From Myxococcota bacterium (GTDB lineage Bacteria; Myxococcota_A; SURF-8; G963663525), in the NCBI GenBank assembly GCA_963676915.2, contig CAXXVK010000030.1, forward strand, positions 28,978 to 92,977: DNA of 64,000 nt, in the 5' to 3' direction. Shown here piece by piece: positions 1-64,000 of this stretch. The notes under the pieces are model-generated. The model was given only the letters and a program-made list of their open reading frames with translations, had not been told where the DNA came from and did no database searches. The first letter of the stretch is position 1, and each line of letters opens with the position of its first letter. The translations under genes were made by a program, and so were the position numbers.

Positions 1-1347
1 ATCAACATTTACGATCTCGATCACCTCGTGCCGGTCAATTCCCCGTTGATCGAATACGATTCCCAGGAGCCTACTCAGGAATCTCAGAAAATCGGCGAAT
101 ACATCGCAGCGCTCGTAGAAAGCGGCTCGACGGTGGAACTGGGAATCGGCCTGATTCCCCAGGCTTCGCTCGACCATTTCAAAGGAAAATCCAACCTTGG
201 CATTCATACCGAAATGCTGAGCGATTCCATTATCGACCTGATTGAATCGGGCGTGGTCAACGGCTCGCGGAAATCCATGGACCCCGGCAAAGTCGTTGCA
301 AGTTTCTGTATGGGCACGAAAAAACTGTACGAATACATCGATGACAACCCGATGTTCAGCTTCCGTCCCACGGAATACGTCAACGATCCGTTCACCATCG
401 CTCGTCAGACCAAAATGGTTGCCATCAACACGTCGATGGAAGTGGATCTCACCGGTCAGGTCTGTGCCGATTCGGTCGGTCCGAAATTCTATTCCGGCAT
501 CGGCGGCCAGGTGGACTTCAACCGGGGCGCGACACAATCCCCGGGCGGCAAAGCGATCATCGCCCTTCCCTCTACCGCAAACAACGGCGAAGTATCTAGA
601 ATCGTTACACATTTAAGCCCCGGCTCCGGTGTTGTCACCACCCGAGGCGATGTGCATTACGTCGTCACCGAATATGGCACCGCTTACCTCCATGGTAAGA
701 GCATTCAGGGTCGCGCACTGGCGTTGATCAGCATTTCGCACCCCAAATTCCGTGCGCAATTGATCAAAGAAGCCATCGAAGCCAAGTACCTGATGCCGGA
801 TATGGCCGCCGTGCAAGGCAAAATGTTCGTCGAACCGCCTGGACTGCGTGCTTCAATGATCATGGAAGACGGCACGCCGATCAAGTTCCGCCCAATTCAC
901 CCCACGGATGAACCTCGGATGCGCGAACTGTTCTACGCTCTGAGCGAAAGCACGATTTACTATCGTTTCGGCAGCCATATGAAGAAACTGCCGCAGAAAC
1001 AGATCCAGGATTTTGTGTATATCGACCACCGCAACGAAGTCTCCATCGTCGGCACCATTCCAGAGGCCCACGGCGAGGAAATCGTTGCCATGGGATGCTA
1101 CTATCTCGATACCAAGAACAACCGGGCCGAGGTGGCGTTGGTCACTCGCGATCCCTGGCAGAATCGCGGTATCGGAACGTTCCTGCTGAAGACATTGGCC
1201 CGAATCGCACGTCGAAACGGCATTCGCGGACTGACTGCGCAGATCCATTTCCAGAACAAAATCATGCAGAATCTGATGTACAAGATCGGCGCGAAAGTCA
1301 AAAGCGAATTGAAAGACGGAGTGTACGGAATTACGGTAGACTTTTAA
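1..1347 (+). CDS. Acetyl-CoA hydrolase/CoA-transferase family protein fused to a C-terminal GNAT acetyltransferase (5' end outside window)
   Basis: Frame is open from position 1. Family I CoA-transferase motifs LGIGxIP, GIHTEM, SGIGGQVDF, VVTEYG; C-terminal GNAT (RPIHPTDE, AEVALV, WQNRGIGT). Confidence 0.9.
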   Translation: MNIYDLDHLVPVNSPLIEYDSQEPTQESQKIGEYIAALVESGSTVELGIGLIPQASLDHFKGKSNLGIHTEMLSDSIIDLIESGVVNGSRKSMDPGKVVASFCMGTKKLYEYIDDNPMFSFRPTEYVNDPFTIARQTKMVAINTSMEVDLTGQVCADSVGPKFYSGIGGQVDFNRGATQSPGGKAIIALPSTANNGEVSRIVTHLSPGSGVVTTRGDVHYVVTEYGTAYLHGKSIQGRALALISISHPKFRAQLIKEAIEAKYLMPDMAAVQGKMFVEPPGLRASMIMEDGTPIKFRPIHPTDEPRMRELFYALSESTIYYRFGSHMKKLPQKQIQDFVYIDHRNEVSIVGTIPEAHGEEIVAMGCYYLDTKNNRAEVALVTRDPWQNRGIGTFLLKTLARIARRNGIRGLTAQIHFQNKIMQNLMYKIGAKVKSELKDGVYGITVDF

Positions 1348-1382
1348 TTGAAAAAAGCGGCTTCTCCCCTCGGAAACTTTCC

Positions 1383-1411
1383 TTGACAGAGGGGAGAAGC
1401 TTGGCTAAATT
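1383..1411 (+). promoter_or_regulatory. Sigma70-type promoter of the fadN-fadA operon
   Basis: TTGACA (1383-1388), 17-bp spacer, TAAATT (1406-1411). Confidence 0.75.
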
Positions 1412-1415
1412 GTCG

Positions 1416-1435
1416 ATGAATGACCATTCATTCAT
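1416..1435. promoter_or_regulatory. TetR-family FadR(YsiA)-like operator palindrome
   Basis: ATGAATGA-CCAT-TCATTCAT, perfect 8-bp arms, at the expected transcription start of a beta-oxidation operon. Confidence 0.75.
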
Positions 1436-1552
1436 TTTGTTCACGTAACGGCGAATATCATTGATGACCCGGCGGCCATCGCTCGGGTCTTTCGTTTGTA
1501 TTCGCTCATTGTGCAAGACGAACCTTACTCGCACTACAACAAGGAGGTATCG

Positions 1553-3940
1553 ATGGCAAGACAGATCAAAAAGGTAGCCGTCCTGGGCGCCGGTGTAATG
1601 GGTGCCGGGATAGCCGCCCAACTCACCAATTACGGGATTCCTGTCTACCTGCTTGATATCGTCCCGCCGAAACTGACGGACGAAGAAAAGCAGATTCCAG
1701 CGAAGCGCAACGCTTTCGCGGCAGGCGCCGTAATGAAGATGAAAAAGATGAAACGGCCTCCGGTGGCGTTCTACGTCCCCGAAAACGCCAACCTCGTCAC
1801 CGTCGGTAACTTCGACGATGATCTGGAAAAAATCGCCGAATGCGATTGGATCATCGAAGTAGTCGTGGAAAATCTGCAAATCAAGCAGAGCCTTTTCGAA
1901 AAAATCGAAAAGTTCCGCAAGCCCGGTACGATCATCAGCTCGAACACCTCGGGTATCGCCATCAACAAGATGGTCGAGGGACGCTCTGACGATTTCAAGA
2001 AAAACTTCTGCGTCACTCACTTCTTCAATCCTCCTTACTTCATGAAGCTTTTGGAAATGGTTCCCGGCGTGGACACCGATCCCGAAGTCATGAAAGACCT
2101 GGCGGAATTCGGCGAGACGACCCTCGGCAAAGGCATTGTCTGGGCCAAGGACACCCCCAACTTCGTCGCCAACCGCATCGGTGTGGCGGGTATCGCTTCG
2201 ACCTTCAAGCACATGGTCGAAGGTGAATACACCATCGCCGAAGTCGACGCCGTCACCGGCAAAGTTTCGGGCGCGGCCATGCCGACGTTCAAAACCACCG
2301 ACCTCGTGGGTCTGGACACCATTCATCACATCATCACCAACAGCTACGATCAACTCGAAGATGATGAAACCCGCGAAGATCTGAAAGTTCCCGAATGGCT
2401 GGCCAAGTTGATCGACAACGGCTGCCTCGGCACCAAGACCCGTAAAGGTTTCTACAAAAAAGAAGGCAAAAAGAAACTCGTTTGGGATTGGAAAGCGATG
2501 GAGTACGTCGAGCTTGAAAAAGTCAAGAACGACACCATCAAAAAAGCCAAAAACACCGACGATCCGGCTGAAAAAGCCAAAACTCTCATCGGTGCCGACG
2601 ATCGCCTGAGCCAACTGGCGTGGAAACTGTTCGTAGACAACTGCCTGTATTCGGCACGCCGCCTGGGCGAAATCTGCGACGACATCATGCAGATCGACAA
2701 CGGCATGAAATGGGGCTACAACCGTGAAAACGGCCCGTTCGAAGCCTGGGATCTCGTGGGTGTGAAAGAAAGCGTCGAGCGCATGAAAGCCGACGGCTAC
2801 GAAATTCCCGCCGTCGTCGAAACCATGCTCGAAAAGAGCGACGGAAGCTGGTACAAATCCGAGGGTGGAAAACTCTACTTCTGGGATTTCCGTGAGGAAA
2901 AATACGCTCCCGTACCGACCAAAGCCCATTGGTTCAACCTGAAACTGATGCGCGAAGACGGCAAAGTCGTCAAAGAAAACAGCGGTGCTTCGCTGATCGA
3001 CATGGGCGACGGCGTACTCTGCTGCGAGTTCCACACCAAAATGAACGCCATCGACGACGACATCATCAAGATGCTGCTCGAAGGTTGCGACATGCTCGAC
3101 GCTTCCGATAAATGGGAAGGCATGGTCGTGGCCAACCAGGGAGAGAACTTCTCCGTGGGCGCGAACCTGATGATGATCATGATGCTCGCGATGGGCAAAG
3201 ACTTCGATAACATCAAGCTGGCCGTCGAAGGTCTGCACGAAGCCAGCAAACGGCTGCGCTACTGCTCCAAGCCTACGGTTTCCGCGCCCTTCGGCATGGT
3301 CCTGGGTGGTGGTTGCGAAGTGCTGATGGCTACCGACGCGGTGTGCGCGCACTCCCTGAGCTGGATCGGTCTCGTCGAAATCGGCGCCGGCCTGATCCCC
3401 GGTGGTGGTGGTAACCTCGGTCTGCTGACCCGCTGGTTGGAAAACATCCCGGCATCTGCAGCCGTGGACCGCTTCCCCTACATCCAGAAAACCTTCGAAA
3501 CCATCGCGATGGCTACGGTTTCCAACACGGCCGAACATGCCCGCGACCTCAAATTCCTGCGCATGTCCGACCGCATCGTCGCCAACCGTGACGACCTCAT
3601 CGGCACCGCCAAGAAGATGGTTCTCGGAATGGCCACCGCCGGTTATCAACCGAAGCTGCCGCCGAACAACCTGATCCTCCCCGGCCGTCCCGGATACTCC
3701 ACCTTCGAGATGGGCCTTTACAACATGGGTCTCGGCCTGTTCGTCACCGAGCACGAAGTCAAGATCGCCAAGAAACTGGCGAACGTCCTGACCGGCGGCG
3801 ACATCGAACCGAACACGGCCGTGAGCGAAGACTACCTGCTCGAACTCGAAACGGAAGCCTTCATGAGCCTCGTCGGAGAGCCGAAGTCCATCGAACGTAT
3901 GCAGTCCCTGCTGACCACCGGCAAGCCGCTGCGCAACTAG
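1553..3940 (+). CDS. fadN: 3-hydroxyacyl-CoA dehydrogenase/enoyl-CoA hydratase (FadN-type domain order)
   Basis: AAGGAGG RBS before ATG 1553. GAGVMGAGIA Rossmann motif, SNTSG, HFFNPP, C-terminal crotonase fold (FSVGANL, GGGCE), ending GKPLRN. Confidence 0.93.
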   Translation: MARQIKKVAVLGAGVMGAGIAAQLTNYGIPVYLLDIVPPKLTDEEKQIPAKRNAFAAGAVMKMKKMKRPPVAFYVPENANLVTVGNFDDDLEKIAECDWIIEVVVENLQIKQSLFEKIEKFRKPGTIISSNTSGIAINKMVEGRSDDFKKNFCVTHFFNPPYFMKLLEMVPGVDTDPEVMKDLAEFGETTLGKGIVWAKDTPNFVANRIGVAGIASTFKHMVEGEYTIAEVDAVTGKVSGAAMPTFKTTDLVGLDTIHHIITNSYDQLEDDETREDLKVPEWLAKLIDNGCLGTKTRKGFYKKEGKKKLVWDWKAMEYVELEKVKNDTIKKAKNTDDPAEKAKTLIGADDRLSQLAWKLFVDNCLYSARRLGEICDDIMQIDNGMKWGYNRENGPFEAWDLVGVKESVERMKADGYEIPAVVETMLEKSDGSWYKSEGGKLYFWDFREEKYAPVPTKAHWFNLKLMREDGKVVKENSGASLIDMGDGVLCCEFHTKMNAIDDDIIKMLLEGCDMLDASDKWEGMVVANQGENFSVGANLMMIMMLAMGKDFDNIKLAVEGLHEASKRLRYCSKPTVSAPFGMVLGGGCEVLMATDAVCAHSLSWIGLVEIGAGLIPGGGGNLGLLTRWLENIPASAAVDRFPYIQKTFETIAMATVSNTAEHARDLKFLRMSDRIVANRDDLIGTAKKMVLGMATAGYQPKLPPNNLILPGRPGYSTFEMGLYNMGLGLFVTEHEVKIAKKLANVLTGGDIEPNTAVSEDYLLELETEAFMSLVGEPKSIERMQSLLTTGKPLRN

Positions 3941-4005
3941 GAATTATGGCTAGGACATCAAGAAATTCCGCGGCACAAGCCGCGTCAAGAAAAGGAGCTT
4001 GAATC

Positions 4006-5185
4006 ATGAGAAAAGCCGTTATCGTAGCCGCGAAGCGCACGCCGATCGGTCGCGCCAAACGAGGCACGCTGATTTACACCCGCCCCGAATCGATGGGTAA
4101 AGTGGTCATCCAGAAGATCCTCGAAGTAACCGGTGTCAAAGGTGAAGAAATCGACGACTTGGTCGTTGGTTGCGCCATGCCGGAAGCCGAGCAGGGCATG
4201 AACATCGCCCGCATGGTCGGCCTGCACGCCGGTCTGCCGGATCGCGTTCCTGCCGTGACCGTCAACCGCTTCTGCTCTTCCGGACTCGAAACCATCGCCA
4301 TGGCCGCGACCCGCGTTGTGGCCGGATACCAGGACATCGTTCTGGCCGGTGGCGTCGAAACCATGTCCATGATCCCCATGGGCGGCAACAAGATCGTCGG
4401 CCATCCCGACATCACCGCCGATTCTCACCAGATCGAAGGCTACTGCTCGATGGGTAACACCGCCGAGCACGTCGTACAGCGCTACGGTGAAGAATTCAAC
4501 CTGACCCGTGAAGAAATGGACCGCTTTGGTCTGGAATCCAACCTCAAAGCCGCTGCCGCCATCAAGGCCGGTAAGTTTGATGAGGAAATCGTTCCGATGC
4601 CGTACACCACCTGGAAAAACGGCAAAAAGATCGAAGGCGTCTTCAAGATGGACGAAGGCCCCCGCCCGAACTCCACCATGGAAGGCATGGCCAAACTGCG
4701 TCCCGCGTTCAAGGTGAAAGGTTCCGTCACGGCGGCCAACTCTTCCCAGATGAACGACGGCGCGGCTTTCGCGTTGATCATGTCCGAAGAAGAAGCCAAC
4801 AAACGTGGCTTGGAAATCCTGGCCTACTTCCGTAACTACCAGGTCGAAGGTGTCCGCCCCGACGAAATGGGTGTCGGACCTGCGGCCGCGATTCCGAAGC
4901 TGTTGGCCAAAGAAGGTCTGACCGTGGACGACATCGACGTGTTCGAACTGAACGAAGCTTTCGCCAGCCAGGCGATTGTACAGCATGCGCAAACTCGGTA
5001 TCGACCCGAAGAAGGTCAACCCGAACGGCGGCGCCATCGCTTTGGGCCACCCGCTGGGCTGCACCGGCGCGAAGCTGACCACCCAGATCGTGCACGAAAT
5101 GAAGCGCGAAGGTCACAAGCTGGGTATCGTTTCCATGTGCATCGGCGGCGGCATGGGCGCTGCGGGACTGTTTGAACGCCCCTAA
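4006..5185 (+). CDS. fadA: Acetyl-CoA C-acyltransferase (thiolase), with an apparent +1 frameshift near 4975
   Basis: NRFCSSGL and ELNEAFA in the first frame; [11 protein letters not shown] and MCIGGGMG in ORF 4976..5185. Removing one base at ~4975 gives [12 protein letters not shown]. Confidence 0.92.
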
Positions 5186-5220
5186 GGTACGTTCGACGTC
5201 CTTTCTCCATTAGGAGATCC

Positions 5221-5255
5221 AAACGGGAGGCCACATGGTCTCCCGTTTTTTGTTT
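5221..5255 (+). terminator. Rho-independent terminator after fadA
   Basis: AAACGGGAGGCC-ACAT-GGTCTCCCGTTT followed by a T tract. Confidence 0.85.
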
Positions 5256-5395
5256 CTAGTGTTGCAAAACTGTTGCCCTATGTCCTTGTCTTGATCAACA
5301 TTTACCGATTGTTGACTTTCGCCTCCGCTTTGCGCTATTTTCGACACTGGATGAGCGTTTGTTTGTGTCTCAAACCTATGAACTCGACGGTTCCC

Positions 5396-6424
5396 ATGGC
5401 AAAACTCTCTTCAGCCTTTCTCGCTTTCTGTGTTGTCACACTGTCTTGCGTTTTTCTATCCTGCACGAGTCATCTGACCGAAGATCCGGCCGATAATGAC
5501 CAGATCGCCGACCTGGATTTGGATCTTGAAGATGAAGAAAGCGAAAGCACTCCGGGCGATATCGACGAAATCGAACCCGAACCCGATGCCATCGACGAAG
5601 AACCCGAGCTGGAACCGGAGCCAGAACCAGAGCCTGAACCTGAACCGGAACCAGAGGAGGAAGAAGCAGAATACGAAGAAGCTCCTCAAATTTCTCCCTA
5701 TTCAAAGCTTTCCAATCAACTGCCGAGTTATCCAATCGACTTGGCCAATCCCGGCGCGATTCGTGTGTTCATCGAAGTCAGCGGCGAGGATCTTCCGGTA
5801 TGGGATATCAATATCCCGCTGTGGATCGTCCATCCTTTCCGTGGAGAACTGAGCATCGTGCTCGAAAGCCCGTCGGGTCGTAAAGTCACCTTGTTCGAGC
5901 CAAGTTCCGACGGAGCCTCCAACATCCTGGAAATGTTGACCGTCACCGGCTTCCGTGGCGACCGCACAACCGGCACCTGGACTTTGACCGTCACCGATAC
6001 CTTGCAAGATGACGCCGGACAACTGGTCTGGTGGACGCTGCTATTCGTCGATCCACCCGAATTCGAAACCGACCCGAGTCTTAACGCCTGGCCGATCGAA
6101 ATTCCCGACAACGACTCGTACGGCGTTACGGACGTTGTGCAAGTAGAACAAAGCGGAACGCTGAACAAAGTATGCGTTTTCGTCGCGATTCGGCACCGTT
6201 TTCCCGGAGATCTGCATATCGTGCTGACTTCACCGGACGGGGATTCGGCAGTCCTTAAAGAACGTAACGATTTGAATTCCCTGGGACTTTTCGAAACCTA
6301 CATACTGGACGACTTCAAAGGCAATGAACGCCAAGGAACCTGGGCACTTACGGTTTCCGACCGACGAACCGGCGACTGGGGCTACTGGGACGGCTGGAAC
6401 CTCACCTTCGATTGTGCTGACTGA
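5396..6424 (+). CDS. Putative lipoprotein with an acidic/EP linker and two proprotein-convertase P domains
   Basis: Lipobox-like VFLSC; (EP)n linker; two copies of H-x2-G(E/D)L-x-IVL-x-SP-x-G...G-TW-x-L-TV-x-D...G-x3-W-x-L. Start could also be 5378. Confidence 0.75.
   Translation: MAKLSSAFLAFCVVTLSCVFLSCTSHLTEDPADNDQIADLDLDLEDEESESTPGDIDEIEPEPDAIDEEPELEPEPEPEPEPEPEPEEEEAEYEEAPQISPYSKLSNQLPSYPIDLANPGAIRVFIEVSGEDLPVWDINIPLWIVHPFRGELSIVLESPSGRKVTLFEPSSDGASNILEMLTVTGFRGDRTTGTWTLTVTDTLQDDAGQLVWWTLLFVDPPEFETDPSLNAWPIEIPDNDSYGVTDVVQVEQSGTLNKVCVFVAIRHRFPGDLHIVLTSPDGDSAVLKERNDLNSLGLFETYILDDFKGNERQGTWALTVSDRRTGDWGYWDGWNLTFDCAD
5572..5660 (+). repeat. Low-complexity Glu-Pro coding repeat
   Basis: GAACC(G/A)GAGCC-type repeats encoding EPEPEPEP. 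Confidence 0.7.
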
Positions 6425-6490
6425 CAAGCTATCCTTAGGGAATTACAAGCCTTTTGCCAATTAGAATCCATTTTCCTCAAGGAGGCTTCC

Positions 6491-6817
6491 ATGCTCGCCT
6501 ATTGCGGACTCGACTGTCACCAGTGCCCTGCTTACCTTGCTACACAAAATGATGATGAGGCGTTGCGGCAAAAAACCGCCGCCGAATGGTCGGCGATGTT
6601 TCAGGCAACCATCACGCCCGAGCAAATCGTCTGTCATGGATGCAAAAGCGATGGACAAGAACAGTTCTTCCATTGTTCACAATGCGGAATTCGCTCGTGC
6701 GCACGTTCCAAAGGATTCGACACCTGCGCCCCCTGCGAAGACTACGCCTGTGATCAACTCGCTTTCGTGATCGATAACGTCCCGGAAGCCAAGGCGGCGT
6801 TGGAAAAACTGCGATAA
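6491..6817 (+). CDS. DUF3795-family Cys-rich small protein
   Basis: AAGGAGG RBS; AYCGLDCxxCPAY...CHGC...CxIRSCA...CAxC pattern. Confidence 0.8.
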   Translation: MLAYCGLDCHQCPAYLATQNDDEALRQKTAAEWSAMFQATITPEQIVCHGCKSDGQEQFFHCSQCGIRSCARSKGFDTCAPCEDYACDQLAFVIDNVPEAKAALEKLR

Positions 6818-6856
6818 CAACCTCAAACGATTTGCCAAAAATCGTTCCACGTCACG

Positions 6857-9041
6857 CTAAAACATACCGAGTTTGGGAATGGTCGTCTCGAAATAGAGCA
6901 ACGCCTGCCCATAGATATGCCAGTTTGCCGGAATGAAATCCCGCCCCATCGGTGCCATGGTGTATTTCAACATGCTTGGCATACCGGGGTGGTGATCGTA
7001 GAAATACGTAACGGAAGCCTCCAACCCGACACTGACAATAGAATGCAACGGCGCTCCTCCGCGAAAATCGCGACGACTCCACAGATGATTGTATTGCATT
7101 CGACCGCCCCCCTCTACGTTGAATGACTTCGCATCCGTAACCAAATAGCGAAAGCCACCGAAAGTTTTCAACGTCAAGCGGTTATCCAGCAGGTTCCTGT
7201 CGTAAATAACGGAAAAATAGCTGGCCAGGTTGTATTTATCCCCTTTTTTCATTCCACTTCGGATATCCAGAATTTCTGGAGCCATACCGACCGAAAACAG
7301 CAAGCGACGGGTTAAAAAACTCCACAGTGTGCCCATTACCTAAGGCATTGAGCACTACACCGAATTCCAGAGGCCGGAAACCATAGGAACTTGTATCGCT
7401 TTCGTACAGCATTTCCAGCATGTCCAGTTTGATTCCCCACCAGGAGTGTGGAACACATTTCGTTTCGAAAGGATTGACGAAGGGATAATCCACTTCCGTA
7501 CGTCCCGAACCGTCTTCCGCTTCCATTCTACAAAACAGCAAAGCAGGATTTTCCACCGCCTTGACATGCAAAAGATAGGAAGACGGCGCGAAAGTAAACA
7601 CCGAGTCGAAACGCATAACGTTGAATTGACCACTGGTCGTGGGTACTTCGGCGATGGTCGTACCGATCATCATTCCCCGCATGTTGCCGCCAGCCATACG
7701 GATTTTCCCGATTTTTACAGCTTGAATCTCCTCCTCGCGAGTCAGAGAACAGTCTTTGTCCGTTCGTCCACAGGGGCAATCGGGATCGAATTCGTTGGAA
7801 AACTTCTTTTCGACCTTCAGGTCATAGGTATCCAAACCGACCTGATCGGCAAACGGACCGAATTCCTGTTTCATGTCGCGTCGGATGTTCTCGATAATCC
7901 AGGGAAAATCCTTCTGACTGACCCATTTTTTTCCGTTATCCGGCAATAGGAACGTCCGAGCTTTCTTGGGATCGACGTAAAAATGGAATTCGTACAGATC
8001 CTCCAACCGGAGATCTTTCGGACCAGCCGTTGGAACCTCCAAAACTTCCGGCTTGTCCTTACGAACTCCGCAATAGGGAGAAAAAGCGTCCGGTACCCGC
8101 CACGGGGTGATGGAATCGCCGACCTCCATGTTACGCCGGGTAATCAGTCGCATGTCGGGGATTTTCTTCGAACTGTCCCACCAGATTCCATCCACGACAT
8201 TCAACGTTTCCTTGGTATGACCGTTGGGTAAAGGCACCAGGGAATGGACTTTCTCATTAAGAATACGAGTGACCTGCTCGTCGTAGTCGTTCCCGTTTCG
8301 AATGGCTTCAGCCCCGATTTTCGCCCCTAGAAGATTGGAATAGAGGTCTTCCGGGGAAAACGAAGAGGCTTTTTCGGAAAAGATATCGACACTGCGGTAA
8401 TCGTACCAGGTAACGATTTCGTGCCAGACGGACAGCATGAAACTGATCCGTTCCGCAAGCAACAAGGCCAGCTCGTCTTTTTCTTCCTGCGTCAGAGTTT
8501 CTTGAATGGAACGTAAAAGAATAAAGCGCTTTCCGCCTTCCGCCGGAATCGGCAACAACACGCCGCTTCCGAGTACGATACGGATTCTTTCGTACAAATA
8601 CGCCGTGTAGTCGGCATAATCCCTGATGTGGGCAATATCTACGACACCACCGCGACAGGTGTATATCAAGCCCAATTGCTCTGTTTCCACGCTGAGTTTA
8701 CGGTAGGAATGCCGTCCCAGGCGATCCGGGTACAAGATGTTGTCCAGTTTGACCGGAACGCTGGTATCGTTGAGCGTTGTCCTGAGATTATATCCCAGCA
8801 TACAGCAAGGACGAAGTTTCGGAGGTTTCAGAAAACGTTCGACCTTCACCCCGTCTGTAAACTCTTCCCGTTCTTTTTCTACTTCAGAATTGTTTTCATT
8901 ACATCCCGGAACCGTTGCACCAGCCGTCTGAGAAATCTCAGGAGAAGACTCAAGCGGTTCCGACTCCTGCGCCCAAGCGGCTGGAATCGCCCACACAAGC
9001 AGCAGCCATGCACCAATCAAACGGGAGCAAACTTCGTTCAT
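6857..9041 (-). CDS. Exported DUF4056-family protein with a long C-terminal extension; apparent frameshift at the A6 run 7314-7319
   Basis: Signal peptide (AAWA-Q). LRPCCxxGYNL, GLIYTxRGGxxDxAHxRDxAD, WHEIxxWY, SFSPEDLYSNLLG. Deleting one T joins ORF 7236..9065 to 6857..7336 (HTVEFLTRRLLF). Confidence 0.7.
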
Positions 9042-9140
9042 CCCAAAACGTCCTTCGGCAAACAATCAACTATCCGGGAAAAGAAATCCTATAGAGAATC
9101 ATAACGCCTCGGAAACGTTTTGGAAACAATCCGATGCCGA

Positions 9141-9181
9141 AAAAGAAAACCTCTCGGAACATGTCGTTTGCCGAGAGGTTT
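9141..9181 (-). terminator. Rho-independent terminator downstream of lon
   Basis: Stem AAACCTCTCGG/CCGAGAGGTTT followed by a T-rich run on the minus strand. Confidence 0.65.
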
Positions 9182-9244
9182 CTTGAGGATTTTTTTAGCC
9201 GAAACGATGGTAAATCCTTCATTAAAAAGGATTCACCGTCATTC

Positions 9245-11569
9245 TCAATTGGTAAAGGCGTTTTCCAGAACTTCGCTCATGTCGTTGACGAAAACGAACT
9301 CCATCCCTTCCCGAGACGATTCGGTAATGTCGATGAGATCTTTCTCGTTTTTGGCAGGCATTACGATTTTCGTGATTCCGGCACGCTTGGCAGCCAGAAT
9401 CTTTTCTTTAATGCCGCCAACCGGCAACACGGCTCCACGTAAGGTGATTTCACCCGTCATCGCCATATTGTTCTGAATCGGCTTGTCGGTCAAAATCGAT
9501 GTCAACGCCGTCATCAACGTGACTCCCGCCGAGGGGCCATCCTTGGGAATCGCACCGGCGGGAACGTGAACGTGAAGATCTTTCTGAGAGAAAATGTCCT
9601 CATCGATATTCAGTTCCTTGGCTTTGGTACGAACGTAGGACAACGCAGCCTTCGCGGATTCTTTCATCACATCGCCCAATTGGCCGGTGATCATCAAACC
9701 GCCCTTCCCTTTCATCATCGTGGCTTCGATGAAAAGAATATCTCCGCCGGTAGGCGTCCAGGCCAATCCGGTCGCGACGCCGGGCTTTGCGGTTCGAATT
9801 GCTACATCATTCCAGTATTTCTGCGGACCGAGGATTTTCTCGACCGTGTCCGGCTCGATCAACGATTTATCCTCTTTTCCGTATGCAACATCTTTGGCAA
9901 TGGAGCGACAAACCGAGGCAATCTCACGCTTCAGGTTACGCACACCGGATTCTCGCGTGTAATCGCTGATAATGGTATGCAGCGCTTCGTCAGTGAACTC
10001 GATCAACTCCTCGCTCAACCCGTGATCCTCGATGTTTTCCGGAATCAGGTATTTCTTGGCGATATGGTACTTTTCTTCCTCGGAATAGCCCGGAATCTGA
10101 ATGACTTCCAGCCGATCGCGCAGAGCGGGAGGAATCGTGTCGAGCATGTTGGCGGTACAGATAAACAACACCTTGGACAAGTCGAACGGGACATCCAAGT
10201 AATGATCCTGGAAAGAGAAATTCTGTTCCGGGTCCAACACTTCGAGTAGCGCTGAAGCCGGATCTCCACGGAAATCCTTGCCGAGTTTTTCGATTTCATC
10301 GAGCATGAACACGGGGTTGTTCGTCCCGCACTTTTTCAGTCCACCGATAATCCGTCCAGGCATGGAACCGATGTAGGTTCTGCGGTGTCCACGGATTTCT
10401 GCCTCGTCGTGCACGCCACCCAGACTCATCCGGTAGAACTTACGCCCCAAGGAACGAGCCACGGATTTCCCCAGCGAGGTTTTACCGACACCGGGAGGAC
10501 CGGAGAGACACAGGATGGGACCGCGCAGGTCGTTTTTCAGTTTGCGCACCGCGAGGAACTCAATGATGCGTTTTTTGACTTTTTCCAGGTCGTAGTGATC
10601 TTCGTTGAGGATTTTTTCCGCCTCGGCGATATCGAGGTTGTCTTCGGTCGATTCGCTCCAGGGAACGTCGATCATCCAGTCCAGATAGGTCCGGGCCACC
10701 TGATATTCAGGCGAGGAAGAATGCATTCGCTGAAGCCGTTTCAACTCTTTCATGGCCGCTTTATGAGCCTCTTCCGGCATCTTTTTCTCTTCGAGCTTCT
10801 CCCGAAGCTTTTCGAGTTCCTCGTTGCCGTCCGACTCGCCAAGTTCCTTTTGAATCGCCTTGAGTTGTTCGCGCAGATACACTTCCCGCTGATGACTATC
10901 GAGCTTCTCCTTGACCTCGTGTTGGATTTTGTTCCCCAACTCCAGTACGTCCAATTCGCGGGTAAGAATACCCGTGATGAGTTCCAGACGTTCCTTGACC
11001 GGAGTGGTTTCCAAAATCTTCTGCTTCTCGCTGATGTCGAGATCCAGATAATGCCCAATCATATCAGCCAGATAGGACGGAGACGGCACCTTGTCTACCA
11101 GGTAGGCCGCTTCGTCGGGAATGTTCGGACTCAAGCGGATGACTTTGTTGACAATTTGCTTGAGATTCCGGTGCATGGCCGAAATTTCGATATCATCCGG
11201 CACCTCGTCGGGAACGTATTCGACCTTCACCCTGTGGTACGGTTCCTCACTAAGGTACTCGACCACTCGGAAACGAACCACACCTTGCACGAGGATCGAA
11301 GCCGTACCTTCGGTATGATCCGAAGATTTGATAATCTTTCCCAACGTGCCGTAATAATGGAGATCTTGTTCCCCCGGCAGATCCACGTTGCCATCGATTT
11401 GGGCAACAACGCCGATCATCTTGTCACCAGGTAATACGTCCTGGAGGATGCGCAGGGATTTTTCTCTACCGATGGAGAGCGGCAGGGTCATGTAAGGATA
11501 TAGTACCGTGTTGCGCACGGGAAGTACGGGAACTATCGTAGGCAGATTCGCGATCAGTGTCTCTTCCAT
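9245..11569 (-). CDS. lon: ATP-dependent protease La
   Basis: LON N domain, Walker A GPPGVGKT, HRRTYIG, catalytic PKDGPSAG, TGEITLRG and VGGIKEK. Confidence 0.97.
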   Translation of the reverse strand: MEETLIANLPTIVPVLPVRNTVLYPYMTLPLSIGREKSLRILQDVLPGDKMIGVVAQIDGNVDLPGEQDLHYYGTLGKIIKSSDHTEGTASILVQGVVRFRVVEYLSEEPYHRVKVEYVPDEVPDDIEISAMHRNLKQIVNKVIRLSPNIPDEAAYLVDKVPSPSYLADMIGHYLDLDISEKQKILETTPVKERLELITGILTRELDVLELGNKIQHEVKEKLDSHQREVYLREQLKAIQKELGESDGNEELEKLREKLEEKKMPEEAHKAAMKELKRLQRMHSSSPEYQVARTYLDWMIDVPWSESTEDNLDIAEAEKILNEDHYDLEKVKKRIIEFLAVRKLKNDLRGPILCLSGPPGVGKTSLGKSVARSLGRKFYRMSLGGVHDEAEIRGHRRTYIGSMPGRIIGGLKKCGTNNPVFMLDEIEKLGKDFRGDPASALLEVLDPEQNFSFQDHYLDVPFDLSKVLFICTANMLDTIPPALRDRLEVIQIPGYSEEEKYHIAKKYLIPENIEDHGLSEELIEFTDEALHTIISDYTRESGVRNLKREIASVCRSIAKDVAYGKEDKSLIEPDTVEKILGPQKYWNDVAIRTAKPGVATGLAWTPTGGDILFIEATMMKGKGGLMITGQLGDVMKESAKAALSYVRTKAKELNIDEDIFSQKDLHVHVPAGAIPKDGPSAGVTLMTALTSILTDKPIQNNMAMTGEITLRGAVLPVGGIKEKILAAKRAGITKIVMPAKNEKDLIDITESSREGMEFVFVNDMSEVLENAFTN

Positions 11570-11685
11570 AATCTTTGCTTTCGTTTCGTGGTCCGAATCG
11601 ATTTCTCGGTTCGAATCCGTGTTTGAACGACCGGTATCGCTCCATTCAAACTAATTCGCGCCCGCCTGTTGTCAAGAATGACGCA

Positions 11686-12975
11686 TTACCCCAAAGCTTT
11701 TAATTTGCCGCATACGGTTTGCGCCAGCGAGCGAATTTCGTCTGCCGTGTGGGATCGGCACAAAAACCACAATTCGTAACCGGACGGTGGCAAATAATAT
11801 CCAGCCTGCAACATTTCGTGATAAATCGCGTTGAATCGTTCGATAGGACGCGATGGAATCTTATCGGCTCGCCGAGGCACCTCGCCTTCCTCGAAATAAA
11901 CCCAGATCAACGATCCTAACCGTCTCCAGTTTAAAAACGGCAGGTCCGATTTCGCCGCTTCAAGCGTTTCGTCGAAAACTTTACCCAGGTTCTCCAGATG
12001 GGTATAGACGGAACCGTCCTCCAACTGATCGAGCGTCGCCTTTCCCGCCGCCATCGCCACGGGGTTTCCACTTAACGTACCTGCCTGATAAACTTTGCCC
12101 AGCGGCGCTAGATTCTCCATATGGTCCTTCGGTCCCACGACCGCCCCAACCGGCATTCCACCACCGATGATTTTCCCAAGCGTCACAAGGTCAGCCTGAA
12201 TTCCCAAGGAATCGCCATATCCACCGAATCGCAGGCGAAAACCGGAAATCACCTCGTCGAAAATCAACAAAGAGCCGTGCGTTTTCGTCAACGCCCGCAA
12301 TTTTTCGAGCCATTCGGGACGTTGTTCCAACAATCCGTTGTTACCCGGCAAAGGCTCGATGACGGCACAGGCGATTTCCGAACCGAATTTCTCGAAGGCA
12401 GCTTCCAGCGCCTCGTCGTCGTCCAGCGGCAAAACCAACGTCAAACCGGCGAGTTCGTCGGGTACGCCGCCACTCGAAGACACACCGGAGGTTGCCAGAC
12501 CGCTCCCGGCTTTCACCAACAGGCTGTCGGAATGGCCATGGTACCCGCCCTCGAATTTGACGATCCGTGAGCGCCCGGTAATTCCACGAGCCAGGCGAAT
12601 GGCTGTCATCACGGCTTCGGTTCCCGAACTGACGAACCGCACCCGGTCGTATGTCGGAAATGCTCTTAAAACGCTTTCGGCCAGAGCCACTTCTTTATCG
12701 TGACATGCACCGAAACTAAGACCATCCACAGCAGCTTTTCGGACAGCATCCACCACGGTTTCGTCTGCGTGACCGAGGATCAACGGTCCCCAAGATTGGC
12801 AAAAATCCAGGTAGTCGTTGCCATCGGCATCGATACAATGCCCGCCTTTTCCACGGGCAAAAAATACCGGGGTTCCCCCCACCGATCCAAAAGCCCGAAC
12901 GGGGCTATGCACTCCACCTGGAGCGAGAGTTTTGGCTTTTTCGAATAGTTCGCGAGATTTCTCGATCGTTTTCAT
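11686..12975 (-). CDS. hemL: Glutamate-1-semialdehyde 2,1-aminomutase
   Basis: PGGVHSPVRAF, SGTEA, YHGHSD, FDEV, GKIIGGGMPVG, YQAGTLSGNP. Confidence 0.96.
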   Translation of the reverse strand: MKTIEKSRELFEKAKTLAPGGVHSPVRAFGSVGGTPVFFARGKGGHCIDADGNDYLDFCQSWGPLILGHADETVVDAVRKAAVDGLSFGACHDKEVALAESVLRAFPTYDRVRFVSSGTEAVMTAIRLARGITGRSRIVKFEGGYHGHSDSLLVKAGSGLATSGVSSSGGVPDELAGLTLVLPLDDDEALEAAFEKFGSEIACAVIEPLPGNNGLLEQRPEWLEKLRALTKTHGSLLIFDEVISGFRLRFGGYGDSLGIQADLVTLGKIIGGGMPVGAVVGPKDHMENLAPLGKVYQAGTLSGNPVAMAAGKATLDQLEDGSVYTHLENLGKVFDETLEAAKSDLPFLNWRRLGSLIWVYFEEGEVPRRADKIPSRPIERFNAIYHEMLQAGYYLPPSGYELWFLCRSHTADEIRSLAQTVCGKLKALG

Positions 12976-13082
12976 ACTACTTCCTTGAATTCATCTCTTA
13001 GACTTGAATCGTAGTTTATGGATTCAATGAAAATCCCCCTCGAATCCACATTTTTCCTGTATGTCGAACTAGTGTCTCCAGT

Positions 13083-14033
13083 TTACCAGGAACGTGCCGG
13101 TTTACAAAGCTCATCTGAGGAAAAAGATGGCTCGGAACCCTCTACTTCCCCGTCCCGCCATGCGATGGAACGAGGCAACACCTCGTTTTGATTGAGGTTT
13201 TCGAAATACGAGGTCTTCCAGCTTCCATCAGCGAAAAGAGAAGCGATAAGCACCGAGAATTTCTCGTTTTCCACCTGAACCCAGCAAGCAAACGGATCGT
13301 GACAACCGCAACCGAAGGCTACGAGCAGGTCACGTTCCAGGTCGACCGCTTGTCTTGTGGGAGTATGATCGATCTTTGCAACCGTTCGCTCCACCTCCGG
13401 GTCGTTTTCCCGAATCTGTACACCAACCGCCCCCTGACCGGAAGCGCAAGGCCAGAGATAGGGATTTAGATCGAAGGCTTTTAAAGGAGCAATATCCAGC
13501 TTCAGGCGTTCCAGACCGGCTCGTGCTAGGATGGCGGCATCGAATTCTCCCGAAACGATTTTGGAAATGCGCGTGGGAACATTGCCCCGCATCAAGCTGG
13601 GTTCGAGATCGGGTCGAAACGACTTCAACAGTGCCTGACGACGAAGACTTGTAGCACCGATAACACTCCCTTTTTTCACGGGAAACGGCTCATCGGGGGC
13701 ATATGCGTCAGGAGATACCAACAGCACATCATTGACCGACGCTCTCGGCGGGGTAGCACCCAACACCAGTCCCGGAGGATTTTCGGTAGGCAGATCTTTG
13801 AGCGAGTGAATCGCGGCGTCTACCTCGTGATCCATCAGAGCCTGTTCGATTTCTTTGGTAAAAAAACCCTTGTCGATTCGACCTTGTAGCGGCACCGAAA
13901 GCAAACGGTCACCGCTCGTTTTGATGACATGCACTTCGGCCGGAACGTCGAGCAGGTCTTTGACCATATTGGCCTGCCAAAGAGCCAGTTGACTGCCACG
14001 GGTGCCGATCCTGAAACGCGTCTCGTTCTTCAT
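13083..14033 (-). CDS. hemC: Hydroxymethylbilane synthase (porphobilinogen deaminase)
   Basis: IGTRGSQLALWQA, KGFFTKEIE, HSLKDLP, TSLRR, RGNVPTR, LARAGL. Confidence 0.95.
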   Translation of the reverse strand: MKNETRFRIGTRGSQLALWQANMVKDLLDVPAEVHVIKTSGDRLLSVPLQGRIDKGFFTKEIEQALMDHEVDAAIHSLKDLPTENPPGLVLGATPPRASVNDVLLVSPDAYAPDEPFPVKKGSVIGATSLRRQALLKSFRPDLEPSLMRGNVPTRISKIVSGEFDAAILARAGLERLKLDIAPLKAFDLNPYLWPCASGQGAVGVQIRENDPEVERTVAKIDHTPTRQAVDLERDLLVAFGCGCHDPFACWVQVENEKFSVLIASLFADGSWKTSYFENLNQNEVLPRSIAWRDGEVEGSEPSFSSDELCKPARSW

Positions 14034-14059
14034 CCAGTCACTCTTTCCTCAGAAAATCT

Positions 14060-15238
14060 TTATTCGAAAGAAATTTTCGACGCACGTTCGTTGGTGTCGA
14101 TGATGTGTTTCACCTGCACCAGCGCTTCTTTTTTCATCGCTTCGAGTTCCGGCGTCTCTTCGGACATGTTTTTCGCCGCGTTATACACTTCGACAAAGCT
14201 TTTCTTGGCCTGCTCGTTGAAATCGCGGGAAAGATAACGCGACCACGCCAGCATGTAGAGAGATCGGCAATGCCACAACGTGCCTACTTCGTACTTTGCA
14301 GCGGCTTTTTCGAAAAAGATCGCCGCTTGCGTGAAATGGTCGAAACTCTGAGGCGAATGAAAATGGGTGTAAGCCAGCCGGAAAAGGATTTCCGCAATCA
14401 CCGGGCTGTCCGGGTGAAGCCTGACGTAATCATCCCACATCTGCGCTTTTTCACGCGTCTGTTTCAATTCACTGTATAGTTGTGCCAGCATGGAAACCGC
14501 TTCGGCATGATTCGGAAAATCCTGATGCTTTTCAAGCACTTCCGCAACGGCATCCCGAATTCTGAGCATATTTTTAACATACTCGGGCTTCTTCTCGGCA
14601 GGTGCCGTCACTTCGGCCGTTTCCACCTCGGGAGTTTCTTCTTTTTCGATCAGGGGTGTTTTGTAGGCGGCCAGTTCATCTTCTTCGGTTTTTTCGACCG
14701 CTTTTTCTTCCTTCGTTTCCTCTTCGAACACCGGACGAGGACCGGGAATCGCCTCGACGACCGGCGGTTGAGGATCTTTGTAGTCCTGATCGCGAACCGG
14801 GTAATACAGCCGGGCAATGAGCATCAACAGATAGGGATCGGAGGAATTGTCCTGCAAAGCCTTTTCGGCATGATAGATAATCGCGCTCCAGAGGCGTTTT
14901 TTCCTCTCGGGAAAATCGGCGATCATTTTCTTTTTATCTTCACGAAGCTGTTTTTGTAACGCCTTGCGTTCTTTATACTTTTTGATCTTTCTTGTAAGTT
15001 TGATCTGCTCGTCCATCTCCTGGGTCAGTGCTTTTTTCGTAGTGTCCCAGTCGAGATAAGCTTTGAGATCCCGAAGGAGTTCAGGATATGCCTCGGCGTA
15101 GCTGTCGGGCAACATCGGATCGGCCGGTTGATACCCGAATTCGAAATCCAGACCGGGAGCCTGAAGAGCGAACGCCATCGGCGATACCAGCAAGAACAGC
15201 CAAAAAACGCTATGCACGACCAAGGTTCTCAGATTCAT
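14060..15238 (-). CDS. Exported tetratricopeptide-repeat-like protein
   Basis: AAGGAG RBS, signal peptide (AFA-L), helical repeats with YpxS and xxYxLAW TPR-like patterns. Confidence 0.65.
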   Translation of the reverse strand: MNLRTLVVHSVFWLFLLVSPMAFALQAPGLDFEFGYQPADPMLPDSYAEAYPELLRDLKAYLDWDTTKKALTQEMDEQIKLTRKIKKYKERKALQKQLREDKKKMIADFPERKKRLWSAIIYHAEKALQDNSSDPYLLMLIARLYYPVRDQDYKDPQPPVVEAIPGPRPVFEEETKEEKAVEKTEEDELAAYKTPLIEKEETPEVETAEVTAPAEKKPEYVKNMLRIRDAVAEVLEKHQDFPNHAEAVSMLAQLYSELKQTREKAQMWDDYVRLHPDSPVIAEILFRLAYTHFHSPQSFDHFTQAAIFFEKAAAKYEVGTLWHCRSLYMLAWSRYLSRDFNEQAKKSFVEVYNAAKNMSEETPELEAMKKEALVQVKHIIDTNERASKISFE

Positions 15239-15409
15239 GCCATCTCCTTATGATCCACTAAAATTCGTCATAGAAGTTACTTGGCCTCATTGAATCGATT
15301 CTCCCACCTTTTGGCAAGATTTTTCGGGAAAACGTCCGAAAAAGCGGCATTTTCAAGAAGATAGCGCTCCATTTCACGAAAACATCCAACGTTTTCATGG
15401 AGAAGAGTC

Positions 15410-15438
15410 TTGATAGCTCTTGTCGTATAGTATAAATT
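15410..15438 (+). promoter_or_regulatory. Possible sigma70 promoter for the giant LTD protein
   Basis: TTGATA, 17-bp spacer, TAAATT, about 100 bp upstream of the GGAGG RBS. Confidence 0.4.
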
Positions 15439-15535
15439 CAATCAAGAGTACGTCCAATGTATATGCATGGCGTTCATCCGTCCATTTGTCGGAATTCGCC
15501 AGTTGCTGCAATGATAGCTATCAAGGGAGGTTTCG

Positions 15536-18500
15536 ATGTCTCGCGTTCCCTCATCCATTCTTGTTTTTCTCGCACTGGCGATGACGCTGTTTTCCGTCTC
15601 GGCCTGCACCTCGGATAGCACGGGAAATCCTGGTGATACAGACACCGATCTGGTTGAGGCAACCGATAAGATAGATATCGATTTCGAAGAATGGCCGGAC
15701 AACTGTATACGCCTCATTTCCGACAAAGAATTGTCCCTCATTGCCGGTACCGAGTTCGAAGCCACGTTTCCCGAGGGAATCGTGACCGAGCAAACGACAG
15801 TCTGCTACGAAAAACTGGCGACTACAGCGGTTCAGCTTCCCGATGGAGTGGAAGCGCTGAGTCCGATCGTGACGTTCACACCTGCGGACATGACCCTGCA
15901 AAAAGAGTTCAAAATCACCTGGAAAAGCCTCACTGACCTGCCGGAAAACGTGAACGCGTACATCCTCAAGGAAGACAGTGACAACGAATGGGATGTAACC
16001 ACCGTTCCGGTGGAATCCGGCACGGCAAGCGTTACGTCGATTCGTCTTGCCACTGCATTTTTGGGACAGCTTGCCGAAACGCCCACGGATGGCGATATCG
16101 ACGAGGTCGAGGAAGAGGAAGACCTCGACGAAGCGGACACCGTGGACGAAATCGACGAAATCGAAGAAGTGGATGTCGATGAAGAACCGCCAAATCTTTG
16201 CGATCCCGATCCTTGCAACGGTCACGGAACCTGCGATCCAACGGACGGCTCCTGCACCTGTGACGACTATTTCGCCGGTGACGCTTGCGATGCCTGCGAT
16301 ACAGGAACCCTCGGCACCTATCCCGACTGCGTTGACGACCCCTGCGATCCCGATCCCTGCAACGGACATGGCTCCTGTGACACGGCGGACGGCTCCTGCA
16401 CCTGCAACGACTATTTCGCCGGAGATGCCTGCGATGCCTGCGACGCGGATGCCGTGGGAACCTATCCCGATTGTGTAGACAATCCCTGCGATCCCGACCC
16501 ATGCAACGGTCACGGAACCTGCGACACGACGGACGGTTCCTGTACCTGCGCGGACAACTACGCCGGAGACGCCTGCGACACCTGTGCACCGGGATATGTC
16601 GGGGAATATCCAGACTGCATCTTGGCCACACCGCTTCCCGCTCCGGGAGAAATCGTCATCACCGAGTTTTTCGCCTATCCTCCCGATGCCCGCAGTGAAA
16701 ATGGTGAATGGATCGAAATCCGCAACGTTTCCAGCGAAACCCGTCGTCTGCAACTGTGCGAAATCGGCCATGGTTTGGAAGGTGTCACCGAAAGTTCGAC
16801 GATCAATGATCCTATCGAATTGGAAGCCGGTGAAACGATCGTTTTCGGAAAAAACACAGAGATCCTCGATAGCGGTCTCAATGTGCCGCCGGACATCATC
16901 TGGACCGGATGGCAGTTGGGCGACGTAGCGGACACGCTATGGCTCGATTGTCCTGGAAGCGCACGAGACACGATGCGACGTATCGACGAAGTAACCTACA
17001 CCGAAAGCTGGGCCGTGCTCCAAGGATATTCGAAACAATTCGACATCGAAACCCTTGAAGATACAAACCTCCAACATGCCGTCGAAAACGACAAATTCTG
17101 GAACTGGTGCGACAGCGCCGACGAACGAACCTATGGCTATGGCGACCACGGCACCCCGAAAATCGACAACACCGTTTGCGCCGAAATCACTCAGCCACCC
17201 GAAGAGGGGGATGTGTTTATTACCGAAATCTTTGCGGATAACAGGTTTCGAATCGAATAACGGCCAATGGTTTGAAATTGTCAATACAACCAATAAAACC
17301 AAAGAGCTACATCACTGCAAGGTCTCGTCTTCCACGAATGAAATCATGATCGACGAATCGTTGTTGATCGGCCCAAGTGAAATCCTTGTACTGGGAAACA
17401 CGGCGGACGTTTTCGGCGACGTAACGCTGGATTACCAATTCGATCTGTTCTTCAACCCCACAAGCGACACCATCAGCCTGACCTGCTATGATCTGCCGGT
17501 GGATGAAGTAACGTACGATCTGGAGCAAGGCTGGCCGATTGCCACCCAGGCATCGCTTTCACTTATTCCGGGCAACGATGCCTTAGGGAATGATGACGCC
17601 ACCAACTGGTGCTACAGCCATGACGTATATTTTGCCGCTTCGATGCGTTTCGGCACACCCGGCACGGCGAATCCTACCTGCGATTTCGAACCTGTCGGAA
17701 CGAGAACAACCCACGGAGATCACACGTATTTCATCTCTGCCGAAGGTTCTTTCCTGACCTGGACTGACGCGCAGGACTATTGCCGCAACATTTGGAACCA
17801 ATCCAACGAGGAAGGCGATCTTGTAACCCTCAACGACACCAACGACACCCCCGGCGGGGAGTACCATTTCATCAAGGAATATTATCTCAACAACACAATT
17901 CGCCGCCCGTTTTGGATCGGCCTCAACGACCGGGAAACGGAGGGGCAGTTCGTCTGGTCCAACGGAGAAACACCCGCCGTAATGCCGACACCGGAAGGCA
18001 ATACCGATACAAAAGACTGTGCCGCTCAGGAAAATGGCGTCACGATGAATCTCTGCCGGGTACCGCGAAAATTCATCTGCGAAGTCGAAGGCAGCTATGT
18101 CCCAGAAATCACGGTTTACGAGCTGATGGATGAAACCAACATCAACCATCAACCGCCGGGAACTCTGGTCACGATGGGAGCAGACAAACAACCTGCAGGT
18201 CATCGGTGTATTTCCCGAAAACGGCGTGCTTCGCGTCAAGGCCAAAGACACTTCGGAATTCGGCATCGAGTACGCCTATTCCTTCATTTTCTTCCGTGGT
18301 TTCGATGGGGTTTCGATCGATACGATTCAGCTCGGTGACATCCTTCACTTGACGGGCGGTGTCTCGGATAACGGCGATTTCCTGCAAATCAGCCTGCAAC
18401 CATCGCTATTCCCGGACGCAACCCTCGAAGTGGTGGCGAACGATCCGACCATCGACGATCCCGTTATTACCATTGCCGGAAGCGAAACCGACGATTACCT

Positions 18501-21500
18501 GCCGGGAGGCACCAATCACAAACCTTATGCCCTCCATACGGTTAAACTGGAAAACGCTATCGTCGATAGTTCCGATGCCTATCCTTACGTGGATCTGGCA
18601 GCCCCTTACGACGGATTCCAGCTATGGGCATTCATTTACGCTTTTGATGAACCTCTCCCCCAGACGATCTATCCCGAAGTCTCGGGCGTTCTGCTCAACA
18701 ACCTCGTGTTGCCGCTTGACGAAAGCTGTATGGCCGATCCGATCATTCCCGAAAACCTCTGCGATGTCGGGGAAATCGTCATCACCGAATTCATGCGCCG
18801 CCCGTTGGCTTTGTTCGGTGTCGATGGCGAATACGTAGAGTTGACCAACGTCACGGATAAACGTTGCAAACTCACCGGTTGCGAACTCCGTGACGCGGCC
18901 TTTACCGACCGGCATGTGTTCTCGGCAAGTGGAATCGTCGGTGACGCGGAATCCCCGGTCATCGAACCCAATTCAACCTATTTGCTGGCACGGACCGAGA
19001 ACAACAACGGCATGATTTATGCCCCCGACTACCTGTACGGTACGGATTTCGAGCTTTCCAATCTCACGGACCAAATCTATCTCACCTGCCAGATCGACGG
19101 CAACAGCGTCGATATCGACCAGGTATCCTACGATGAGGGATGGTACCTGGAAGATCCCGGAATCGCTCTACAATTCGACGCTTCCTTGTTGCCATGGGGC
19201 GACAACAACCAGCAATCGAACTGGTGTGTTTCCACGGAAACGTTCGGTGATCCTTTACAGTACGGCTCACCCGGCAACCGGAACTCTTCTTGCGAAACCT
19301 CCTATGTCGTTTATTCGATTCAGGAATTGCAGGACGAAAGCGACGTCAACCATCCTGAAACCGGCCAACTCGTCGGTATCGAGGATGCCGTTGTCGTTTC
19401 TCCCGTTTTCAATGTCGGTACGAGTACTACGCGAAAATCCGTTATCGTAATGGACCCCTACGGTGGAGAATACAGCGGCATTCAAGTCATTTGGAACCAA
19501 ACCACCTACCCGGTAACAAGCTTGCAAGTCGGACAAATCATACAAGCGGTCGGGGTGTATCGAGAAACCTGCGAGGAAGGCTCCTTGCCGGATTGCGTAC
19601 CCAGTACCGTTATCGATATCGAGGAAGCGGCCAACCAAAACCTGGATTACTACGAAATCCGTGCTACCGGTGGAACCTCACCGCTACCGCAACCGTATCT
19701 CGTCACGAATCCCTGCGATATCATGACCGATGGTTCTTTGGCCGACAAACTACAGCATGTTCTCGTTCGCGTCGAAAGCGTTTTAATTACAGATAACGCC
19801 AATTACACCGCTCAGGGAGAATTCACGGTCGGGACAGACTGTAACCTGCCGGTGGACGACTACATCCACCATCGCGATCCCTCGGAAGATTATCCCAGAC
19901 CGCGTATCGGTGACACGTATGACCTGGAGGGTGTGCTTGTTACCAGTTACGATACCTTCAAGTTAGCGCCCAGAGATACGGAAGACATCGAAATGCTGGC
20001 CGTAGGCATCCAAACCGGCGAACTCGTCTTTACGGAATTCTTCCTGCAGTCCGCTCTTTATCCCGATACTCAGTGGTTCGAAATCTACAACGCCACACGA
20101 GGAACCGGGAACGAGCGAACTCTCAACCTCAACGGATGCGGCGTTGTCGCCGACAACGAGAGCATGGATATCGAAGTCGATTTGTTCGTGGAAGCCGGCG
20201 ACTACATCGTGCTGGGTAATTCCGCAGATGTTTCAGCCAACCAGGGAGCGTGCATCGATCACACCTACCTGCCGGACGATGACGAAGAGGAATTGGATTT
20301 CATCATCAGCGTACAAGAACAGACGATTTACCTGCTATGCGAAGGTGGACGCGAAATCGACAGCATACCGTTCCATCCGACGTACTTCCCCTTCGAGAAC
20401 AACAAATCCATCGAAGTCCGTAGCGTCGCCCGAAACGCCGATCTGAACGACCACGGCGAATACTGGTGCGCTGCCCGCGTGAAATACGGCGAACCGGATT
20501 GGGACGGCCCCTACGGTACACCCGGCACTGCCAACGATTGTGAAACCACCTCGGTGGAAATTCAAAGCTGTATCCCGGACATCTGGCCGGGTGACCTGAT
20601 CGTCAGTGAAGTTATGTATTCTCCGGCCGCTGTCTCGACCGATGAGGGACAATGGCTGGAAATCTACAACCGCTCCGGTGAGGCGGCGAACCTTGACGGC
20701 TGCAACATCGTCGTGGATGGCGTCGATCATCCGATTGAGGACTCAGGTTTGACAATCGATGCCGGTGGTTTCGTCGTTTTCGCCAATTCGGACAACAGCG
20801 CCACCAATGGCGGCCTCGTCCCCGATTATGCCTTCGGATCGGAAAACCTGCTGAATCTCGACTACTATTCCTCGCAGATTCAAATCATCTGCAACGACAC
20901 TAACCTGGGTTATGACCTGTTGATCGACGAAGTCACCTACTCGCCTCTCAACGCTTTCCCGGTCGAGAAGAACGGCTGGGCCATTTCCCTCAAAGAAGAA
21001 AACTTCGATGATACGATCAACGACCGAGGGATTTCCTGGTGTTATTCCGGCGCGACCTATGGCGATGGCGATTATGGAACACCCGGAGAAGGAAACGAAT
21101 GCTACGTCGAGCTTCGAGGTCAAATTGAGATCATCGGCAGCTATACCTATTTCATCTCCGACGAGGACTTCGTCAAGAACTGGTACGACGCAGACAGTTG
21201 GTGCAAAAACAACATGTTCGGCGGTGCCGGTGGCGGCTACCTGATGTTCGTCCAGGATCGTTTCGAAGTCCTGCCTCTTGCCGCTGGCGACCTGTTCCAG
21301 ACCTTCGAATACGCCTGGGTCGGTGTCCACGACTACAATCAGGAAGGCACCTTAGAGTATTCGTACGCCCCACAGGCAGGAGAAGACTGGGACAGCGCAA
21401 TCCAAGCCCAGTTGATCAACCCCACCCTCGGCAACAACTCCGAAGACCGGGACTGCGGCACCGTACAAAAGAACGTGTTGAGCCAGTTCGACTACTCGAT

Positions 21501-22083
21501 GCAACAGTGCCTCGACGAGAAACGGTTCATCTGTCAACGTGCCGGTGGATTGCCTGAACCTGTGTATGGCGACATCGTGATTTCAGAAATCATGATCGAT
21601 CCCGACTCACCCTACACAACCGATTACCCTTATGAATGGCTCGAAATCCACAACATCTCCGATCATGCCTTGAATCTCGATGGCTGCACCATACAAGCCG
21701 GCACGTCGGAAGTGGATATCGATGAGGTTTCGATCGTCAACCAGGACGCCTATTTCGTGCTGGGACAAGGATACACGGAGAACGGTGGATACACGGCTGA
21801 TTTCAGTTATGGCGAATCGTTGCTCTTCGACAACCAATCCGGACGTATTGCCATCAAATGTTCGAATACCACCATCGATGAAGTCACTTACAACGTCCTG
21901 TTCCCGCTCAACGAAGGATACTCGATCGGCCTTATTCCCGATCCCACCCTTCACACACCACAGGGGAACGATCAGGCATCTTCGTGGTGCAACAGTAGTA
22001 TCATGTATGGTGGAACCATCGGCGACACCGCAGATCCACCCAACTACGGAACTCCGGGTGAAGCGACTTACTGCCAACCCTGA
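15536..22083 (+). CDS. Giant (~2180 aa) surface lipoprotein: ZU5-like, 3 EGF-like, 6 lamin-tail (LTD), 2 C-type lectin and OB-fold-like domains; split by two apparent +1 frameshifts (~17240, ~18177)
   Basis: Lipobox SVSAC. ORFs 15536..17260, 17055..18338 and 18130..22083 join after single-base deletions (ADTGFESNNGQW; TMEQTNNLQV). Six G(E/D)xxxxE...GTPG-type LTD units; WIGLND/WVGVHD lectin motifs. Confidence 0.8.
16199..16618 (+). repeat. Three tandem 144-bp EGF/laminin-EGF-like coding repeats
   Basis: CDPDPCNGHGxCDxxDGSCTC...AGDACDxC...YPDC starting at 16199, 16343 and 16487. Confidence 0.9.
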
Positions 22084-22102
22084 TCTTTCTTGACCCATTC
22101 AC

Positions 22103-22140
22103 ACTCCCCGGCCTTACTGCAAGGCTGGGGAGTTTTTGTT
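22103..22140 (+). terminator. Rho-independent terminator
   Basis: ACTCCCCGGCCTT-ACTGC-AAGGCTGGGGAGT followed by TTTTGTT. Confidence 0.85.
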
Positions 22141-22189
22141 TCTCGAAAGCGAACACCCGTTTTCCATAGCGATTTCAACGAAGTAACCC

Positions 22190-23746
22190 ATGCCTCCTAC
22201 CGATTCCATCCTGTTAGATCCCTGCACGGCGTTTTCGTGCCAAAACCATCCGGATCTTCCAGGAGGATACCGGCTCGATCAAGCCAAACGAGAAGGCGAA
22301 CGGGTCGTTTTGCACCTGTCCAAGGATGAAACACTCCAATTCGTGCTTCATGTCGTCCCCCGTGACACTTCGCCTCCTCATACGTTAGCCGTCGAAGATA
22401 TCGCCTTCGACACCAAGGAGTGCCCAACCGAGGTTCCCGCCGGTGAGCTTCAAACCTTGGTGACCGAGTTATCCCACCGCTACAAAACGTTGCGCACGAC
22501 TCAACCCGACCACGGGTTGTATACGGCGACGATCAACCCCGAAACCACCGGACCGGAATGGTCGTTGACGCAGGATGTGCTTCCCTTTTCCCTGCTCGTC
22601 GTGCTTGTGATTCTCGCCGTTTTAACCGGGTTGAACTTGCGAAAAAGACCGTTTTTTCATGCGTTGTCCCATTCTTTGGCGACGTTGCTTCAATATGTGG
22701 TGATTCTCGTTCTTTGCCTCGTCAGTGGAGAGATAGCGCTACGACTGATCGACTACGACCCAACCGAACGCACGGACCTTTATCATAAGAACGGCAGCTA
22801 TCATTTTTCCGAACGACAGGGCGAAAAGGGACAGGATCTCCACCGGGAACTCATCAAGGAAACCGTGGACGGCATCGACTTCTGGACGATCCGTGATTCG
22901 GAAATGGATGTCAACGGCCAATTGGAATACAGTTTCGCTCCCCTGACCAAACCCGGCGAAGAACGCCTGTTGGGTATCGGGGACAGCATCATGTTCGGAT
23001 CGGGCGTAAAAAGCCATCAGACCTTTCTTTCGGCTCTTCAGCGTCTTGGACGAAAAAACGGAATGCGGTTGGACTGCCTGAATGTTTCGATGCCCGGCTG
23101 GAACCTTCCCCAATACCGGATCGCCGCTCAAAAATACATCGAAGCAACAAAGCCCGAAATCGTCCTGTTGGGACTGCATAACGGCGACGTGGTGCCTGTA
23201 AAACTTTCAGGTCATCGAACGATCAACGCCAACCTGCTGGTCGCTGATCCCACCGTAATCTCCGACGGCTTGCCGCTGCAAAAAGAAGACGCCCGCTGGC
23301 TGGGCCGGTACAGCCTGCTTGCTCGAACCATGGGACATTGGATCTCACGGGGACGCGTTCCGCGTAGCTATCGGCTGATCGGTAAAAAGGAATTATTGGT
23401 TCGGGAACTCGACCGTATCGACGCACTATGCACTAAAAATCACGTCAAGCTGGCATTAGCCTGGATGCCTCCCATGCATCGCCCGTTCGGGGAACAGATC
23501 GATCATCCTTCCTGGATGGAAGATGTCTGGAGCGACGTGCAAGAATGGCAAAAAAGCCACCCGAACGTTCTGTTGATCGATCCCCGACCCGCCATGCGCG
23601 ATACACCGCCCGAGTCGATCCGACTGGATCTCTGCTGCCACCTGAACCGCAAAGGGCACGTTTTGATGGGAGATATCCTTTTCAATTCCTTCGTTCAGGC
23701 CGGTTGGTTGAAAAAAACGGAACATTCTTCGCAACAAACCGAATAA
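22190..23746 (+). CDS. Membrane-anchored SGNH/GDSL hydrolase family protein
   Basis: Two hydrophobic helices; block I IGDSIMFG, block II NVSMPGW, block V DLCCHLNRKGH. Confidence 0.75.
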   Translation: MPPTDSILLDPCTAFSCQNHPDLPGGYRLDQAKREGERVVLHLSKDETLQFVLHVVPRDTSPPHTLAVEDIAFDTKECPTEVPAGELQTLVTELSHRYKTLRTTQPDHGLYTATINPETTGPEWSLTQDVLPFSLLVVLVILAVLTGLNLRKRPFFHALSHSLATLLQYVVILVLCLVSGEIALRLIDYDPTERTDLYHKNGSYHFSERQGEKGQDLHRELIKETVDGIDFWTIRDSEMDVNGQLEYSFAPLTKPGEERLLGIGDSIMFGSGVKSHQTFLSALQRLGRKNGMRLDCLNVSMPGWNLPQYRIAAQKYIEATKPEIVLLGLHNGDVVPVKLSGHRTINANLLVADPTVISDGLPLQKEDARWLGRYSLLARTMGHWISRGRVPRSYRLIGKKELLVRELDRIDALCTKNHVKLALAWMPPMHRPFGEQIDHPSWMEDVWSDVQEWQKSHPNVLLIDPRPAMRDTPPESIRLDLCCHLNRKGHVLMGDILFNSFVQAGWLKKTEHSSQQTE

Positions 23747-23753
23747 TTCCGAA

Positions 23754-25622
23754 TTAGCGGTCGAAATACTCCCGAATGCGTTCAGCGACAACCGTTGTAA
23801 TGCCTTGCACGGACAACAGGTCGTCTGTCGAGGCCGCTTTGACCCGTTTCAAACTCCCGAAATGACGTAATAAAGCTTTCATTCGGGTAGGACCGACACC
23901 CGGAATTTCCAGCAACGAGGAACGTAACCCCTCTTTTTTACGTAACTTTCGGTGATAGGTAATGGCGAAACGATGGGCTTCGTCCCGAATTCGCTGAAAT
24001 AGAAAGAGTTCTCCTGTGCCGGGTTTGAACAGAATCGGCATTTTTACGCCCGGACGAAACACCCTTTCCGGCGTCCGCTTGCTGCCTTCCCAATCCTCGG
24101 CGATTTCGCCTTCTCCCACACTGTCTTTCAACCGTGATTTCGCCAAAGAAGCCAACTCGACATCGTGAATACCCATACGTTCCAAAATGGTTTCCGCGAT
24201 TTTAAGCTGTCCCTTCCCTCCATCGAGCACCAGCAAATCCGGCAGGTTGCCTTCTTCCAGCCCTCGTTTGAGACGCCGGGAAAGCACCTCGTGCATCATG
24301 GCGTAATCGTCGGGACGATCCAGCGTTTTGATACGGTAGCGACGATACTCGCTTTTTTCCGCCACCCCATGAATGAAACACACGCCAGAGCCAACCGCCA
24401 TTCGTCCCTGAATATTGGAAATATCGTAACATTCAATGCGCTCGGGAAAACTCCTAAGCCTTAGTTTTCGCTGAATTTTCTCAAGGGTTACCTGGTTCCC
24501 AAGTTCCCGATTGATCCGCTCTTCGAAATTCCGCCGGGCGTTGGTCGTGGCGTTCTCTACCAGTTTGCTTTTAACTCCCCGCTGGGGAACGTGAATCGTA
24601 ACGTTTCGTTCGGCCAGATCCGCAATCCATTGTTCCAAAATATCCAAACTCACCACATCGAATGGCAGGAAAATCCCCTTCGGAAAAGAGGTCGTCCGCT
24701 CGTAGTGCCGAACCATGGCGTAATGCAGCAGCGCACCATCTTCCTGTTCTTCACCCGACGCCATCAAAGCGCTCTGCCCCATCAATGCGCCGCTTCGATA
24801 ATGGGAAAACAGCACGCAGGCTTCCGAACCTTCCCGATGAAACCCTATTACGTCCCAGTTTTCCGCCTGGGTCATCTGGGCATACTGCTTTTCGAGGGTC
24901 GCCTCAACCGCTCGAATCGAATCCCGGTAGCGTGCAGCATCCTCGAACCGCTGTTCCGTGGCCGCCTCTTTCATAAGTTGCTGTAAATCCTTGACGAGCA
25001 GATCCTTGCGACCTTCTAAAAACAGTTTCACCCGATGGATTTCGGCCTGATACGTTTCCTTTTCCACCGGCAAACAGCACGGTCCGAGGCAGCGGTTCAT
25101 CTGGTATCGCACACAGGGACGGCGTGCGGCAGCAAACGCCCGTTCGGTACAGGTACGAATTTTGAAATGCTTGTTGACCAGCCGAATGACCTCTCTCGCC
25201 TTTCCTGCCGAGGCATAGGGGCCGAAGAACATCCCCTTTCCTTTCGCGACTCGGGCGCGAACGATGTTCAACCGTGGGAAATCCCGGCTGGTATCCAGCT
25301 TGATCAGGAAATAGCTACGGTCATCCTTGATACGAACATTGTACCGAGGTTTGTGCTTGCGAATCAGGTTACTTTCGAGAATCAACGCTTCTTTTTCGGA
25401 TGCCGTGAGGATGAACTCCACGTCGTACAAAAGCTCCGGCAGGAGTTTTACGAAAGGCCGGGTATCGGAAGCAGGAGGAATGTACTGGCGCATCCGGGCC
25501 AGCAGATTCTTGGCCTTACCGATATAAAAGATACGGCCGTCCTTGTTTTTCATCAGGTAACAGCCGGGATCGTGGGGGGCTTTCCCCAGGATTTCGGAAA
25601 CATCCGGCATGGTTCGCTCCAC
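23754..25622 (-). CDS. uvrC: Excinuclease ABC subunit C
   Basis: GIY-YIG (PGCYLM, YIGKAKNL), CYDISN, DGGKGQL, RDEAHRFAI, HhH IPGVG. Start may be 25610. Confidence 0.97.
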   Translation of the reverse strand: MERTMPDVSEILGKAPHDPGCYLMKNKDGRIFYIGKAKNLLARMRQYIPPASDTRPFVKLLPELLYDVEFILTASEKEALILESNLIRKHKPRYNVRIKDDRSYFLIKLDTSRDFPRLNIVRARVAKGKGMFFGPYASAGKAREVIRLVNKHFKIRTCTERAFAAARRPCVRYQMNRCLGPCCLPVEKETYQAEIHRVKLFLEGRKDLLVKDLQQLMKEAATEQRFEDAARYRDSIRAVEATLEKQYAQMTQAENWDVIGFHREGSEACVLFSHYRSGALMGQSALMASGEEQEDGALLHYAMVRHYERTTSFPKGIFLPFDVVSLDILEQWIADLAERNVTIHVPQRGVKSKLVENATTNARRNFEERINRELGNQVTLEKIQRKLRLRSFPERIECYDISNIQGRMAVGSGVCFIHGVAEKSEYRRYRIKTLDRPDDYAMMHEVLSRRLKRGLEEGNLPDLLVLDGGKGQLKIAETILERMGIHDVELASLAKSRLKDSVGEGEIAEDWEGSKRTPERVFRPGVKMPILFKPGTGELFLFQRIRDEAHRFAITYHRKLRKKEGLRSSLLEIPGVGPTRMKALLRHFGSLKRVKAASTDDLLSVQGITTVVAERIREYFDR

Positions 25623-25679
25623 GGTGGTTGATCATCCTGCCAAACGATCCGCGCATCGTATCACGGAATGTCAACGCCT

Positions 25680-25858
25680 AGCCTGAATAATTCATGAAGA
25701 ATCTACTACGACTTGAAAACTCTCGATCTTTCATTCGTTTCGCAATTTTTTATACTCAACAACCTGTCAAGGTTGCTTCCGTTAAAAAATCACTCCAACT
25801 TCATGAAATATCTTCGGTTTTCGTCGTCTCGTAACGATCTTCATAAATTATCCAGTCT
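25680..25858 (+). mobile_element. MITE-like non-autonomous repeat, copy A
   Basis: Imperfect ~21-bp terminal inverted repeats AGCCTGAATAATTCATGAAGA / TCTTCATAAATTATCCAGTCT; arms similar to 50843-51056 and 63395-63587. Confidence 0.7.
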
Positions 25859-25960
25859 TGAAGGACTCTCTTCAGGATGTAATGAAAGAAGTAAACGGAG
25901 GGAAAAATCCAAATAAAACCGGTGAGATAAAAACGCATCCCACCGGCTTCTTCGTGAGTT

Positions 25961-26701
25961 TTACAGTCCAAGAAAAGCGATGGCAGACCCGGACAACGCA
26001 ATGACGAACCCCGCCATGGCGTGGATGTAGCGTTCCATCCAGTCGGTGGAAATGATCTTGATTCCCGAGTACAGCGCCAGAGCAATGACCGTCATCGTGG
26101 TGATCGTCACGACTCCGAACACGCCTGCCACGAGAACCACGCCGATGATCGAATGTTCGGCAGCGGGGAACATCACCAGCGGAATCAACGGTTCACAGGG
26201 ACCGAGCAGGAAAATGATGAACATCGCCCAGACACTGACGTTGATCTTGGAAGAGTCGTCTTTCTCCTCTTCATGGAGGTGTTTGTGCTCGGCATGAGTG
26301 TGGTCGTGGGTATGTTCGTGTTCGTGCTCGTGTTCATGTTCGTCGATATGAAAATGCTTGTGGGTGTGCGGTTTCGACTGCATTCCCCGACGAAGCCCCC
26401 AGATGCCGTAGGCCAGACCGAAGGCGATCAACAGATAGCTGGCCAATTCTCCCCGAACGCCTTCGAAGGATTCCAAGCTACCCAGCGCAATTCCCGCCGC
26501 AATGCCGATCAAGCCCAGCGCCACAGACGACAACACATGTGCTATACCGCAAATTACGGTAATTACGGCAAGTTTCAGGTGACTCCAGCGACGTGCACGA
26601 CCAATCATGACGAAAGGAAGGTAGTGATCCGGTCCCATTAAGGTATGGGTGAAACCGATGAACGCAGCCGTGGCGGCAATCGCAAGAATCTCGGGACTCA
26701 T
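25961..26701 (-). CDS. His-rich nickel/cobalt transporter (NicO/UreH/RcnA-like)
   Basis: HTLMGPDHY, CGIAHVLSS, (HE)n His-rich loop, GPCEPLIP, multiple TM helices; GAAAGGA RBS. Confidence 0.85.
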   Translation of the reverse strand: MSPEILAIAATAAFIGFTHTLMGPDHYLPFVMIGRARRWSHLKLAVITVICGIAHVLSSVALGLIGIAAGIALGSLESFEGVRGELASYLLIAFGLAYGIWGLRRGMQSKPHTHKHFHIDEHEHEHEHEHTHDHTHAEHKHLHEEEKDDSSKINVSVWAMFIIFLLGPCEPLIPLVMFPAAEHSIIGVVLVAGVFGVVTITTMTVIALALYSGIKIISTDWMERYIHAMAGFVIALSGSAIAFLGL

Positions 26702-26741
26702 TGGACATCCTTTCGCCTGAAATCTGCAAAAACAACGCACC

Positions 26742-26790
26742 GTAACACAAAACGCTCTTTTTTGCTACACTTCAAATGGGAGAATGTCAA
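26742..26790 (-). promoter_or_regulatory. Sigma70 promoter overlapped by a candidate NikR-type operator
   Basis: Minus strand TTGACA-17-TAGCAA; dyad GTAACA-N15-TGCTAC (26742-26768) covers the -10 element. Confidence 0.5.
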
Positions 26791-26815
26791 GGATATTCAT
26801 GGATTAGGGGTTGAT

Positions 26816-29608
26816 TTACGGCCTTGCCTGGGGGTGTTCTCCTGACTTTGTACCAATTTCCGGCACGCAGTCCGGGTAGTTCATGTATCCTTCGGCGCAG
26901 CGGTCGCAGCGGTCCCCCGCATAACCTTCGGCGCAAGGGCAATCGGCCCATTTGACGATACGGAGGCCTTTATAACCTTGTCCAGTATAAATATAGGGGC
27001 CTTTGACAAAGTAATCTCTGAAATTGTCCGTCGAATTGAAACTCCCCAAACCGATACTCCCCATCCGTTGCGGGGCAGCAGGATTGCTGATATCAATGAT
27101 TTCAATTTCTCTTGAGCCACTACCTTCATCAATTGCATGGTACATCAATGCAAAAATATAGTTTCCCGAGATAGAAATCATAGATGGGATACTTGAACCG
27201 TTAAGTCGAGAAAGTAATTCCGGTTGCGCAATATCCGTGACATTGTAAATTTCCAGACCTTTATTTTCATCTTCGCTATAGGGAACGACCACAATTTGCC
27301 CCAAAGCATCTACAGCGACTTTTTTCACTAAATGAGAAGAAGTAATTTCTGTTCTATGCACAATTCCAAACTGTTCAGAAAAAGTAAAAATATTTAAATA
27401 TTTACCGTAACCGACAAAAATACGATTTCCCCGAACCTCAATATCGTATTCCATCCATCCCCCATCTAACTCTTTGAAATCATAGGGAAGAGAACTTAAA
27501 AGATACCCATGCGATGGATTCGAGAAATCGTAAATCGCCACCCCCTCACCCGAAGAATTATCTATGACTGAATATAATGTTTTACCGGACACATAAATGC
27601 TTTGAGCCTCAAAAGAGTAGTCTGCAATCAAAGTAGCATTTGATGTCTCTGACATGTCCAGTACCTGCAACCTGTTCATACTCACATATTCATCACCCAA
27701 CAAGTAACCAACATCATCCAAAACAAAAAAATTACCATTTAGTGCATACCAACTAACAAATCCCTTAGGATTCAACGGGTCTGAGACATCGAAACGTACT
27801 AATAGATGATCATTCATAGTGTATATGCTTTGCTCACTTGCGAAAAACCGCTGAATTGTGTCGGGAGACCTACCATATCCCCCGAGTCGTTTTGGATCCG
27901 AAGGAACAGAAACATCGAATGATTCAAGAATTTCAATATCATATGAAATGTTGTATAAAATGTTATCAACACCTAAAAGACCGTTCGACATCGTAGTCAA
28001 TTCACTTTCACATTCCCCAATAAGGCGTGGAATCGAAGGTTGCGAAATATCGTAAATCCTCAATGAATACTCTTTAAAATAAGCCAAATTGTCTTTGATC
28101 CAGAATTTGAAAGGATGATTGGGAATTGTAGAAATTTCCGTGGGGTTGTTTGGATCAGAGATATCCAACTCAACAATATGGCCAATTCCTTCAAGTAAAT
28201 AGGCTATTTGCCCCTCAACATGAAAATCGTCCAAAACTCGTGTCTTGAAACTGGCGATTTCAACAATTCTCTCTGGTTCCGAAATATCAAGAATGTGAAT
28301 GGAAGAAGGATTCGTAGCATCGTATCTCTCACATTGCAAATAGGCGTATTGCCCTGCAATCTGTAATTTTACGCACGATCCATCCAATTCATACGAGCTT
28401 ATCCGCTGGACATCGACCGGATTCGAAACATCCAGAACAATGAAACCATCATACATAGCCAGCCAAGCCTTCTGGTCTTGAACGATAATGTCATAAACAG
28501 TTCCACCAGTATAATAGCTACCAATTTGTACCGGATGCCTGGGATTATTGACGTCAATAATTACTAACGTACTGGAATCAAGAGCATATGCAATACCTTC
28601 TTCCGTCACGTCCAATACGTCTATCACTCCTTTTGCATCAAAATGTCCCCACATTTTAGGATTCGCTGGATCGGATACATCCAAAATCTGCATTCCACCA
28701 AAACCCATGGCAACATAGGCAACATTACCCACAACAGCCAGATCCCGAGCATTTCCACCGAAACTTTGAATAAGTTCCGGTTCACGATAGGTACACTGAC
28801 AAATCGCCCTTCCGCTGGAGTCATCACAAGCGTAGTGCCCTCCACAAGCATCCGGGTGGGTACAAGCCATTTCACACAAACCATCGCCGTCGTTGTCCTG
28901 ATAATTGTCTCTACAGGGACACCCTCCGATACCATCGCAATAATTACCACCGACACAATGATATCGTGTTCCCTGGCAATAACCGGACGAATAATAACTA
29001 CCACCACGTTGGCAACTATCCGAATACGTGCAAGGATTTTCATCGTCACAGGGGCCGTAATCGATTGGAGTCCAATCATTCCAGCTCAAAGAAGAACTGC
29101 ATATTTTGCATGCATCGTGAGAAGATTCTCCTTTAAACGCTCCTTCTTTCACGCATTGCCCGACGATATAGCAGCCGGATGTCGCCCCGACAACCTCTTT
29201 GCACTCTCCCCTATCACAAACCGCTTCGGTACATTCCACCCCATCGTCACACGGCGTACCATCATCTGCCATGGTATCGTCGTGGCAGGTAAGCTCATTG
29301 CCGTTGCAAACATCTTGAGCATCGCAGGGAAACGCGGGTTCTCGGCAGACCGTCCCTTTCGGACGTGGGGACCAGTCGGTGGAACTCATCTCGGGATCGC
29401 AAACCCCGCAGAGTTCTTCGGGATGTGCTTCTCCGGTAGGAACCCACTCGCCGTCGATTGTGCAGCCGTCGCAGCCTTCTTCATCCGCCGGTTGATTCTC
29501 TGTATCGGTTGAATCACCGGACAGCTGGTTGGCTCCTTCACCGGAACAACCCCAAACGAGTAGAAAAAGGATCAGAATCGTAAAAAAACGAACGTTTTCA
29601 CCAAACAT
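26816..29608 (-). CDS. Lipoprotein with Cys-rich (disintegrin/EGF-like) repeats and LVIVD-repeat beta-propeller
   Basis: Lipobox LVWGC; many ILDVSDP/IIDISNP LVIVD repeats; C-terminal CAEGYAGDRCDRC. Start uncertain (29644/29608/29593). Confidence 0.8.
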   Translation of the reverse strand: MFGENVRFFTILILFLLVWGCSGEGANQLSGDSTDTENQPADEEGCDGCTIDGEWVPTGEAHPEELCGVCDPEMSSTDWSPRPKGTVCREPAFPCDAQDVCNGNELTCHDDTMADDGTPCDDGVECTEAVCDRGECKEVVGATSGCYIVGQCVKEGAFKGESSHDACKICSSSLSWNDWTPIDYGPCDDENPCTYSDSCQRGGSYYSSGYCQGTRYHCVGGNYCDGIGGCPCRDNYQDNDGDGLCEMACTHPDACGGHYACDDSSGRAICQCTYREPELIQSFGGNARDLAVVGNVAYVAMGFGGMQILDVSDPANPKMWGHFDAKGVIDVLDVTEEGIAYALDSSTLVIIDVNNPRHPVQIGSYYTGGTVYDIIVQDQKAWLAMYDGFIVLDVSNPVDVQRISSYELDGSCVKLQIAGQYAYLQCERYDATNPSSIHILDISEPERIVEIASFKTRVLDDFHVEGQIAYLLEGIGHIVELDISDPNNPTEISTIPNHPFKFWIKDNLAYFKEYSLRIYDISQPSIPRLIGECESELTTMSNGLLGVDNILYNISYDIEILESFDVSVPSDPKRLGGYGRSPDTIQRFFASEQSIYTMNDHLLVRFDVSDPLNPKGFVSWYALNGNFFVLDDVGYLLGDEYVSMNRLQVLDMSETSNATLIADYSFEAQSIYVSGKTLYSVIDNSSGEGVAIYDFSNPSHGYLLSSLPYDFKELDGGWMEYDIEVRGNRIFVGYGKYLNIFTFSEQFGIVHRTEITSSHLVKKVAVDALGQIVVVPYSEDENKGLEIYNVTDIAQPELLSRLNGSSIPSMISISGNYIFALMYHAIDEGSGSREIEIIDISNPAAPQRMGSIGLGSFNSTDNFRDYFVKGPYIYTGQGYKGLRIVKWADCPCAEGYAGDRCDRCAEGYMNYPDCVPEIGTKSGEHPQARP

Positions 29609-29722
29609 GACGACCTGTTGCCCGCAAGAGAAAATCCGTAGCACATGAACTTGATCGTTTCATTGTACCCGGTTTGCGTCTTTTGGCAACAACAAGCCCG
29701 AAGTGGAGTAAATTTTGCCGAC

Positions 29723-30421
29723 TCAGTGCCCCGCTTTTTTCCGCAGGCGTTCTTGTACGGCATCACTGGATAATTCCTTGATGGCATCTTTGGCAATCCA
29801 TTGAGCGCTTTTAAAGGGAAACTCCGCAATCGCATAGGCATTGGCCAACGCCATTTCATTCAGTGCCAAATTGCGTTTACCGATACCCCGCAATGCCCAA
29901 TTCACCGCTTTTTTCACAAAGTTACGGTCGTCATCCGTGGCTTGAGCAATAAACTTGAAAAGCCCGATAAACACCGCATCCGGGGCTTTTTTATCGTGTA
30001 CCGCAAGAGAAGCCATCAGAACGAATCCGGCGCGCTTGACGAACTCCTCCTCGCGCTCGCTCCAATCCATGGCTTTTGAATAAGCCCATGGGGTGCGATC
30101 GAAGAGGTTGCTCACCACCTGGTCACAGATGTCCCACGAGTCGAAATCGAGCACCCATTGCTCCATAAGTTTCTCGGTAACACGGGCCGGTTCTCCAATG
30201 AAAGCCGCCAGCAAACGCGCTTCGTGCTTGCCCGTCTCCCACAACTCCAACGCGAGATCGTGGTTCTTACCGATTTCTTTAGCCATTTCTCGCAGTTGCG
30301 GTATCGCCACACCGTAGGCATTGTCGCTGACGATTCCCACCCGCATCATGCCTTTTTTGCGCTCGGGATCGGCCAGTTTTTCCAGTTGTTTCAGAATATC
30401 GTCACATTGCATCGGTGGCAC
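29723..30421 (-). CDS. DNA alkylation repair protein (AlkD-like HEAT-repeat family)
   Basis: YGVAIPQLR, LWETGKHEARLLA, FDSWDICD, EEFVKRAG, DDRNFVKKAVNWALR. Confidence 0.88.
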   Translation of the reverse strand: MPPMQCDDILKQLEKLADPERKKGMMRVGIVSDNAYGVAIPQLREMAKEIGKNHDLALELWETGKHEARLLAAFIGEPARVTEKLMEQWVLDFDSWDICDQVVSNLFDRTPWAYSKAMDWSEREEEFVKRAGFVLMASLAVHDKKAPDAVFIGLFKFIAQATDDDRNFVKKAVNWALRGIGKRNLALNEMALANAYAIAEFPFKSAQWIAKDAIKELSSDAVQERLRKKAGH

Positions 30422-30446
30422 CTCGAAATCGGTTTGGGTTCGTTTC

Positions 30447-30716
30447 TTACGATTTGAATCGCCACTTCATCAACATCAAAGAGGCGATACAACAACCGAT
30501 AAACCCATTGGCTCCAATAATCAAGGCATCCACACGGAAAATCCCGTAGGCCAGCCAGCAAAATGTACCCACTTCCAAAATGATCAGGGTAACCCAGGAC
30601 AGATCCTCCAACCGTTTCGTCTGCCAGCTTTTATAGACCTGAGGAATCCATGACATCGAAGTAAGTACCGCGCCGAACAAACCCAGCATCCAAAACAACC
30701 ACGAGGGAGCGTTCAT
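30447..30716 (-). CDS. SemiSWEET / PQ-loop family transporter
   Basis: LTSMSWIPQVYKSWQTK, DLS, WLAYG, IGAN; about 89 aa with 3 TM helices; ATGA overlap with the upstream gene. Confidence 0.88.
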   Translation of the reverse strand: MNAPSWLFWMLGLFGAVLTSMSWIPQVYKSWQTKRLEDLSWVTLIILEVGTFCWLAYGIFRVDALIIGANGFIGCCIASLMLMKWRFKS

Positions 30717-31378
30717 CCGTTTTCTTTCATGATGGGGAGAGCTTTGGGAAGCCTCGGTGGATAAGGAAATTTGAGCCCTCGGCGATACACCGCTACTTGA
30801 GTGCCCATCCAACGCAACGTCAGTTCCTCACGCCGTGCCAGCGCACGACGATCCAGCCAACCCGCTTCCCGGCGACAGTATCGGTATCCTGCCTGTGCGA
30901 AGGCATCGATCCAATACTTTCGGGGTTGTTCGTTGATGTGTCCGATGCCGCCCTGTCCGGGAGGAGCGGCGCTGAAAACGACGGTATCCGAAAACGTCGT
31001 GCAATTCTCGACAAGTACGTCATGATGTGCTGCAGGAAGGTGCTCGGCGACATCCAGGCATAACACGAGATCGGCACGGGGCAGGCGCTCAGAATCGATG
31101 GGCTGCATTAGATCCGCCAGCACCACGTTTTCCACATTTGAAGCCCGCATATTCGCGGGACATTCGAAAGCATCCACACAGGTGACGTTTACCCCTAACT
31201 CGATCAGCCGCCCTGCGTGCATCGCCGCGCCGCATCCGAGATCCAACACCGTAGAGGGTTGATATTGCTCGAAAATCACCTCGGCCATCGCTCTCGCACT
31301 TCGACGATACTCGCTGTTGTCCCTGCCCCACTGTGTGAAAAACGATGTCCCGTATAGATTCGGGTCGTATCGTGTCAT
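30713..31378 (-). CDS. Class I SAM-dependent methyltransferase
   Basis: VLDLGCG, DLVLCLDVAEHL, FSAAPPGQGGIGHINEQ. Confidence 0.85.
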   Translation of the reverse strand: MTRYDPNLYGTSFFTQWGRDNSEYRRSARAMAEVIFEQYQPSTVLDLGCGAAMHAGRLIELGVNVTCVDAFECPANMRASNVENVVLADLMQPIDSERLPRADLVLCLDVAEHLPAAHHDVLVENCTTFSDTVVFSAAPPGQGGIGHINEQPRKYWIDAFAQAGYRYCRREAGWLDRRALARREELTLRWMGTQVAVYRRGLKFPYPPRLPKALPIMKENG

Positions 31379-31496
31379 CGATTGTTCCAAGAAACCTGTC
31401 CGGCATTTAAAATGGAAAAATAGGACTTTCGCCCACACCTTCGCATTTCCATGAAATCGAACGAGCACTCCAACATAGGTTTCTCATCCGATTCCC

Positions 31497-31538
31497 CAAA
31501 AACAACGACGCGGGATTGTAGATCCATCCCGCGTCGTT
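31497..31538 (-). terminator. Rho-independent terminator after the beta-helix gene
   Basis: AACGACGCGGGAT...ATCCCGCGTCGTT with a T tract on the minus strand. Confidence 0.8.
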
Positions 31539-31607
31539 AACAAGTTTGTTTTTGTTGAAAGGTTCCGATTTTCGACAACGAAGGCTCGAAAATCGGTATG
31601 GGAACGA

Positions 31608-33167
31608 TTACTCCCCGATGGTCACTTGGATGGCTCCGATATCCGGTCCTTTTCCTTTGCCTTCCGGATCGATCATGGGAGACCCAGGCATCGGCGTGAA
31701 ATCCAATTCCAGCGGATTGGCGAACAGTGCCGAGGCACGAACGTCTCCAGGACCGGGATGGGCCTTTTTGTAATCCGCATCCTTGTTGTTGTGATACAGA
31801 TTCGAAAAAGCTTTCGGCTCGTTGGGATAGTTTCCTTCGTAGCTCAAACCAATGAAATTACCGACAACGGCATTGTGATGAAAATTGCCTTCGGAGTTCT
31901 CGGTAAACCAGGCACCCGCTTTAGTATTGCCATAGAACGTGTTTTCGAACACGCTGGCATATCCCGAGCTTCCTACCAGCATTCCATGCCAACCGTTATT
32001 TGCAATAGTGGAGTTGATCAGGAACAGCTTGGCTCCGAGCACCACGATTCCGGCTTTACCGTTGCCGTTGATCGTGTTCAGGCTGACCTGCGGGTTGGCG
32101 GTTTGACGCACATTCAAGCCGTGCTCTTTGTTGAAAGAGATCTGGTTCATTTCGATTTCGGCTTCGGACAAACCAAAGACACCAATTCCCATTTTGTTGT
32201 ACTGAATGAGATTTCCCGTGATTTTTGGAGACGTGATGCCGTTGATTCGAATCCCTTCATTGGCGTTGACGGAGATCGTGTTCTCTACCACTTCAACGTC
32301 CGCACCTTCGTTGATTTCGATACCTATGGAATTGCCTTTGACTTCGCTGGCCATCAACATCAGTTTGCCGATTTCATTAACGATGATGCCAGGCGCTCTT
32401 TCAACCTCATTGCCGTTGGATTCGACCGTCAACGCCTCGCCACTGACATGAGCGCCGAGTTCGACCAGCAGACCACCGCTGCCATTTCCTTGCAAAATAA
32501 CCGATTCCAAAGTGATATGAGCGCTTTCCTCATCCCGATACTCGATGATTTTTTCCGGCACTTCGTTGAATGCACGAGCCTCAACACCGAATTTTCCGTT
32601 TTCGGCGATCAGACTATCCATAATGCGAGCGCGTGCCTGTTCATGCAGTAACAATCCGCTTTGGTTGTTACCGGTCACCTCGGAGTTGCGCAGATCGAGC
32701 ATTCCGAAATTTCGAGATTCAATTCCTGCCAATCCACCACCGAGAAAGCGGCAGTTGTTGAAAACCACTTCGGTATCGGTCAACAGCAATGTCGGGTCAC
32801 GACCTGCTCCACGCTTGTCGAAGGTCATCCCTTCGACCGAAATATTCTGGGCGCCCTTGCTGTACAATACCGGGCCTTCACCATCGAAGGTCACAATGGT
32901 ATCTTCTCGGGATTCACCAACGAGTTGCAGCCCCGTACGCAATTGAATTTGCTCGTTGTATTCGCCGGGACGCACCACGACGATCTGCCCCTGCTCGATA
33001 TCCACGTTTTGAATGGCTTGGGCAAGAGAACGATAATCCCCTTCGCCGGTCGGATCGACGACGATTTGCGCCTTGGTCGCGCATCCCCCGAAAATTGCAA
33101 GGGAAATCGCCAACAAACACCCGGTGATCGCTTTTCGAAAACGAAGCCGTTCCATCAGATTCTCCAT
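31608..33167 (-). CDS. Lipoprotein with right-handed parallel beta-helix repeats
   Basis: Lipobox IFGGC; pectinesterase-like N-cap (GDYRSLAQAI, PGEYNE); many IxxNxxxGI repeats; C-terminal SPMID...DIGA. Confidence 0.8.
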   Translation of the reverse strand: MENLMERLRFRKAITGCLLAISLAIFGGCATKAQIVVDPTGEGDYRSLAQAIQNVDIEQGQIVVVRPGEYNEQIQLRTGLQLVGESREDTIVTFDGEGPVLYSKGAQNISVEGMTFDKRGAGRDPTLLLTDTEVVFNNCRFLGGGLAGIESRNFGMLDLRNSEVTGNNQSGLLLHEQARARIMDSLIAENGKFGVEARAFNEVPEKIIEYRDEESAHITLESVILQGNGSGGLLVELGAHVSGEALTVESNGNEVERAPGIIVNEIGKLMLMASEVKGNSIGIEINEGADVEVVENTISVNANEGIRINGITSPKITGNLIQYNKMGIGVFGLSEAEIEMNQISFNKEHGLNVRQTANPQVSLNTINGNGKAGIVVLGAKLFLINSTIANNGWHGMLVGSSGYASVFENTFYGNTKAGAWFTENSEGNFHHNAVVGNFIGLSYEGNYPNEPKAFSNLYHNNKDADYKKAHPGPGDVRASALFANPLELDFTPMPGSPMIDPEGKGKGPDIGAIQVTIGE

Positions 33168-33383
33168 AATTTTAGATAGTTAGGAATTCTTTTTTTAACG
33201 TTATTATACAACATTAAAGCGAATTATACCTTTTTTATGGCGAAAGTCAAAGGAATGGCTTGTTGAATGATCTATTAGGAACGTGATTGTTTCGGAAAAT
33301 AAAAACGATCAACGGCCCTGAAAGACTCCGCCATTAATCTTCGGGAACGATGATTTAAAGTTTTTCTTCCTGAAGATAATCAT

Positions 33384-34961
33384 TCAGTTTGTTTGTTCGA
33401 CAAACCTTATGGCAGAGCCGACAGCTCCCATGCACCACTCGCTCGGACCATCCGCCTCAAGCACCACGTTCATGGCCCTATCGAGATAATCCGGTACAAA
33501 AAACGTAGAGGTCGGCTTATCGTTCACGACCAGCGGTACGCACTGTAACATCTCGGGCATCCACTCCGCCGGATTGCAATTTTCCGGCTTCATGACAAGG
33601 TTCAAATCGACCATATCTAGAAACATCATTGCGAAAGCGGCATAATCTTCACCACTCAATTTAACTGCTGCTGCCGCAAGTTCGTCGACAGTTGCTTTCT
33701 GCTCGTCGGTCAATCCAGGAGCATGAAGAGGCTCCAACACGATCGGATAAATCCATTCTCCAGGCAAAACCGGAATATCCGTCAATTCCACGACCTGATC
33801 TATACTTTCGATCTCTTTTTCAGCCAATACGCTGCCCAATTCCGCCGATGGCAACTCCTCATCGGAAGCGACATACGATCCCTTGATAAGTCGTAACAAG
33901 CCTCCTTGGGCACGACTGATGCGTACTGTTATCGTAACGTTCGTACCTTCGGCAGGCACCACAAGCTCATCACCCATTTGTGCGACGGCATCCGCGGAGC
34001 TAATTGATAATTCCACTGCGGCTGCGACAGGGCCACGAGAAACGAAAGTATGACGATCAAGAATGCCTTGCACAAGGCCGTCAACCGTTTCCTCGGTAGA
34101 TTTGATCCAGGTTGTTGGAAATCCATTGAGCAAAAACATATGGCGGTCACTACCACCCACCAACGCCACATGAACGCCTCTCGTCAGCATTGCTTCATAA
34201 AGAGCTAGAATCTGACCGTACGGTTCCTGCAAAGCTCGTTTGAAAATCGGACTCGCCGTTCCATGATCCGCTTCCCATTGGTTTAATTCATCCTCTGGAA
34301 ACGGAGCTGAACTCATCGCCCAACGAACATTCCATATTTCGAGTGAATCGTGCGTTCGCGTATCCCAGGGCCAGGGAGTATCGGGTAACAGAGGGTGATT
34401 GATGGAAAACGCACCCTTTTTCTCATGTACGCTATCGATGGCATTCAGGATGTCATCTTGCGAGGTTCCATCCCCCCCCGGATTGTGATCGATAAATTCC
34501 TTGGGACCGAAAACGTTGGCATGCCCTACTGAGCCAAATTCCTGTCCCGGAATCAAAAGCAGTTTCTCGCTGGTCCAATCAGGATCACTCAGAACATCCA
34601 CCGTGCGATGGTCGGTGATAGAAATAAAATCGAGACTGTTTCCAAAATACTCCGGGTGAGCGGCAAGAAACGTTTCATTTTCCAGATATTCACCTAGAGC
34701 TATTACCATCGCCGCCTCATCAGAGCCGTCGCTCCATGTGCTATGCATATGAAGATCGCCGCGCAGCCAACCCTCATCTTTCAGACGAAGAGTGGGATCG
34801 ACTGTCTCTTCTATCTCGGCTTCACTCTCATCCCCATCGAGCAATACATCATTATCCCAATCGCCATTGACATTCTCGTCGTTCGTCCCGTCATCGGAAC
34901 ATCCAGCCAAAAAACTAAAAAGACAGAATAGAATCACCACAGCAAAACGACAGTTGAACAT
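33384..34961 (-). CDS. PHP-domain (CehA/McbA-like) metallohydrolase lipoprotein
   Basis: Lipobox LAGC; WLRGDLHMHSTWSDG, SITDH, GQE, GHAN, INHP, GGSDRH. Confidence 0.85.
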   Translation of the reverse strand: MFNCRFAVVILFCLFSFLAGCSDDGTNDENVNGDWDNDVLLDGDESEAEIEETVDPTLRLKDEGWLRGDLHMHSTWSDGSDEAAMVIALGEYLENETFLAAHPEYFGNSLDFISITDHRTVDVLSDPDWTSEKLLLIPGQEFGSVGHANVFGPKEFIDHNPGGDGTSQDDILNAIDSVHEKKGAFSINHPLLPDTPWPWDTRTHDSLEIWNVRWAMSSAPFPEDELNQWEADHGTASPIFKRALQEPYGQILALYEAMLTRGVHVALVGGSDRHMFLLNGFPTTWIKSTEETVDGLVQGILDRHTFVSRGPVAAAVELSISSADAVAQMGDELVVPAEGTNVTITVRISRAQGGLLRLIKGSYVASDEELPSAELGSVLAEKEIESIDQVVELTDIPVLPGEWIYPIVLEPLHAPGLTDEQKATVDELAAAAVKLSGEDYAAFAMMFLDMVDLNLVMKPENCNPAEWMPEMLQCVPLVVNDKPTSTFFVPDYLDRAMNVVLEADGPSEWCMGAVGSAIRFVEQTN

Positions 34962-35241
34962 GTTCTACTCCCACAAGATTAAAAATCACTGTTTAACCAA
35001 ACCATCCTTACGACACTCCCCGTCGGATAGGCTATCCGAAGAGTTAGAATCCTGGCTAAACATAAATTATAGAATTTTTTAATTGATTTTTAACGATTGT
35101 TCGCGGTCTGGCAAATTATTTCAACATCGAAAACGTGCATGATCAAAACTTTGCCAGCTTCGCACTAGATAGGGCTAATCTCCTGATCAAATCCACACGT
35201 TTTCGCATGAACTTCTGAAAACATCCCGGGAGACTTCTCCC

Positions 35242-36015
35242 CTATTCTTCGGGCGCGATGATTCCTAATTTTTCTTCCTGAAGATAGCCGTTCAGACCGT
35301 TTTCCAACCAGATTTGACGCCAGTCCTCCACTTTTTCGCCCAAACGGACCTTCAATCCCGTATGGACCTTCAAGCGGCTTTCGAAATTGATATTCGGACC
35401 GGTACGGACTTCGACCTCTTCCCCCAGCACCACGGCGTATCGTTGGTCTTCGTAAGCGTAGGCTTTCGCCAGCAGCAATCCCCCACTCGCCAACGCTGCG
35501 ATGAAAAACAACAGCCCCATCAGACCGGAAAGAAAACGCGCACGTTCTCCTTTCGAGATACGCCACGTCCAGAGAGAGGCGAAAAACAGCATCCAGAAAG
35601 GCAAAAACACCATGGCGAAACCATCGAAACTCATAGCGTTCATCAAGCCATCGAGCGACAAGCCGTTGTCTTCGGTTTTCGCTTCGACGATCACCTTGTC
35701 TTTCTGCTGCTTCGCGGCTTGTTCCAGATTGGCCCGGCAATCCTCGCAATCCGGGTTTTGCAAGAGAGCCTGTTCCAAGCGCCATACGCCTCGGCCTAAA
35801 TCGCCGGATTTCAGATACGTGGTTCCGAGATTGTAATATAGATTCGCTCCCCCCCAACCCTGAGCGATCAATTCCTCATAGATTTCTAGTGCTTTTGCAC
35901 CTTGCCCGGCAGCAGATAGCCGGTTGGCTTCATCGAAACGCGCCTGTGGATCGTCGGCCCATGCCGAGGAACAAAGCAGCAAAAAGCATCCTAAAGCGAT
36001 CCAAAAGGTTTTCAT
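35242..36015 (-). CDS. batE: BatE-like TPR + TM + SH3 protein
   Basis: Signal peptide, TPR (LYYNLG), 2 TM helices, SH3b (VRTGP...GLKV...W..I.L.NG..GY); operon position. Confidence 0.8.
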   Translation of the reverse strand: MKTFWIALGCFLLLCSSAWADDPQARFDEANRLSAAGQGAKALEIYEELIAQGWGGANLYYNLGTTYLKSGDLGRGVWRLEQALLQNPDCEDCRANLEQAAKQQKDKVIVEAKTEDNGLSLDGLMNAMSFDGFAMVFLPFWMLFFASLWTWRISKGERARFLSGLMGLLFFIAALASGGLLLAKAYAYEDQRYAVVLGEEVEVRTGPNINFESRLKVHTGLKVRLGEKVEDWRQIWLENGLNGYLQEEKLGIIAPEE

Positions 36016-37820
36016 CGTTTCGCTTCCTTGCGCCAGTTCAACGCCTCTTTCCACAGATCGAGCATTCGGCTTTCGTCGCCACTTCCAGCGAAACGGGCGG
36101 AATCACAGGCCGAACCCAACTCTCTCCAGCGCCGGGCTTCGGTCTCGCTCAACCCTTTTTCCACAAGACGTGCCTCGGCAGCGGCGCGGGTCGAACCTTT
36201 TAACGTTTCTCCGGCGAAGTCTTCGGCCCACATATCGAGCAATCGCACGACAGCCGGATAAAACTCGGTGTCGGCTTTTTTCGCCAACGATTCCGCATTT
36301 CGGGTCAACTCCGCGATTTCCTTGGCCCGACGAGCCGCTTCTCCACCTTTGAGCAACGGCAACACGCGGCGGAAACCATCGATCAGCAGCATCAACAAGG
36401 TAAGAACCAAAGGCAATGCCACCAGTCCCTGAAACACCCACGAACGAGCGAACGAATGTTGTCGAGCGCTTACGTCGCCGGAAAAATGCAAGGGACGCAA
36501 GGCATCGGCATCCATTTCAAGAATCTGCTTTTCCGGTGCCTGCCAACCTGTTGAAGTTTTCGCCCCTGCTTGAGCCGGACGAACCTGAATCCGATACGAA
36601 GGTGCTTTAGCTTTTTTATAAAGTCCCGAAACGGGGTCGAAGTAAGAAAACTCCACGGCTGGAATCGTAAACGACCCGGCACGCTCGGGAACGAACAGCA
36701 ATTCAAGGGTTTTGCTGCCGACAATGCGGTTGCCTTGCTGTTGTGATTCACTCGACTGAGACGGCGGATACGTCTTCACGCCAGCGGGAATCGCGGGTTG
36801 AGGCAGGGAAATCGCCTCCATATTGGCGGTTCCACTCATCGTCAACCGGTATTCCACCGGCTGATTGACCTCGGTGCTTCGTCGGTCCACTTTGGAACTG
36901 AGTTTGAACGTTCCCACCGCACCGCGCAGAAAATCGTCCGGGCGATTGATTTCGGGTAAGGGATCGACCGTGATTTTCACCGGGGGCGAACGCCGAACGG
37001 CTTCCTGTCGCTGACGGAAAAAGCCGTCACCGGCCTGAAAACGAAAACGGTAGGGATCGATGGTAAGTTCCCCGGATCGCTGGGGAATCAGTACCCTGCG
37101 GTCTAAAACCTGCACGTCATAGCGCCTGCCGTTGATAAACAGTTTACGCCTGCGTTCGATTTTCGGTGTTTCGATCGGATGGGACTCGAAGCCCTGGAAC
37201 TTCGGATATTCCGGAATGGCCTGATCTACGTCCACTTGTAGATAAACGTACAATGAAACCGTAAACTGCTCACCCAGAACCACTTGATTTTTCTCGGGAA
37301 TCAAACGAATGAACAGTTGAGGCGTCTGACGTTCGGAAGGCGATAACGGCGATTCGAGCGCATTCGTACCTTCCTCTTCAATGGCCTGTGGCTCGATGGT
37401 CTTCTGCACGGTCACGTTGAACGGTTTCGAAATCACGCGCTGGTTTCCGTCCATAAACCACGCCGAAGGAATGGTGATTTTTCCGGTTCGCGTCGGTTGC
37501 AGAGTTATCACGGTGGTATTGACTCTTGTACGAGCCATTTTGAAGTTTACGACCGAAATCTGCTCGGACGTACTGGTGTGACGGTTGATGATCTGAAAGC
37601 CGCGAAATTCGGGCAATCGTACCTCACCGACCTCGGAGTCGTCTTCGATGGTCACCGTCACCTCGCAACGCAAGATGTCGTCCATCGTCATCTGGCGGTG
37701 GCTGCACTCCAACGAAACACGATTGTCCGCATAAGCCGCATTCGATGCAAACCACCCCACAAGGACCAACAGTCCCAAAAGCGATTGTCGAATCAAACGA
37801 TGTACAAAAGGCTTTTTCAT
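36012..37820 (-). CDS. batD: BatD family protein
   Basis: Signal peptide, BatD Ig-like repeats (STSEQISVVN, GELTI, GAVGTF), C-terminal TM helix. Confidence 0.85.
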   Translation of the reverse strand: MKKPFVHRLIRQSLLGLLVLVGWFASNAAYADNRVSLECSHRQMTMDDILRCEVTVTIEDDSEVGEVRLPEFRGFQIINRHTSTSEQISVVNFKMARTRVNTTVITLQPTRTGKITIPSAWFMDGNQRVISKPFNVTVQKTIEPQAIEEEGTNALESPLSPSERQTPQLFIRLIPEKNQVVLGEQFTVSLYVYLQVDVDQAIPEYPKFQGFESHPIETPKIERRRKLFINGRRYDVQVLDRRVLIPQRSGELTIDPYRFRFQAGDGFFRQRQEAVRRSPPVKITVDPLPEINRPDDFLRGAVGTFKLSSKVDRRSTEVNQPVEYRLTMSGTANMEAISLPQPAIPAGVKTYPPSQSSESQQQGNRIVGSKTLELLFVPERAGSFTIPAVEFSYFDPVSGLYKKAKAPSYRIQVRPAQAGAKTSTGWQAPEKQILEMDADALRPLHFSGDVSARQHSFARSWVFQGLVALPLVLTLLMLLIDGFRRVLPLLKGGEAARRAKEIAELTRNAESLAKKADTEFYPAVVRLLDMWAEDFAGETLKGSTRAAAEARLVEKGLSETEARRWRELGSACDSARFAGSGDESRMLDLWKEALNWRKEAKR

Positions 37821-37913
37821 TTCACCTGTATTTCGATCCACATTCCGACCAAGAGACACACAAGGTAATAGTGAGTAAAAGAATCTCAGGTATAAACGAT
37901 TCTTCTGCGAGGA

Positions 37914-38831
37914 TCAATAATCCTTCTCCGGATTCCCAGCCGCTCCCGGTGCTTGCAAACGGAACAGTTGAAATGCCTTTTCGTTTTCCTGCATCGAGTC
38001 CAGTTTGCGTTCCAGCTCGCTTTTCTCTTCAGGATGCAACACCTGGGCTTCCTGTTCCTGAGCTTGCTGTTGCTCATCCTGACCTTGTTCCGATTCGCCT
38101 TCCTGTGCGGCCTGTTGCTGCTGGGCTTGCTGCTCTTCGCCTTCTTGTTGCTGATTTTCTTCGGGTTTCTGCCCTTGCTGTTTCTGCTCGGACTCCTCCC
38201 CTTCCCCGTTCTGTTCTTGATTCTGCTCGCCGTTCTGCTGCTGTCCTTCCTGGTTCTCTTCGCCTTCCTGCTGTTGCTGCTCCCCGTCTTGCTGTTGCTG
38301 TTCACCCTGTTGACCGTCTTGGTTCTGCTGACCATCCTGATTCTGCTGGTCTTGCTGTTCCTGACGTTTCTTGGCTTCTTCTTCCGCCTTTTTCAACAGG
38401 TATTGCGCCAACTCGAGGTTGAATACCGCATCCTCATCACCGGGTTGGAGCCGCAACGAACGCTTGTAACTGTCGATGGCTTCTCGGATCTTTTTCTGAG
38501 CCATCAACGTATTTCCCATGTTGTAATAATTTCGAGCCTTTAGCTTATCATCCGCCCCGGACAGCCCCTTGAGATATTCTTCCATCGCCTCTTTGTGTTT
38601 GCCCAGTCTCTCTAGCGTAGCACCCCGATTGAAATGAAGAATCGGACCCGGGCCGTGAGTTTCTATGGCCTGGTTATACAATTCAAGGGCTTCGGCGTAC
38701 TTCTGCTGGCGAAATTTTTTGTTGGCATCCGACACAACGGGATCGTCGGATTCGACCAGATCGAAACCGAAACCGAACGGAAGAAACAGGCACAAAACGA
38801 GCCAAAAGCCGATCAAACGGTGCGCGTTCAT
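37914..38831 (-). CDS. batC: BatC-like TPR protein with Gln-rich tail
   Basis: TPRs (YYNMGN, YKRSLRLQPGDEDAVFNLELA), Q/E-rich linker, ending EKDY. Confidence 0.82.
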   Translation of the reverse strand: MNAHRLIGFWLVLCLFLPFGFGFDLVESDDPVVSDANKKFRQQKYAEALELYNQAIETHGPGPILHFNRGATLERLGKHKEAMEEYLKGLSGADDKLKARNYYNMGNTLMAQKKIREAIDSYKRSLRLQPGDEDAVFNLELAQYLLKKAEEEAKKRQEQQDQQNQDGQQNQDGQQGEQQQQDGEQQQQEGEENQEGQQQNGEQNQEQNGEGEESEQKQQGQKPEENQQQEGEEQQAQQQQAAQEGESEQGQDEQQQAQEQEAQVLHPEEKSELERKLDSMQENEKAFQLFRLQAPGAAGNPEKDY

Positions 38832-39876
38832 CGTACACCGCCTTTCCACTGAGGTTTTCCGATACCCAGCACGCGGCTTCCTCGGCGACGGTCGAGCAAT
38901 GCCCCGAACCAGAGCAACAACAGCGCCGGAATCAGACCCCAACGATAGAGTTCATCGTATTGGGTGTAGAGAGACGCCTCGAATTCCGTTCGCTGCATGC
39001 GCGAAATCATCTCTTTGAGTTCAATCAGCGATCCACCCGCCTGAAGGCTGAGATACCGCCCCCCGGTGGAACGAGCGATACTGACCAACAACTGTTCGTT
39101 GAGGCGACTCATCACGGTACGGCCATCTTTGCCCTTTTTGTAGCCTAGATTCGCTCCGCTGTCGTCGGTCTCGGGAATCGGTTCTCCCGAAGCCGATCCG
39201 ATACCCACCGCCACGACCTGAATTTTCTCTTTCGTGAGCTTGGCCAAAGCTTCCTTGACCTTCTCGCCGTGGTCCTCGCCGTCGGTCAGTAAAACCACAA
39301 GGCGGGACTTCGCTTTGTCTTTGCTGGAGGTCAACAGCGTATGTGCCTGATCCAGCGCCTGACCGATGGCGGTTCCCTGCACGGGAATATCTTCGGGTGA
39401 CACGGATTTCAAAAAGAGCTTCGCAGCGGCATAATCGGTCGTCATCGGGCATTGAATGAAACTGGTCCCGGCAAAGGCAATCAATCCCACCCGGTCACCT
39501 TTCAGTTCATCGATCAACGATTCCAACTCCAACTTTGCCGGCGTAGACGGTCGGGCCGGATGTCCCGAGCCAGCATCGATTTCGAAACATCGAGTACGAA
39601 CAGCAGATCGATGCCTTCTTTTTTCACCAGCGTGGAATTGCCGCCGACTTGGGGTCGAGTCAGGGCGAAAATCAAGAAAACCAACGCCCCAAGAATGAAA
39701 AACGAGGACAATAGGGATTTGCGGTCCGAAAAAGACAACAATAACCGTTGGGCCGGAACAGCATCGGCCAATCGTCGGGCACGGTGTACGAATGCACGGC
39801 GACCGAGCCAGAGAATAAAACCGACAAAGGGCAGGCACAGCAACCAGAACAACATTTCTTCCTGGTCGAATCTCAT
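38828..39876 (-). CDS. batB: BatB vWA-domain protein, apparent -1 frameshift near 39538
   Basis: ALTRPQ and LDVSKSM (MIDAS) in ORF 39514..39894; DRVGLIAFAG, PMTTDY and LTDGEDH in ORF 38828..39838. One added G gives DRLRRAKLELE. Confidence 0.85.
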
Positions 39877-40880
39877 GGAAACCTCCTCAGCCACAATCCG
39901 CCAAGCGCGACTTCCAGAAGAATCAGCAACAATGCGGGCAAAGCGAAAGCCGAATAGATTTCATCGTACAACACGAACTGCTGGTCCGGCAGTTCGGTGG
40001 TTTCCAACTCGTTGATCCGGTCGAAGATGCCTTGCAGAGAATAGGCATCGGTCGCTACGAAATATTCGCCGTTCGATAGTTGTGCCAGTTCTTTCAACAA
40101 CTTGGGATTCACCGGGAAGTTTCGTTGGACAACGGTTTGGCGTCCGAACATGTCCCGCGCCGGGTAATCGACCAACCCGCCTCGACCAACTTGCACCGAG
40201 TAAATTTTCACACCCAGTTCTTTGGCCAGTTTGGCGGCATCGACAGGAGATGTGGTACTGCGGTTGTCGTCACCGTCGGTCAACAGGATCATGACCTTGC
40301 TTTTGGCTTCCGAGTTTCGCAGACGCAGCAAACCTGTGGAAAGTGCATCGCCGATGGCAGTGCCATCCTCGATCAAGCCCTGTAGTACGGCATCCACGCT
40401 GATTTGCTTAAGTACGTTTTTGAAAATCGAACGATCCAGCGTCAACGGGCACTGACTGAAGGATTCCCCGGCGAAAACCACCAGTCCCAGGCGGTCGTTC
40501 TCTCGTCCGTCGGCGAAACGAGCCACCGTTTCTCGGGCCACGGTGAAGCGGTCCGAGGGTTTGAAGTCGAGCGCCAGCATCGAGGGCGACATATCGAGCA
40601 CCACCACAATGTCGATACCCTCTTTGAATATCGGTTGGTCCTCGGCTCTCGTACGCGGTCCGGCCAGAGCGACAACCAATAAAATCAGAGCCAGCGTCCG
40701 AAGGATTTTCGGCAGGTGGCGCAGTCGAACACGGGCGGTTTTAGGAATTTTTCCGGCGAATCCCAACCAGGGATAGGCCAACGTAGCCGTTCGGCGGCGC
40801 TCGAATAGGAGATCCAACAACAGCGGCACGAGCGCCAGCGGCATCAGCAACAGGAGGTAAGGCGCACTAAACTCCACCAT
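39873..40880 (-). CDS. batA: BatA vWA-domain protein
   Basis: ALAGP, EGIDIVVVLDMSPSM, DRLGLVVF, GTAIGDAL, LLTDG, ending LRRFP. Confidence 0.9.
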   Translation of the reverse strand: MVEFSAPYLLLLMPLALVPLLLDLLFERRRTATLAYPWLGFAGKIPKTARVRLRHLPKILRTLALILLVVALAGPRTRAEDQPIFKEGIDIVVVLDMSPSMLALDFKPSDRFTVARETVARFADGRENDRLGLVVFAGESFSQCPLTLDRSIFKNVLKQISVDAVLQGLIEDGTAIGDALSTGLLRLRNSEAKSKVMILLTDGDDNRSTTSPVDAAKLAKELGVKIYSVQVGRGGLVDYPARDMFGRQTVVQRNFPVNPKLLKELAQLSNGEYFVATDAYSLQGIFDRINELETTELPDQQFVLYDEIYSAFALPALLLILLEVALGGLWLRRFP

Positions 40881-42114
40881 GGGCCTCCTTCGTTCGTTCC
40901 ACCACCATGTGGGCGTGCTTCAACAGTTCATCGGCCTGCTCTTCTCGCGGTTCGTATTTCGCGAATTTCACCAAGTCGCAAGCCAGAAAAAAGTCACCGA
41001 TCAGGCGATCGTCCAAATCTTTCAGATACATTCCGGCCAATAGAGAACGAATCTCGTCGGTCGTTTTCTCCAAAGCATCGATTCCGTAGCGGTTATCCAG
41101 ATATTCGCGGACGATCTGGGAGATTTCGGTGTGGAATTCGTCGAATTTCCTTTGCGGCACGAGATTTCGAGCCGCCAGTTCGGCGAGTCGTTCCAGCGCG
41201 ATTTCATGCGCAGGACGCTTGACGATCACCTCGAGCTGTTCCGGCATCATGGCCCGCTTTTTCTTGGCATGCCGCACGAGTAAAAATACCAAGAGAGCAA
41301 TCAACAACGCTACAGCAATAGCCGCCAGCACACCGACGAGCGTCCAATCCTCGATCCTCAATGTTTCCGGTCCTTTGGAGGGTTTCGGATCAAGCTTGAT
41401 CTGCATCGGTTCGGGTTGTTGTCCGGGTTGGGATGGTGGTTGCACCGCATTGGGGTCCATACCTGGAGGAACCACTTGCGTTCCGGGAGGAAGCGGAGCG
41501 TTGGGATCTATAGGAGCCGCCTGAGAACCCGCTCCCGGCGGCAAAGCCAACGGTTGTCCCATGGATGAAGGAGGAGGAGCCTTGGGACGGCTTTTCTCGT
41601 CCTCGGCCCGGCGCTTCATTTCTTCTTGCGCCACTTTCATCGCCTCTTCTTCCAGCATGGACTTGATCGTCACCCGCACGAGATCGCTTTTGTATTCCGT
41701 TTTTTCGCCGTTTTGCGTAATCGTGAACGATACGGGTGGGAGTTCCAAAGCACCGGTTGTGAAACTGAGCAGAGTGAAATCGAACCGCACCGTGTGCTGT
41801 CCTTCTTCCATTCCGGCCCATTCGGACTTGTCTTTCAGTTCGAACTCGCCGAATTTTGGCGAATCCTTCAATCGTGCCTCGAATTCTCCGGCAGATCGAA
41901 ATGTCACCACCAGATGCACTTCGTCACCGATGCGACATTCCTGGGGACGTGTTTTTTGAGAAATCGTCACCTTCGGGAGCGAAACGGCCGATTTCGTCGC
42001 GTTGGGAGTGCTGTCTTCCGCCTTCGGTGCGTTTTGCGAATAGGCCGGAGCCGCTTCCAACCACGACAACAGAAAGACCAAAGCCAGTACAATGTGGAGG
42101 CATTTCCGAACCAT
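40867..42114 (-). CDS. Bat-operon membrane protein (BatD/DUF4381-like) with Pro-rich insert
   Basis: Own GGAGG RBS and ATG at 42114, signal peptide, Ig-like domain, TM helix, C-terminal ALEKTTDEI...DLVKFAK. Confidence 0.75.
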   Translation of the reverse strand: MVRKCLHIVLALVFLLSWLEAAPAYSQNAPKAEDSTPNATKSAVSLPKVTISQKTRPQECRIGDEVHLVVTFRSAGEFEARLKDSPKFGEFELKDKSEWAGMEEGQHTVRFDFTLLSFTTGALELPPVSFTITQNGEKTEYKSDLVRVTIKSMLEEEAMKVAQEEMKRRAEDEKSRPKAPPPSSMGQPLALPPGAGSQAAPIDPNAPLPPGTQVVPPGMDPNAVQPPSQPGQQPEPMQIKLDPKPSKGPETLRIEDWTLVGVLAAIAVALLIALLVFLLVRHAKKKRAMMPEQLEVIVKRPAHEIALERLAELAARNLVPQRKFDEFHTEISQIVREYLDNRYGIDALEKTTDEIRSLLAGMYLKDLDDRLIGDFFLACDLVKFAKYEPREEQADELLKHAHMVVERTKEAHGGV

Positions 42115-42116
42115 CG

Positions 42117-43036
42117 TCACCTCCGCAACGCCTCGACGACGGAAAAAAGCCGCCAGTCGTGATGTGTATTCTTCGTCGCAAGCGACATGAATGGGAAACG
42201 CTTTGACCTTTTTAAATGCCTGATCCAGACGGGTTTCGTAGTCGCTGCGTGCTTTCTCCAGCGCTTTTCGAACCTCCTTGCTCGATGTATCGGCCCAGAT
42301 CATCTGGCCGCTTTCCAGATCGCGCATGGGCACCATTCCCCAATTGTCGATCCGTGTTTCGGCACGATCTCTCACCACGAGCGGTACGAGGTCATGCCGT
42401 CTTTGTACGAGACTCAACGCTTTTTCGGGTACGGGACCGGCGAAATCGGAAATCAGAAACACCACCGAGCGATGAATCCGCAATCCCGCAATGAATTTCA
42501 GCGCTCGTTCCAGATTGGAACCGGCGGAAACGGGATCGTGCATCAGTACGTCGGACACGACACGTAGCGCGTGTTTCCGACCTTTTTTCGGTACGATCAG
42601 CTTTTCCACCCGATCCGTGAACAGCACGAGCCCCACTTTGTCATTGTTCCAGATCGCGGGAAAACGCCATCAAAGCAGCCAGTTCGGCAGCCAGTTGACG
42701 TTTGGAGCGCGGATGGGTACCAAACAGCATCGAGCGCGACACGTCCACCGCCAGAAGTACCGTAAGTTCCCGTTCTTCCTGGTATTGTTTGACGTACGTT
42801 TCTCCTGCACGGGCGGTGACGTTCCAGTCGATGTCGCGGATGTCGTCGCCCGCTTCGTAGGGACGAACCCGGTCGAACTCCATTCCGCGCCCCTTGAATG
42901 CGGAGTGGTATTGTCCGGCGAGGGTTTCTTCGACAACCCGCCCCGTGGCAATTTCGATCCGGCGGATTCGCCGAATCAATTCCTTGCGCGAAAGTTTCGG
43001 TTCCGCGCCGATGTCGAAAGGATCGAGTTCCCACAT
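42117..43036 (-). CDS. DUF58 family protein, apparent frameshifts near 42659 and 42131
   Basis: GRGMEFDRVRPYEAGDDIRDIDWNVTAR, EERELTV, DVSRSM; continues NNDKVG...FLISDF after a 1-base deletion. A second deletion gives FFRRRALRR* with TGA at 42117-42119. Confidence 0.82.
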
Positions 43037-43052
43037 CGGAAAAACTCCTCGC

Positions 43053-44123
<1,071 letters not shown>

Positions 44124-44277
44124 CGCGACTCTCCCCGCTTTGCTATGGCTCTGGTGGCTGAACAACCCCATACCATCGATTATTCCCGCTGACGAAGAAA
44201 AAATCAGGATATGAAGAAAAGAAAGAGGCTGAAGCCATTCGAAAAACAAAACATCGGAATTTTTCGTGTAGATCTAC

Positions 44278-44311
44278 AAAAAACCGGGCACAGGATATCC
44301 CGTGCCCGGTT
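44278..44311 (-). terminator. Rho-independent terminator after the M6 protease gene
   Basis: AACCGGGCAC...GTGCCCGGTT with a T tract on the minus strand. Confidence 0.8.
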
Positions 44312-44335
44312 CGTTACGTCATGAGATTCACTGGA

Positions 44336-47300
44336 CTAGACGTGCATTCCCCTACGGCGGAGAATCAACGCCGAACCCAACATCATCAGCAGCGCGAAGG
44401 ACCACCCGGCAGGGCTTTGCGAGCATCCGCCGCCACCGCCACCATCCGTAGTGTCGCCGCCAGGCATCTCGGAAGGATCGTCGCTAGCTTCCGCTCCACT
44501 CGCCGTTCCGGTGTCGTCGTCGACATCGCCATCCGGCTCGACCGTTTCGTCTTCCGTGTCATCCGTATCCCCATCGGGATCGACCACCTGCGGTTCGCCC
44601 TCGAACAGGCGGACCATCACGTTGCGAACGGCTTTTTTATCGCTGGAATTGACATCCACAAGGTGCATCACGAAATTCCCGGAAGCCGGTGCGGTGAATA
44701 CTCCGCTGACTTCGTAGTCTCCGGCGGCGGCATCATCGACACCCTCGATGCAGCTATCCAGCGTGTCGCAATCGGAATGAATCGCAAACGCCACATCCAC
44801 CGTAGGATCGGGATATACAACAAAGGAGTATTCCGAACCAGCGGTCACACTGAAGGTCAACCACATGTCCGGGCCTTCCACCGCCGAATCAAGACAGGTG
44901 GAATCGATGGTCGCCAGCGGGCGATAGTTGTCGAAAGCTCCGTTGTAGGTCGTTCCGGTTACGGGAATCGCCGTATCGCAGGAATCGCCTTCGGGAGCCG
45001 ATACGCATTGGTGTTCCCAGCAATACTGACCTTCATCGCCGCAAGGCTCCATGTCGGTATCGGTACTGGACTGGCAATCCAACGTGGCATCGCACCAGGT
45101 GATTTCCGCACATTCGTTGCTCGGATTGGCGGAAGGACAAAGGCTGTCATCGGGGGTATGGGTGCAGGTACTGCCGTCCCAGCCTTCCACCGTACAAGAT
45201 ACGCCGTCGTCCGTGCATTCACCGTCCACCGTCGCCATAAAGGTTTGGGTCGTAAACAGCGGCCTCAAGGTCAACTCGTCATTGAGCGCATGACCCAATT
45301 CATACACATCCTGATCCGATTCTTCGGCCAGACCTTCTTCGCCGGAAGTACGATAAACGTTTGAATCTACAGCGGTTTCCATCATGTGGAGATAGATTCC
45401 ATCCGGGTCGGTTTCGGAAGAGATGTGAAGCGCGAAAGCTTCCTTCATCTCATCGTTGCCGCTTTCCAGGATGGCTTCAATCCACAAAGGGCTATCCACG
45501 GCGAGAGAGGTTTGAGGCGTATCCCAGCCCGGTTCCGCATAGATATTGAATTCGGAAAGCACCGCCACCTCAGGAACGGGAGCCGTCAACGGCATGGGGT
45601 CCACGACGCCGGGACCAAAGTTGTTACCCTGGGTGTAGTTGTGCATCACGGTCGGTTGGGCAATGTCGGGAGCGAAGTAGACACCCGTTCCATTTCCGGT
45701 AATCGCGTTACCGACGATCATGGCGTTGCCGTCAAAGCTCGTTGCCGTTACCAGTCCCCACCCGGCATTGTCGCGAACCGTGTTGCTTTCCAGCGTGGGA
45801 GAACTGTTTTCTTCGTTGAAGTACATGCCGACAGCATAACTGGCGGTCCCGGCATCGGCCTGGAATACGCTGTTTCTAAACGTCGGCGAGGACTTACGAA
45901 TGGACACGGCGCAGTCGTAGCCTTCCGGCTGTCCACCCGCTCGGAGAATCCAGCTATTGGAAACGGTGATGTTGGCACCGAAGCGAAGTTCGAGTACTCC
46001 GCGATAGCGTTCCGCATCGTTGGCGGCACCTTCTTCGATCCTTACGAAATCGAGCACACTGTTTTCGGAGGGCTGCCCGTCGAATACAAGCTGTCCCCAG
46101 TCGCCGGGATTCGGCGCGGACTGGTCGGAAGTAATCAGGATCGGTGCATCGCTGCTACCCTGAGCCAGCAGGGTACCGTACACGATGATGTCCACCTGCG
46201 GGCTGCGCCAGTCGCCATCTTCGGCGGCGGCGTTTTTGGCAACCAGAATGCGGGTTCCGGGAAGGATTTTCACCGTCGCGCCACGCGAAACGGAAAGATC
46301 TTCTTTGACCCAGTACGGATTGCCTTCGGGACCAAGTTCCATGTCATCCACAAGGTTACCCTTGAGCACAGTACCAAAAGCGTTTTCGATCGTGGCTTCA
46401 CCCATCTGGGTTCCGCCTTCACTGGTGAGATCCCCGATGGTCAGGTGATAGACCCAATCGTCGTCGATTTCCTGAGCGAACGTCAGCTTCAGCACGGTCG
46501 GATTTCCACCCTCACCGTTGATCCGCTCCACCGTGGTAGGCGAAGCCGAAGTTCCATTTTCGATACCGATGTTCAGCAATTGGAAGTCCGTCGTCTCGTT
46601 CGTGGCCGCAGGCGGCTGAGAGAATTCGACCAGCACTTCGGTAGCCGACGCGAGGGTTACACTGATCGGTCGAAAGTCGAAATCGACATCAAACGTCATC
46701 GTATCGCCAACAGCGCTGATGTTCGTGATTTTGACACCGGAAGCACTGCCGTCATAGCAGTTGGAGTTCGGGTTGGTCTGCGGAGTGAAGCTGTCGTTGT
46801 TTCCGAGGTAAAACAGGGTTTGCGCTGTACTGGAACCTTCGTAAGCATCGAGATTCTGGGTTCCCGTAGCCTCTTCAAGATCCACCATTTTATGAGCCGG
46901 ATCGATGTTGACTTCGTTCACTTCCCAACGAGTCTGTGGGGTTCGAGTCAAACTGTGAATCCGTCCCGCCGCCTCATCCACATGCCAGATCGCCAGACCT
47001 TCAGACGGAATATCGGTATTCCAGCTCGTTCCCTGACGACGAAGCGAAACCAGGAAGTATTCATCCGCTTCCCACGGACCTTTGGCATAGATCTTGTAGA
47101 TTTTACGATCCTGAGCACTGAGCTTCGGAAGCGTGTAATTTCCAGGTTCGAAAATTTCTTCTACATCGATCCATCCAAGAAGCATCAGTTCCCATGCATT
47201 GGGCCAGGTCGGCGTTTGACCGTGACCGCCCCAGGAACCTTCCGACATAAGGGACCACTCACCGATTCCCTGATGCGTCGCCGGGCTGGAAACGTCGTAG

Positions 47301-48052
47301 AGGTCGAGAAGTCCGATTTCGTGTCCGTATTCGTGGACCGTCGCCCCGATGGTCGTAAACGAATCATCGTGGTATTTTCCGGGAGTGATGGGCATCCCGG
47401 TGATGTACACTCCATCATTCGAGAAAAACGGCACCTGCAAACCGGAACGGGTGGACCAAATACTATCTGTAGAAGCATTGGCGAGTTCCTGGCCATCTGC
47501 CGCATGAACCACGATAATCGAATCGTACTGTGAGAAATCGACATCCGGGTCGGACAAAGCCAACATTTCCTGCAACATATCTTGTTTGCGTACGTCGGCG
47601 CTTCCCGGTTCATCGGCCCCATAATACGCTAGAGCATGAGAAAGGGTATAAACATCACTTAAAGTGATTTGGAGATCAAAACGACCGTTGCTTACGGCAT
47701 CGTAAAACGCTTCGGACTGATCCATGATGTTTCGATAATAGGCATCGTTATGGTCTTGGTCGAACTGCACGTCCGTAAACTGGATACGAATGGCGATAAC
47801 GTTGTTGGTTCCATCCAGAACCGGCGAACGGCGCACGGGACGCATGGTTTCACCGTAGCCAATAGGCAGGATGGAGCGCCCGAACCCAAGATCGGCTTGT
47901 CCGGGCGAACGAACGAACCCGAGGTCGTGGGCGTGATCGTTGATTGGGTGGGTGTGATGCTTGGATGGTGGCATAGCCTGAGCGATGCCGAAGGTCGTTA
48001 GCATCAGCATAGCTACACCCGAAATAATCGTGATGATGGATTTTGTAGTCAC
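44336..48052 (-). CDS. M6 family (immune inhibitor A-like) metalloprotease with beta-helix, Cys-rich domains and MYXO-CTERM-like anchor
   Basis: Signal peptide; DVDFSQYD, HEYGHEIGLLDLYD, WSLMSEGSW, GLAIWHVDE; C-terminal GGGGGCS-TM-RRR. GTG start after AAGGAGG. Confidence 0.9.
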   Translation of the reverse strand: MTTKSIITIISGVAMLMLTTFGIAQAMPPSKHHTHPINDHAHDLGFVRSPGQADLGFGRSILPIGYGETMRPVRRSPVLDGTNNVIAIRIQFTDVQFDQDHNDAYYRNIMDQSEAFYDAVSNGRFDLQITLSDVYTLSHALAYYGADEPGSADVRKQDMLQEMLALSDPDVDFSQYDSIIVVHAADGQELANASTDSIWSTRSGLQVPFFSNDGVYITGMPITPGKYHDDSFTTIGATVHEYGHEIGLLDLYDVSSPATHQGIGEWSLMSEGSWGGHGQTPTWPNAWELMLLGWIDVEEIFEPGNYTLPKLSAQDRKIYKIYAKGPWEADEYFLVSLRRQGTSWNTDIPSEGLAIWHVDEAAGRIHSLTRTPQTRWEVNEVNIDPAHKMVDLEEATGTQNLDAYEGSSTAQTLFYLGNNDSFTPQTNPNSNCYDGSASGVKITNISAVGDTMTFDVDFDFRPISVTLASATEVLVEFSQPPAATNETTDFQLLNIGIENGTSASPTTVERINGEGGNPTVLKLTFAQEIDDDWVYHLTIGDLTSEGGTQMGEATIENAFGTVLKGNLVDDMELGPEGNPYWVKEDLSVSRGATVKILPGTRILVAKNAAAEDGDWRSPQVDIIVYGTLLAQGSSDAPILITSDQSAPNPGDWGQLVFDGQPSENSVLDFVRIEEGAANDAERYRGVLELRFGANITVSNSWILRAGGQPEGYDCAVSIRKSSPTFRNSVFQADAGTASYAVGMYFNEENSSPTLESNTVRDNAGWGLVTATSFDGNAMIVGNAITGNGTGVYFAPDIAQPTVMHNYTQGNNFGPGVVDPMPLTAPVPEVAVLSEFNIYAEPGWDTPQTSLAVDSPLWIEAILESGNDEMKEAFALHISSETDPDGIYLHMMETAVDSNVYRTSGEEGLAEESDQDVYELGHALNDELTLRPLFTTQTFMATVDGECTDDGVSCTVEGWDGSTCTHTPDDSLCPSANPSNECAEITWCDATLDCQSSTDTDMEPCGDEGQYCWEHQCVSAPEGDSCDTAIPVTGTTYNGAFDNYRPLATIDSTCLDSAVEGPDMWLTFSVTAGSEYSFVVYPDPTVDVAFAIHSDCDTLDSCIEGVDDAAAGDYEVSGVFTAPASGNFVMHLVDVNSSDKKAVRNVMVRLFEGEPQVVDPDGDTDDTEDETVEPDGDVDDDTGTASGAEASDDPSEMPGGDTTDGGGGGGCSQSPAGWSFALLMMLGSALILRRRGMHV

Positions 48053-48637
48053 ATTTTCCTCCTTGGCGAAAAGTACCTCTTCGCCATGAATACAAAAGAA
48101 ACGAAACCGAAACCTCCCGATTCCTTGATTTTATACTGCCCTTTTATAATGAAATGATTTCCTGCAAAGTCAATAGAGATGCACTGTATTGAATGAAAAA
48201 TGATAGATTTATGCGTTTCGGAGCGTATCTTCTCACTGGCATTGCAAATGAACCAAGATACCCACTAAAAAAAAGTGTTACGTTTTATAACCAACGGTAA
48301 ATACACCATTTTTCCGATTTAAAGAGAAGGCGTCTGTTTCTTGAAACGTGTAATTTGACAAGGAATAACGTCTGTGAGTCATAGTTTCACGGACAGAAAG
48401 TCCGAGAAACTGCGCAAGCTATTGAAAGCACAGAGCCTTCCGGGCTTCACACGAAATAGGATGAAACACTTGGTTTTAGTTTCAAGTTCACTATCTGAAA
48501 AATTGGGAAACGTTCTGACAAACAAACCCATTGCGTTTGGCCGTTCAGTCGCTACAATATCGTGGAATCGATTCCAAGAATTTCAAAGATCGACCAATGG
48601 ATGTATTTTCCGTTTTCAACCAAAGGAAGCTTTCGAC

Positions 48638-50785
48638 ATGAGATCCAAAGCCGTTTCGCCCATCATCGTTTGCAGTCTGTTTTTGCTTGTATTTTGGGGA
48701 TGTGCTTCGTCTCCCGCCTCCGCTCCCGCCGTTCCGGCGACGCTTGCCAAAGCGCCCCTTCTCCCGGATGTTCCCGAAACCCGCCGAGAAAACCACGACG
48801 AGACGATTCACGGTTACGACGTCTCCGATCCCTACCGCTGGCTGGAAGATGGAGAAAAAGCGCGCCTTTGGATCGAAGCCCAGAATTTCCGTACAAAAGA
48901 GTACATGGCGCTTCAGGATCGCCCCAACCTGGAAAAAGATGTCGAGCAGTTTTTCCAGGTCGGCTACGTCGGATCGCCCCAACGGGTCGGCGAAAAAGTA
49001 TTTTACGTGAAAATCGACCATCCACCCGGAACCGAAATGAACCAAGCGGCATTGTTCGTGCTGGAAAACGGCAAGGAACGCCAACTGGTCAGCCCGGATA
49101 GCCTGGATCCCAGCGGCAAAACCGCTCTCGACTGGTATCAAGCCTCTCCCGGCGGTCGCTATGTCGCCTACGGACTGAGCCTCGATGGTTCGGAAAACAG
49201 CACGCTGTCGGTGCTGGACCTTCAAACCGGCAAACTCCTGACAGATACTCTACCGGAAACTCGGCATTGTTCGGTTGCATGGCTCAAAGACGAAAGCGGC
49301 TTCTACTACACGCGCTATCCGAAAGGTGAACGATACAACCGGCACGTCTATTTCCATCGTCTGGGAGACGACATCGCGAAAGATGCGAAAATCTTTGGAG
49401 AAAACCGCAAAAAGACCGATTGGCCTTCCCTGCATATATCCGAAGATGGCCGATTCCTTTTCATCACTGTTTTCACTACGGCAACCAGTAATGACTACTA
49501 TATGTTCGACCGAAAAACCAAGAAATGGCAAACCCTCGCCGAAAACCTGGACGGCCAGTTCCACAGCGCGTTTTTCCATGGCAAACGGCTCTTTTTGACG
49601 ACAACTTTCCAAGCTCCTAAAGGACGTGTCGTTAGCCTGAATCCTAAGCAGCCCAAACCCTCGAAATGGAAAACCATCATTCCCGAAGGCGAAGCAACGC
49701 TTGTAAGTGCGCTGAACACTAAAAGCAACCTGGTGGCCTACACGATCGAACGCGCCGTAACCCGGTTGCGATTGTACGGGTACGATGGCGCGGAACGGGG
49801 AGAAATCCCTCTGCCTACCTTGGGAAGCGTCAATGCTCTGGACAACGATGCCAAAGACGATACGTTGGTATTCTCCTTCGGATCGTTCATGCATCCGCCA
49901 ACACTGTACAAAGTAAACATTGGCGAAAATCCAAGCAAAATCGCTGAAGTATGGACACCCCAAAACCTCGACCTGGAACGTTTCGTTGTCAAACAGGTGA
50001 TGTACCCTTCGTATGACGGCACTCGGGTGCCGATGTTCATCATTCATCGCAAAGACATGAAGTTGACAGGCGAAACTCCCACCTTACTGACCGGCTACGG
50101 CGGGTTCGACATCAGCCTTACCCCATATTTCAGCCGTAACGCGCTGTTCTGGATCACCCGTGGCGGCGTCTATGCCGTGGCCAACCTTCGCGGCGGTGGC
50201 GAGTTTGGCCGAGCCTGGCACGAAGCGGGTATGAAAGAGAAAAAGTTCCAGGTTTTCCAAGACTTCCAGTACGCCATGCGCTACCTGCACCGGGAAAAAT
50301 ATACCAATCCCGACAAACTGGCCATCATCGGCGGTTCGAACGGCGGTCTGCTGGTCGGTGCAATGTTGACTCAGGTTCCTTACCTGTTCGAAGCGGCCGT
50401 GGGAGATGTCGGCTTGTATGACATGGTACGTTACCACCTCTTCCCGCCGGGAGAAATCTGGAGCACCGAATACGGCATGGCTAAAAATCCGAAGGATGTC
50501 GGATACTTGTGGGCTTATTCTCCATATCATCAGCTCATCGAGGGCGTACACTATCCGGCCACGTTGATTGAAACCGCCGAGTCCGACACCCGCGTGCACT
50601 GGTTGCATTCCGCCAAATTCGCCGCCGCACTGCAACACGCGAACGCATCGAAAAATCCCATCCTGTTCCTATTGAGAAGCAAAGCCGGACACGGACAGGG
50701 AAAAAGCTGGTCGGAAACGGTCAAAGAATACGCCGACAAATACCGCTTCATCATGAGCCGTATCGGCGACCCTTCCGCTCCGTAA
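48638..50785 (+). CDS. Prolyl oligopeptidase (S9A), probable lipoprotein
   Basis: Lipobox VFWGC; DPYRWLED, GYGGF, RGGGEFG, GGSNGGLL (Ser), DTRV (Asp), AGHG (His). Confidence 0.93.
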   Translation: MRSKAVSPIIVCSLFLLVFWGCASSPASAPAVPATLAKAPLLPDVPETRRENHDETIHGYDVSDPYRWLEDGEKARLWIEAQNFRTKEYMALQDRPNLEKDVEQFFQVGYVGSPQRVGEKVFYVKIDHPPGTEMNQAALFVLENGKERQLVSPDSLDPSGKTALDWYQASPGGRYVAYGLSLDGSENSTLSVLDLQTGKLLTDTLPETRHCSVAWLKDESGFYYTRYPKGERYNRHVYFHRLGDDIAKDAKIFGENRKKTDWPSLHISEDGRFLFITVFTTATSNDYYMFDRKTKKWQTLAENLDGQFHSAFFHGKRLFLTTTFQAPKGRVVSLNPKQPKPSKWKTIIPEGEATLVSALNTKSNLVAYTIERAVTRLRLYGYDGAERGEIPLPTLGSVNALDNDAKDDTLVFSFGSFMHPPTLYKVNIGENPSKIAEVWTPQNLDLERFVVKQVMYPSYDGTRVPMFIIHRKDMKLTGETPTLLTGYGGFDISLTPYFSRNALFWITRGGVYAVANLRGGGEFGRAWHEAGMKEKKFQVFQDFQYAMRYLHREKYTNPDKLAIIGGSNGGLLVGAMLTQVPYLFEAAVGDVGLYDMVRYHLFPPGEIWSTEYGMAKNPKDVGYLWAYSPYHQLIEGVHYPATLIETAESDTRVHWLHSAKFAAALQHANASKNPILFLLRSKAGHGQGKSWSETVKEYADKYRFIMSRIGDPSAP

Positions 50786-50842
50786 CGTTACGGGAACATT
50801 GTTCCGTTTTTCAGCGCATTTCGATGTGAAATGGAACAGGTC

Positions 50843-51056
50843 AGCCCGGATAATTCATGAGAAATCGTCACGAGACGCCGAAAACCGACGATATTTCGCG
50901 AAGTTGGAACGATTTTCTAGAGGAATAAAGCTCCACCCCGAAGTCACGAAACACCGTGACTTCGGGGAATTTTTCGGCCTTTTCCATAATTTTGGAATCG
51001 TAGTTCCCGAATATTGTTCAAGGATTTTCAGGTAGAATCGTTTATGATTTCAGGCA
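50843..51056 (-). mobile_element. MITE-like repeat, copy B (inverted), with central hairpin
   Basis: Reverse complement of 50843-50915 closely matches the right arm of copy A (25787-25858). Internal CCCCGAAGTCACG-AAACAC-CGTGACTTCGGGG; the far end is more degenerate. Confidence 0.65.
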
Positions 51057-51082
51057 AAAAAAAAGACGGCTTAAAGCCGTCT
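51056..51082 (-). terminator. Rho-independent terminator of a minus-strand transcript
   Basis: AGACGGC-TTTAA-GCCGTCT followed by a long T run on the minus strand. Confidence 0.8.
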
Positions 51083-51228
51083 GAAAAAATCGATCTTCCC
51101 TGGGTTTTTGTGGAAATGAATGTGACGCACGTTACCATAAAGGGAGGGGAAATACGGTGAAATATCTGGGACAAGATTACTAGCGGATGTATGACCCCAG
51201 GGAAGATGGCAATATTGGTTGTCAAATA

Positions 51229-51327
51229 TCAAAGTCGTTTGCGAATGGGCTCGGGAATGACGCCTTTGATCGCCTGGCGTACGTTCTGAACCACGAGGTA
51301 TTCAATCAATTCCAGCATCGCTCGCAT
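51229..51327 (-). CDS. 32-aa small protein MRAMLELIEYLVVQNVRQAIKGVIPEPIRKRL
   Basis: TTAGGAG RBS 6 nt before the ATG; lies between the two stems; too short for the ORF track. Confidence 0.55.
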   Translation of the reverse strand: MRAMLELIEYLVVQNVRQAIKGVIPEPIRKRL

Positions 51328-51594
51328 GACGAACTCCTAACTTCAATAAGTAGATGGGGAACCGGGCTCATGAACCACGGGGATCGATGAAGATGATACT
51401 GCTGAGGATACTGATGTGAATGCATGATGCTGATTCTGATGCCAATCACCGATGATGAATACAAAGAACGGGAGCAGGAACAGTCACGGTACAAATTGCT
51501 ACAACAGAACCCGGTTTCCCATGAAAATGTTGCGGACTGGAAACTAGTCGCTGCTTTTGAGTTTTTAAAGAACGCAAGTTCTGGCCTATAAACC

Positions 51595-51611
51595 TTGCAC
51601 GCAGTGTGCCA
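51595..51611 (-). promoter_or_regulatory. Sigma54 (-24/-12) promoter
   Basis: Minus strand TGGCAC-ACTGC-GTGCAA (GG-N10-GC) with a very AT-rich upstream region (~51620-51850). Confidence 0.7.
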
Positions 51612-52347
51612 AAAACTGTTTTTTCACTTTTCAATGCGATCTATATTGTATAAACTATCGAAATTATTCACTTTTATTTATCTTTTTTCATTCTATATTA
51701 AATTATTTTGTTTTCTATTTTAATTTTAGGCGCATTTTTTTCGCCTTCGATTGATTTTTATCAAACAAACATACTCCATACTCTATACTAACGTATTTGT
51801 AATACTTTTAAAATTTCATAAATCATTGTTTTTTCAAGGCTATTTACAGGTTGCGCAATATTTTCGCCATATTTTCGCCGCCTTTTCAATTTTTGCGCAT
51901 TCTTTTCATTAGAGTTACTTTCCCCTGTTTCGTAGCACAATCACACGAGATTCCCTTTATTGTGTTCAAAAATCTGACAGGTATTCCGGGATTTCGTCAC
52001 ATGAAAATTACATCCAACACCAGAGCCTTTGAAAAGCTTTCCTTTATTGATATCCATCTCACGCTCTGAAAGCTGTACTGTCTCCTTTCGATCCTATTTT
52101 CCAATGACCAACCGAAAAACTGCCACGTTTACATCCCAGGAAAAAGGGGTTATACTTTCTTTTTTTTGGAATTCCTGAGCATACAGCATAATCCATAAAG
52201 GAATTTTTTTCGCCACGACTTCCACCTTGGATCGAAAGCGAATGAAATGCGTGCTGCCATCGGGAAAAAAAGAGCTCAGGAATCGACAAGATTCCTTCAC
52301 TCGACGGGACTTTTTGTTTTAGGGATCGAAAGATTTCGGAAAGACAC

Positions 52348-55300
52348 ATGGAAAAACACCCAAACGAGCAGGATAGACGTTTCGGCGCAATTGCCGTCAG
52401 ACTGGGACTCATCCGACAAATTCAGCTCGATAAATACTTCAACATGGGACCATTTACTCTTTCGTTGAAAGAGCATCTGATCCAAGAGAAAAAAATTTCC
52501 GAACAAGAAGCCAGGGAAGTTGAAGAAGCCATCGAAAGAAATGCGTTGAAATCTCAAGAAGATTTCGACACTATCGACGGCCTCGGCACTCCGGAATTGG
52601 AAGAAAGCGATACACTCGATCCTGAGGAAAGTACCCACACACCTGCACCCAAAGTCGAAATTATCGAGGATTCCGAATCCGGTGATACCTTGTGGACAGC
52701 CAATATTTCCGACAGACAGCATCAAGTGAAAGACGATCCATTTGCCCTTGAAGACTCCGACGAGGAAGAAGGTGCAACACTCTTTCTTTCGACGGAAGAT
52801 AGGGCAAACAGTCCAACGAAGATTTTGCATCCAGGTCTAGAAGACGATCCGACAAAAGGTTTCGATTCCGTAGGCGATGAGGAAGCAACGTTATTCGTTG
52901 CGGCTACCTCCCAAGCTCCTGCCCCATCGAAAACGCCTCCCCCGCCTCCTTTACAACAACCATCGCATCCGAAAACCAACAAACAGGAAAAATCGTCTTC
53001 CAAAGAATCCGATCGCGCCGGACTTCACATCGCAACGGAACACCCCGGACGCTACAAAATCATCAAGGAATTGGGGCGTGGAGGCATCGGACGGGTCATG
53101 GTCGCCGAGGACGACCACCTCGGACGACCGGTCGCGATAAAACAGCTTCTCAAGCAGGGAACGACCCGACTGGATGATCCCAACCTTACTTCCGATCCGA
53201 CTCTGATGCGTTTTCTGCTAGAAGCCAAGGTTACCAGTCAGTTGGAACATCCCGGAATCGTTCCGGTGCATGAAGTAGGAATGCGTCAGGACGGCTCTTT
53301 CTATTACACAATGAAAGTGGTCAAGGGGAAAACGCTCAAGCAATTGACCACCGGCAAGAATCTTGGCGGACGCCTCAAATTGCTGCCCCACCTGATCGAC
53401 CTTTCGCAAACCATCGCATATGCCCACAGCCGGGGAGTGATCCATCGGGACATCAAGCCCCAAAACCTGATGATCGGCGAGTTCGGTGAAACGGTACTGC
53501 TCGACTGGGGACTGGTCAAAGTCGAAGGTGAAAAAGACCTTCGCGAAAGTGAGTTGCATAAAGAACTGCAACTATTGAAAAACGCTTCCCATTTGGAAAC
53601 GGCTCAAGGCCGCCCGATGGGAACTCCGGCCTATATGTCTCCCGAACAGGCGGAAGGACGTATTTCGGAAATCGACGCCCGCTCGGACGTGTGGTCGCTG
53701 GGTGCCATGCTGTACGAACTCCTGACCGGACGCCCTCCGCACATTGGAAAAAACGCGTGGGAAGTCGTCAACAAAGTCATCAACCAGCCGATTGCCCCCG
53801 TCGAAACCCTGGAACCGAATGCACCACCGGAACTTTCGGCGATCTGTATGCGTTGCCTGGAGCACGACCCTGCCGACCGCTACGAATCAGCTATGGACCT
53901 TGCCCACGACCTGGACAACTTCCACACCGGCGGCCTGGTTTCGGCCTTTTCCTATAGTATATGGCAACTGATTCGACGCTGGGTCGAACGACACAAAGCG
54001 ATTGTCGCAACAGCTTCCGTCAGCCTTCTGGCGCTGATGATTCTTGCCATCTATTCTTATGTTACGATCAGCCTGAAAAACGTCGAGTTGAAAGTTCAAC
54101 GAGACGAAGCGGTTGCCGCACGCCAGGAAGCTCGACAGAATCTCGAACAACTTTACCTGCAACGAGCCTCTCTTGCAGAAAAAGAGCACAAGTGGGACCA
54201 GGCCAGCGTCTACTACAGTTCGGTGTTGTCTGAAACACGGGATCAAGCCGCCCTCGACGGCCTGTACCGTTCGCTCAGTGCCCCCGGTTCTCCCCAACTC
54301 GTCTTCACGGCACCGATGCGAAAACGGTTTTACTCCCTGATCGCAGATCCCGAAAACGAAACCCTGTGGGCTGGAGAATCCAACGGTATCCTGCAAAGCT
54401 GGCATCTCAAAACCGGCAAGCCATACCTTCCCCGAGGGGTATTTATCAAGCAGATTTCCTCCATGGCGATTTCGAAAAACGGCAAGCTGCTGGCTGTCGC
54501 CGGACAAGATACCGAGGACCGACTGATCAAAATCCTCTCGCTTCCCGAGTATCGCGTCCTGTCGATTCTGCGAGGTCACGGGCAACTTATCAGTTCGATG
54601 GCTTTTATCGACGATGACAACACGCTGGTCTCCGCCAGTTGGGACGGAAGCCTGCGTTACTGGGATCTTTCTCAGGGAAAACAAGTCCTTCAGTGTGATA
54701 TCGACCAAGGCTTTTTATGGTCGTTGGATATTTCTGAAAACGAAGAAATCGTCGCGGTAGGTGGCAGCCGAGGAGCCTTTACCTTGCTACCTACCCATGA
54801 ATGTAAAGCCTACGTTTCGATACAGCATCTACAAGTAGAGGAAGATCAATCAAGCTTTCTGTACGGGCTGAAATTCTGCGGCGACGACCGCTACGTACTC
54901 TCTGCGGATTCTCACGGTTTCATCAAACGGTGGTCCCTCGGATCGACCATTCACGAGCAGGAAATGGGGCGATTTTTCGGAGAAGTTTACAACCTCGACT
55001 GCGAAGGTGGACATTGGTTCGTGATCGGCGAAGAAGGTCACGTTCTCAGCGGATCGGTCGAACCGGCAGAGAATGAATCACCCCGCCATTGGCTGGACGG
55101 CATCCACGACTTATGGGCAGGTACCTGGATCGAGGATGGAAAATTTATTGCCGTTGCCGGTGGAGATGGCGTAGTGCGTATTCGAGATCGAAGGGGAAAA
55201 CTGGTCCGACAAACCCCCCAGGGTCACTACCGGGATCTGAAACAGCTTTCTTTCGACCGCACCGGAGAACGACTCGCCAGCGTGGACAGCGAAGGAGAAA

Positions 55301-57045
55301 CCCGCATCTGGAACCTTTCCTCGAAAACTATGGAAACCATCGAACCCGGCAACGCCGCAACAACCCTCGCGCCATCACCGGATGGCTGGTGGACCCACGG
55401 ATTCGTATCGCCGTTGCGCTACCGACAACCTAAAGAAGATAAAATCGCCCTTTGGTACGAAGGTGGAATCGAAGCCGGAATGGAGAACAAAACCATCCGT
55501 TTCCGCCGAAGGACACCGGATACCATCGGCAATAAAAAAACGGTCGAACCTCCGCGCGCACCGGAAAGTGCCTTGCTGCACCCGATTGCGGGTGTAAGCG
55601 ATATGTTTGTCGATGATCTTCAGCACAAACTGGGTTATCTGACCGAGGATGGTGCGGTAACCGTTCTCGGAGACGGAGGGGAACGCTGGAACCTGCCTTT
55701 CGCGTTAGCTTACCGGGCGGCATTTTCTCCCAATGGCACGGTGCTGGCTGTCGCCACCATGGAAGACCGCCTACGACTGTGGAGACTCGAAAAAGGCGGA
55801 AAACTCGTTGAATTGACCCAACCCTGCCCTATTCCCACAATCAAGCAAATCGTTCCGTTCACAGATACTTCGCTTGTCGGCTTGCTGCTTGCCAATGGTG
55901 CGTTCGATCTTTATGAACCTTCCACTCACACCAAACTCGCAACCCTGGTACGACCCGGTCACCCTTACTTGACAGCCAAGGCGCACCCCCTGAAAACCAT
56001 GGCGGCTTTGGGCGGGCAATCAGGAAAACTGGAAATCTTTGATTTCACTACAGATTTCTCACGAACCTCCGTTACATATGAAAACGACATAGAAATGATT
56101 TTGCCCGCTACCAGCGGCCAACGCTACTATGCCTCCTTCTTTCCCAGTCAGGTCATCAAATCCGATCCGCAAGGTCGAATTCTGTGGAGTCAAAACCCCA
56201 CGATGGGAAAAAACATCATGGCATTGAGTCCCGACGAGAAACTTTTGGCTGTGGCCAGTGACATTATGCATGAAATGGTCCTGCTCAACACCTCGGACGG
56301 GAAAGAGAAACAACGTGTTTCTGATCCCAACGGCATGTTCGCTACGCTTGAATTTCATCCGACAACATCTCGGCTGGCTACTCTGGATGGAGAGAACGTC
56401 GCCTCCATCTGGCAGGTTCATCCCGAATTGGTACGAGCTACACAGTTAAAAAGCCCCGAAGGAAGCCTGCTTTCCCTCGCGGCGTTGCCAGGCTCCGGTG
56501 AACGATGGTTGACCGGCTGTGAAGACGGCAGCATTCTGCTTTGGGACGGCAAAACGGGGAACATTTTGAAAACGATCCCTGGACATTTGGCTTCGGTAAC
56601 CAGCCTGGCCGTCTCACCGGATGGAAACGTGCTAGCCTCCGGTGGTGCGGATTTCACGATCCGATTATGGAACCTGCAAACGGGAGAATCCATCGCAAAA
56701 ATGCAAGGACACGCCAAACCCGTCACATCTCTCTCTTTCTCTTATCGTGGCAACTACTTGATATCACATGCACAAAAGGGAAAAACGATCTTATGGGACA
56801 TGGGAAAGCATCGAAGCCTCATCGGGTTCGAAAACTTAGGAACCCAACGTGTGCGCTTTTTGAAAAACACCGACCGGTTCATTACCGAAAAAGGGAATCG
56901 TGCTTACAGTTGGCCCTTGCTTCCGTGGACCTGGCAGACCCAAGGACAGGAAATTCAGAAAAAAATCTTCAATGGAACCTCTTTACGGCTCGATGGACTT
57001 GACGTGAAGCCCGCTTCTGCGGTAAACCCATTGACAACGTTCTAA
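52348..57045 (+). CDS. Hanks-type Ser/Thr protein kinase with TM segment and C-terminal WD40 repeats
   Basis: LGRGGIG, VAIK, HRDIKPQN, DWG, GTPAYMSPEQ, DVWSLG; hydrophobic helix; GH...WD repeats. Confidence 0.93.
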   Translation: MEKHPNEQDRRFGAIAVRLGLIRQIQLDKYFNMGPFTLSLKEHLIQEKKISEQEAREVEEAIERNALKSQEDFDTIDGLGTPELEESDTLDPEESTHTPAPKVEIIEDSESGDTLWTANISDRQHQVKDDPFALEDSDEEEGATLFLSTEDRANSPTKILHPGLEDDPTKGFDSVGDEEATLFVAATSQAPAPSKTPPPPPLQQPSHPKTNKQEKSSSKESDRAGLHIATEHPGRYKIIKELGRGGIGRVMVAEDDHLGRPVAIKQLLKQGTTRLDDPNLTSDPTLMRFLLEAKVTSQLEHPGIVPVHEVGMRQDGSFYYTMKVVKGKTLKQLTTGKNLGGRLKLLPHLIDLSQTIAYAHSRGVIHRDIKPQNLMIGEFGETVLLDWGLVKVEGEKDLRESELHKELQLLKNASHLETAQGRPMGTPAYMSPEQAEGRISEIDARSDVWSLGAMLYELLTGRPPHIGKNAWEVVNKVINQPIAPVETLEPNAPPELSAICMRCLEHDPADRYESAMDLAHDLDNFHTGGLVSAFSYSIWQLIRRWVERHKAIVATASVSLLALMILAIYSYVTISLKNVELKVQRDEAVAARQEARQNLEQLYLQRASLAEKEHKWDQASVYYSSVLSETRDQAALDGLYRSLSAPGSPQLVFTAPMRKRFYSLIADPENETLWAGESNGILQSWHLKTGKPYLPRGVFIKQISSMAISKNGKLLAVAGQDTEDRLIKILSLPEYRVLSILRGHGQLISSMAFIDDDNTLVSASWDGSLRYWDLSQGKQVLQCDIDQGFLWSLDISENEEIVAVGGSRGAFTLLPTHECKAYVSIQHLQVEEDQSSFLYGLKFCGDDRYVLSADSHGFIKRWSLGSTIHEQEMGRFFGEVYNLDCEGGHWFVIGEEGHVLSGSVEPAENESPRHWLDGIHDLWAGTWIEDGKFIAVAGGDGVVRIRDRRGKLVRQTPQGHYRDLKQLSFDRTGERLASVDSEGETRIWNLSSKTMETIEPGNAATTLAPSPDGWWTHGFVSPLRYRQPKEDKIALWYEGGIEAGMENKTIRFRRRTPDTIGNKKTVEPPRAPESALLHPIAGVSDMFVDDLQHKLGYLTEDGAVTVLGDGGERWNLPFALAYRAAFSPNGTVLAVATMEDRLRLWRLEKGGKLVELTQPCPIPTIKQIVPFTDTSLVGLLLANGAFDLYEPSTHTKLATLVRPGHPYLTAKAHPLKTMAALGGQSGKLEIFDFTTDFSRTSVTYENDIEMILPATSGQRYYASFFPSQVIKSDPQGRILWSQNPTMGKNIMALSPDEKLLAVASDIMHEMVLLNTSDGKEKQRVSDPNGMFATLEFHPTTSRLATLDGENVASIWQVHPELVRATQLKSPEGSLLSLAALPGSGERWLTGCEDGSILLWDGKTGNILKTIPGHLASVTSLAVSPDGNVLASGGADFTIRLWNLQTGESIAKMQGHAKPVTSLSFSYRGNYLISHAQKGKTILWDMGKHRSLIGFENLGTQRVRFLKNTDRFITEKGNRAYSWPLLPWTWQTQGQEIQKKIFNGTSLRLDGLDVKPASAVNPLTTF

Positions 57046-57173
57046 GTCAATTCACCAGCATTCCATCGTGGAATCCGTTGCGTTCTTTTCTTTCGTGGTC
57101 CCCATACCATTCCTCGTGCCGTTTTCACGGTTTCGAATAACAATCCCCATTCCCTTGCTTTCCAGGTAATCTC

Positions 57174-58646
57174 ATGAACATGAAACGATCGATCGGAGTT
57201 TTTTTGGTACTGCTTCTGCTTCCCAGTCTGGCATTCGCCGAAGGATGGGAAGATAAAGTCGACTTTTCGGGTAGTTTGTCGAGCGACATGCGGTACATCA
57301 TCGAAAACAACCGTGGCGAAATCGATGGCCAGGGCTACGAGTTCCAATTGAACCGCAACGAGTTGAAACTCCGCCTCGAAGTGTTTCCGGTCGAAAATGT
57401 TCGAGGCGTGGCCGAAACCCTGCTACGTTTCGATGGCTACAACAACGCCAATGATTTGCCCGCCCTTACCGAGCGTTCCAAAATCGATCCGTACGAAGTG
57501 CAGCTAAACGAAGCGTTTTTGCATCTTCGTTACGAATACGCCGAGGTTCGCCTTGGCCGTTTCGCCGTCAACTGGGGAACCGCCGACCAGTTCAACCCGA
57601 CCGATGTCGTTTCCCCGAGAGATCTTTCGGATACTTTGGAATACACAACAAAAGTGCCTAACCAGATGATCGAGGCAAAGTTTTTCCCCACGGATTTCTT
57701 TAATTTTACGGTGATCTGGGTGCCGATATTCAAGCCGTCTCAGCTTCCGGCCAGCGCCGTACTGGGGTTTGCACCGGGACGCAACCCACGAACGGGCGAA
57801 GTCGTCAGCTTCCCGGCCCCACCGCTGAAAGATTTTAGCGAAATCAAGGAATTACAGGATATGGCTCTTGGCATGGGCATCACTCTCGATGAAACCGCCG
57901 TCAATACCGTATATCCTAAAAACAACTTGAGGAACAGCCAGGCGGCGGCGAAACTGCAATTCCAGTTTGACGACATCGACTTTTCATTCAGCTACTATTA
58001 CGGGCGATTTTCCTTTCCCCAAGCATTAAACGCCTACGCCTATCTAAACGCCAACGGCGGTGTCAATTACGACGTGGAAATCATGTATCCGCGCATTCAT
58101 ATGGCCGGGTTCGATATGTCCTATCCGCTGACCTGGCTGTTCGACATCGGTTTCCGGGCGGAGGCCGCATTGTATTTCCCAGAGGAAGTCACATTTGGCG
58201 TACTGGTTGATCCAGCACTTGAAGATGTCCAAATCACCAGCCACAACGTCAGTGGCGACCCCTTCGTCAAAGCCACGGTGGGTCTGGACTACACCTTCAC
58301 CTCATGGTTCTATGTCAATACGATGTACGTTCGCGGATTCATCGACGAATTCGACGATCTGTCGGGACTCCACAACTATACGGTAGCCAACGTGGACTTC
58401 AAATTCTTCGAGGACGAATTGCAAATCAAGCTTGCGGGTGTCCTGAATGTGGACGATCTGAGTGCCACACTGTTCCCTCAAGTAACCTGGATTGTGGTGC
58501 CTTCGGTGGAATTGATCGCCGGTACGTTGATCTTCCTGGGTGAAACCGTGCCGGATGAACCGCTGGACTTCGCCGCCAAGAGCAAATTCGGACAAAAAGC
58601 GACGGGTCGATCCATCGCATTTCTCAAGGCAAAACTGACGTTTTGA
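57174..58646 (+). CDS. Outer-membrane beta-barrel protein (DUF1302-like)
   Basis: Signal peptide (AFA-E); LNEAFL, RLGRFAVNWGTADQFNPTD motif; C-terminal Phe (KLTF). Confidence 0.7.
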   Translation: MNMKRSIGVFLVLLLLPSLAFAEGWEDKVDFSGSLSSDMRYIIENNRGEIDGQGYEFQLNRNELKLRLEVFPVENVRGVAETLLRFDGYNNANDLPALTERSKIDPYEVQLNEAFLHLRYEYAEVRLGRFAVNWGTADQFNPTDVVSPRDLSDTLEYTTKVPNQMIEAKFFPTDFFNFTVIWVPIFKPSQLPASAVLGFAPGRNPRTGEVVSFPAPPLKDFSEIKELQDMALGMGITLDETAVNTVYPKNNLRNSQAAAKLQFQFDDIDFSFSYYYGRFSFPQALNAYAYLNANGGVNYDVEIMYPRIHMAGFDMSYPLTWLFDIGFRAEAALYFPEEVTFGVLVDPALEDVQITSHNVSGDPFVKATVGLDYTFTSWFYVNTMYVRGFIDEFDDLSGLHNYTVANVDFKFFEDELQIKLAGVLNVDDLSATLFPQVTWIVVPSVELIAGTLIFLGETVPDEPLDFAAKSKFGQKATGRSIAFLKAKLTF

Positions 58647-58685
58647 TACAATGGTAAAAAGGTGTGATTTTTCCCTTTTGTTTTC

Positions 58686-58714
58686 TTGACAAGAATCCAC
58701 GAAGCGAGTAAAAG
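58686..58714 (+). promoter_or_regulatory. Sigma70 promoter of the tRNA pair
   Basis: TTGACA, 17-bp spacer, TAAAAG. Confidence 0.7.
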
Positions 58715-58768
58715 AGCGTTCCACGTAAGGGAGTTAAGGGTTTTCGAGCTTTTGACTGCAACGTGACC

Positions 58769-58844
58769 GGGCCGGTAGCTCAGTTGGTAGAGCAGCGGAC
58801 TTTTAATCCGGAGGTCGAGGGTTCGAGTCCCTCCCGGCTCACCA
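58769..58844 (+). tRNA. trnK: tRNA-Lys (UUU)
   Basis: 76-nt cloverleaf; anticodon arm GCGGA-CTTTTAA-TCCG; GTTCGAG T-loop; encoded CCA. Confidence 0.97.
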
Positions 58845-58867
58845 TTTGAAAATTGAAAAACGACAGT

Positions 58868-58942
58868 GGTCCCATCGTCTAAGGGTTAGGACACCGGGTT
58901 TTCGACCCGGCAATCGGGGTTCGAATCCCCGTGGGATCGCCA
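58868..58942 (+). tRNA. trnE: tRNA-Glu (UUC)
   Basis: 75-nt cloverleaf; CCGGG-TTTTCGA-CCCGG anticodon arm; GTTCGAA T-loop; ends GCCA. Confidence 0.95.
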
Positions 58943-58952
58943 AAGTTTTTTT

Positions 58953-58995
58953 AACAGCGTTTTCAGCTAACATACTGAAAACGCTGTTTGTTTTT
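58953..58995 (+). terminator. Terminator after the tRNAs
   Basis: AACAGCGTTTTCAG...CTGAAAACGCTGTT followed by TGTTTTT. Confidence 0.85.
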
Positions 58996-59201
58996 GTGAC
59001 CTCGAATTTCTCACCATCAAAGTCCAATCCCTAAACAAAAAAGACTTGGAGTTTACCCCGCAGTATTCATGAGGATTGTAACTATTCGTTCGGTTCATCA
59101 TGGCAATTTTTCGGAAATTGACCCATAATAGGTATTTCATCGAATGCAAACCCTGTATGACTGCATTATTGTTAAGAAATCATGGATCGGGAGAATCAGC
59201 A

Positions 59202-62200
59202 ATGAATTGGAAGCTTCAACGGTTGATCTGTTTGTTATTCCTCTTGTTTTTTGTTTCAGCCTGCGGTTCCGGCGATGGTGGTTCCGACTCGAACCTTCCC
59301 GAAGGCGATCAAGAAATTTCCGAATACACGGATACGGACCTGGACCTCGATGCCGTGGTTGAGCAGGACATTCAGGAAGAAATCCCGGAAGAAGAGACCG
59401 ATGTTCCAACCGAATCCGAGCAGGACGCGGACCTTGACGCGGATGACGATGTGACGGATACCGCCGAAAACGAGGAGAGTATCGAGCAAGACGAGGATGT
59501 CGCCGAACAAGAGGAACTTGCTCCGCCGGAGGAGTGCGATCCGATTCTCGCCAGCAGTCTCGGCGGGGTTCCCTACGATTTTCAGGTGGATACCGACAAT
59601 TTCTTGCTACATGTCGCCCGTGGAGCGGGAGGCTACCAGATTTTCGGCATGGACGATTCGGCTCATCCCGAACTGCTGGTCCGCGTTGATCTCCCCGGCG
59701 AAGCCGTAGCGATTCAGGTGGAAGAAAACCTTGCCTACATTGCCTATTACGAGTGGGATTTGGATGGTTTCGTGGGAGGTCTTGCGATTTACGACATCGA
59801 AGACCCAAACGCACCCCAATTTGTCGGTCAAGCCGAAACGAACCGACGCAAGCCGTATCGGGACATCATGATTCGAGGCGATGTCGCCTATTTGACCAAC
59901 GGCGACACGGGGTTGGCAGTTATCGACATTACCGACAAAAGCTCTCCACGGTGGTTTTTCGCTATTCTTCCCGACCGTGAATTGGGAGACATGGCTCTAG
60001 TTGGTGATACGCTCTTGATCGCGGATACCACATCGACTCTCGGTTCGTTGCAGATCGTCGATATTTCCGATGCTCTGTACCCAAATTCCACAGGTACCTA
60101 CACGGCTTTGGAAAGTGCTAATGGGTTGTCTCTCTGGGAAGAAACGCTCTATGTCGCAGACGGCTACGGTGGTATCGTACTGCTGGACGTTTCGACACCG
60201 GATTCACCGCAACCCCTTGAAACCATTAGTAGCAATTCCCAATATGTGTATGACGTGGATTTCGATGGCGAAACCCTTGCCGCAGCCGTACGGGGCGAAG
60301 TGCTGACACTGACAAAGTCGGAAGACGACTACTGGCAAACGTCCCATCGCCTGACGGCACGAAATCCGAGAAAAATCAAAAATATCGGTGAATTGTTGGT
60401 TGTTGCCAGCAACGCCGGATACGGGGATCGAATGCGCTGGTATGGTAGCTTGGATCTGATTCAGCTTCCACCGGAGGAACCCGCCCGGAAAATCGGCTCG
60501 CTTCCCAGGCTCGATTCCGCGCTTTCTTTGGCTCGCTGGGGTGATACGCTTTTCGTGGCCGAGGCGGAATGCTCCGTGGGACTGCCACAGGACTGCGAAG
60601 GCTCGCTCAACCTGTTCGATGTCAGCGACGAGAACCACCCGCAACTACTGTCGCGCACAAGTCTTGAAGAAGCTCAGGATGTCGTGGTGGATGGCGAATA
60701 TGCCTATGTTGCGGACGGAGAGCACGGATTGGTGATTCTCGACGTTCAAGATCCCATGAATCCGGTTTCCGTAACGGGACACAATCTCCCCGGTCAGGCG
60801 GTAGATGTGGCGCTGGCGGGTGACTATCTATTCGTAGCCAACGGGACGTATGGATTGGATGTCTACGAGCTTGGTCGAGAACCATTTCTTAGCTATATCC
60901 GACATATTCAGGCGTCCCAATTTATCGGACAAGTCGGAACGAGCCGAGGGACCGTCGTGTTTGCGGACAGTCGATTTTTATATACATATAGCTTCGACGA
61001 ACTGAACGATCTGGAATCGGACGAACCCTGGCAGGCCACAGCTCAATTCGAACTGATCGGTGCACCCATCAGTATGCATGTTTCGAATGAAATGGCTTAC
61101 ATAGGAACCATTGGTCATTATTTGCAAATCGTTTCTCTCGCCGACCCGCTCAATCCTGTTTCCCTGGGTACCTTCCAATTCGATGACGAACCTAGAGATA
61201 TGTATAAGCAAGGAGATATCCTGTATGTCGCGAACAATCTTCAAGGATTGATCGTGTTGGATGTCTCCGATCCCTCCGCACCGTTTATCGAAACCCGTTT
61301 CGACACCTTGGGATATGCCCAAGATGTGCTGTTTGCCAAAGGATTCGCTGCCGTTGCGGACGATGACGGCGGTCTGTTGCTTCTCGAAACCCGTTGTCCC
61401 TGTGCCACTGGATACACAGGCGGATATTGCGAACTCTGTGACGAATCGCTGGGATTCTCGATGGCGCCGGACGGCTTTCGCTGTCAGGAAGACCCTTGCT
61501 TGCCGAATCCTTGCCAGGATGAAAATCGCAGTATCTGCCGCTCCGATTTGTGGGGATATCCATTATGTTTCTGTGACGATGGAATGCGGGAATACGCGGA
61601 CGGCGGTTGCCGTCCCATCGCTCCTTGTGCCTCCGACACAACCTGTAGCGAACAATACCGTTTTTGCATGGAAGAAAACGGCTACGCGGTCTGCGGAAAC
61701 TGTCTGCCGGGAACGCACGAGGACGACCAGACCTGCGTGCCCGATCAGGATTGCCTGCCGACAAGCTGTGCCGGAAACGGTCAGTGCGAAGATGCGGGCG
61801 ATACGGTGACCTGCACGTGCAACGAAGGCTATGCTCTTCCCCATTGCCAGGCTTGCGACGCTTCGGGTGGCTGGCATCTTTCCGGTGATGGCGTGACCTG
61901 CACGCAGGATCTCTGCGATCCCGATCCCTGCAATATGAGAGGGGAATGTCAAGCCGAAGACGGTTCCTGTATCTGTGAAACCCGCTTTTCCGGCGAGCAA
62001 TGCGAATCTTGCGCGGACAGCGAATTGATCTGGCCCAATTGTTATGCTGAAGAAGAATTGACGGATGATTTCGCCATGATCGGTCGTGGGAAATTCACAA
62101 TGGGAAGTCCCGCCGACGAACCTTTCCGAGCGGAGTATACCTACGATGTCGAACTCCTGCACCATGTGACGCTGACACGGGATTTCGAGATTTCCCAGTA

Positions 62201-63365
62201 CGAAACCACCCAGTCCGAATATGCGTCGTTGACAGGCTGGAATCCCTCCATCAACACAAGCTGCGGATCGGATTGCCCAGTGGAAGGACTAACCTGGTAC
62301 GACATGGCGGCTTATCTGAATCGGATGTCGATTGAGGCCGGACTACCGACCTGCTACGAGTTTTCGAACGTCACCTGTATCGACGATACTTTCGTGGGTA
62401 GCGACTACATGAGCTGCCACAACAATCCCACCAACGGCATTTTCACCGCAACGCTTACGCTAAACGGCATTTCTTCCGTCTACGATTGCCTCGGATATCG
62501 TTTCCCGACCGATGCCGAATGGGAATACGCGGCGCGTGCCGGAACGCAAACATCGTTTTACGGTGGGATGATCGATCAGGAATGGTGCGAAGAAGACAGC
62601 CTCGATCCCTACGCCTGGTATTGCGGCAATGCGGAAAACCAGATGCATCCGGTGGGTCAGTTGGAGCCCAATTCATGGGAACTCTACGACATGATCGGCA
62701 ATGCTTCCGAAGCCGTCTGGAACCAATGGTTCGAAGGCGCTCCCGTCGACGCGATTGACCCGGAAAACGGGACTAGTTTCAACCGTATCGTGCGTGGTGG
62801 GGCTTTTTCCTCCGGTTCGCAGGATTGTCGCTCGGCCTCCAGGACCAGCACCCAGCCACCGCAGTATTCCAACAACACGATCGGTTTTCGAGCGGCTCGC
62901 TCGCTGCAAAGCCTGAGTCCGGCCTGCGATCCCGATCCTTGCAACGGAAACGGTCTGTGCGATCCGGTGACGGGAGCCTGTAGTTGTTGGGAAGGCTTTG
63001 CGGGAGAATCCTGCGATCAATGCGAAGAAGGACGAGGAAATTATCCGGTTTGCTACTATTCGCCGTGGGTCTACGATATCCGCGACGATTGCACGATTCA
63101 GTGCTATCCGGGCGATCCTGTGACGATCAGCTTCAATCATCGCTACGCCGAATCCTGGAGCGCTTCGGTAGAGATTTATTCGGGGTCGGGAACGCCCGGA
63201 ACCGTCTCGCCGTCAAGCGGCACCATCTCGAACAGCAATACGGTGCATTTCACTTACACACCGGGAACGGGAAATTCGGGGGGATTCCAGGTGCTTCTCA
63301 CGGTAGAGGTCGAAGGACCGGGCGGCACTTCGTCGGCCGGAAAAAGGCTGTATATCACGCCGTAA
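59202..63365 (+). CDS. Large lipoprotein: acidic linker, LVIVD propeller, EGF-like repeats, FGE-sulfatase (SUMF1) domain, C-terminal beta-rich domain
   Basis: Lipobox VSAC; LVILDV/YVADG repeats; CDPDPC EGF modules; FTMGSP, RFPTDAEWEYAARAG, LYDMIGN, RGG, IGFR. Confidence 0.88.
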   Translation: MNWKLQRLICLLFLLFFVSACGSGDGGSDSNLPEGDQEISEYTDTDLDLDAVVEQDIQEEIPEEETDVPTESEQDADLDADDDVTDTAENEESIEQDEDVAEQEELAPPEECDPILASSLGGVPYDFQVDTDNFLLHVARGAGGYQIFGMDDSAHPELLVRVDLPGEAVAIQVEENLAYIAYYEWDLDGFVGGLAIYDIEDPNAPQFVGQAETNRRKPYRDIMIRGDVAYLTNGDTGLAVIDITDKSSPRWFFAILPDRELGDMALVGDTLLIADTTSTLGSLQIVDISDALYPNSTGTYTALESANGLSLWEETLYVADGYGGIVLLDVSTPDSPQPLETISSNSQYVYDVDFDGETLAAAVRGEVLTLTKSEDDYWQTSHRLTARNPRKIKNIGELLVVASNAGYGDRMRWYGSLDLIQLPPEEPARKIGSLPRLDSALSLARWGDTLFVAEAECSVGLPQDCEGSLNLFDVSDENHPQLLSRTSLEEAQDVVVDGEYAYVADGEHGLVILDVQDPMNPVSVTGHNLPGQAVDVALAGDYLFVANGTYGLDVYELGREPFLSYIRHIQASQFIGQVGTSRGTVVFADSRFLYTYSFDELNDLESDEPWQATAQFELIGAPISMHVSNEMAYIGTIGHYLQIVSLADPLNPVSLGTFQFDDEPRDMYKQGDILYVANNLQGLIVLDVSDPSAPFIETRFDTLGYAQDVLFAKGFAAVADDDGGLLLLETRCPCATGYTGGYCELCDESLGFSMAPDGFRCQEDPCLPNPCQDENRSICRSDLWGYPLCFCDDGMREYADGGCRPIAPCASDTTCSEQYRFCMEENGYAVCGNCLPGTHEDDQTCVPDQDCLPTSCAGNGQCEDAGDTVTCTCNEGYALPHCQACDASGGWHLSGDGVTCTQDLCDPDPCNMRGECQAEDGSCICETRFSGEQCESCADSELIWPNCYAEEELTDDFAMIGRGKFTMGSPADEPFRAEYTYDVELLHHVTLTRDFEISQYETTQSEYASLTGWNPSINTSCGSDCPVEGLTWYDMAAYLNRMSIEAGLPTCYEFSNVTCIDDTFVGSDYMSCHNNPTNGIFTATLTLNGISSVYDCLGYRFPTDAEWEYAARAGTQTSFYGGMIDQEWCEEDSLDPYAWYCGNAENQMHPVGQLEPNSWELYDMIGNASEAVWNQWFEGAPVDAIDPENGTSFNRIVRGGAFSSGSQDCRSASRTSTQPPQYSNNTIGFRAARSLQSLSPACDPDPCNGNGLCDPVTGACSCWEGFAGESCDQCEEGRGNYPVCYYSPWVYDIRDDCTIQCYPGDPVTISFNHRYAESWSASVEIYSGSGTPGTVSPSSGTISNSNTVHFTYTPGTGNSGGFQVLLTVEVEGPGGTSSAGKRLYITP

Positions 63366-63394
63366 GAGGGATTGCGCCAGGAGTTGGGACTTTA

Positions 63395-63587
63395 CGTCCG
63401 AATAGACATGACGAATCACTTGCGACTTGAAAACTCTTGATCTTTCACTCGTTTCACGATTTTCATCCGTGGCAGACTCTATAGGTGGCAGACTCTATAG
63501 TATGTCTACGGGTGCAAATCGCTCCAACCTCTTGAAAGTTCTTCGGTTTCCAGTGTCTCGTTATGATTTTCATGAATAATCCGGGCC
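63395..63587 (+). mobile_element. MITE-like repeat, copy C
   Basis: CGACTTGAAAACTCTTGATCTTTCACTCGTTTC matches the left arm of copy A; CTTCGGTTT...TCTCGT...TTCATGAATAATCCGGGC matches the right arm and TIR. Confidence 0.7.
63469..63500 (+). repeat. Perfect 16-bp tandem duplication inside copy C
   Basis: GTGGCAGACTCTATAG occurs twice in tandem. Confidence 0.9.
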
Positions 63588-63824
63588 ATCCGCTCGAGAC
63601 GGTACGGTTTCCAAATCTTTTTTCACGAATAGCGTCGACCTCTATACATTTTGCCAGCTATTAGATTCTTTTGATCGTCGCTGTACTTTTTTTTCGAAAA
63701 TGGTACAATTCTGCCCGTTTGTGACGACTTTTTTACACTATTCCACATGACCGAGTTCTTTTTCCCCGATATTTTTTTCGGAAAAGAACGACGTATTGTC
63801 GTTGTCATGAAGCGAGGGAAATTT

Positions 63825-64000
63825 ATGAATACGACCTTGAAAAAGCTGTTTATTCTCTGGTTTGTTGCCCTTCTGTGGGGTTGCGGTGGCAATGATGTTG
63901 TTATGTCATATGAAGGTCAAGGGGATTCGGACAACGATTCGAGCGTTTCCGGGGAAAACAATGAAGGGCTTCCGTCAACTCCCTGCAATCCCAATCCATG
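63825..64000 (+). CDS. 5' part of another EGF-module lipoprotein (runs off the window)
   Basis: MNTTLKKLFILWFVALLWGC lipobox, acidic linker, then PCNPNP. Confidence 0.7.
   Translation, partial: MNTTLKKLFILWFVALLWGCGGNDVVMSYEGQGDSDNDSSVSGENNEGLPSTPCNPNP

Follow-up and report, generated by a model that had tools for sequence, protein, structure and literature searches.

A minus-strand unit with a sigma-54-type promoter appears to encode a 32-residue microprotein within an RNA of about 530 bases in a single genus of Myxococcota

Within the 64,000-nt stretch of Myxococcota DNA that was analysed here (the window), an unannotated gene on the minus strand appears, on comparative grounds, to combine a sigma-54-type promoter with an RNA of ~530 bases that encodes a protein of 32 residues. 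The unit is present in a single copy in the genome holding the window (G000, 5.18 Mb). A first-pass annotation had described a promoter TGGCAC-N5-GTGCA, a 16-bp stem enclosing 137 nt, an AGGAG ribosome-binding site with a 32-aa ORF, a perfect 12-bp stem enclosing 91 nt and an intrinsic terminator, and all of these were found on the minus strand exactly where it had placed them (the promoter as TGGCAC-ACTGC-GTGCA at 51611-51596, the terminator hairpin at 51082-51064). Its estimate that about 80% of the unit is non-coding also agrees with our count, as the coding share amounts to ~19% of ~530 nt. In the direction of transcription, the features are as follows:

51853..51868, minus strand: distal dyad resembling an upstream activator site (GGCGAAAATATTGCGC), 243 bp ahead of TGGCAC as counted from its T
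51729..51745, minus strand: proximal dyad resembling an upstream activator site (GGCGAAAAAAATGCGCC), 120 bp upstream of TGGCAC
51596..51611, minus strand: sigma-54-type promoter TGGCAC-N6-TGCA (-24 GG, -12 GC), with TGGCAC at 51611-51606, the spacer ACTGC plus G, and TGCA at 51599-51596
51584..51586, minus strand: predicted transcription start, ~12 nt downstream of the -12 GC as in the usual sigma-54 geometry
51569..51582, minus strand: 5'-terminal hairpin AGAAC/GUUCU, stem invariant, the sole G001 change lying in the loop (51577)
51532..51551, minus strand: second leader hairpin (GCGACU...AGUC.GC), stem invariant, a 2-nt deletion in G001 being confined to the loop
51507..51522, minus strand: 5' arm of stem 1, pairing with 51354..51369
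51370..51506, minus strand: interior of the 5' domain, 137 nt, non-coding and rich in AUCA/CAUCAG words
51354..51369, minus strand: 3' arm of stem 1, pairing with 51507..51522
51334..51338, minus strand: Shine-Dalgarno sequence AGGAG, six bases ahead of the ATG and the same in G001 and X2
51229..51327, minus strand: ORF of the 32-aa microprotein including the stop codon, ATG at 51327
51196..51207, minus strand: 5' arm of stem 2, pairing with 51104-51093
51134..51158, minus strand: hairpin ACCGUA/UAUGGU with the 13-nt, anti-Shine-Dalgarno-like loop UUUCCCCUCCCUU (51152-51140)
51094..51139, minus strand: block of 46 nt invariant in three sequences, which takes in the 3' arm of stem 2 (51104-51093)
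51056..51082, minus strand: intrinsic terminator with an 8-bp stem, a 3-nt loop and a run of U, downstream of a U-rich stretch

The comparison covers three sequences, namely the window, a genome of the same genus (G001) and one metagenome variant (X2/X3), of which the window and G001 were aligned and X2 was available as a list of differences. The minus-strand unit is kept in all three. Homology to G001 is confined to 51626 to 51053 (88% over 576 nt) with unalignable flanks, and over 51028-51596 the X2 contig follows the window with 33 differences and one gap, and then diverges. Homology thus begins at the promoter and stops just beyond the terminator, which supports a discrete minus-strand unit that would extend from a sigma-54-type promoter to an intrinsic terminator. 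It is because of this conservation, and not because of the motifs themselves, that the unit exceeds chance; sequence comparison establishes where it begins and ends, which promoter elements and upstream sites are kept, that the ORF is coding and that the non-coding parts are constrained.

In the promoter, TGGCAC and TGCA are identical and equally spaced by 6 nt in the window, G001 and X2. The spacers read ACTGCG in the window and GACTTC and ATCTCC in the other two sequences, the window differing from G001 at 6/6 and from X2 at 4/6 positions. Throughout the genome the pattern TGGCAC-N5-NTGCW is seen 25 times against ~21 expected from composition and is hence not enriched, so that the promoter match is weak when taken alone. 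The genome holds rpoN (Sigma54_DBD, 218.7 bits, on contig C72) as well as 26 matches to Sigma54_activat, 22 of them strong; none of these ~22 genes for enhancer-binding activators lies near the unit. A sigma-70-like promoter within the leader (51420-51393) was also considered and rejected, as its -10 element is destroyed in X2.

Further upstream, the motif GCGAAA-W4-TGCGC occurs twice in the whole 5.18-Mb genome, both times ahead of the unit's promoter. The two dyads are 123 bp apart in both G000 (C30:80708, 80831) and G001 (C2:494631, 494754), and the distance of the proximal one to TGGCAC is 120 bp in the former and 119 bp in the latter. Activator sites of sigma-54 promoters are expected ~80-300 bp from the promoter, and the position kept in two genomes suggests that the paired dyads are putative sites of this type. 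The shorter core CGAAAWWWWTGCG, to which the G001 pair corresponds, has four matches in G000 and 10 in G001, two in each genome forming the pair; the other matches in G000 (on C27 and C60) both lie within long ORFs and are therefore regarded as chance.

The pattern of substitutions in the ORF indicates that its 32 codons are clearly coding and under selection at the protein level. Relative to G001 there are 12 base changes, 11 of which are synonymous while one gives Q18H, and all six changes relative to X2 are synonymous and at third positions. Overall, 17/18 substitutions are synonymous and equally 17/18 fall at third codon positions, which bears out the ORF of the first-pass annotation. The ribosome-binding site, the ATG and the TGA are kept in G001 and X2, and while bases flanking the Shine-Dalgarno sequence vary in these sequences (51339, 51332, 51331), AGGAG does not. 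Alternative frames in the leader, plus-strand frames of 55 and 67 aa, and two frames of the 3' domain (53 and 65 aa) were rejected, since either stops or indels interrupt them in G001 or X2 or the changes would fall at first codon positions. With its ORF under protein-level selection, the unit would have to be a microprotein mRNA at the least, and more than a non-coding RNA.

In two public records, a gene call covers the peptide. It is basic with nine charged residues, its tail IPEPIRKRL holds two prolines, and its sequence contains neither a hydrophobic run of at least 18 residues nor a signal sequence. A structural model predicts helices at residues 2-23 and 26-31 (mean pLDDT 85). No family match to the peptide was obtained in Pfam, NCBIfam, PADLOC or the PDB sequences (0 each) and no usable match in the ESM Atlas, and phmmer against 1.84 billion representatives returned the G001 ortholog only.

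The non-coding parts on both sides of the ORF are also under strong sequence constraint, which is tighter than that on silent codon positions. The 3' domain differs from G001 at 5/115 nt and from X2 at 2/115 (96-98% identity), as against 67-82% at the third positions of the ORF, of which 11/33 are changed relative to G001 and 6/33 relative to X2. In the 5' domain (51522-51354) there are 18/169 changes relative to G001 and 13/169 relative to X2 (89% and 92% identity), and these substitutions are free of codon periodicity. Background divergence is high: for the neighbouring prolyl oligopeptidase, protein identity to G001 is 82%, DNA identity 77% and identity at four-fold sites 47% (n=182). Since the non-coding parts are conserved beyond silent positions, the RNA probably has a function of its own besides coding.

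The two long-range stems differ in how far they stand out. Stem 1 consists of 14 Watson-Crick pairs, one G-U pair and one A.C mismatch, with pair probabilities of 0.73-1.0 at 13/16 positions. As a window of 16 positions with at least 15 pairs (G-U allowed) arises in 67/300 dinucleotide shuffles, it is not unusual by itself. In G001, changes at 51517 and 51516 face changes at 51360 and 51359; read in a bulged register, one A-U becomes G-C, one G-C becomes G-U and one U-G becomes U-A, that is, one compensatory change (in G001 only) and two that preserve pairing. Stem 2 (51207-51196/51104-51093) is a perfect 12-bp stem, and a perfect stem of at least 12 bp was found in 1/300 dinucleotide shuffles. 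Its mean pair probability is 0.99 in the window and 0.94 in G001, and 11/12 pairs are invariant in the three sequences, the outermost pair being G.A in G001.

Inside stem 2, the stem of the hairpin ACCGUA/UAUGGU and the core of its C-rich loop are invariant in the three sequences, and the loop is predicted to be unpaired with a probability of 0.97 in the window and 0.92 in G001. The 46-nt block that follows is the longest invariant stretch of the unit, and a block of 22 nt is likewise invariant. The terminator stem (8 pairs, 5 of them G-C, followed by a run of T) is also unchanged, one and the same loop base being altered in G001 and X2. More generally, in four local hairpins (5'-terminal, second leader, C-rich-loop and terminator) changes and indels fall in the loops.

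The first-pass annotation had taken the unit for a structured RNA with two looped domains and had proposed covariation in both stems as a check. Both long stems are indeed present, but the inner fold of the 5' domain predicted from the window is contradicted by X2, in which substitutions at paired positions break the pair in 7/7 cases; in G001, 6 such substitutions keep the pair and 6 break it. X2 has a 1-nt insertion behind 51469. The whole transcript is not unusually stable: its folding energy is -133.4 kcal/mol (shuffle mean -124.1, z = -1.52), which 6/100 shuffles equal or better. As for covariation, stem 1 offers the one compensatory change mentioned above, but stem 2 is invariant except for its outermost pair, and a formal test reached the observed value in 253/500 shuffles and has no statistical power because only two sequences could be aligned.

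In the searches made, the unit was not found beyond its genus, to which the gene thus appears to be restricted. As the first-pass annotation had suggested, the unit was compared with Rfam, and no family reached its threshold: covariance models run with E up to 10 gave four matches, none near the gathering threshold (the best being Bp1_781 with 20.3 bits against 80, and isrD with 16.5 against 37, on the terminator), and there was no match to RNAIII, CrcZ, Pxr, Qrr, GlmY or riboswitch families. A BLAST-type DNA search of 40 relatives returned G001 and a 23-nt chance match in G010, a covariance model of the 3' domain run on 151 genomes of the phylum (119 genera) returned G000 and G001 only, and plasmids, phages and viral contigs gave no match. 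Within ~1.5 kb on each side of the prolyl oligopeptidase in seven other genomes of the same order, neither a -24/-12 motif nor a similar peptide was seen. Degenerate peptide patterns had 0 matches in genome contigs; the two in metagenome contigs are both unrelated and were set aside as chance. The literature, which cannot be searched by sequence, yielded analogues and nothing that describes the unit.

From our point of view, these observations are best accommodated by a single-gene microprotein mRNA that is driven by sigma-54 with an activator and also serves as a regulatory RNA, a reading towards which we lean with modest confidence. We infer that the unit is transcribed, depends on sigma-54, is translated and may act in trans. 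Accordingly worded as a model, sigma-54 RNA polymerase and a dedicated enhancer-binding activator, bound to the dyads that lie 120 and 243 bp ahead of the promoter, would switch on the minus-strand unit from ~51585 to ~51056. The transcript of ~530 nt would be translated from its strong ribosome-binding site into a mostly helical, basic microprotein of 32 residues. The RNA's own function would reside in the 3' domain, which, closed by a stem of 11-12 bp, may display the invariant C-rich loop (UUUCCCCUCCCUU) and offer a long invariant single-stranded stretch just ahead of the terminator. Its most likely action would be Hfq-free base-pairing with the purine-rich ribosome-binding regions of other mRNAs, in the manner of dual-function RNAs or of small RNAs derived from 3' UTRs. 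The 258-nt leader closed by stem 1 is a conserved element that may work in cis or serve as a protein-binding site. Between the two options left by the first-pass annotation, a regulatory RNA or a dual-function RNA, the latter would therefore seem the better one.

Pairing through C-rich hairpin loops with ribosome-binding sites is the mode of action of RNAIII. Neither Hfq nor ProQ was found in the genome (90.8% complete), and the former result fits a loop-driven, Hfq-independent mode. A search for targets gave no standout: stretches elsewhere in the genome that could pair perfectly with the 3' domain reach 14 nt at most, about as long as chance would by estimate allow, and the duplex energies of 7,138 candidate start regions tail off continuously without an outlier (mean -20.7, sd 4.9, best -41.7). 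Start regions with AGGGAGGGG-type ribosome-binding sites do pair with the C-rich loop, as would be expected of any C-rich loop. A role as a CsrA sponge was considered and rejected; CsrA is present, but four GGA words in ~530 nt, counted by eye, are no enrichment.

It is possible, if clearly less probable than the dual-function reading, that the unit is an ordinary microprotein mRNA, with the 32-aa protein as its only acting product and a conserved leader and 3' UTR that work in cis only, setting translation, stability or processing and perhaps binding the basic tail of the microprotein in an autoregulatory manner. The clearest signature of selection does belong to the ORF, trans targets do not stand out, the inner folds are unsupported, and a 5'-terminal hairpin together with a strong terminator is a typical stabiliser. 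However, an ordinary mRNA would hardly account for a 3' domain with 96-98% identity next to coding third positions with 67-82%, for invariant blocks of 46 and 22 nt, which exceed the usual needs of stability elements, or for an invariant C-rich loop that is predicted to be exposed. The opposite extreme, a purely non-coding regulatory RNA whose 32-codon frame is untranslated, would suit the ~80% of the unit that is non-coding and conserved, and has a precedent in the sigma-54-driven non-coding RNAs CrcZ, Qrr, GlmY and Pxr. We nevertheless hold it to be very improbable, as 17/18 substitutions in the frame are synonymous and 17/18 at third positions, variation in adjacent bases leaves the ribosome-binding site, start and stop untouched, and an antisense frame would place the ORF changes at first codon positions.

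Three further explanations were weighed. The unit lies tail-to-tail with an orthologous prolyl oligopeptidase in both genomes, and with two prolines in its tail IPEPIRKRL the peptide could be imagined as a precursor or substrate of that enzyme, of the ribosomally made and post-translationally processed type, with RNA conservation being secondary. This is highly unlikely, given that the seven other same-order genomes have the peptidase with neither unit nor peptide within ~1.5 kb on each side, that the peptidase carries an N-terminal lipoprotein-like signal (translation read by eye) whereas the peptide is devoid of a signal sequence, that modifying enzymes are absent next to the unit, and that the conserved UTRs would be unexplained. 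A small ORF within a long RNA with long-range stems also recalls type I toxin-antitoxin modules, in which a long folded mRNA limits translation of its own small toxic peptide. To this we assign the lowest probability of all: the peptide has nine charged residues and no membrane-spanning hydrophobic stretch, conserved antisense elements, be it a promoter or an RNA, were not seen (in X2 the sigma-70-like site of the leader is destroyed), sequestration of the ribosome-binding site is not conserved, and the unit is single-copy and without a match in PADLOC. Lastly, inverted repeats can be DNA sites, and the conservation could reflect a protein-binding or recombination element that is not expressed as a ~530-nt transcript; there is little to commend this idea, as conservation ends at a promoter on one side and at a terminator of the same strand on the other, the minus strand holds a coding frame under purifying selection, and the G-U pairs of stem 1 work only in minus-sense RNA.

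On the dual-function reading, the unit is best placed as a new family of a known kind. RNAIII of Staphylococcus aureus encodes the 26-aa delta-hemolysin and acts on many mRNAs without Hfq, and the Streptococcus Pel RNA measures 469 nt (PMC12612679). The unit resembles RNAIII/hld and Pel as an RNA of ~0.5 kb that would combine a very small protein with further regulatory parts, regulation by its RNA being our conjecture. It differs from them in showing no sequence or Rfam match, in its phylum, in a promoter that is of sigma-54 type and not AgrA-dependent, in a peptide that is basic and not membrane-lytic in character, and in the position of the ORF in the middle of the RNA. One could go further and speculate about an RNAIII-like master regulator in a lineage in which Hfq was not found, where a dedicated, signal-sensing enhancer-binding protein would activate the sigma-54 promoter of a 530-nt RNA with three roles; this bolder proposal is doubtful. 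The roles would be the silencing of a set of mRNAs by the invariant anti-Shine-Dalgarno-like loop and the invariant 46-nt stretch, the supply of a 32-aa helical effector protein that acts in the same pathway, and a third module in which the stem-closed, AUCA-rich 5' domain serves for sensing or for the titration of a protein.

Small RNAs derived from the 3' UTRs of sigma-54-dependent mRNAs, such as GlnZ from glnA and CJnc230 of Campylobacter jejuni, are among the closest systems as well, but their parent mRNA encodes an enzyme of normal size or an operon, whereas the unit encodes only a 32-aa protein, and there is no homology. CrcZ, Qrr1-5, GlmY, Pxr and NfiS are stand-alone RNA genes with a -24/-12 promoter and an upstream activator. 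They share with the unit a sigma-54-type promoter ahead of a stand-alone RNA gene; unlike it they are non-coding and most are shorter, and no Rfam match links them, while the unit shows, by eye, no enrichment in the A-rich or GGA motifs by which CrcZ- and Csr-type RNAs act as sponges. The dual-function RNAs of enterobacteria and Vibrio are much shorter, Hfq-dependent and transcribed from sigma-70 promoters, in contrast to an RNA of ~530 nt in a genome in which Hfq was not found. What the unit may have in common with SgrS/SgrT, AzuCR, Spot 42/SpfP and VcdRP is the union of a small ORF (15-43 aa) and a base-pairing region in one transcript; the AzuCR RNA measures 164 nt, AzuC is an amphipathic protein of 28 aa, and VcdP has 29 aa (PMC8915982, PMC8916003, PMC8672173).

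If the dual-function reading is true, the unit would represent an RNAIII-sized dual-function RNA under sigma-54/activator control. We know of no described example of such an RNA, as far as recall and a non-systematic literature search reach, and to our knowledge no regulatory RNAs have been described in this lineage. The weight of the finding is limited by its distribution in one genus and three sequences. The unit also illustrates that no more than three sequences can suffice to validate a very small gene that lacks annotation, here by promoter elements that are conserved around a freely varying spacer, putative activator sites whose spacing is fixed, a synonymous-only pattern of substitutions and UTRs conserved beyond silent sites. 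To existing genome annotation it would add a gene for a 32-aa protein and two conserved RNA domains, all overlooked so far, and the conserved upstream sites may provide a direct route to the cognate activator and its signal.

Read on the minus strand, the sequence contains every feature that the first-pass annotation had described for a sigma54-type transcription unit:

51611-51606 and 51599-51596, minus strand: promoter, TGGCAC and TGCA separated by six bases
51522-51507 with 51369-51354, minus strand: stem 1, 16 bp with one A.C mismatch and one G-U pair, enclosing 137 nt and closing the 5' domain
51327-51229, minus strand: 32-codon ORF, its ATG preceded by the ribosome-binding site AGGAG and six bases
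51207-51196 with 51104-51093, minus strand: stem 2, perfect 12 bp, enclosing 91 nt and closing the 3' domain
51082-51064, minus strand: intrinsic terminator, followed by a T run

By themselves, these motifs exceed chance only in part. A perfect 12-bp stem arose in 1 of 300 dinucleotide shuffles and the pairing level of stem 1 in 67 of 300, the folding energy of the whole RNA lies at z = -1.52 (6 of 100 shuffles were at least as stable), and TGGCAC-N5-NTGCW occurs 25 times genome-wide against about 21 expected. The canonical form, TGGCAC-N5-TTGCW, is not enriched (6 seen, ~5 expected), despite the ~22 enhancer-binding sigma-54 activators that the genome encodes together with RpoN.

It is conservation that defines the unit. 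It is single-copy in its own genome (G000), and a DNA search of 40 relatives recovered it from the same-genus genome G001 only, a 23-nt match in another relative (G010) being due to chance. The G001 match spans 51626 to 51053 (576 nt, 88% identical), starting just upstream of the promoter and ending just past the terminator, with neither flank alignable. In the background the two genomes are very divergent: the orthologous prolyl oligopeptidase encoded next to the unit shows 82% protein and 77% DNA identity, and only 47% of its four-fold degenerate sites (n = 182) are identical. A k-mer search of public sequencing runs gave one run resembling the source (X1) and a third variant of the unit, found in runs X2 and X3, which derive from a single sample of another study; there was no RNA run among the three. 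The X2 contig matches 51028-51596 apart from 33 differences and a single inserted nucleotide, and continues into unrelated sequence at both ends.

In G001, as in the window, the unit lies tail-to-tail with the peptidase gene. Its upstream neighbours there are what we take to be recX-like and kdsC-like genes, whose G000 counterparts lie on another contig, and the divergent 1565-aa kinase gene of the window is not the upstream neighbour in G001; the unit hence sits at a synteny break, yet is intact. The kinase gene (52348-57045, plus strand) encodes a Ser/Thr protein kinase domain at the N terminus and, after it, many WD40/beta-propeller repeats. The peptidase (S9; 48374-50785, plus strand) has an N-terminal region resembling a lipoprotein signal by eye; since residues 1-82 of the listed ORF lack a G001 counterpart, the true start is probably later. 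Downstream of this gene lies a strong 13-bp hairpin with a T-rich tail (50936-50967, plus strand), and the terminators of the two convergent units are separate, lying ~90 bp apart. Elsewhere in the window, genes for a MoxR-type AAA ATPase, a DUF58 protein and a BatA/VWA protein form an aerotolerance-like operon (39873-44249, minus strand), adjoined by a 1238-aa M6-peptidase/beta-helix protein.

Sigma-54 is known to drive RNAs such as CrcZ, Qrr, GlmY and Pxr. In all three sequences of the unit (window, G001 and X2), TTGGCAC and TGCA stand at an identical six-base spacing, and the spacer reads ACTGCG, GACTTC and ATCTCC, respectively; fixed elements with a free spacer would be the pattern expected if the -24 and -12 elements alone matter. 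Between the unit and the kinase gene lies a 720-bp A+T-rich, gene-free region (51627-52347), otherwise unalignable, and upstream of the promoter a dyad-like motif is present twice in G000 and G001 alike (window copies, GGCGAAAAAAATGCGCC and GGCGAAAATATTGCGC). Its strict form, GCGAAA-W4-TGCGC, occurs twice in the 5.18-Mb genome, both times upstream of the unit. A shorter core has 4 matches in G000 and 10 in G001; in each genome two of them are exactly 123 bp apart, the nearer lying 120 bp (G000) or 119 bp (G001) from TGGCAC. The paired dyads read as putative activator-binding sites; the remaining G000 core matches are located inside ORFs and were put down to chance. Extra half-site-like copies occur in the 720-bp region (GGCGAAAATATGG at 51879-51867 and TGCGCAAAAATT near 51905-51894), and in G001 a perfect TTCGCGC/GCGCGAA inverted repeat lies comparably far from the promoter (~-300).

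Judged by its substitutions, the 32-codon ORF is real. Of the 12 base changes relative to G001, eleven fall on third positions; the remaining one, CGA to AGA, affects a first position and is synonymous, Q18H being the sole amino-acid change. All six changes relative to X2 are synonymous and in third positions; as two of these recur in G001, the comparisons partly depend on each other. No change touches the ribosome-binding site, ATG or TGA, while the adjoining bases vary. Other frames were rejected: an in-frame upstream extension that G001 leaves open meets TGA and TAG stops in the window, a leader frame that the window leaves open meets TAA in G001, changes would land on first codon positions in the plus-strand antisense frame, and frames in the 3' domain are broken by indels. 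Searches of Pfam, NCBIfam, PADLOC, PDB sequences and the ESM Atlas gave no match to the peptide, and a search of 1.84 billion representative proteins found the G001 ortholog alone, in a cluster of two members. A single-sequence model predicts a helix at residues 2-23 and a short one at 26-31 (mean pLDDT 85); from its sequence, the peptide has a net charge of about +3 and no membrane-spanning stretch.

The non-coding parts are more constrained than silent sites:

Changed positions in parts of the unit relative to G001 and X2 (minus strand)
3' domain (51207-51093): 5/115 vs G001; 2/115 vs X2
5' domain (51522-51354): 18/169 vs G001; 13/169 vs X2
ORF third positions: 11/33 vs G001; 6/33 vs X2

Seven blocks of at least 15 nt are identical in all three sequences, the longest (51139-51094, 46 nt; 51162-51141, 22 nt) both lying in the 3' domain, and conservation is lowest in the linkers and over the leader's first 60 nt (~76-81% vs G001). 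Substitutions in the 5' domain lack three-base periodicity. The interior of this domain (51396-51460, minus strand) is dense in AUCA/CAUCAG words, and a direct repeat CAGUAUC..CAGUAUC lies inside a 21-nt invariant block (51417-51397, minus strand); since several AUCA words are substituted in G001 or X2, no strict repeat motif is conserved.

An RNA structure is plausible. Of the two looped domains proposed in the first-pass annotation, both closing stems are present and stem 2 is the one rare in shuffles. The fold predicted inside the 5' domain from the window sequence by itself is unsupported: all seven paired-position substitutions in X2 break pairs, and relative to G001 six pairs are kept and six broken. 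In stem 2, 11 of 12 pairs are invariant, the outermost becoming G.A in G001, where neighbouring changes permit an alternative short extension; the stem has a pair probability of 0.99 in the window and 0.94 in G001. Stem 1 carries four clustered changes at directly facing positions in G001; in a register with one bulged base, one A-U becomes G-C and one G-C becomes G-U, and a further change turns U-G into U-A. In four local hairpins (5'-terminal, second leader, C-rich-loop and terminator), changes and indels are confined to loops. A covariation shuffle control, which with two alignable sequences has no power, reached the observed value in 253 of 500 shuffles.

Within the 3' domain, the invariant loop UUUCCCCUCCCUU (unpaired probability 0.97 in the window, 0.92 in G001) is displayed on a hairpin of six pairs. 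After it come a CA-rich stretch, likewise invariant and for the most part unpaired, then the stem that closes the domain, a U-rich stretch and the terminator. The CCUCC-containing loop is complementary to purine-rich ribosome-binding sites. Target searches for the domain gave no outlier, and a trans-acting role hence stays an inference. Neither Hfq nor ProQ was found in the G000 genome (90.8% complete), in which CsrA is present.

Among everything searched, the unit is confined to one genus. Run against 151 genomes of the phylum, a covariance model built on the 3' domain hit two, G000 and G001, and the unit was not found within ~1.5 kb on either side of the peptidase gene in seven other genomes of the order. 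Plasmid, phage and viral collections gave no match. Degenerate peptide patterns had none in genome_contigs, and their two matches in metagenome_contigs were chance. An Rfam search, suggested in the first-pass annotation, returned four matches with E no higher than 10, all well short of a gathering score.

Taken as a whole, the comparisons indicate that the unit is real, unannotated and genus-restricted, with a sigma-54-type promoter, and that its predicted RNA of ~530 nt encodes a conserved 32-aa microprotein between UTRs that are strongly constrained in sequence, the 3' domain above all. We lean slightly towards a dual-function RNA as the best reading. The main rival, a plain microprotein mRNA whose UTRs act in cis, is possible but rather unlikely. 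By analogy, the logic of the unit would be that of dual-function RNAs, such as RNAIII, which encodes the 26-aa hld product, and Pel RNA of 469 nt (PMC12612679), as well as AzuCR, Spot 42, VcdRP and SR1; GlnZ and CJnc230, small RNAs from 3' UTRs of RpoN-dependent mRNAs, are also comparable. RNAIII differs from the unit in promoter type, and the enterobacterial dual-function RNAs differ in size and chaperone context. With no Rfam or protein-family match, the unit belongs to none of the compared families, the sigma-54-driven RNAs named above included; it is a new family within a known kind of RNA.
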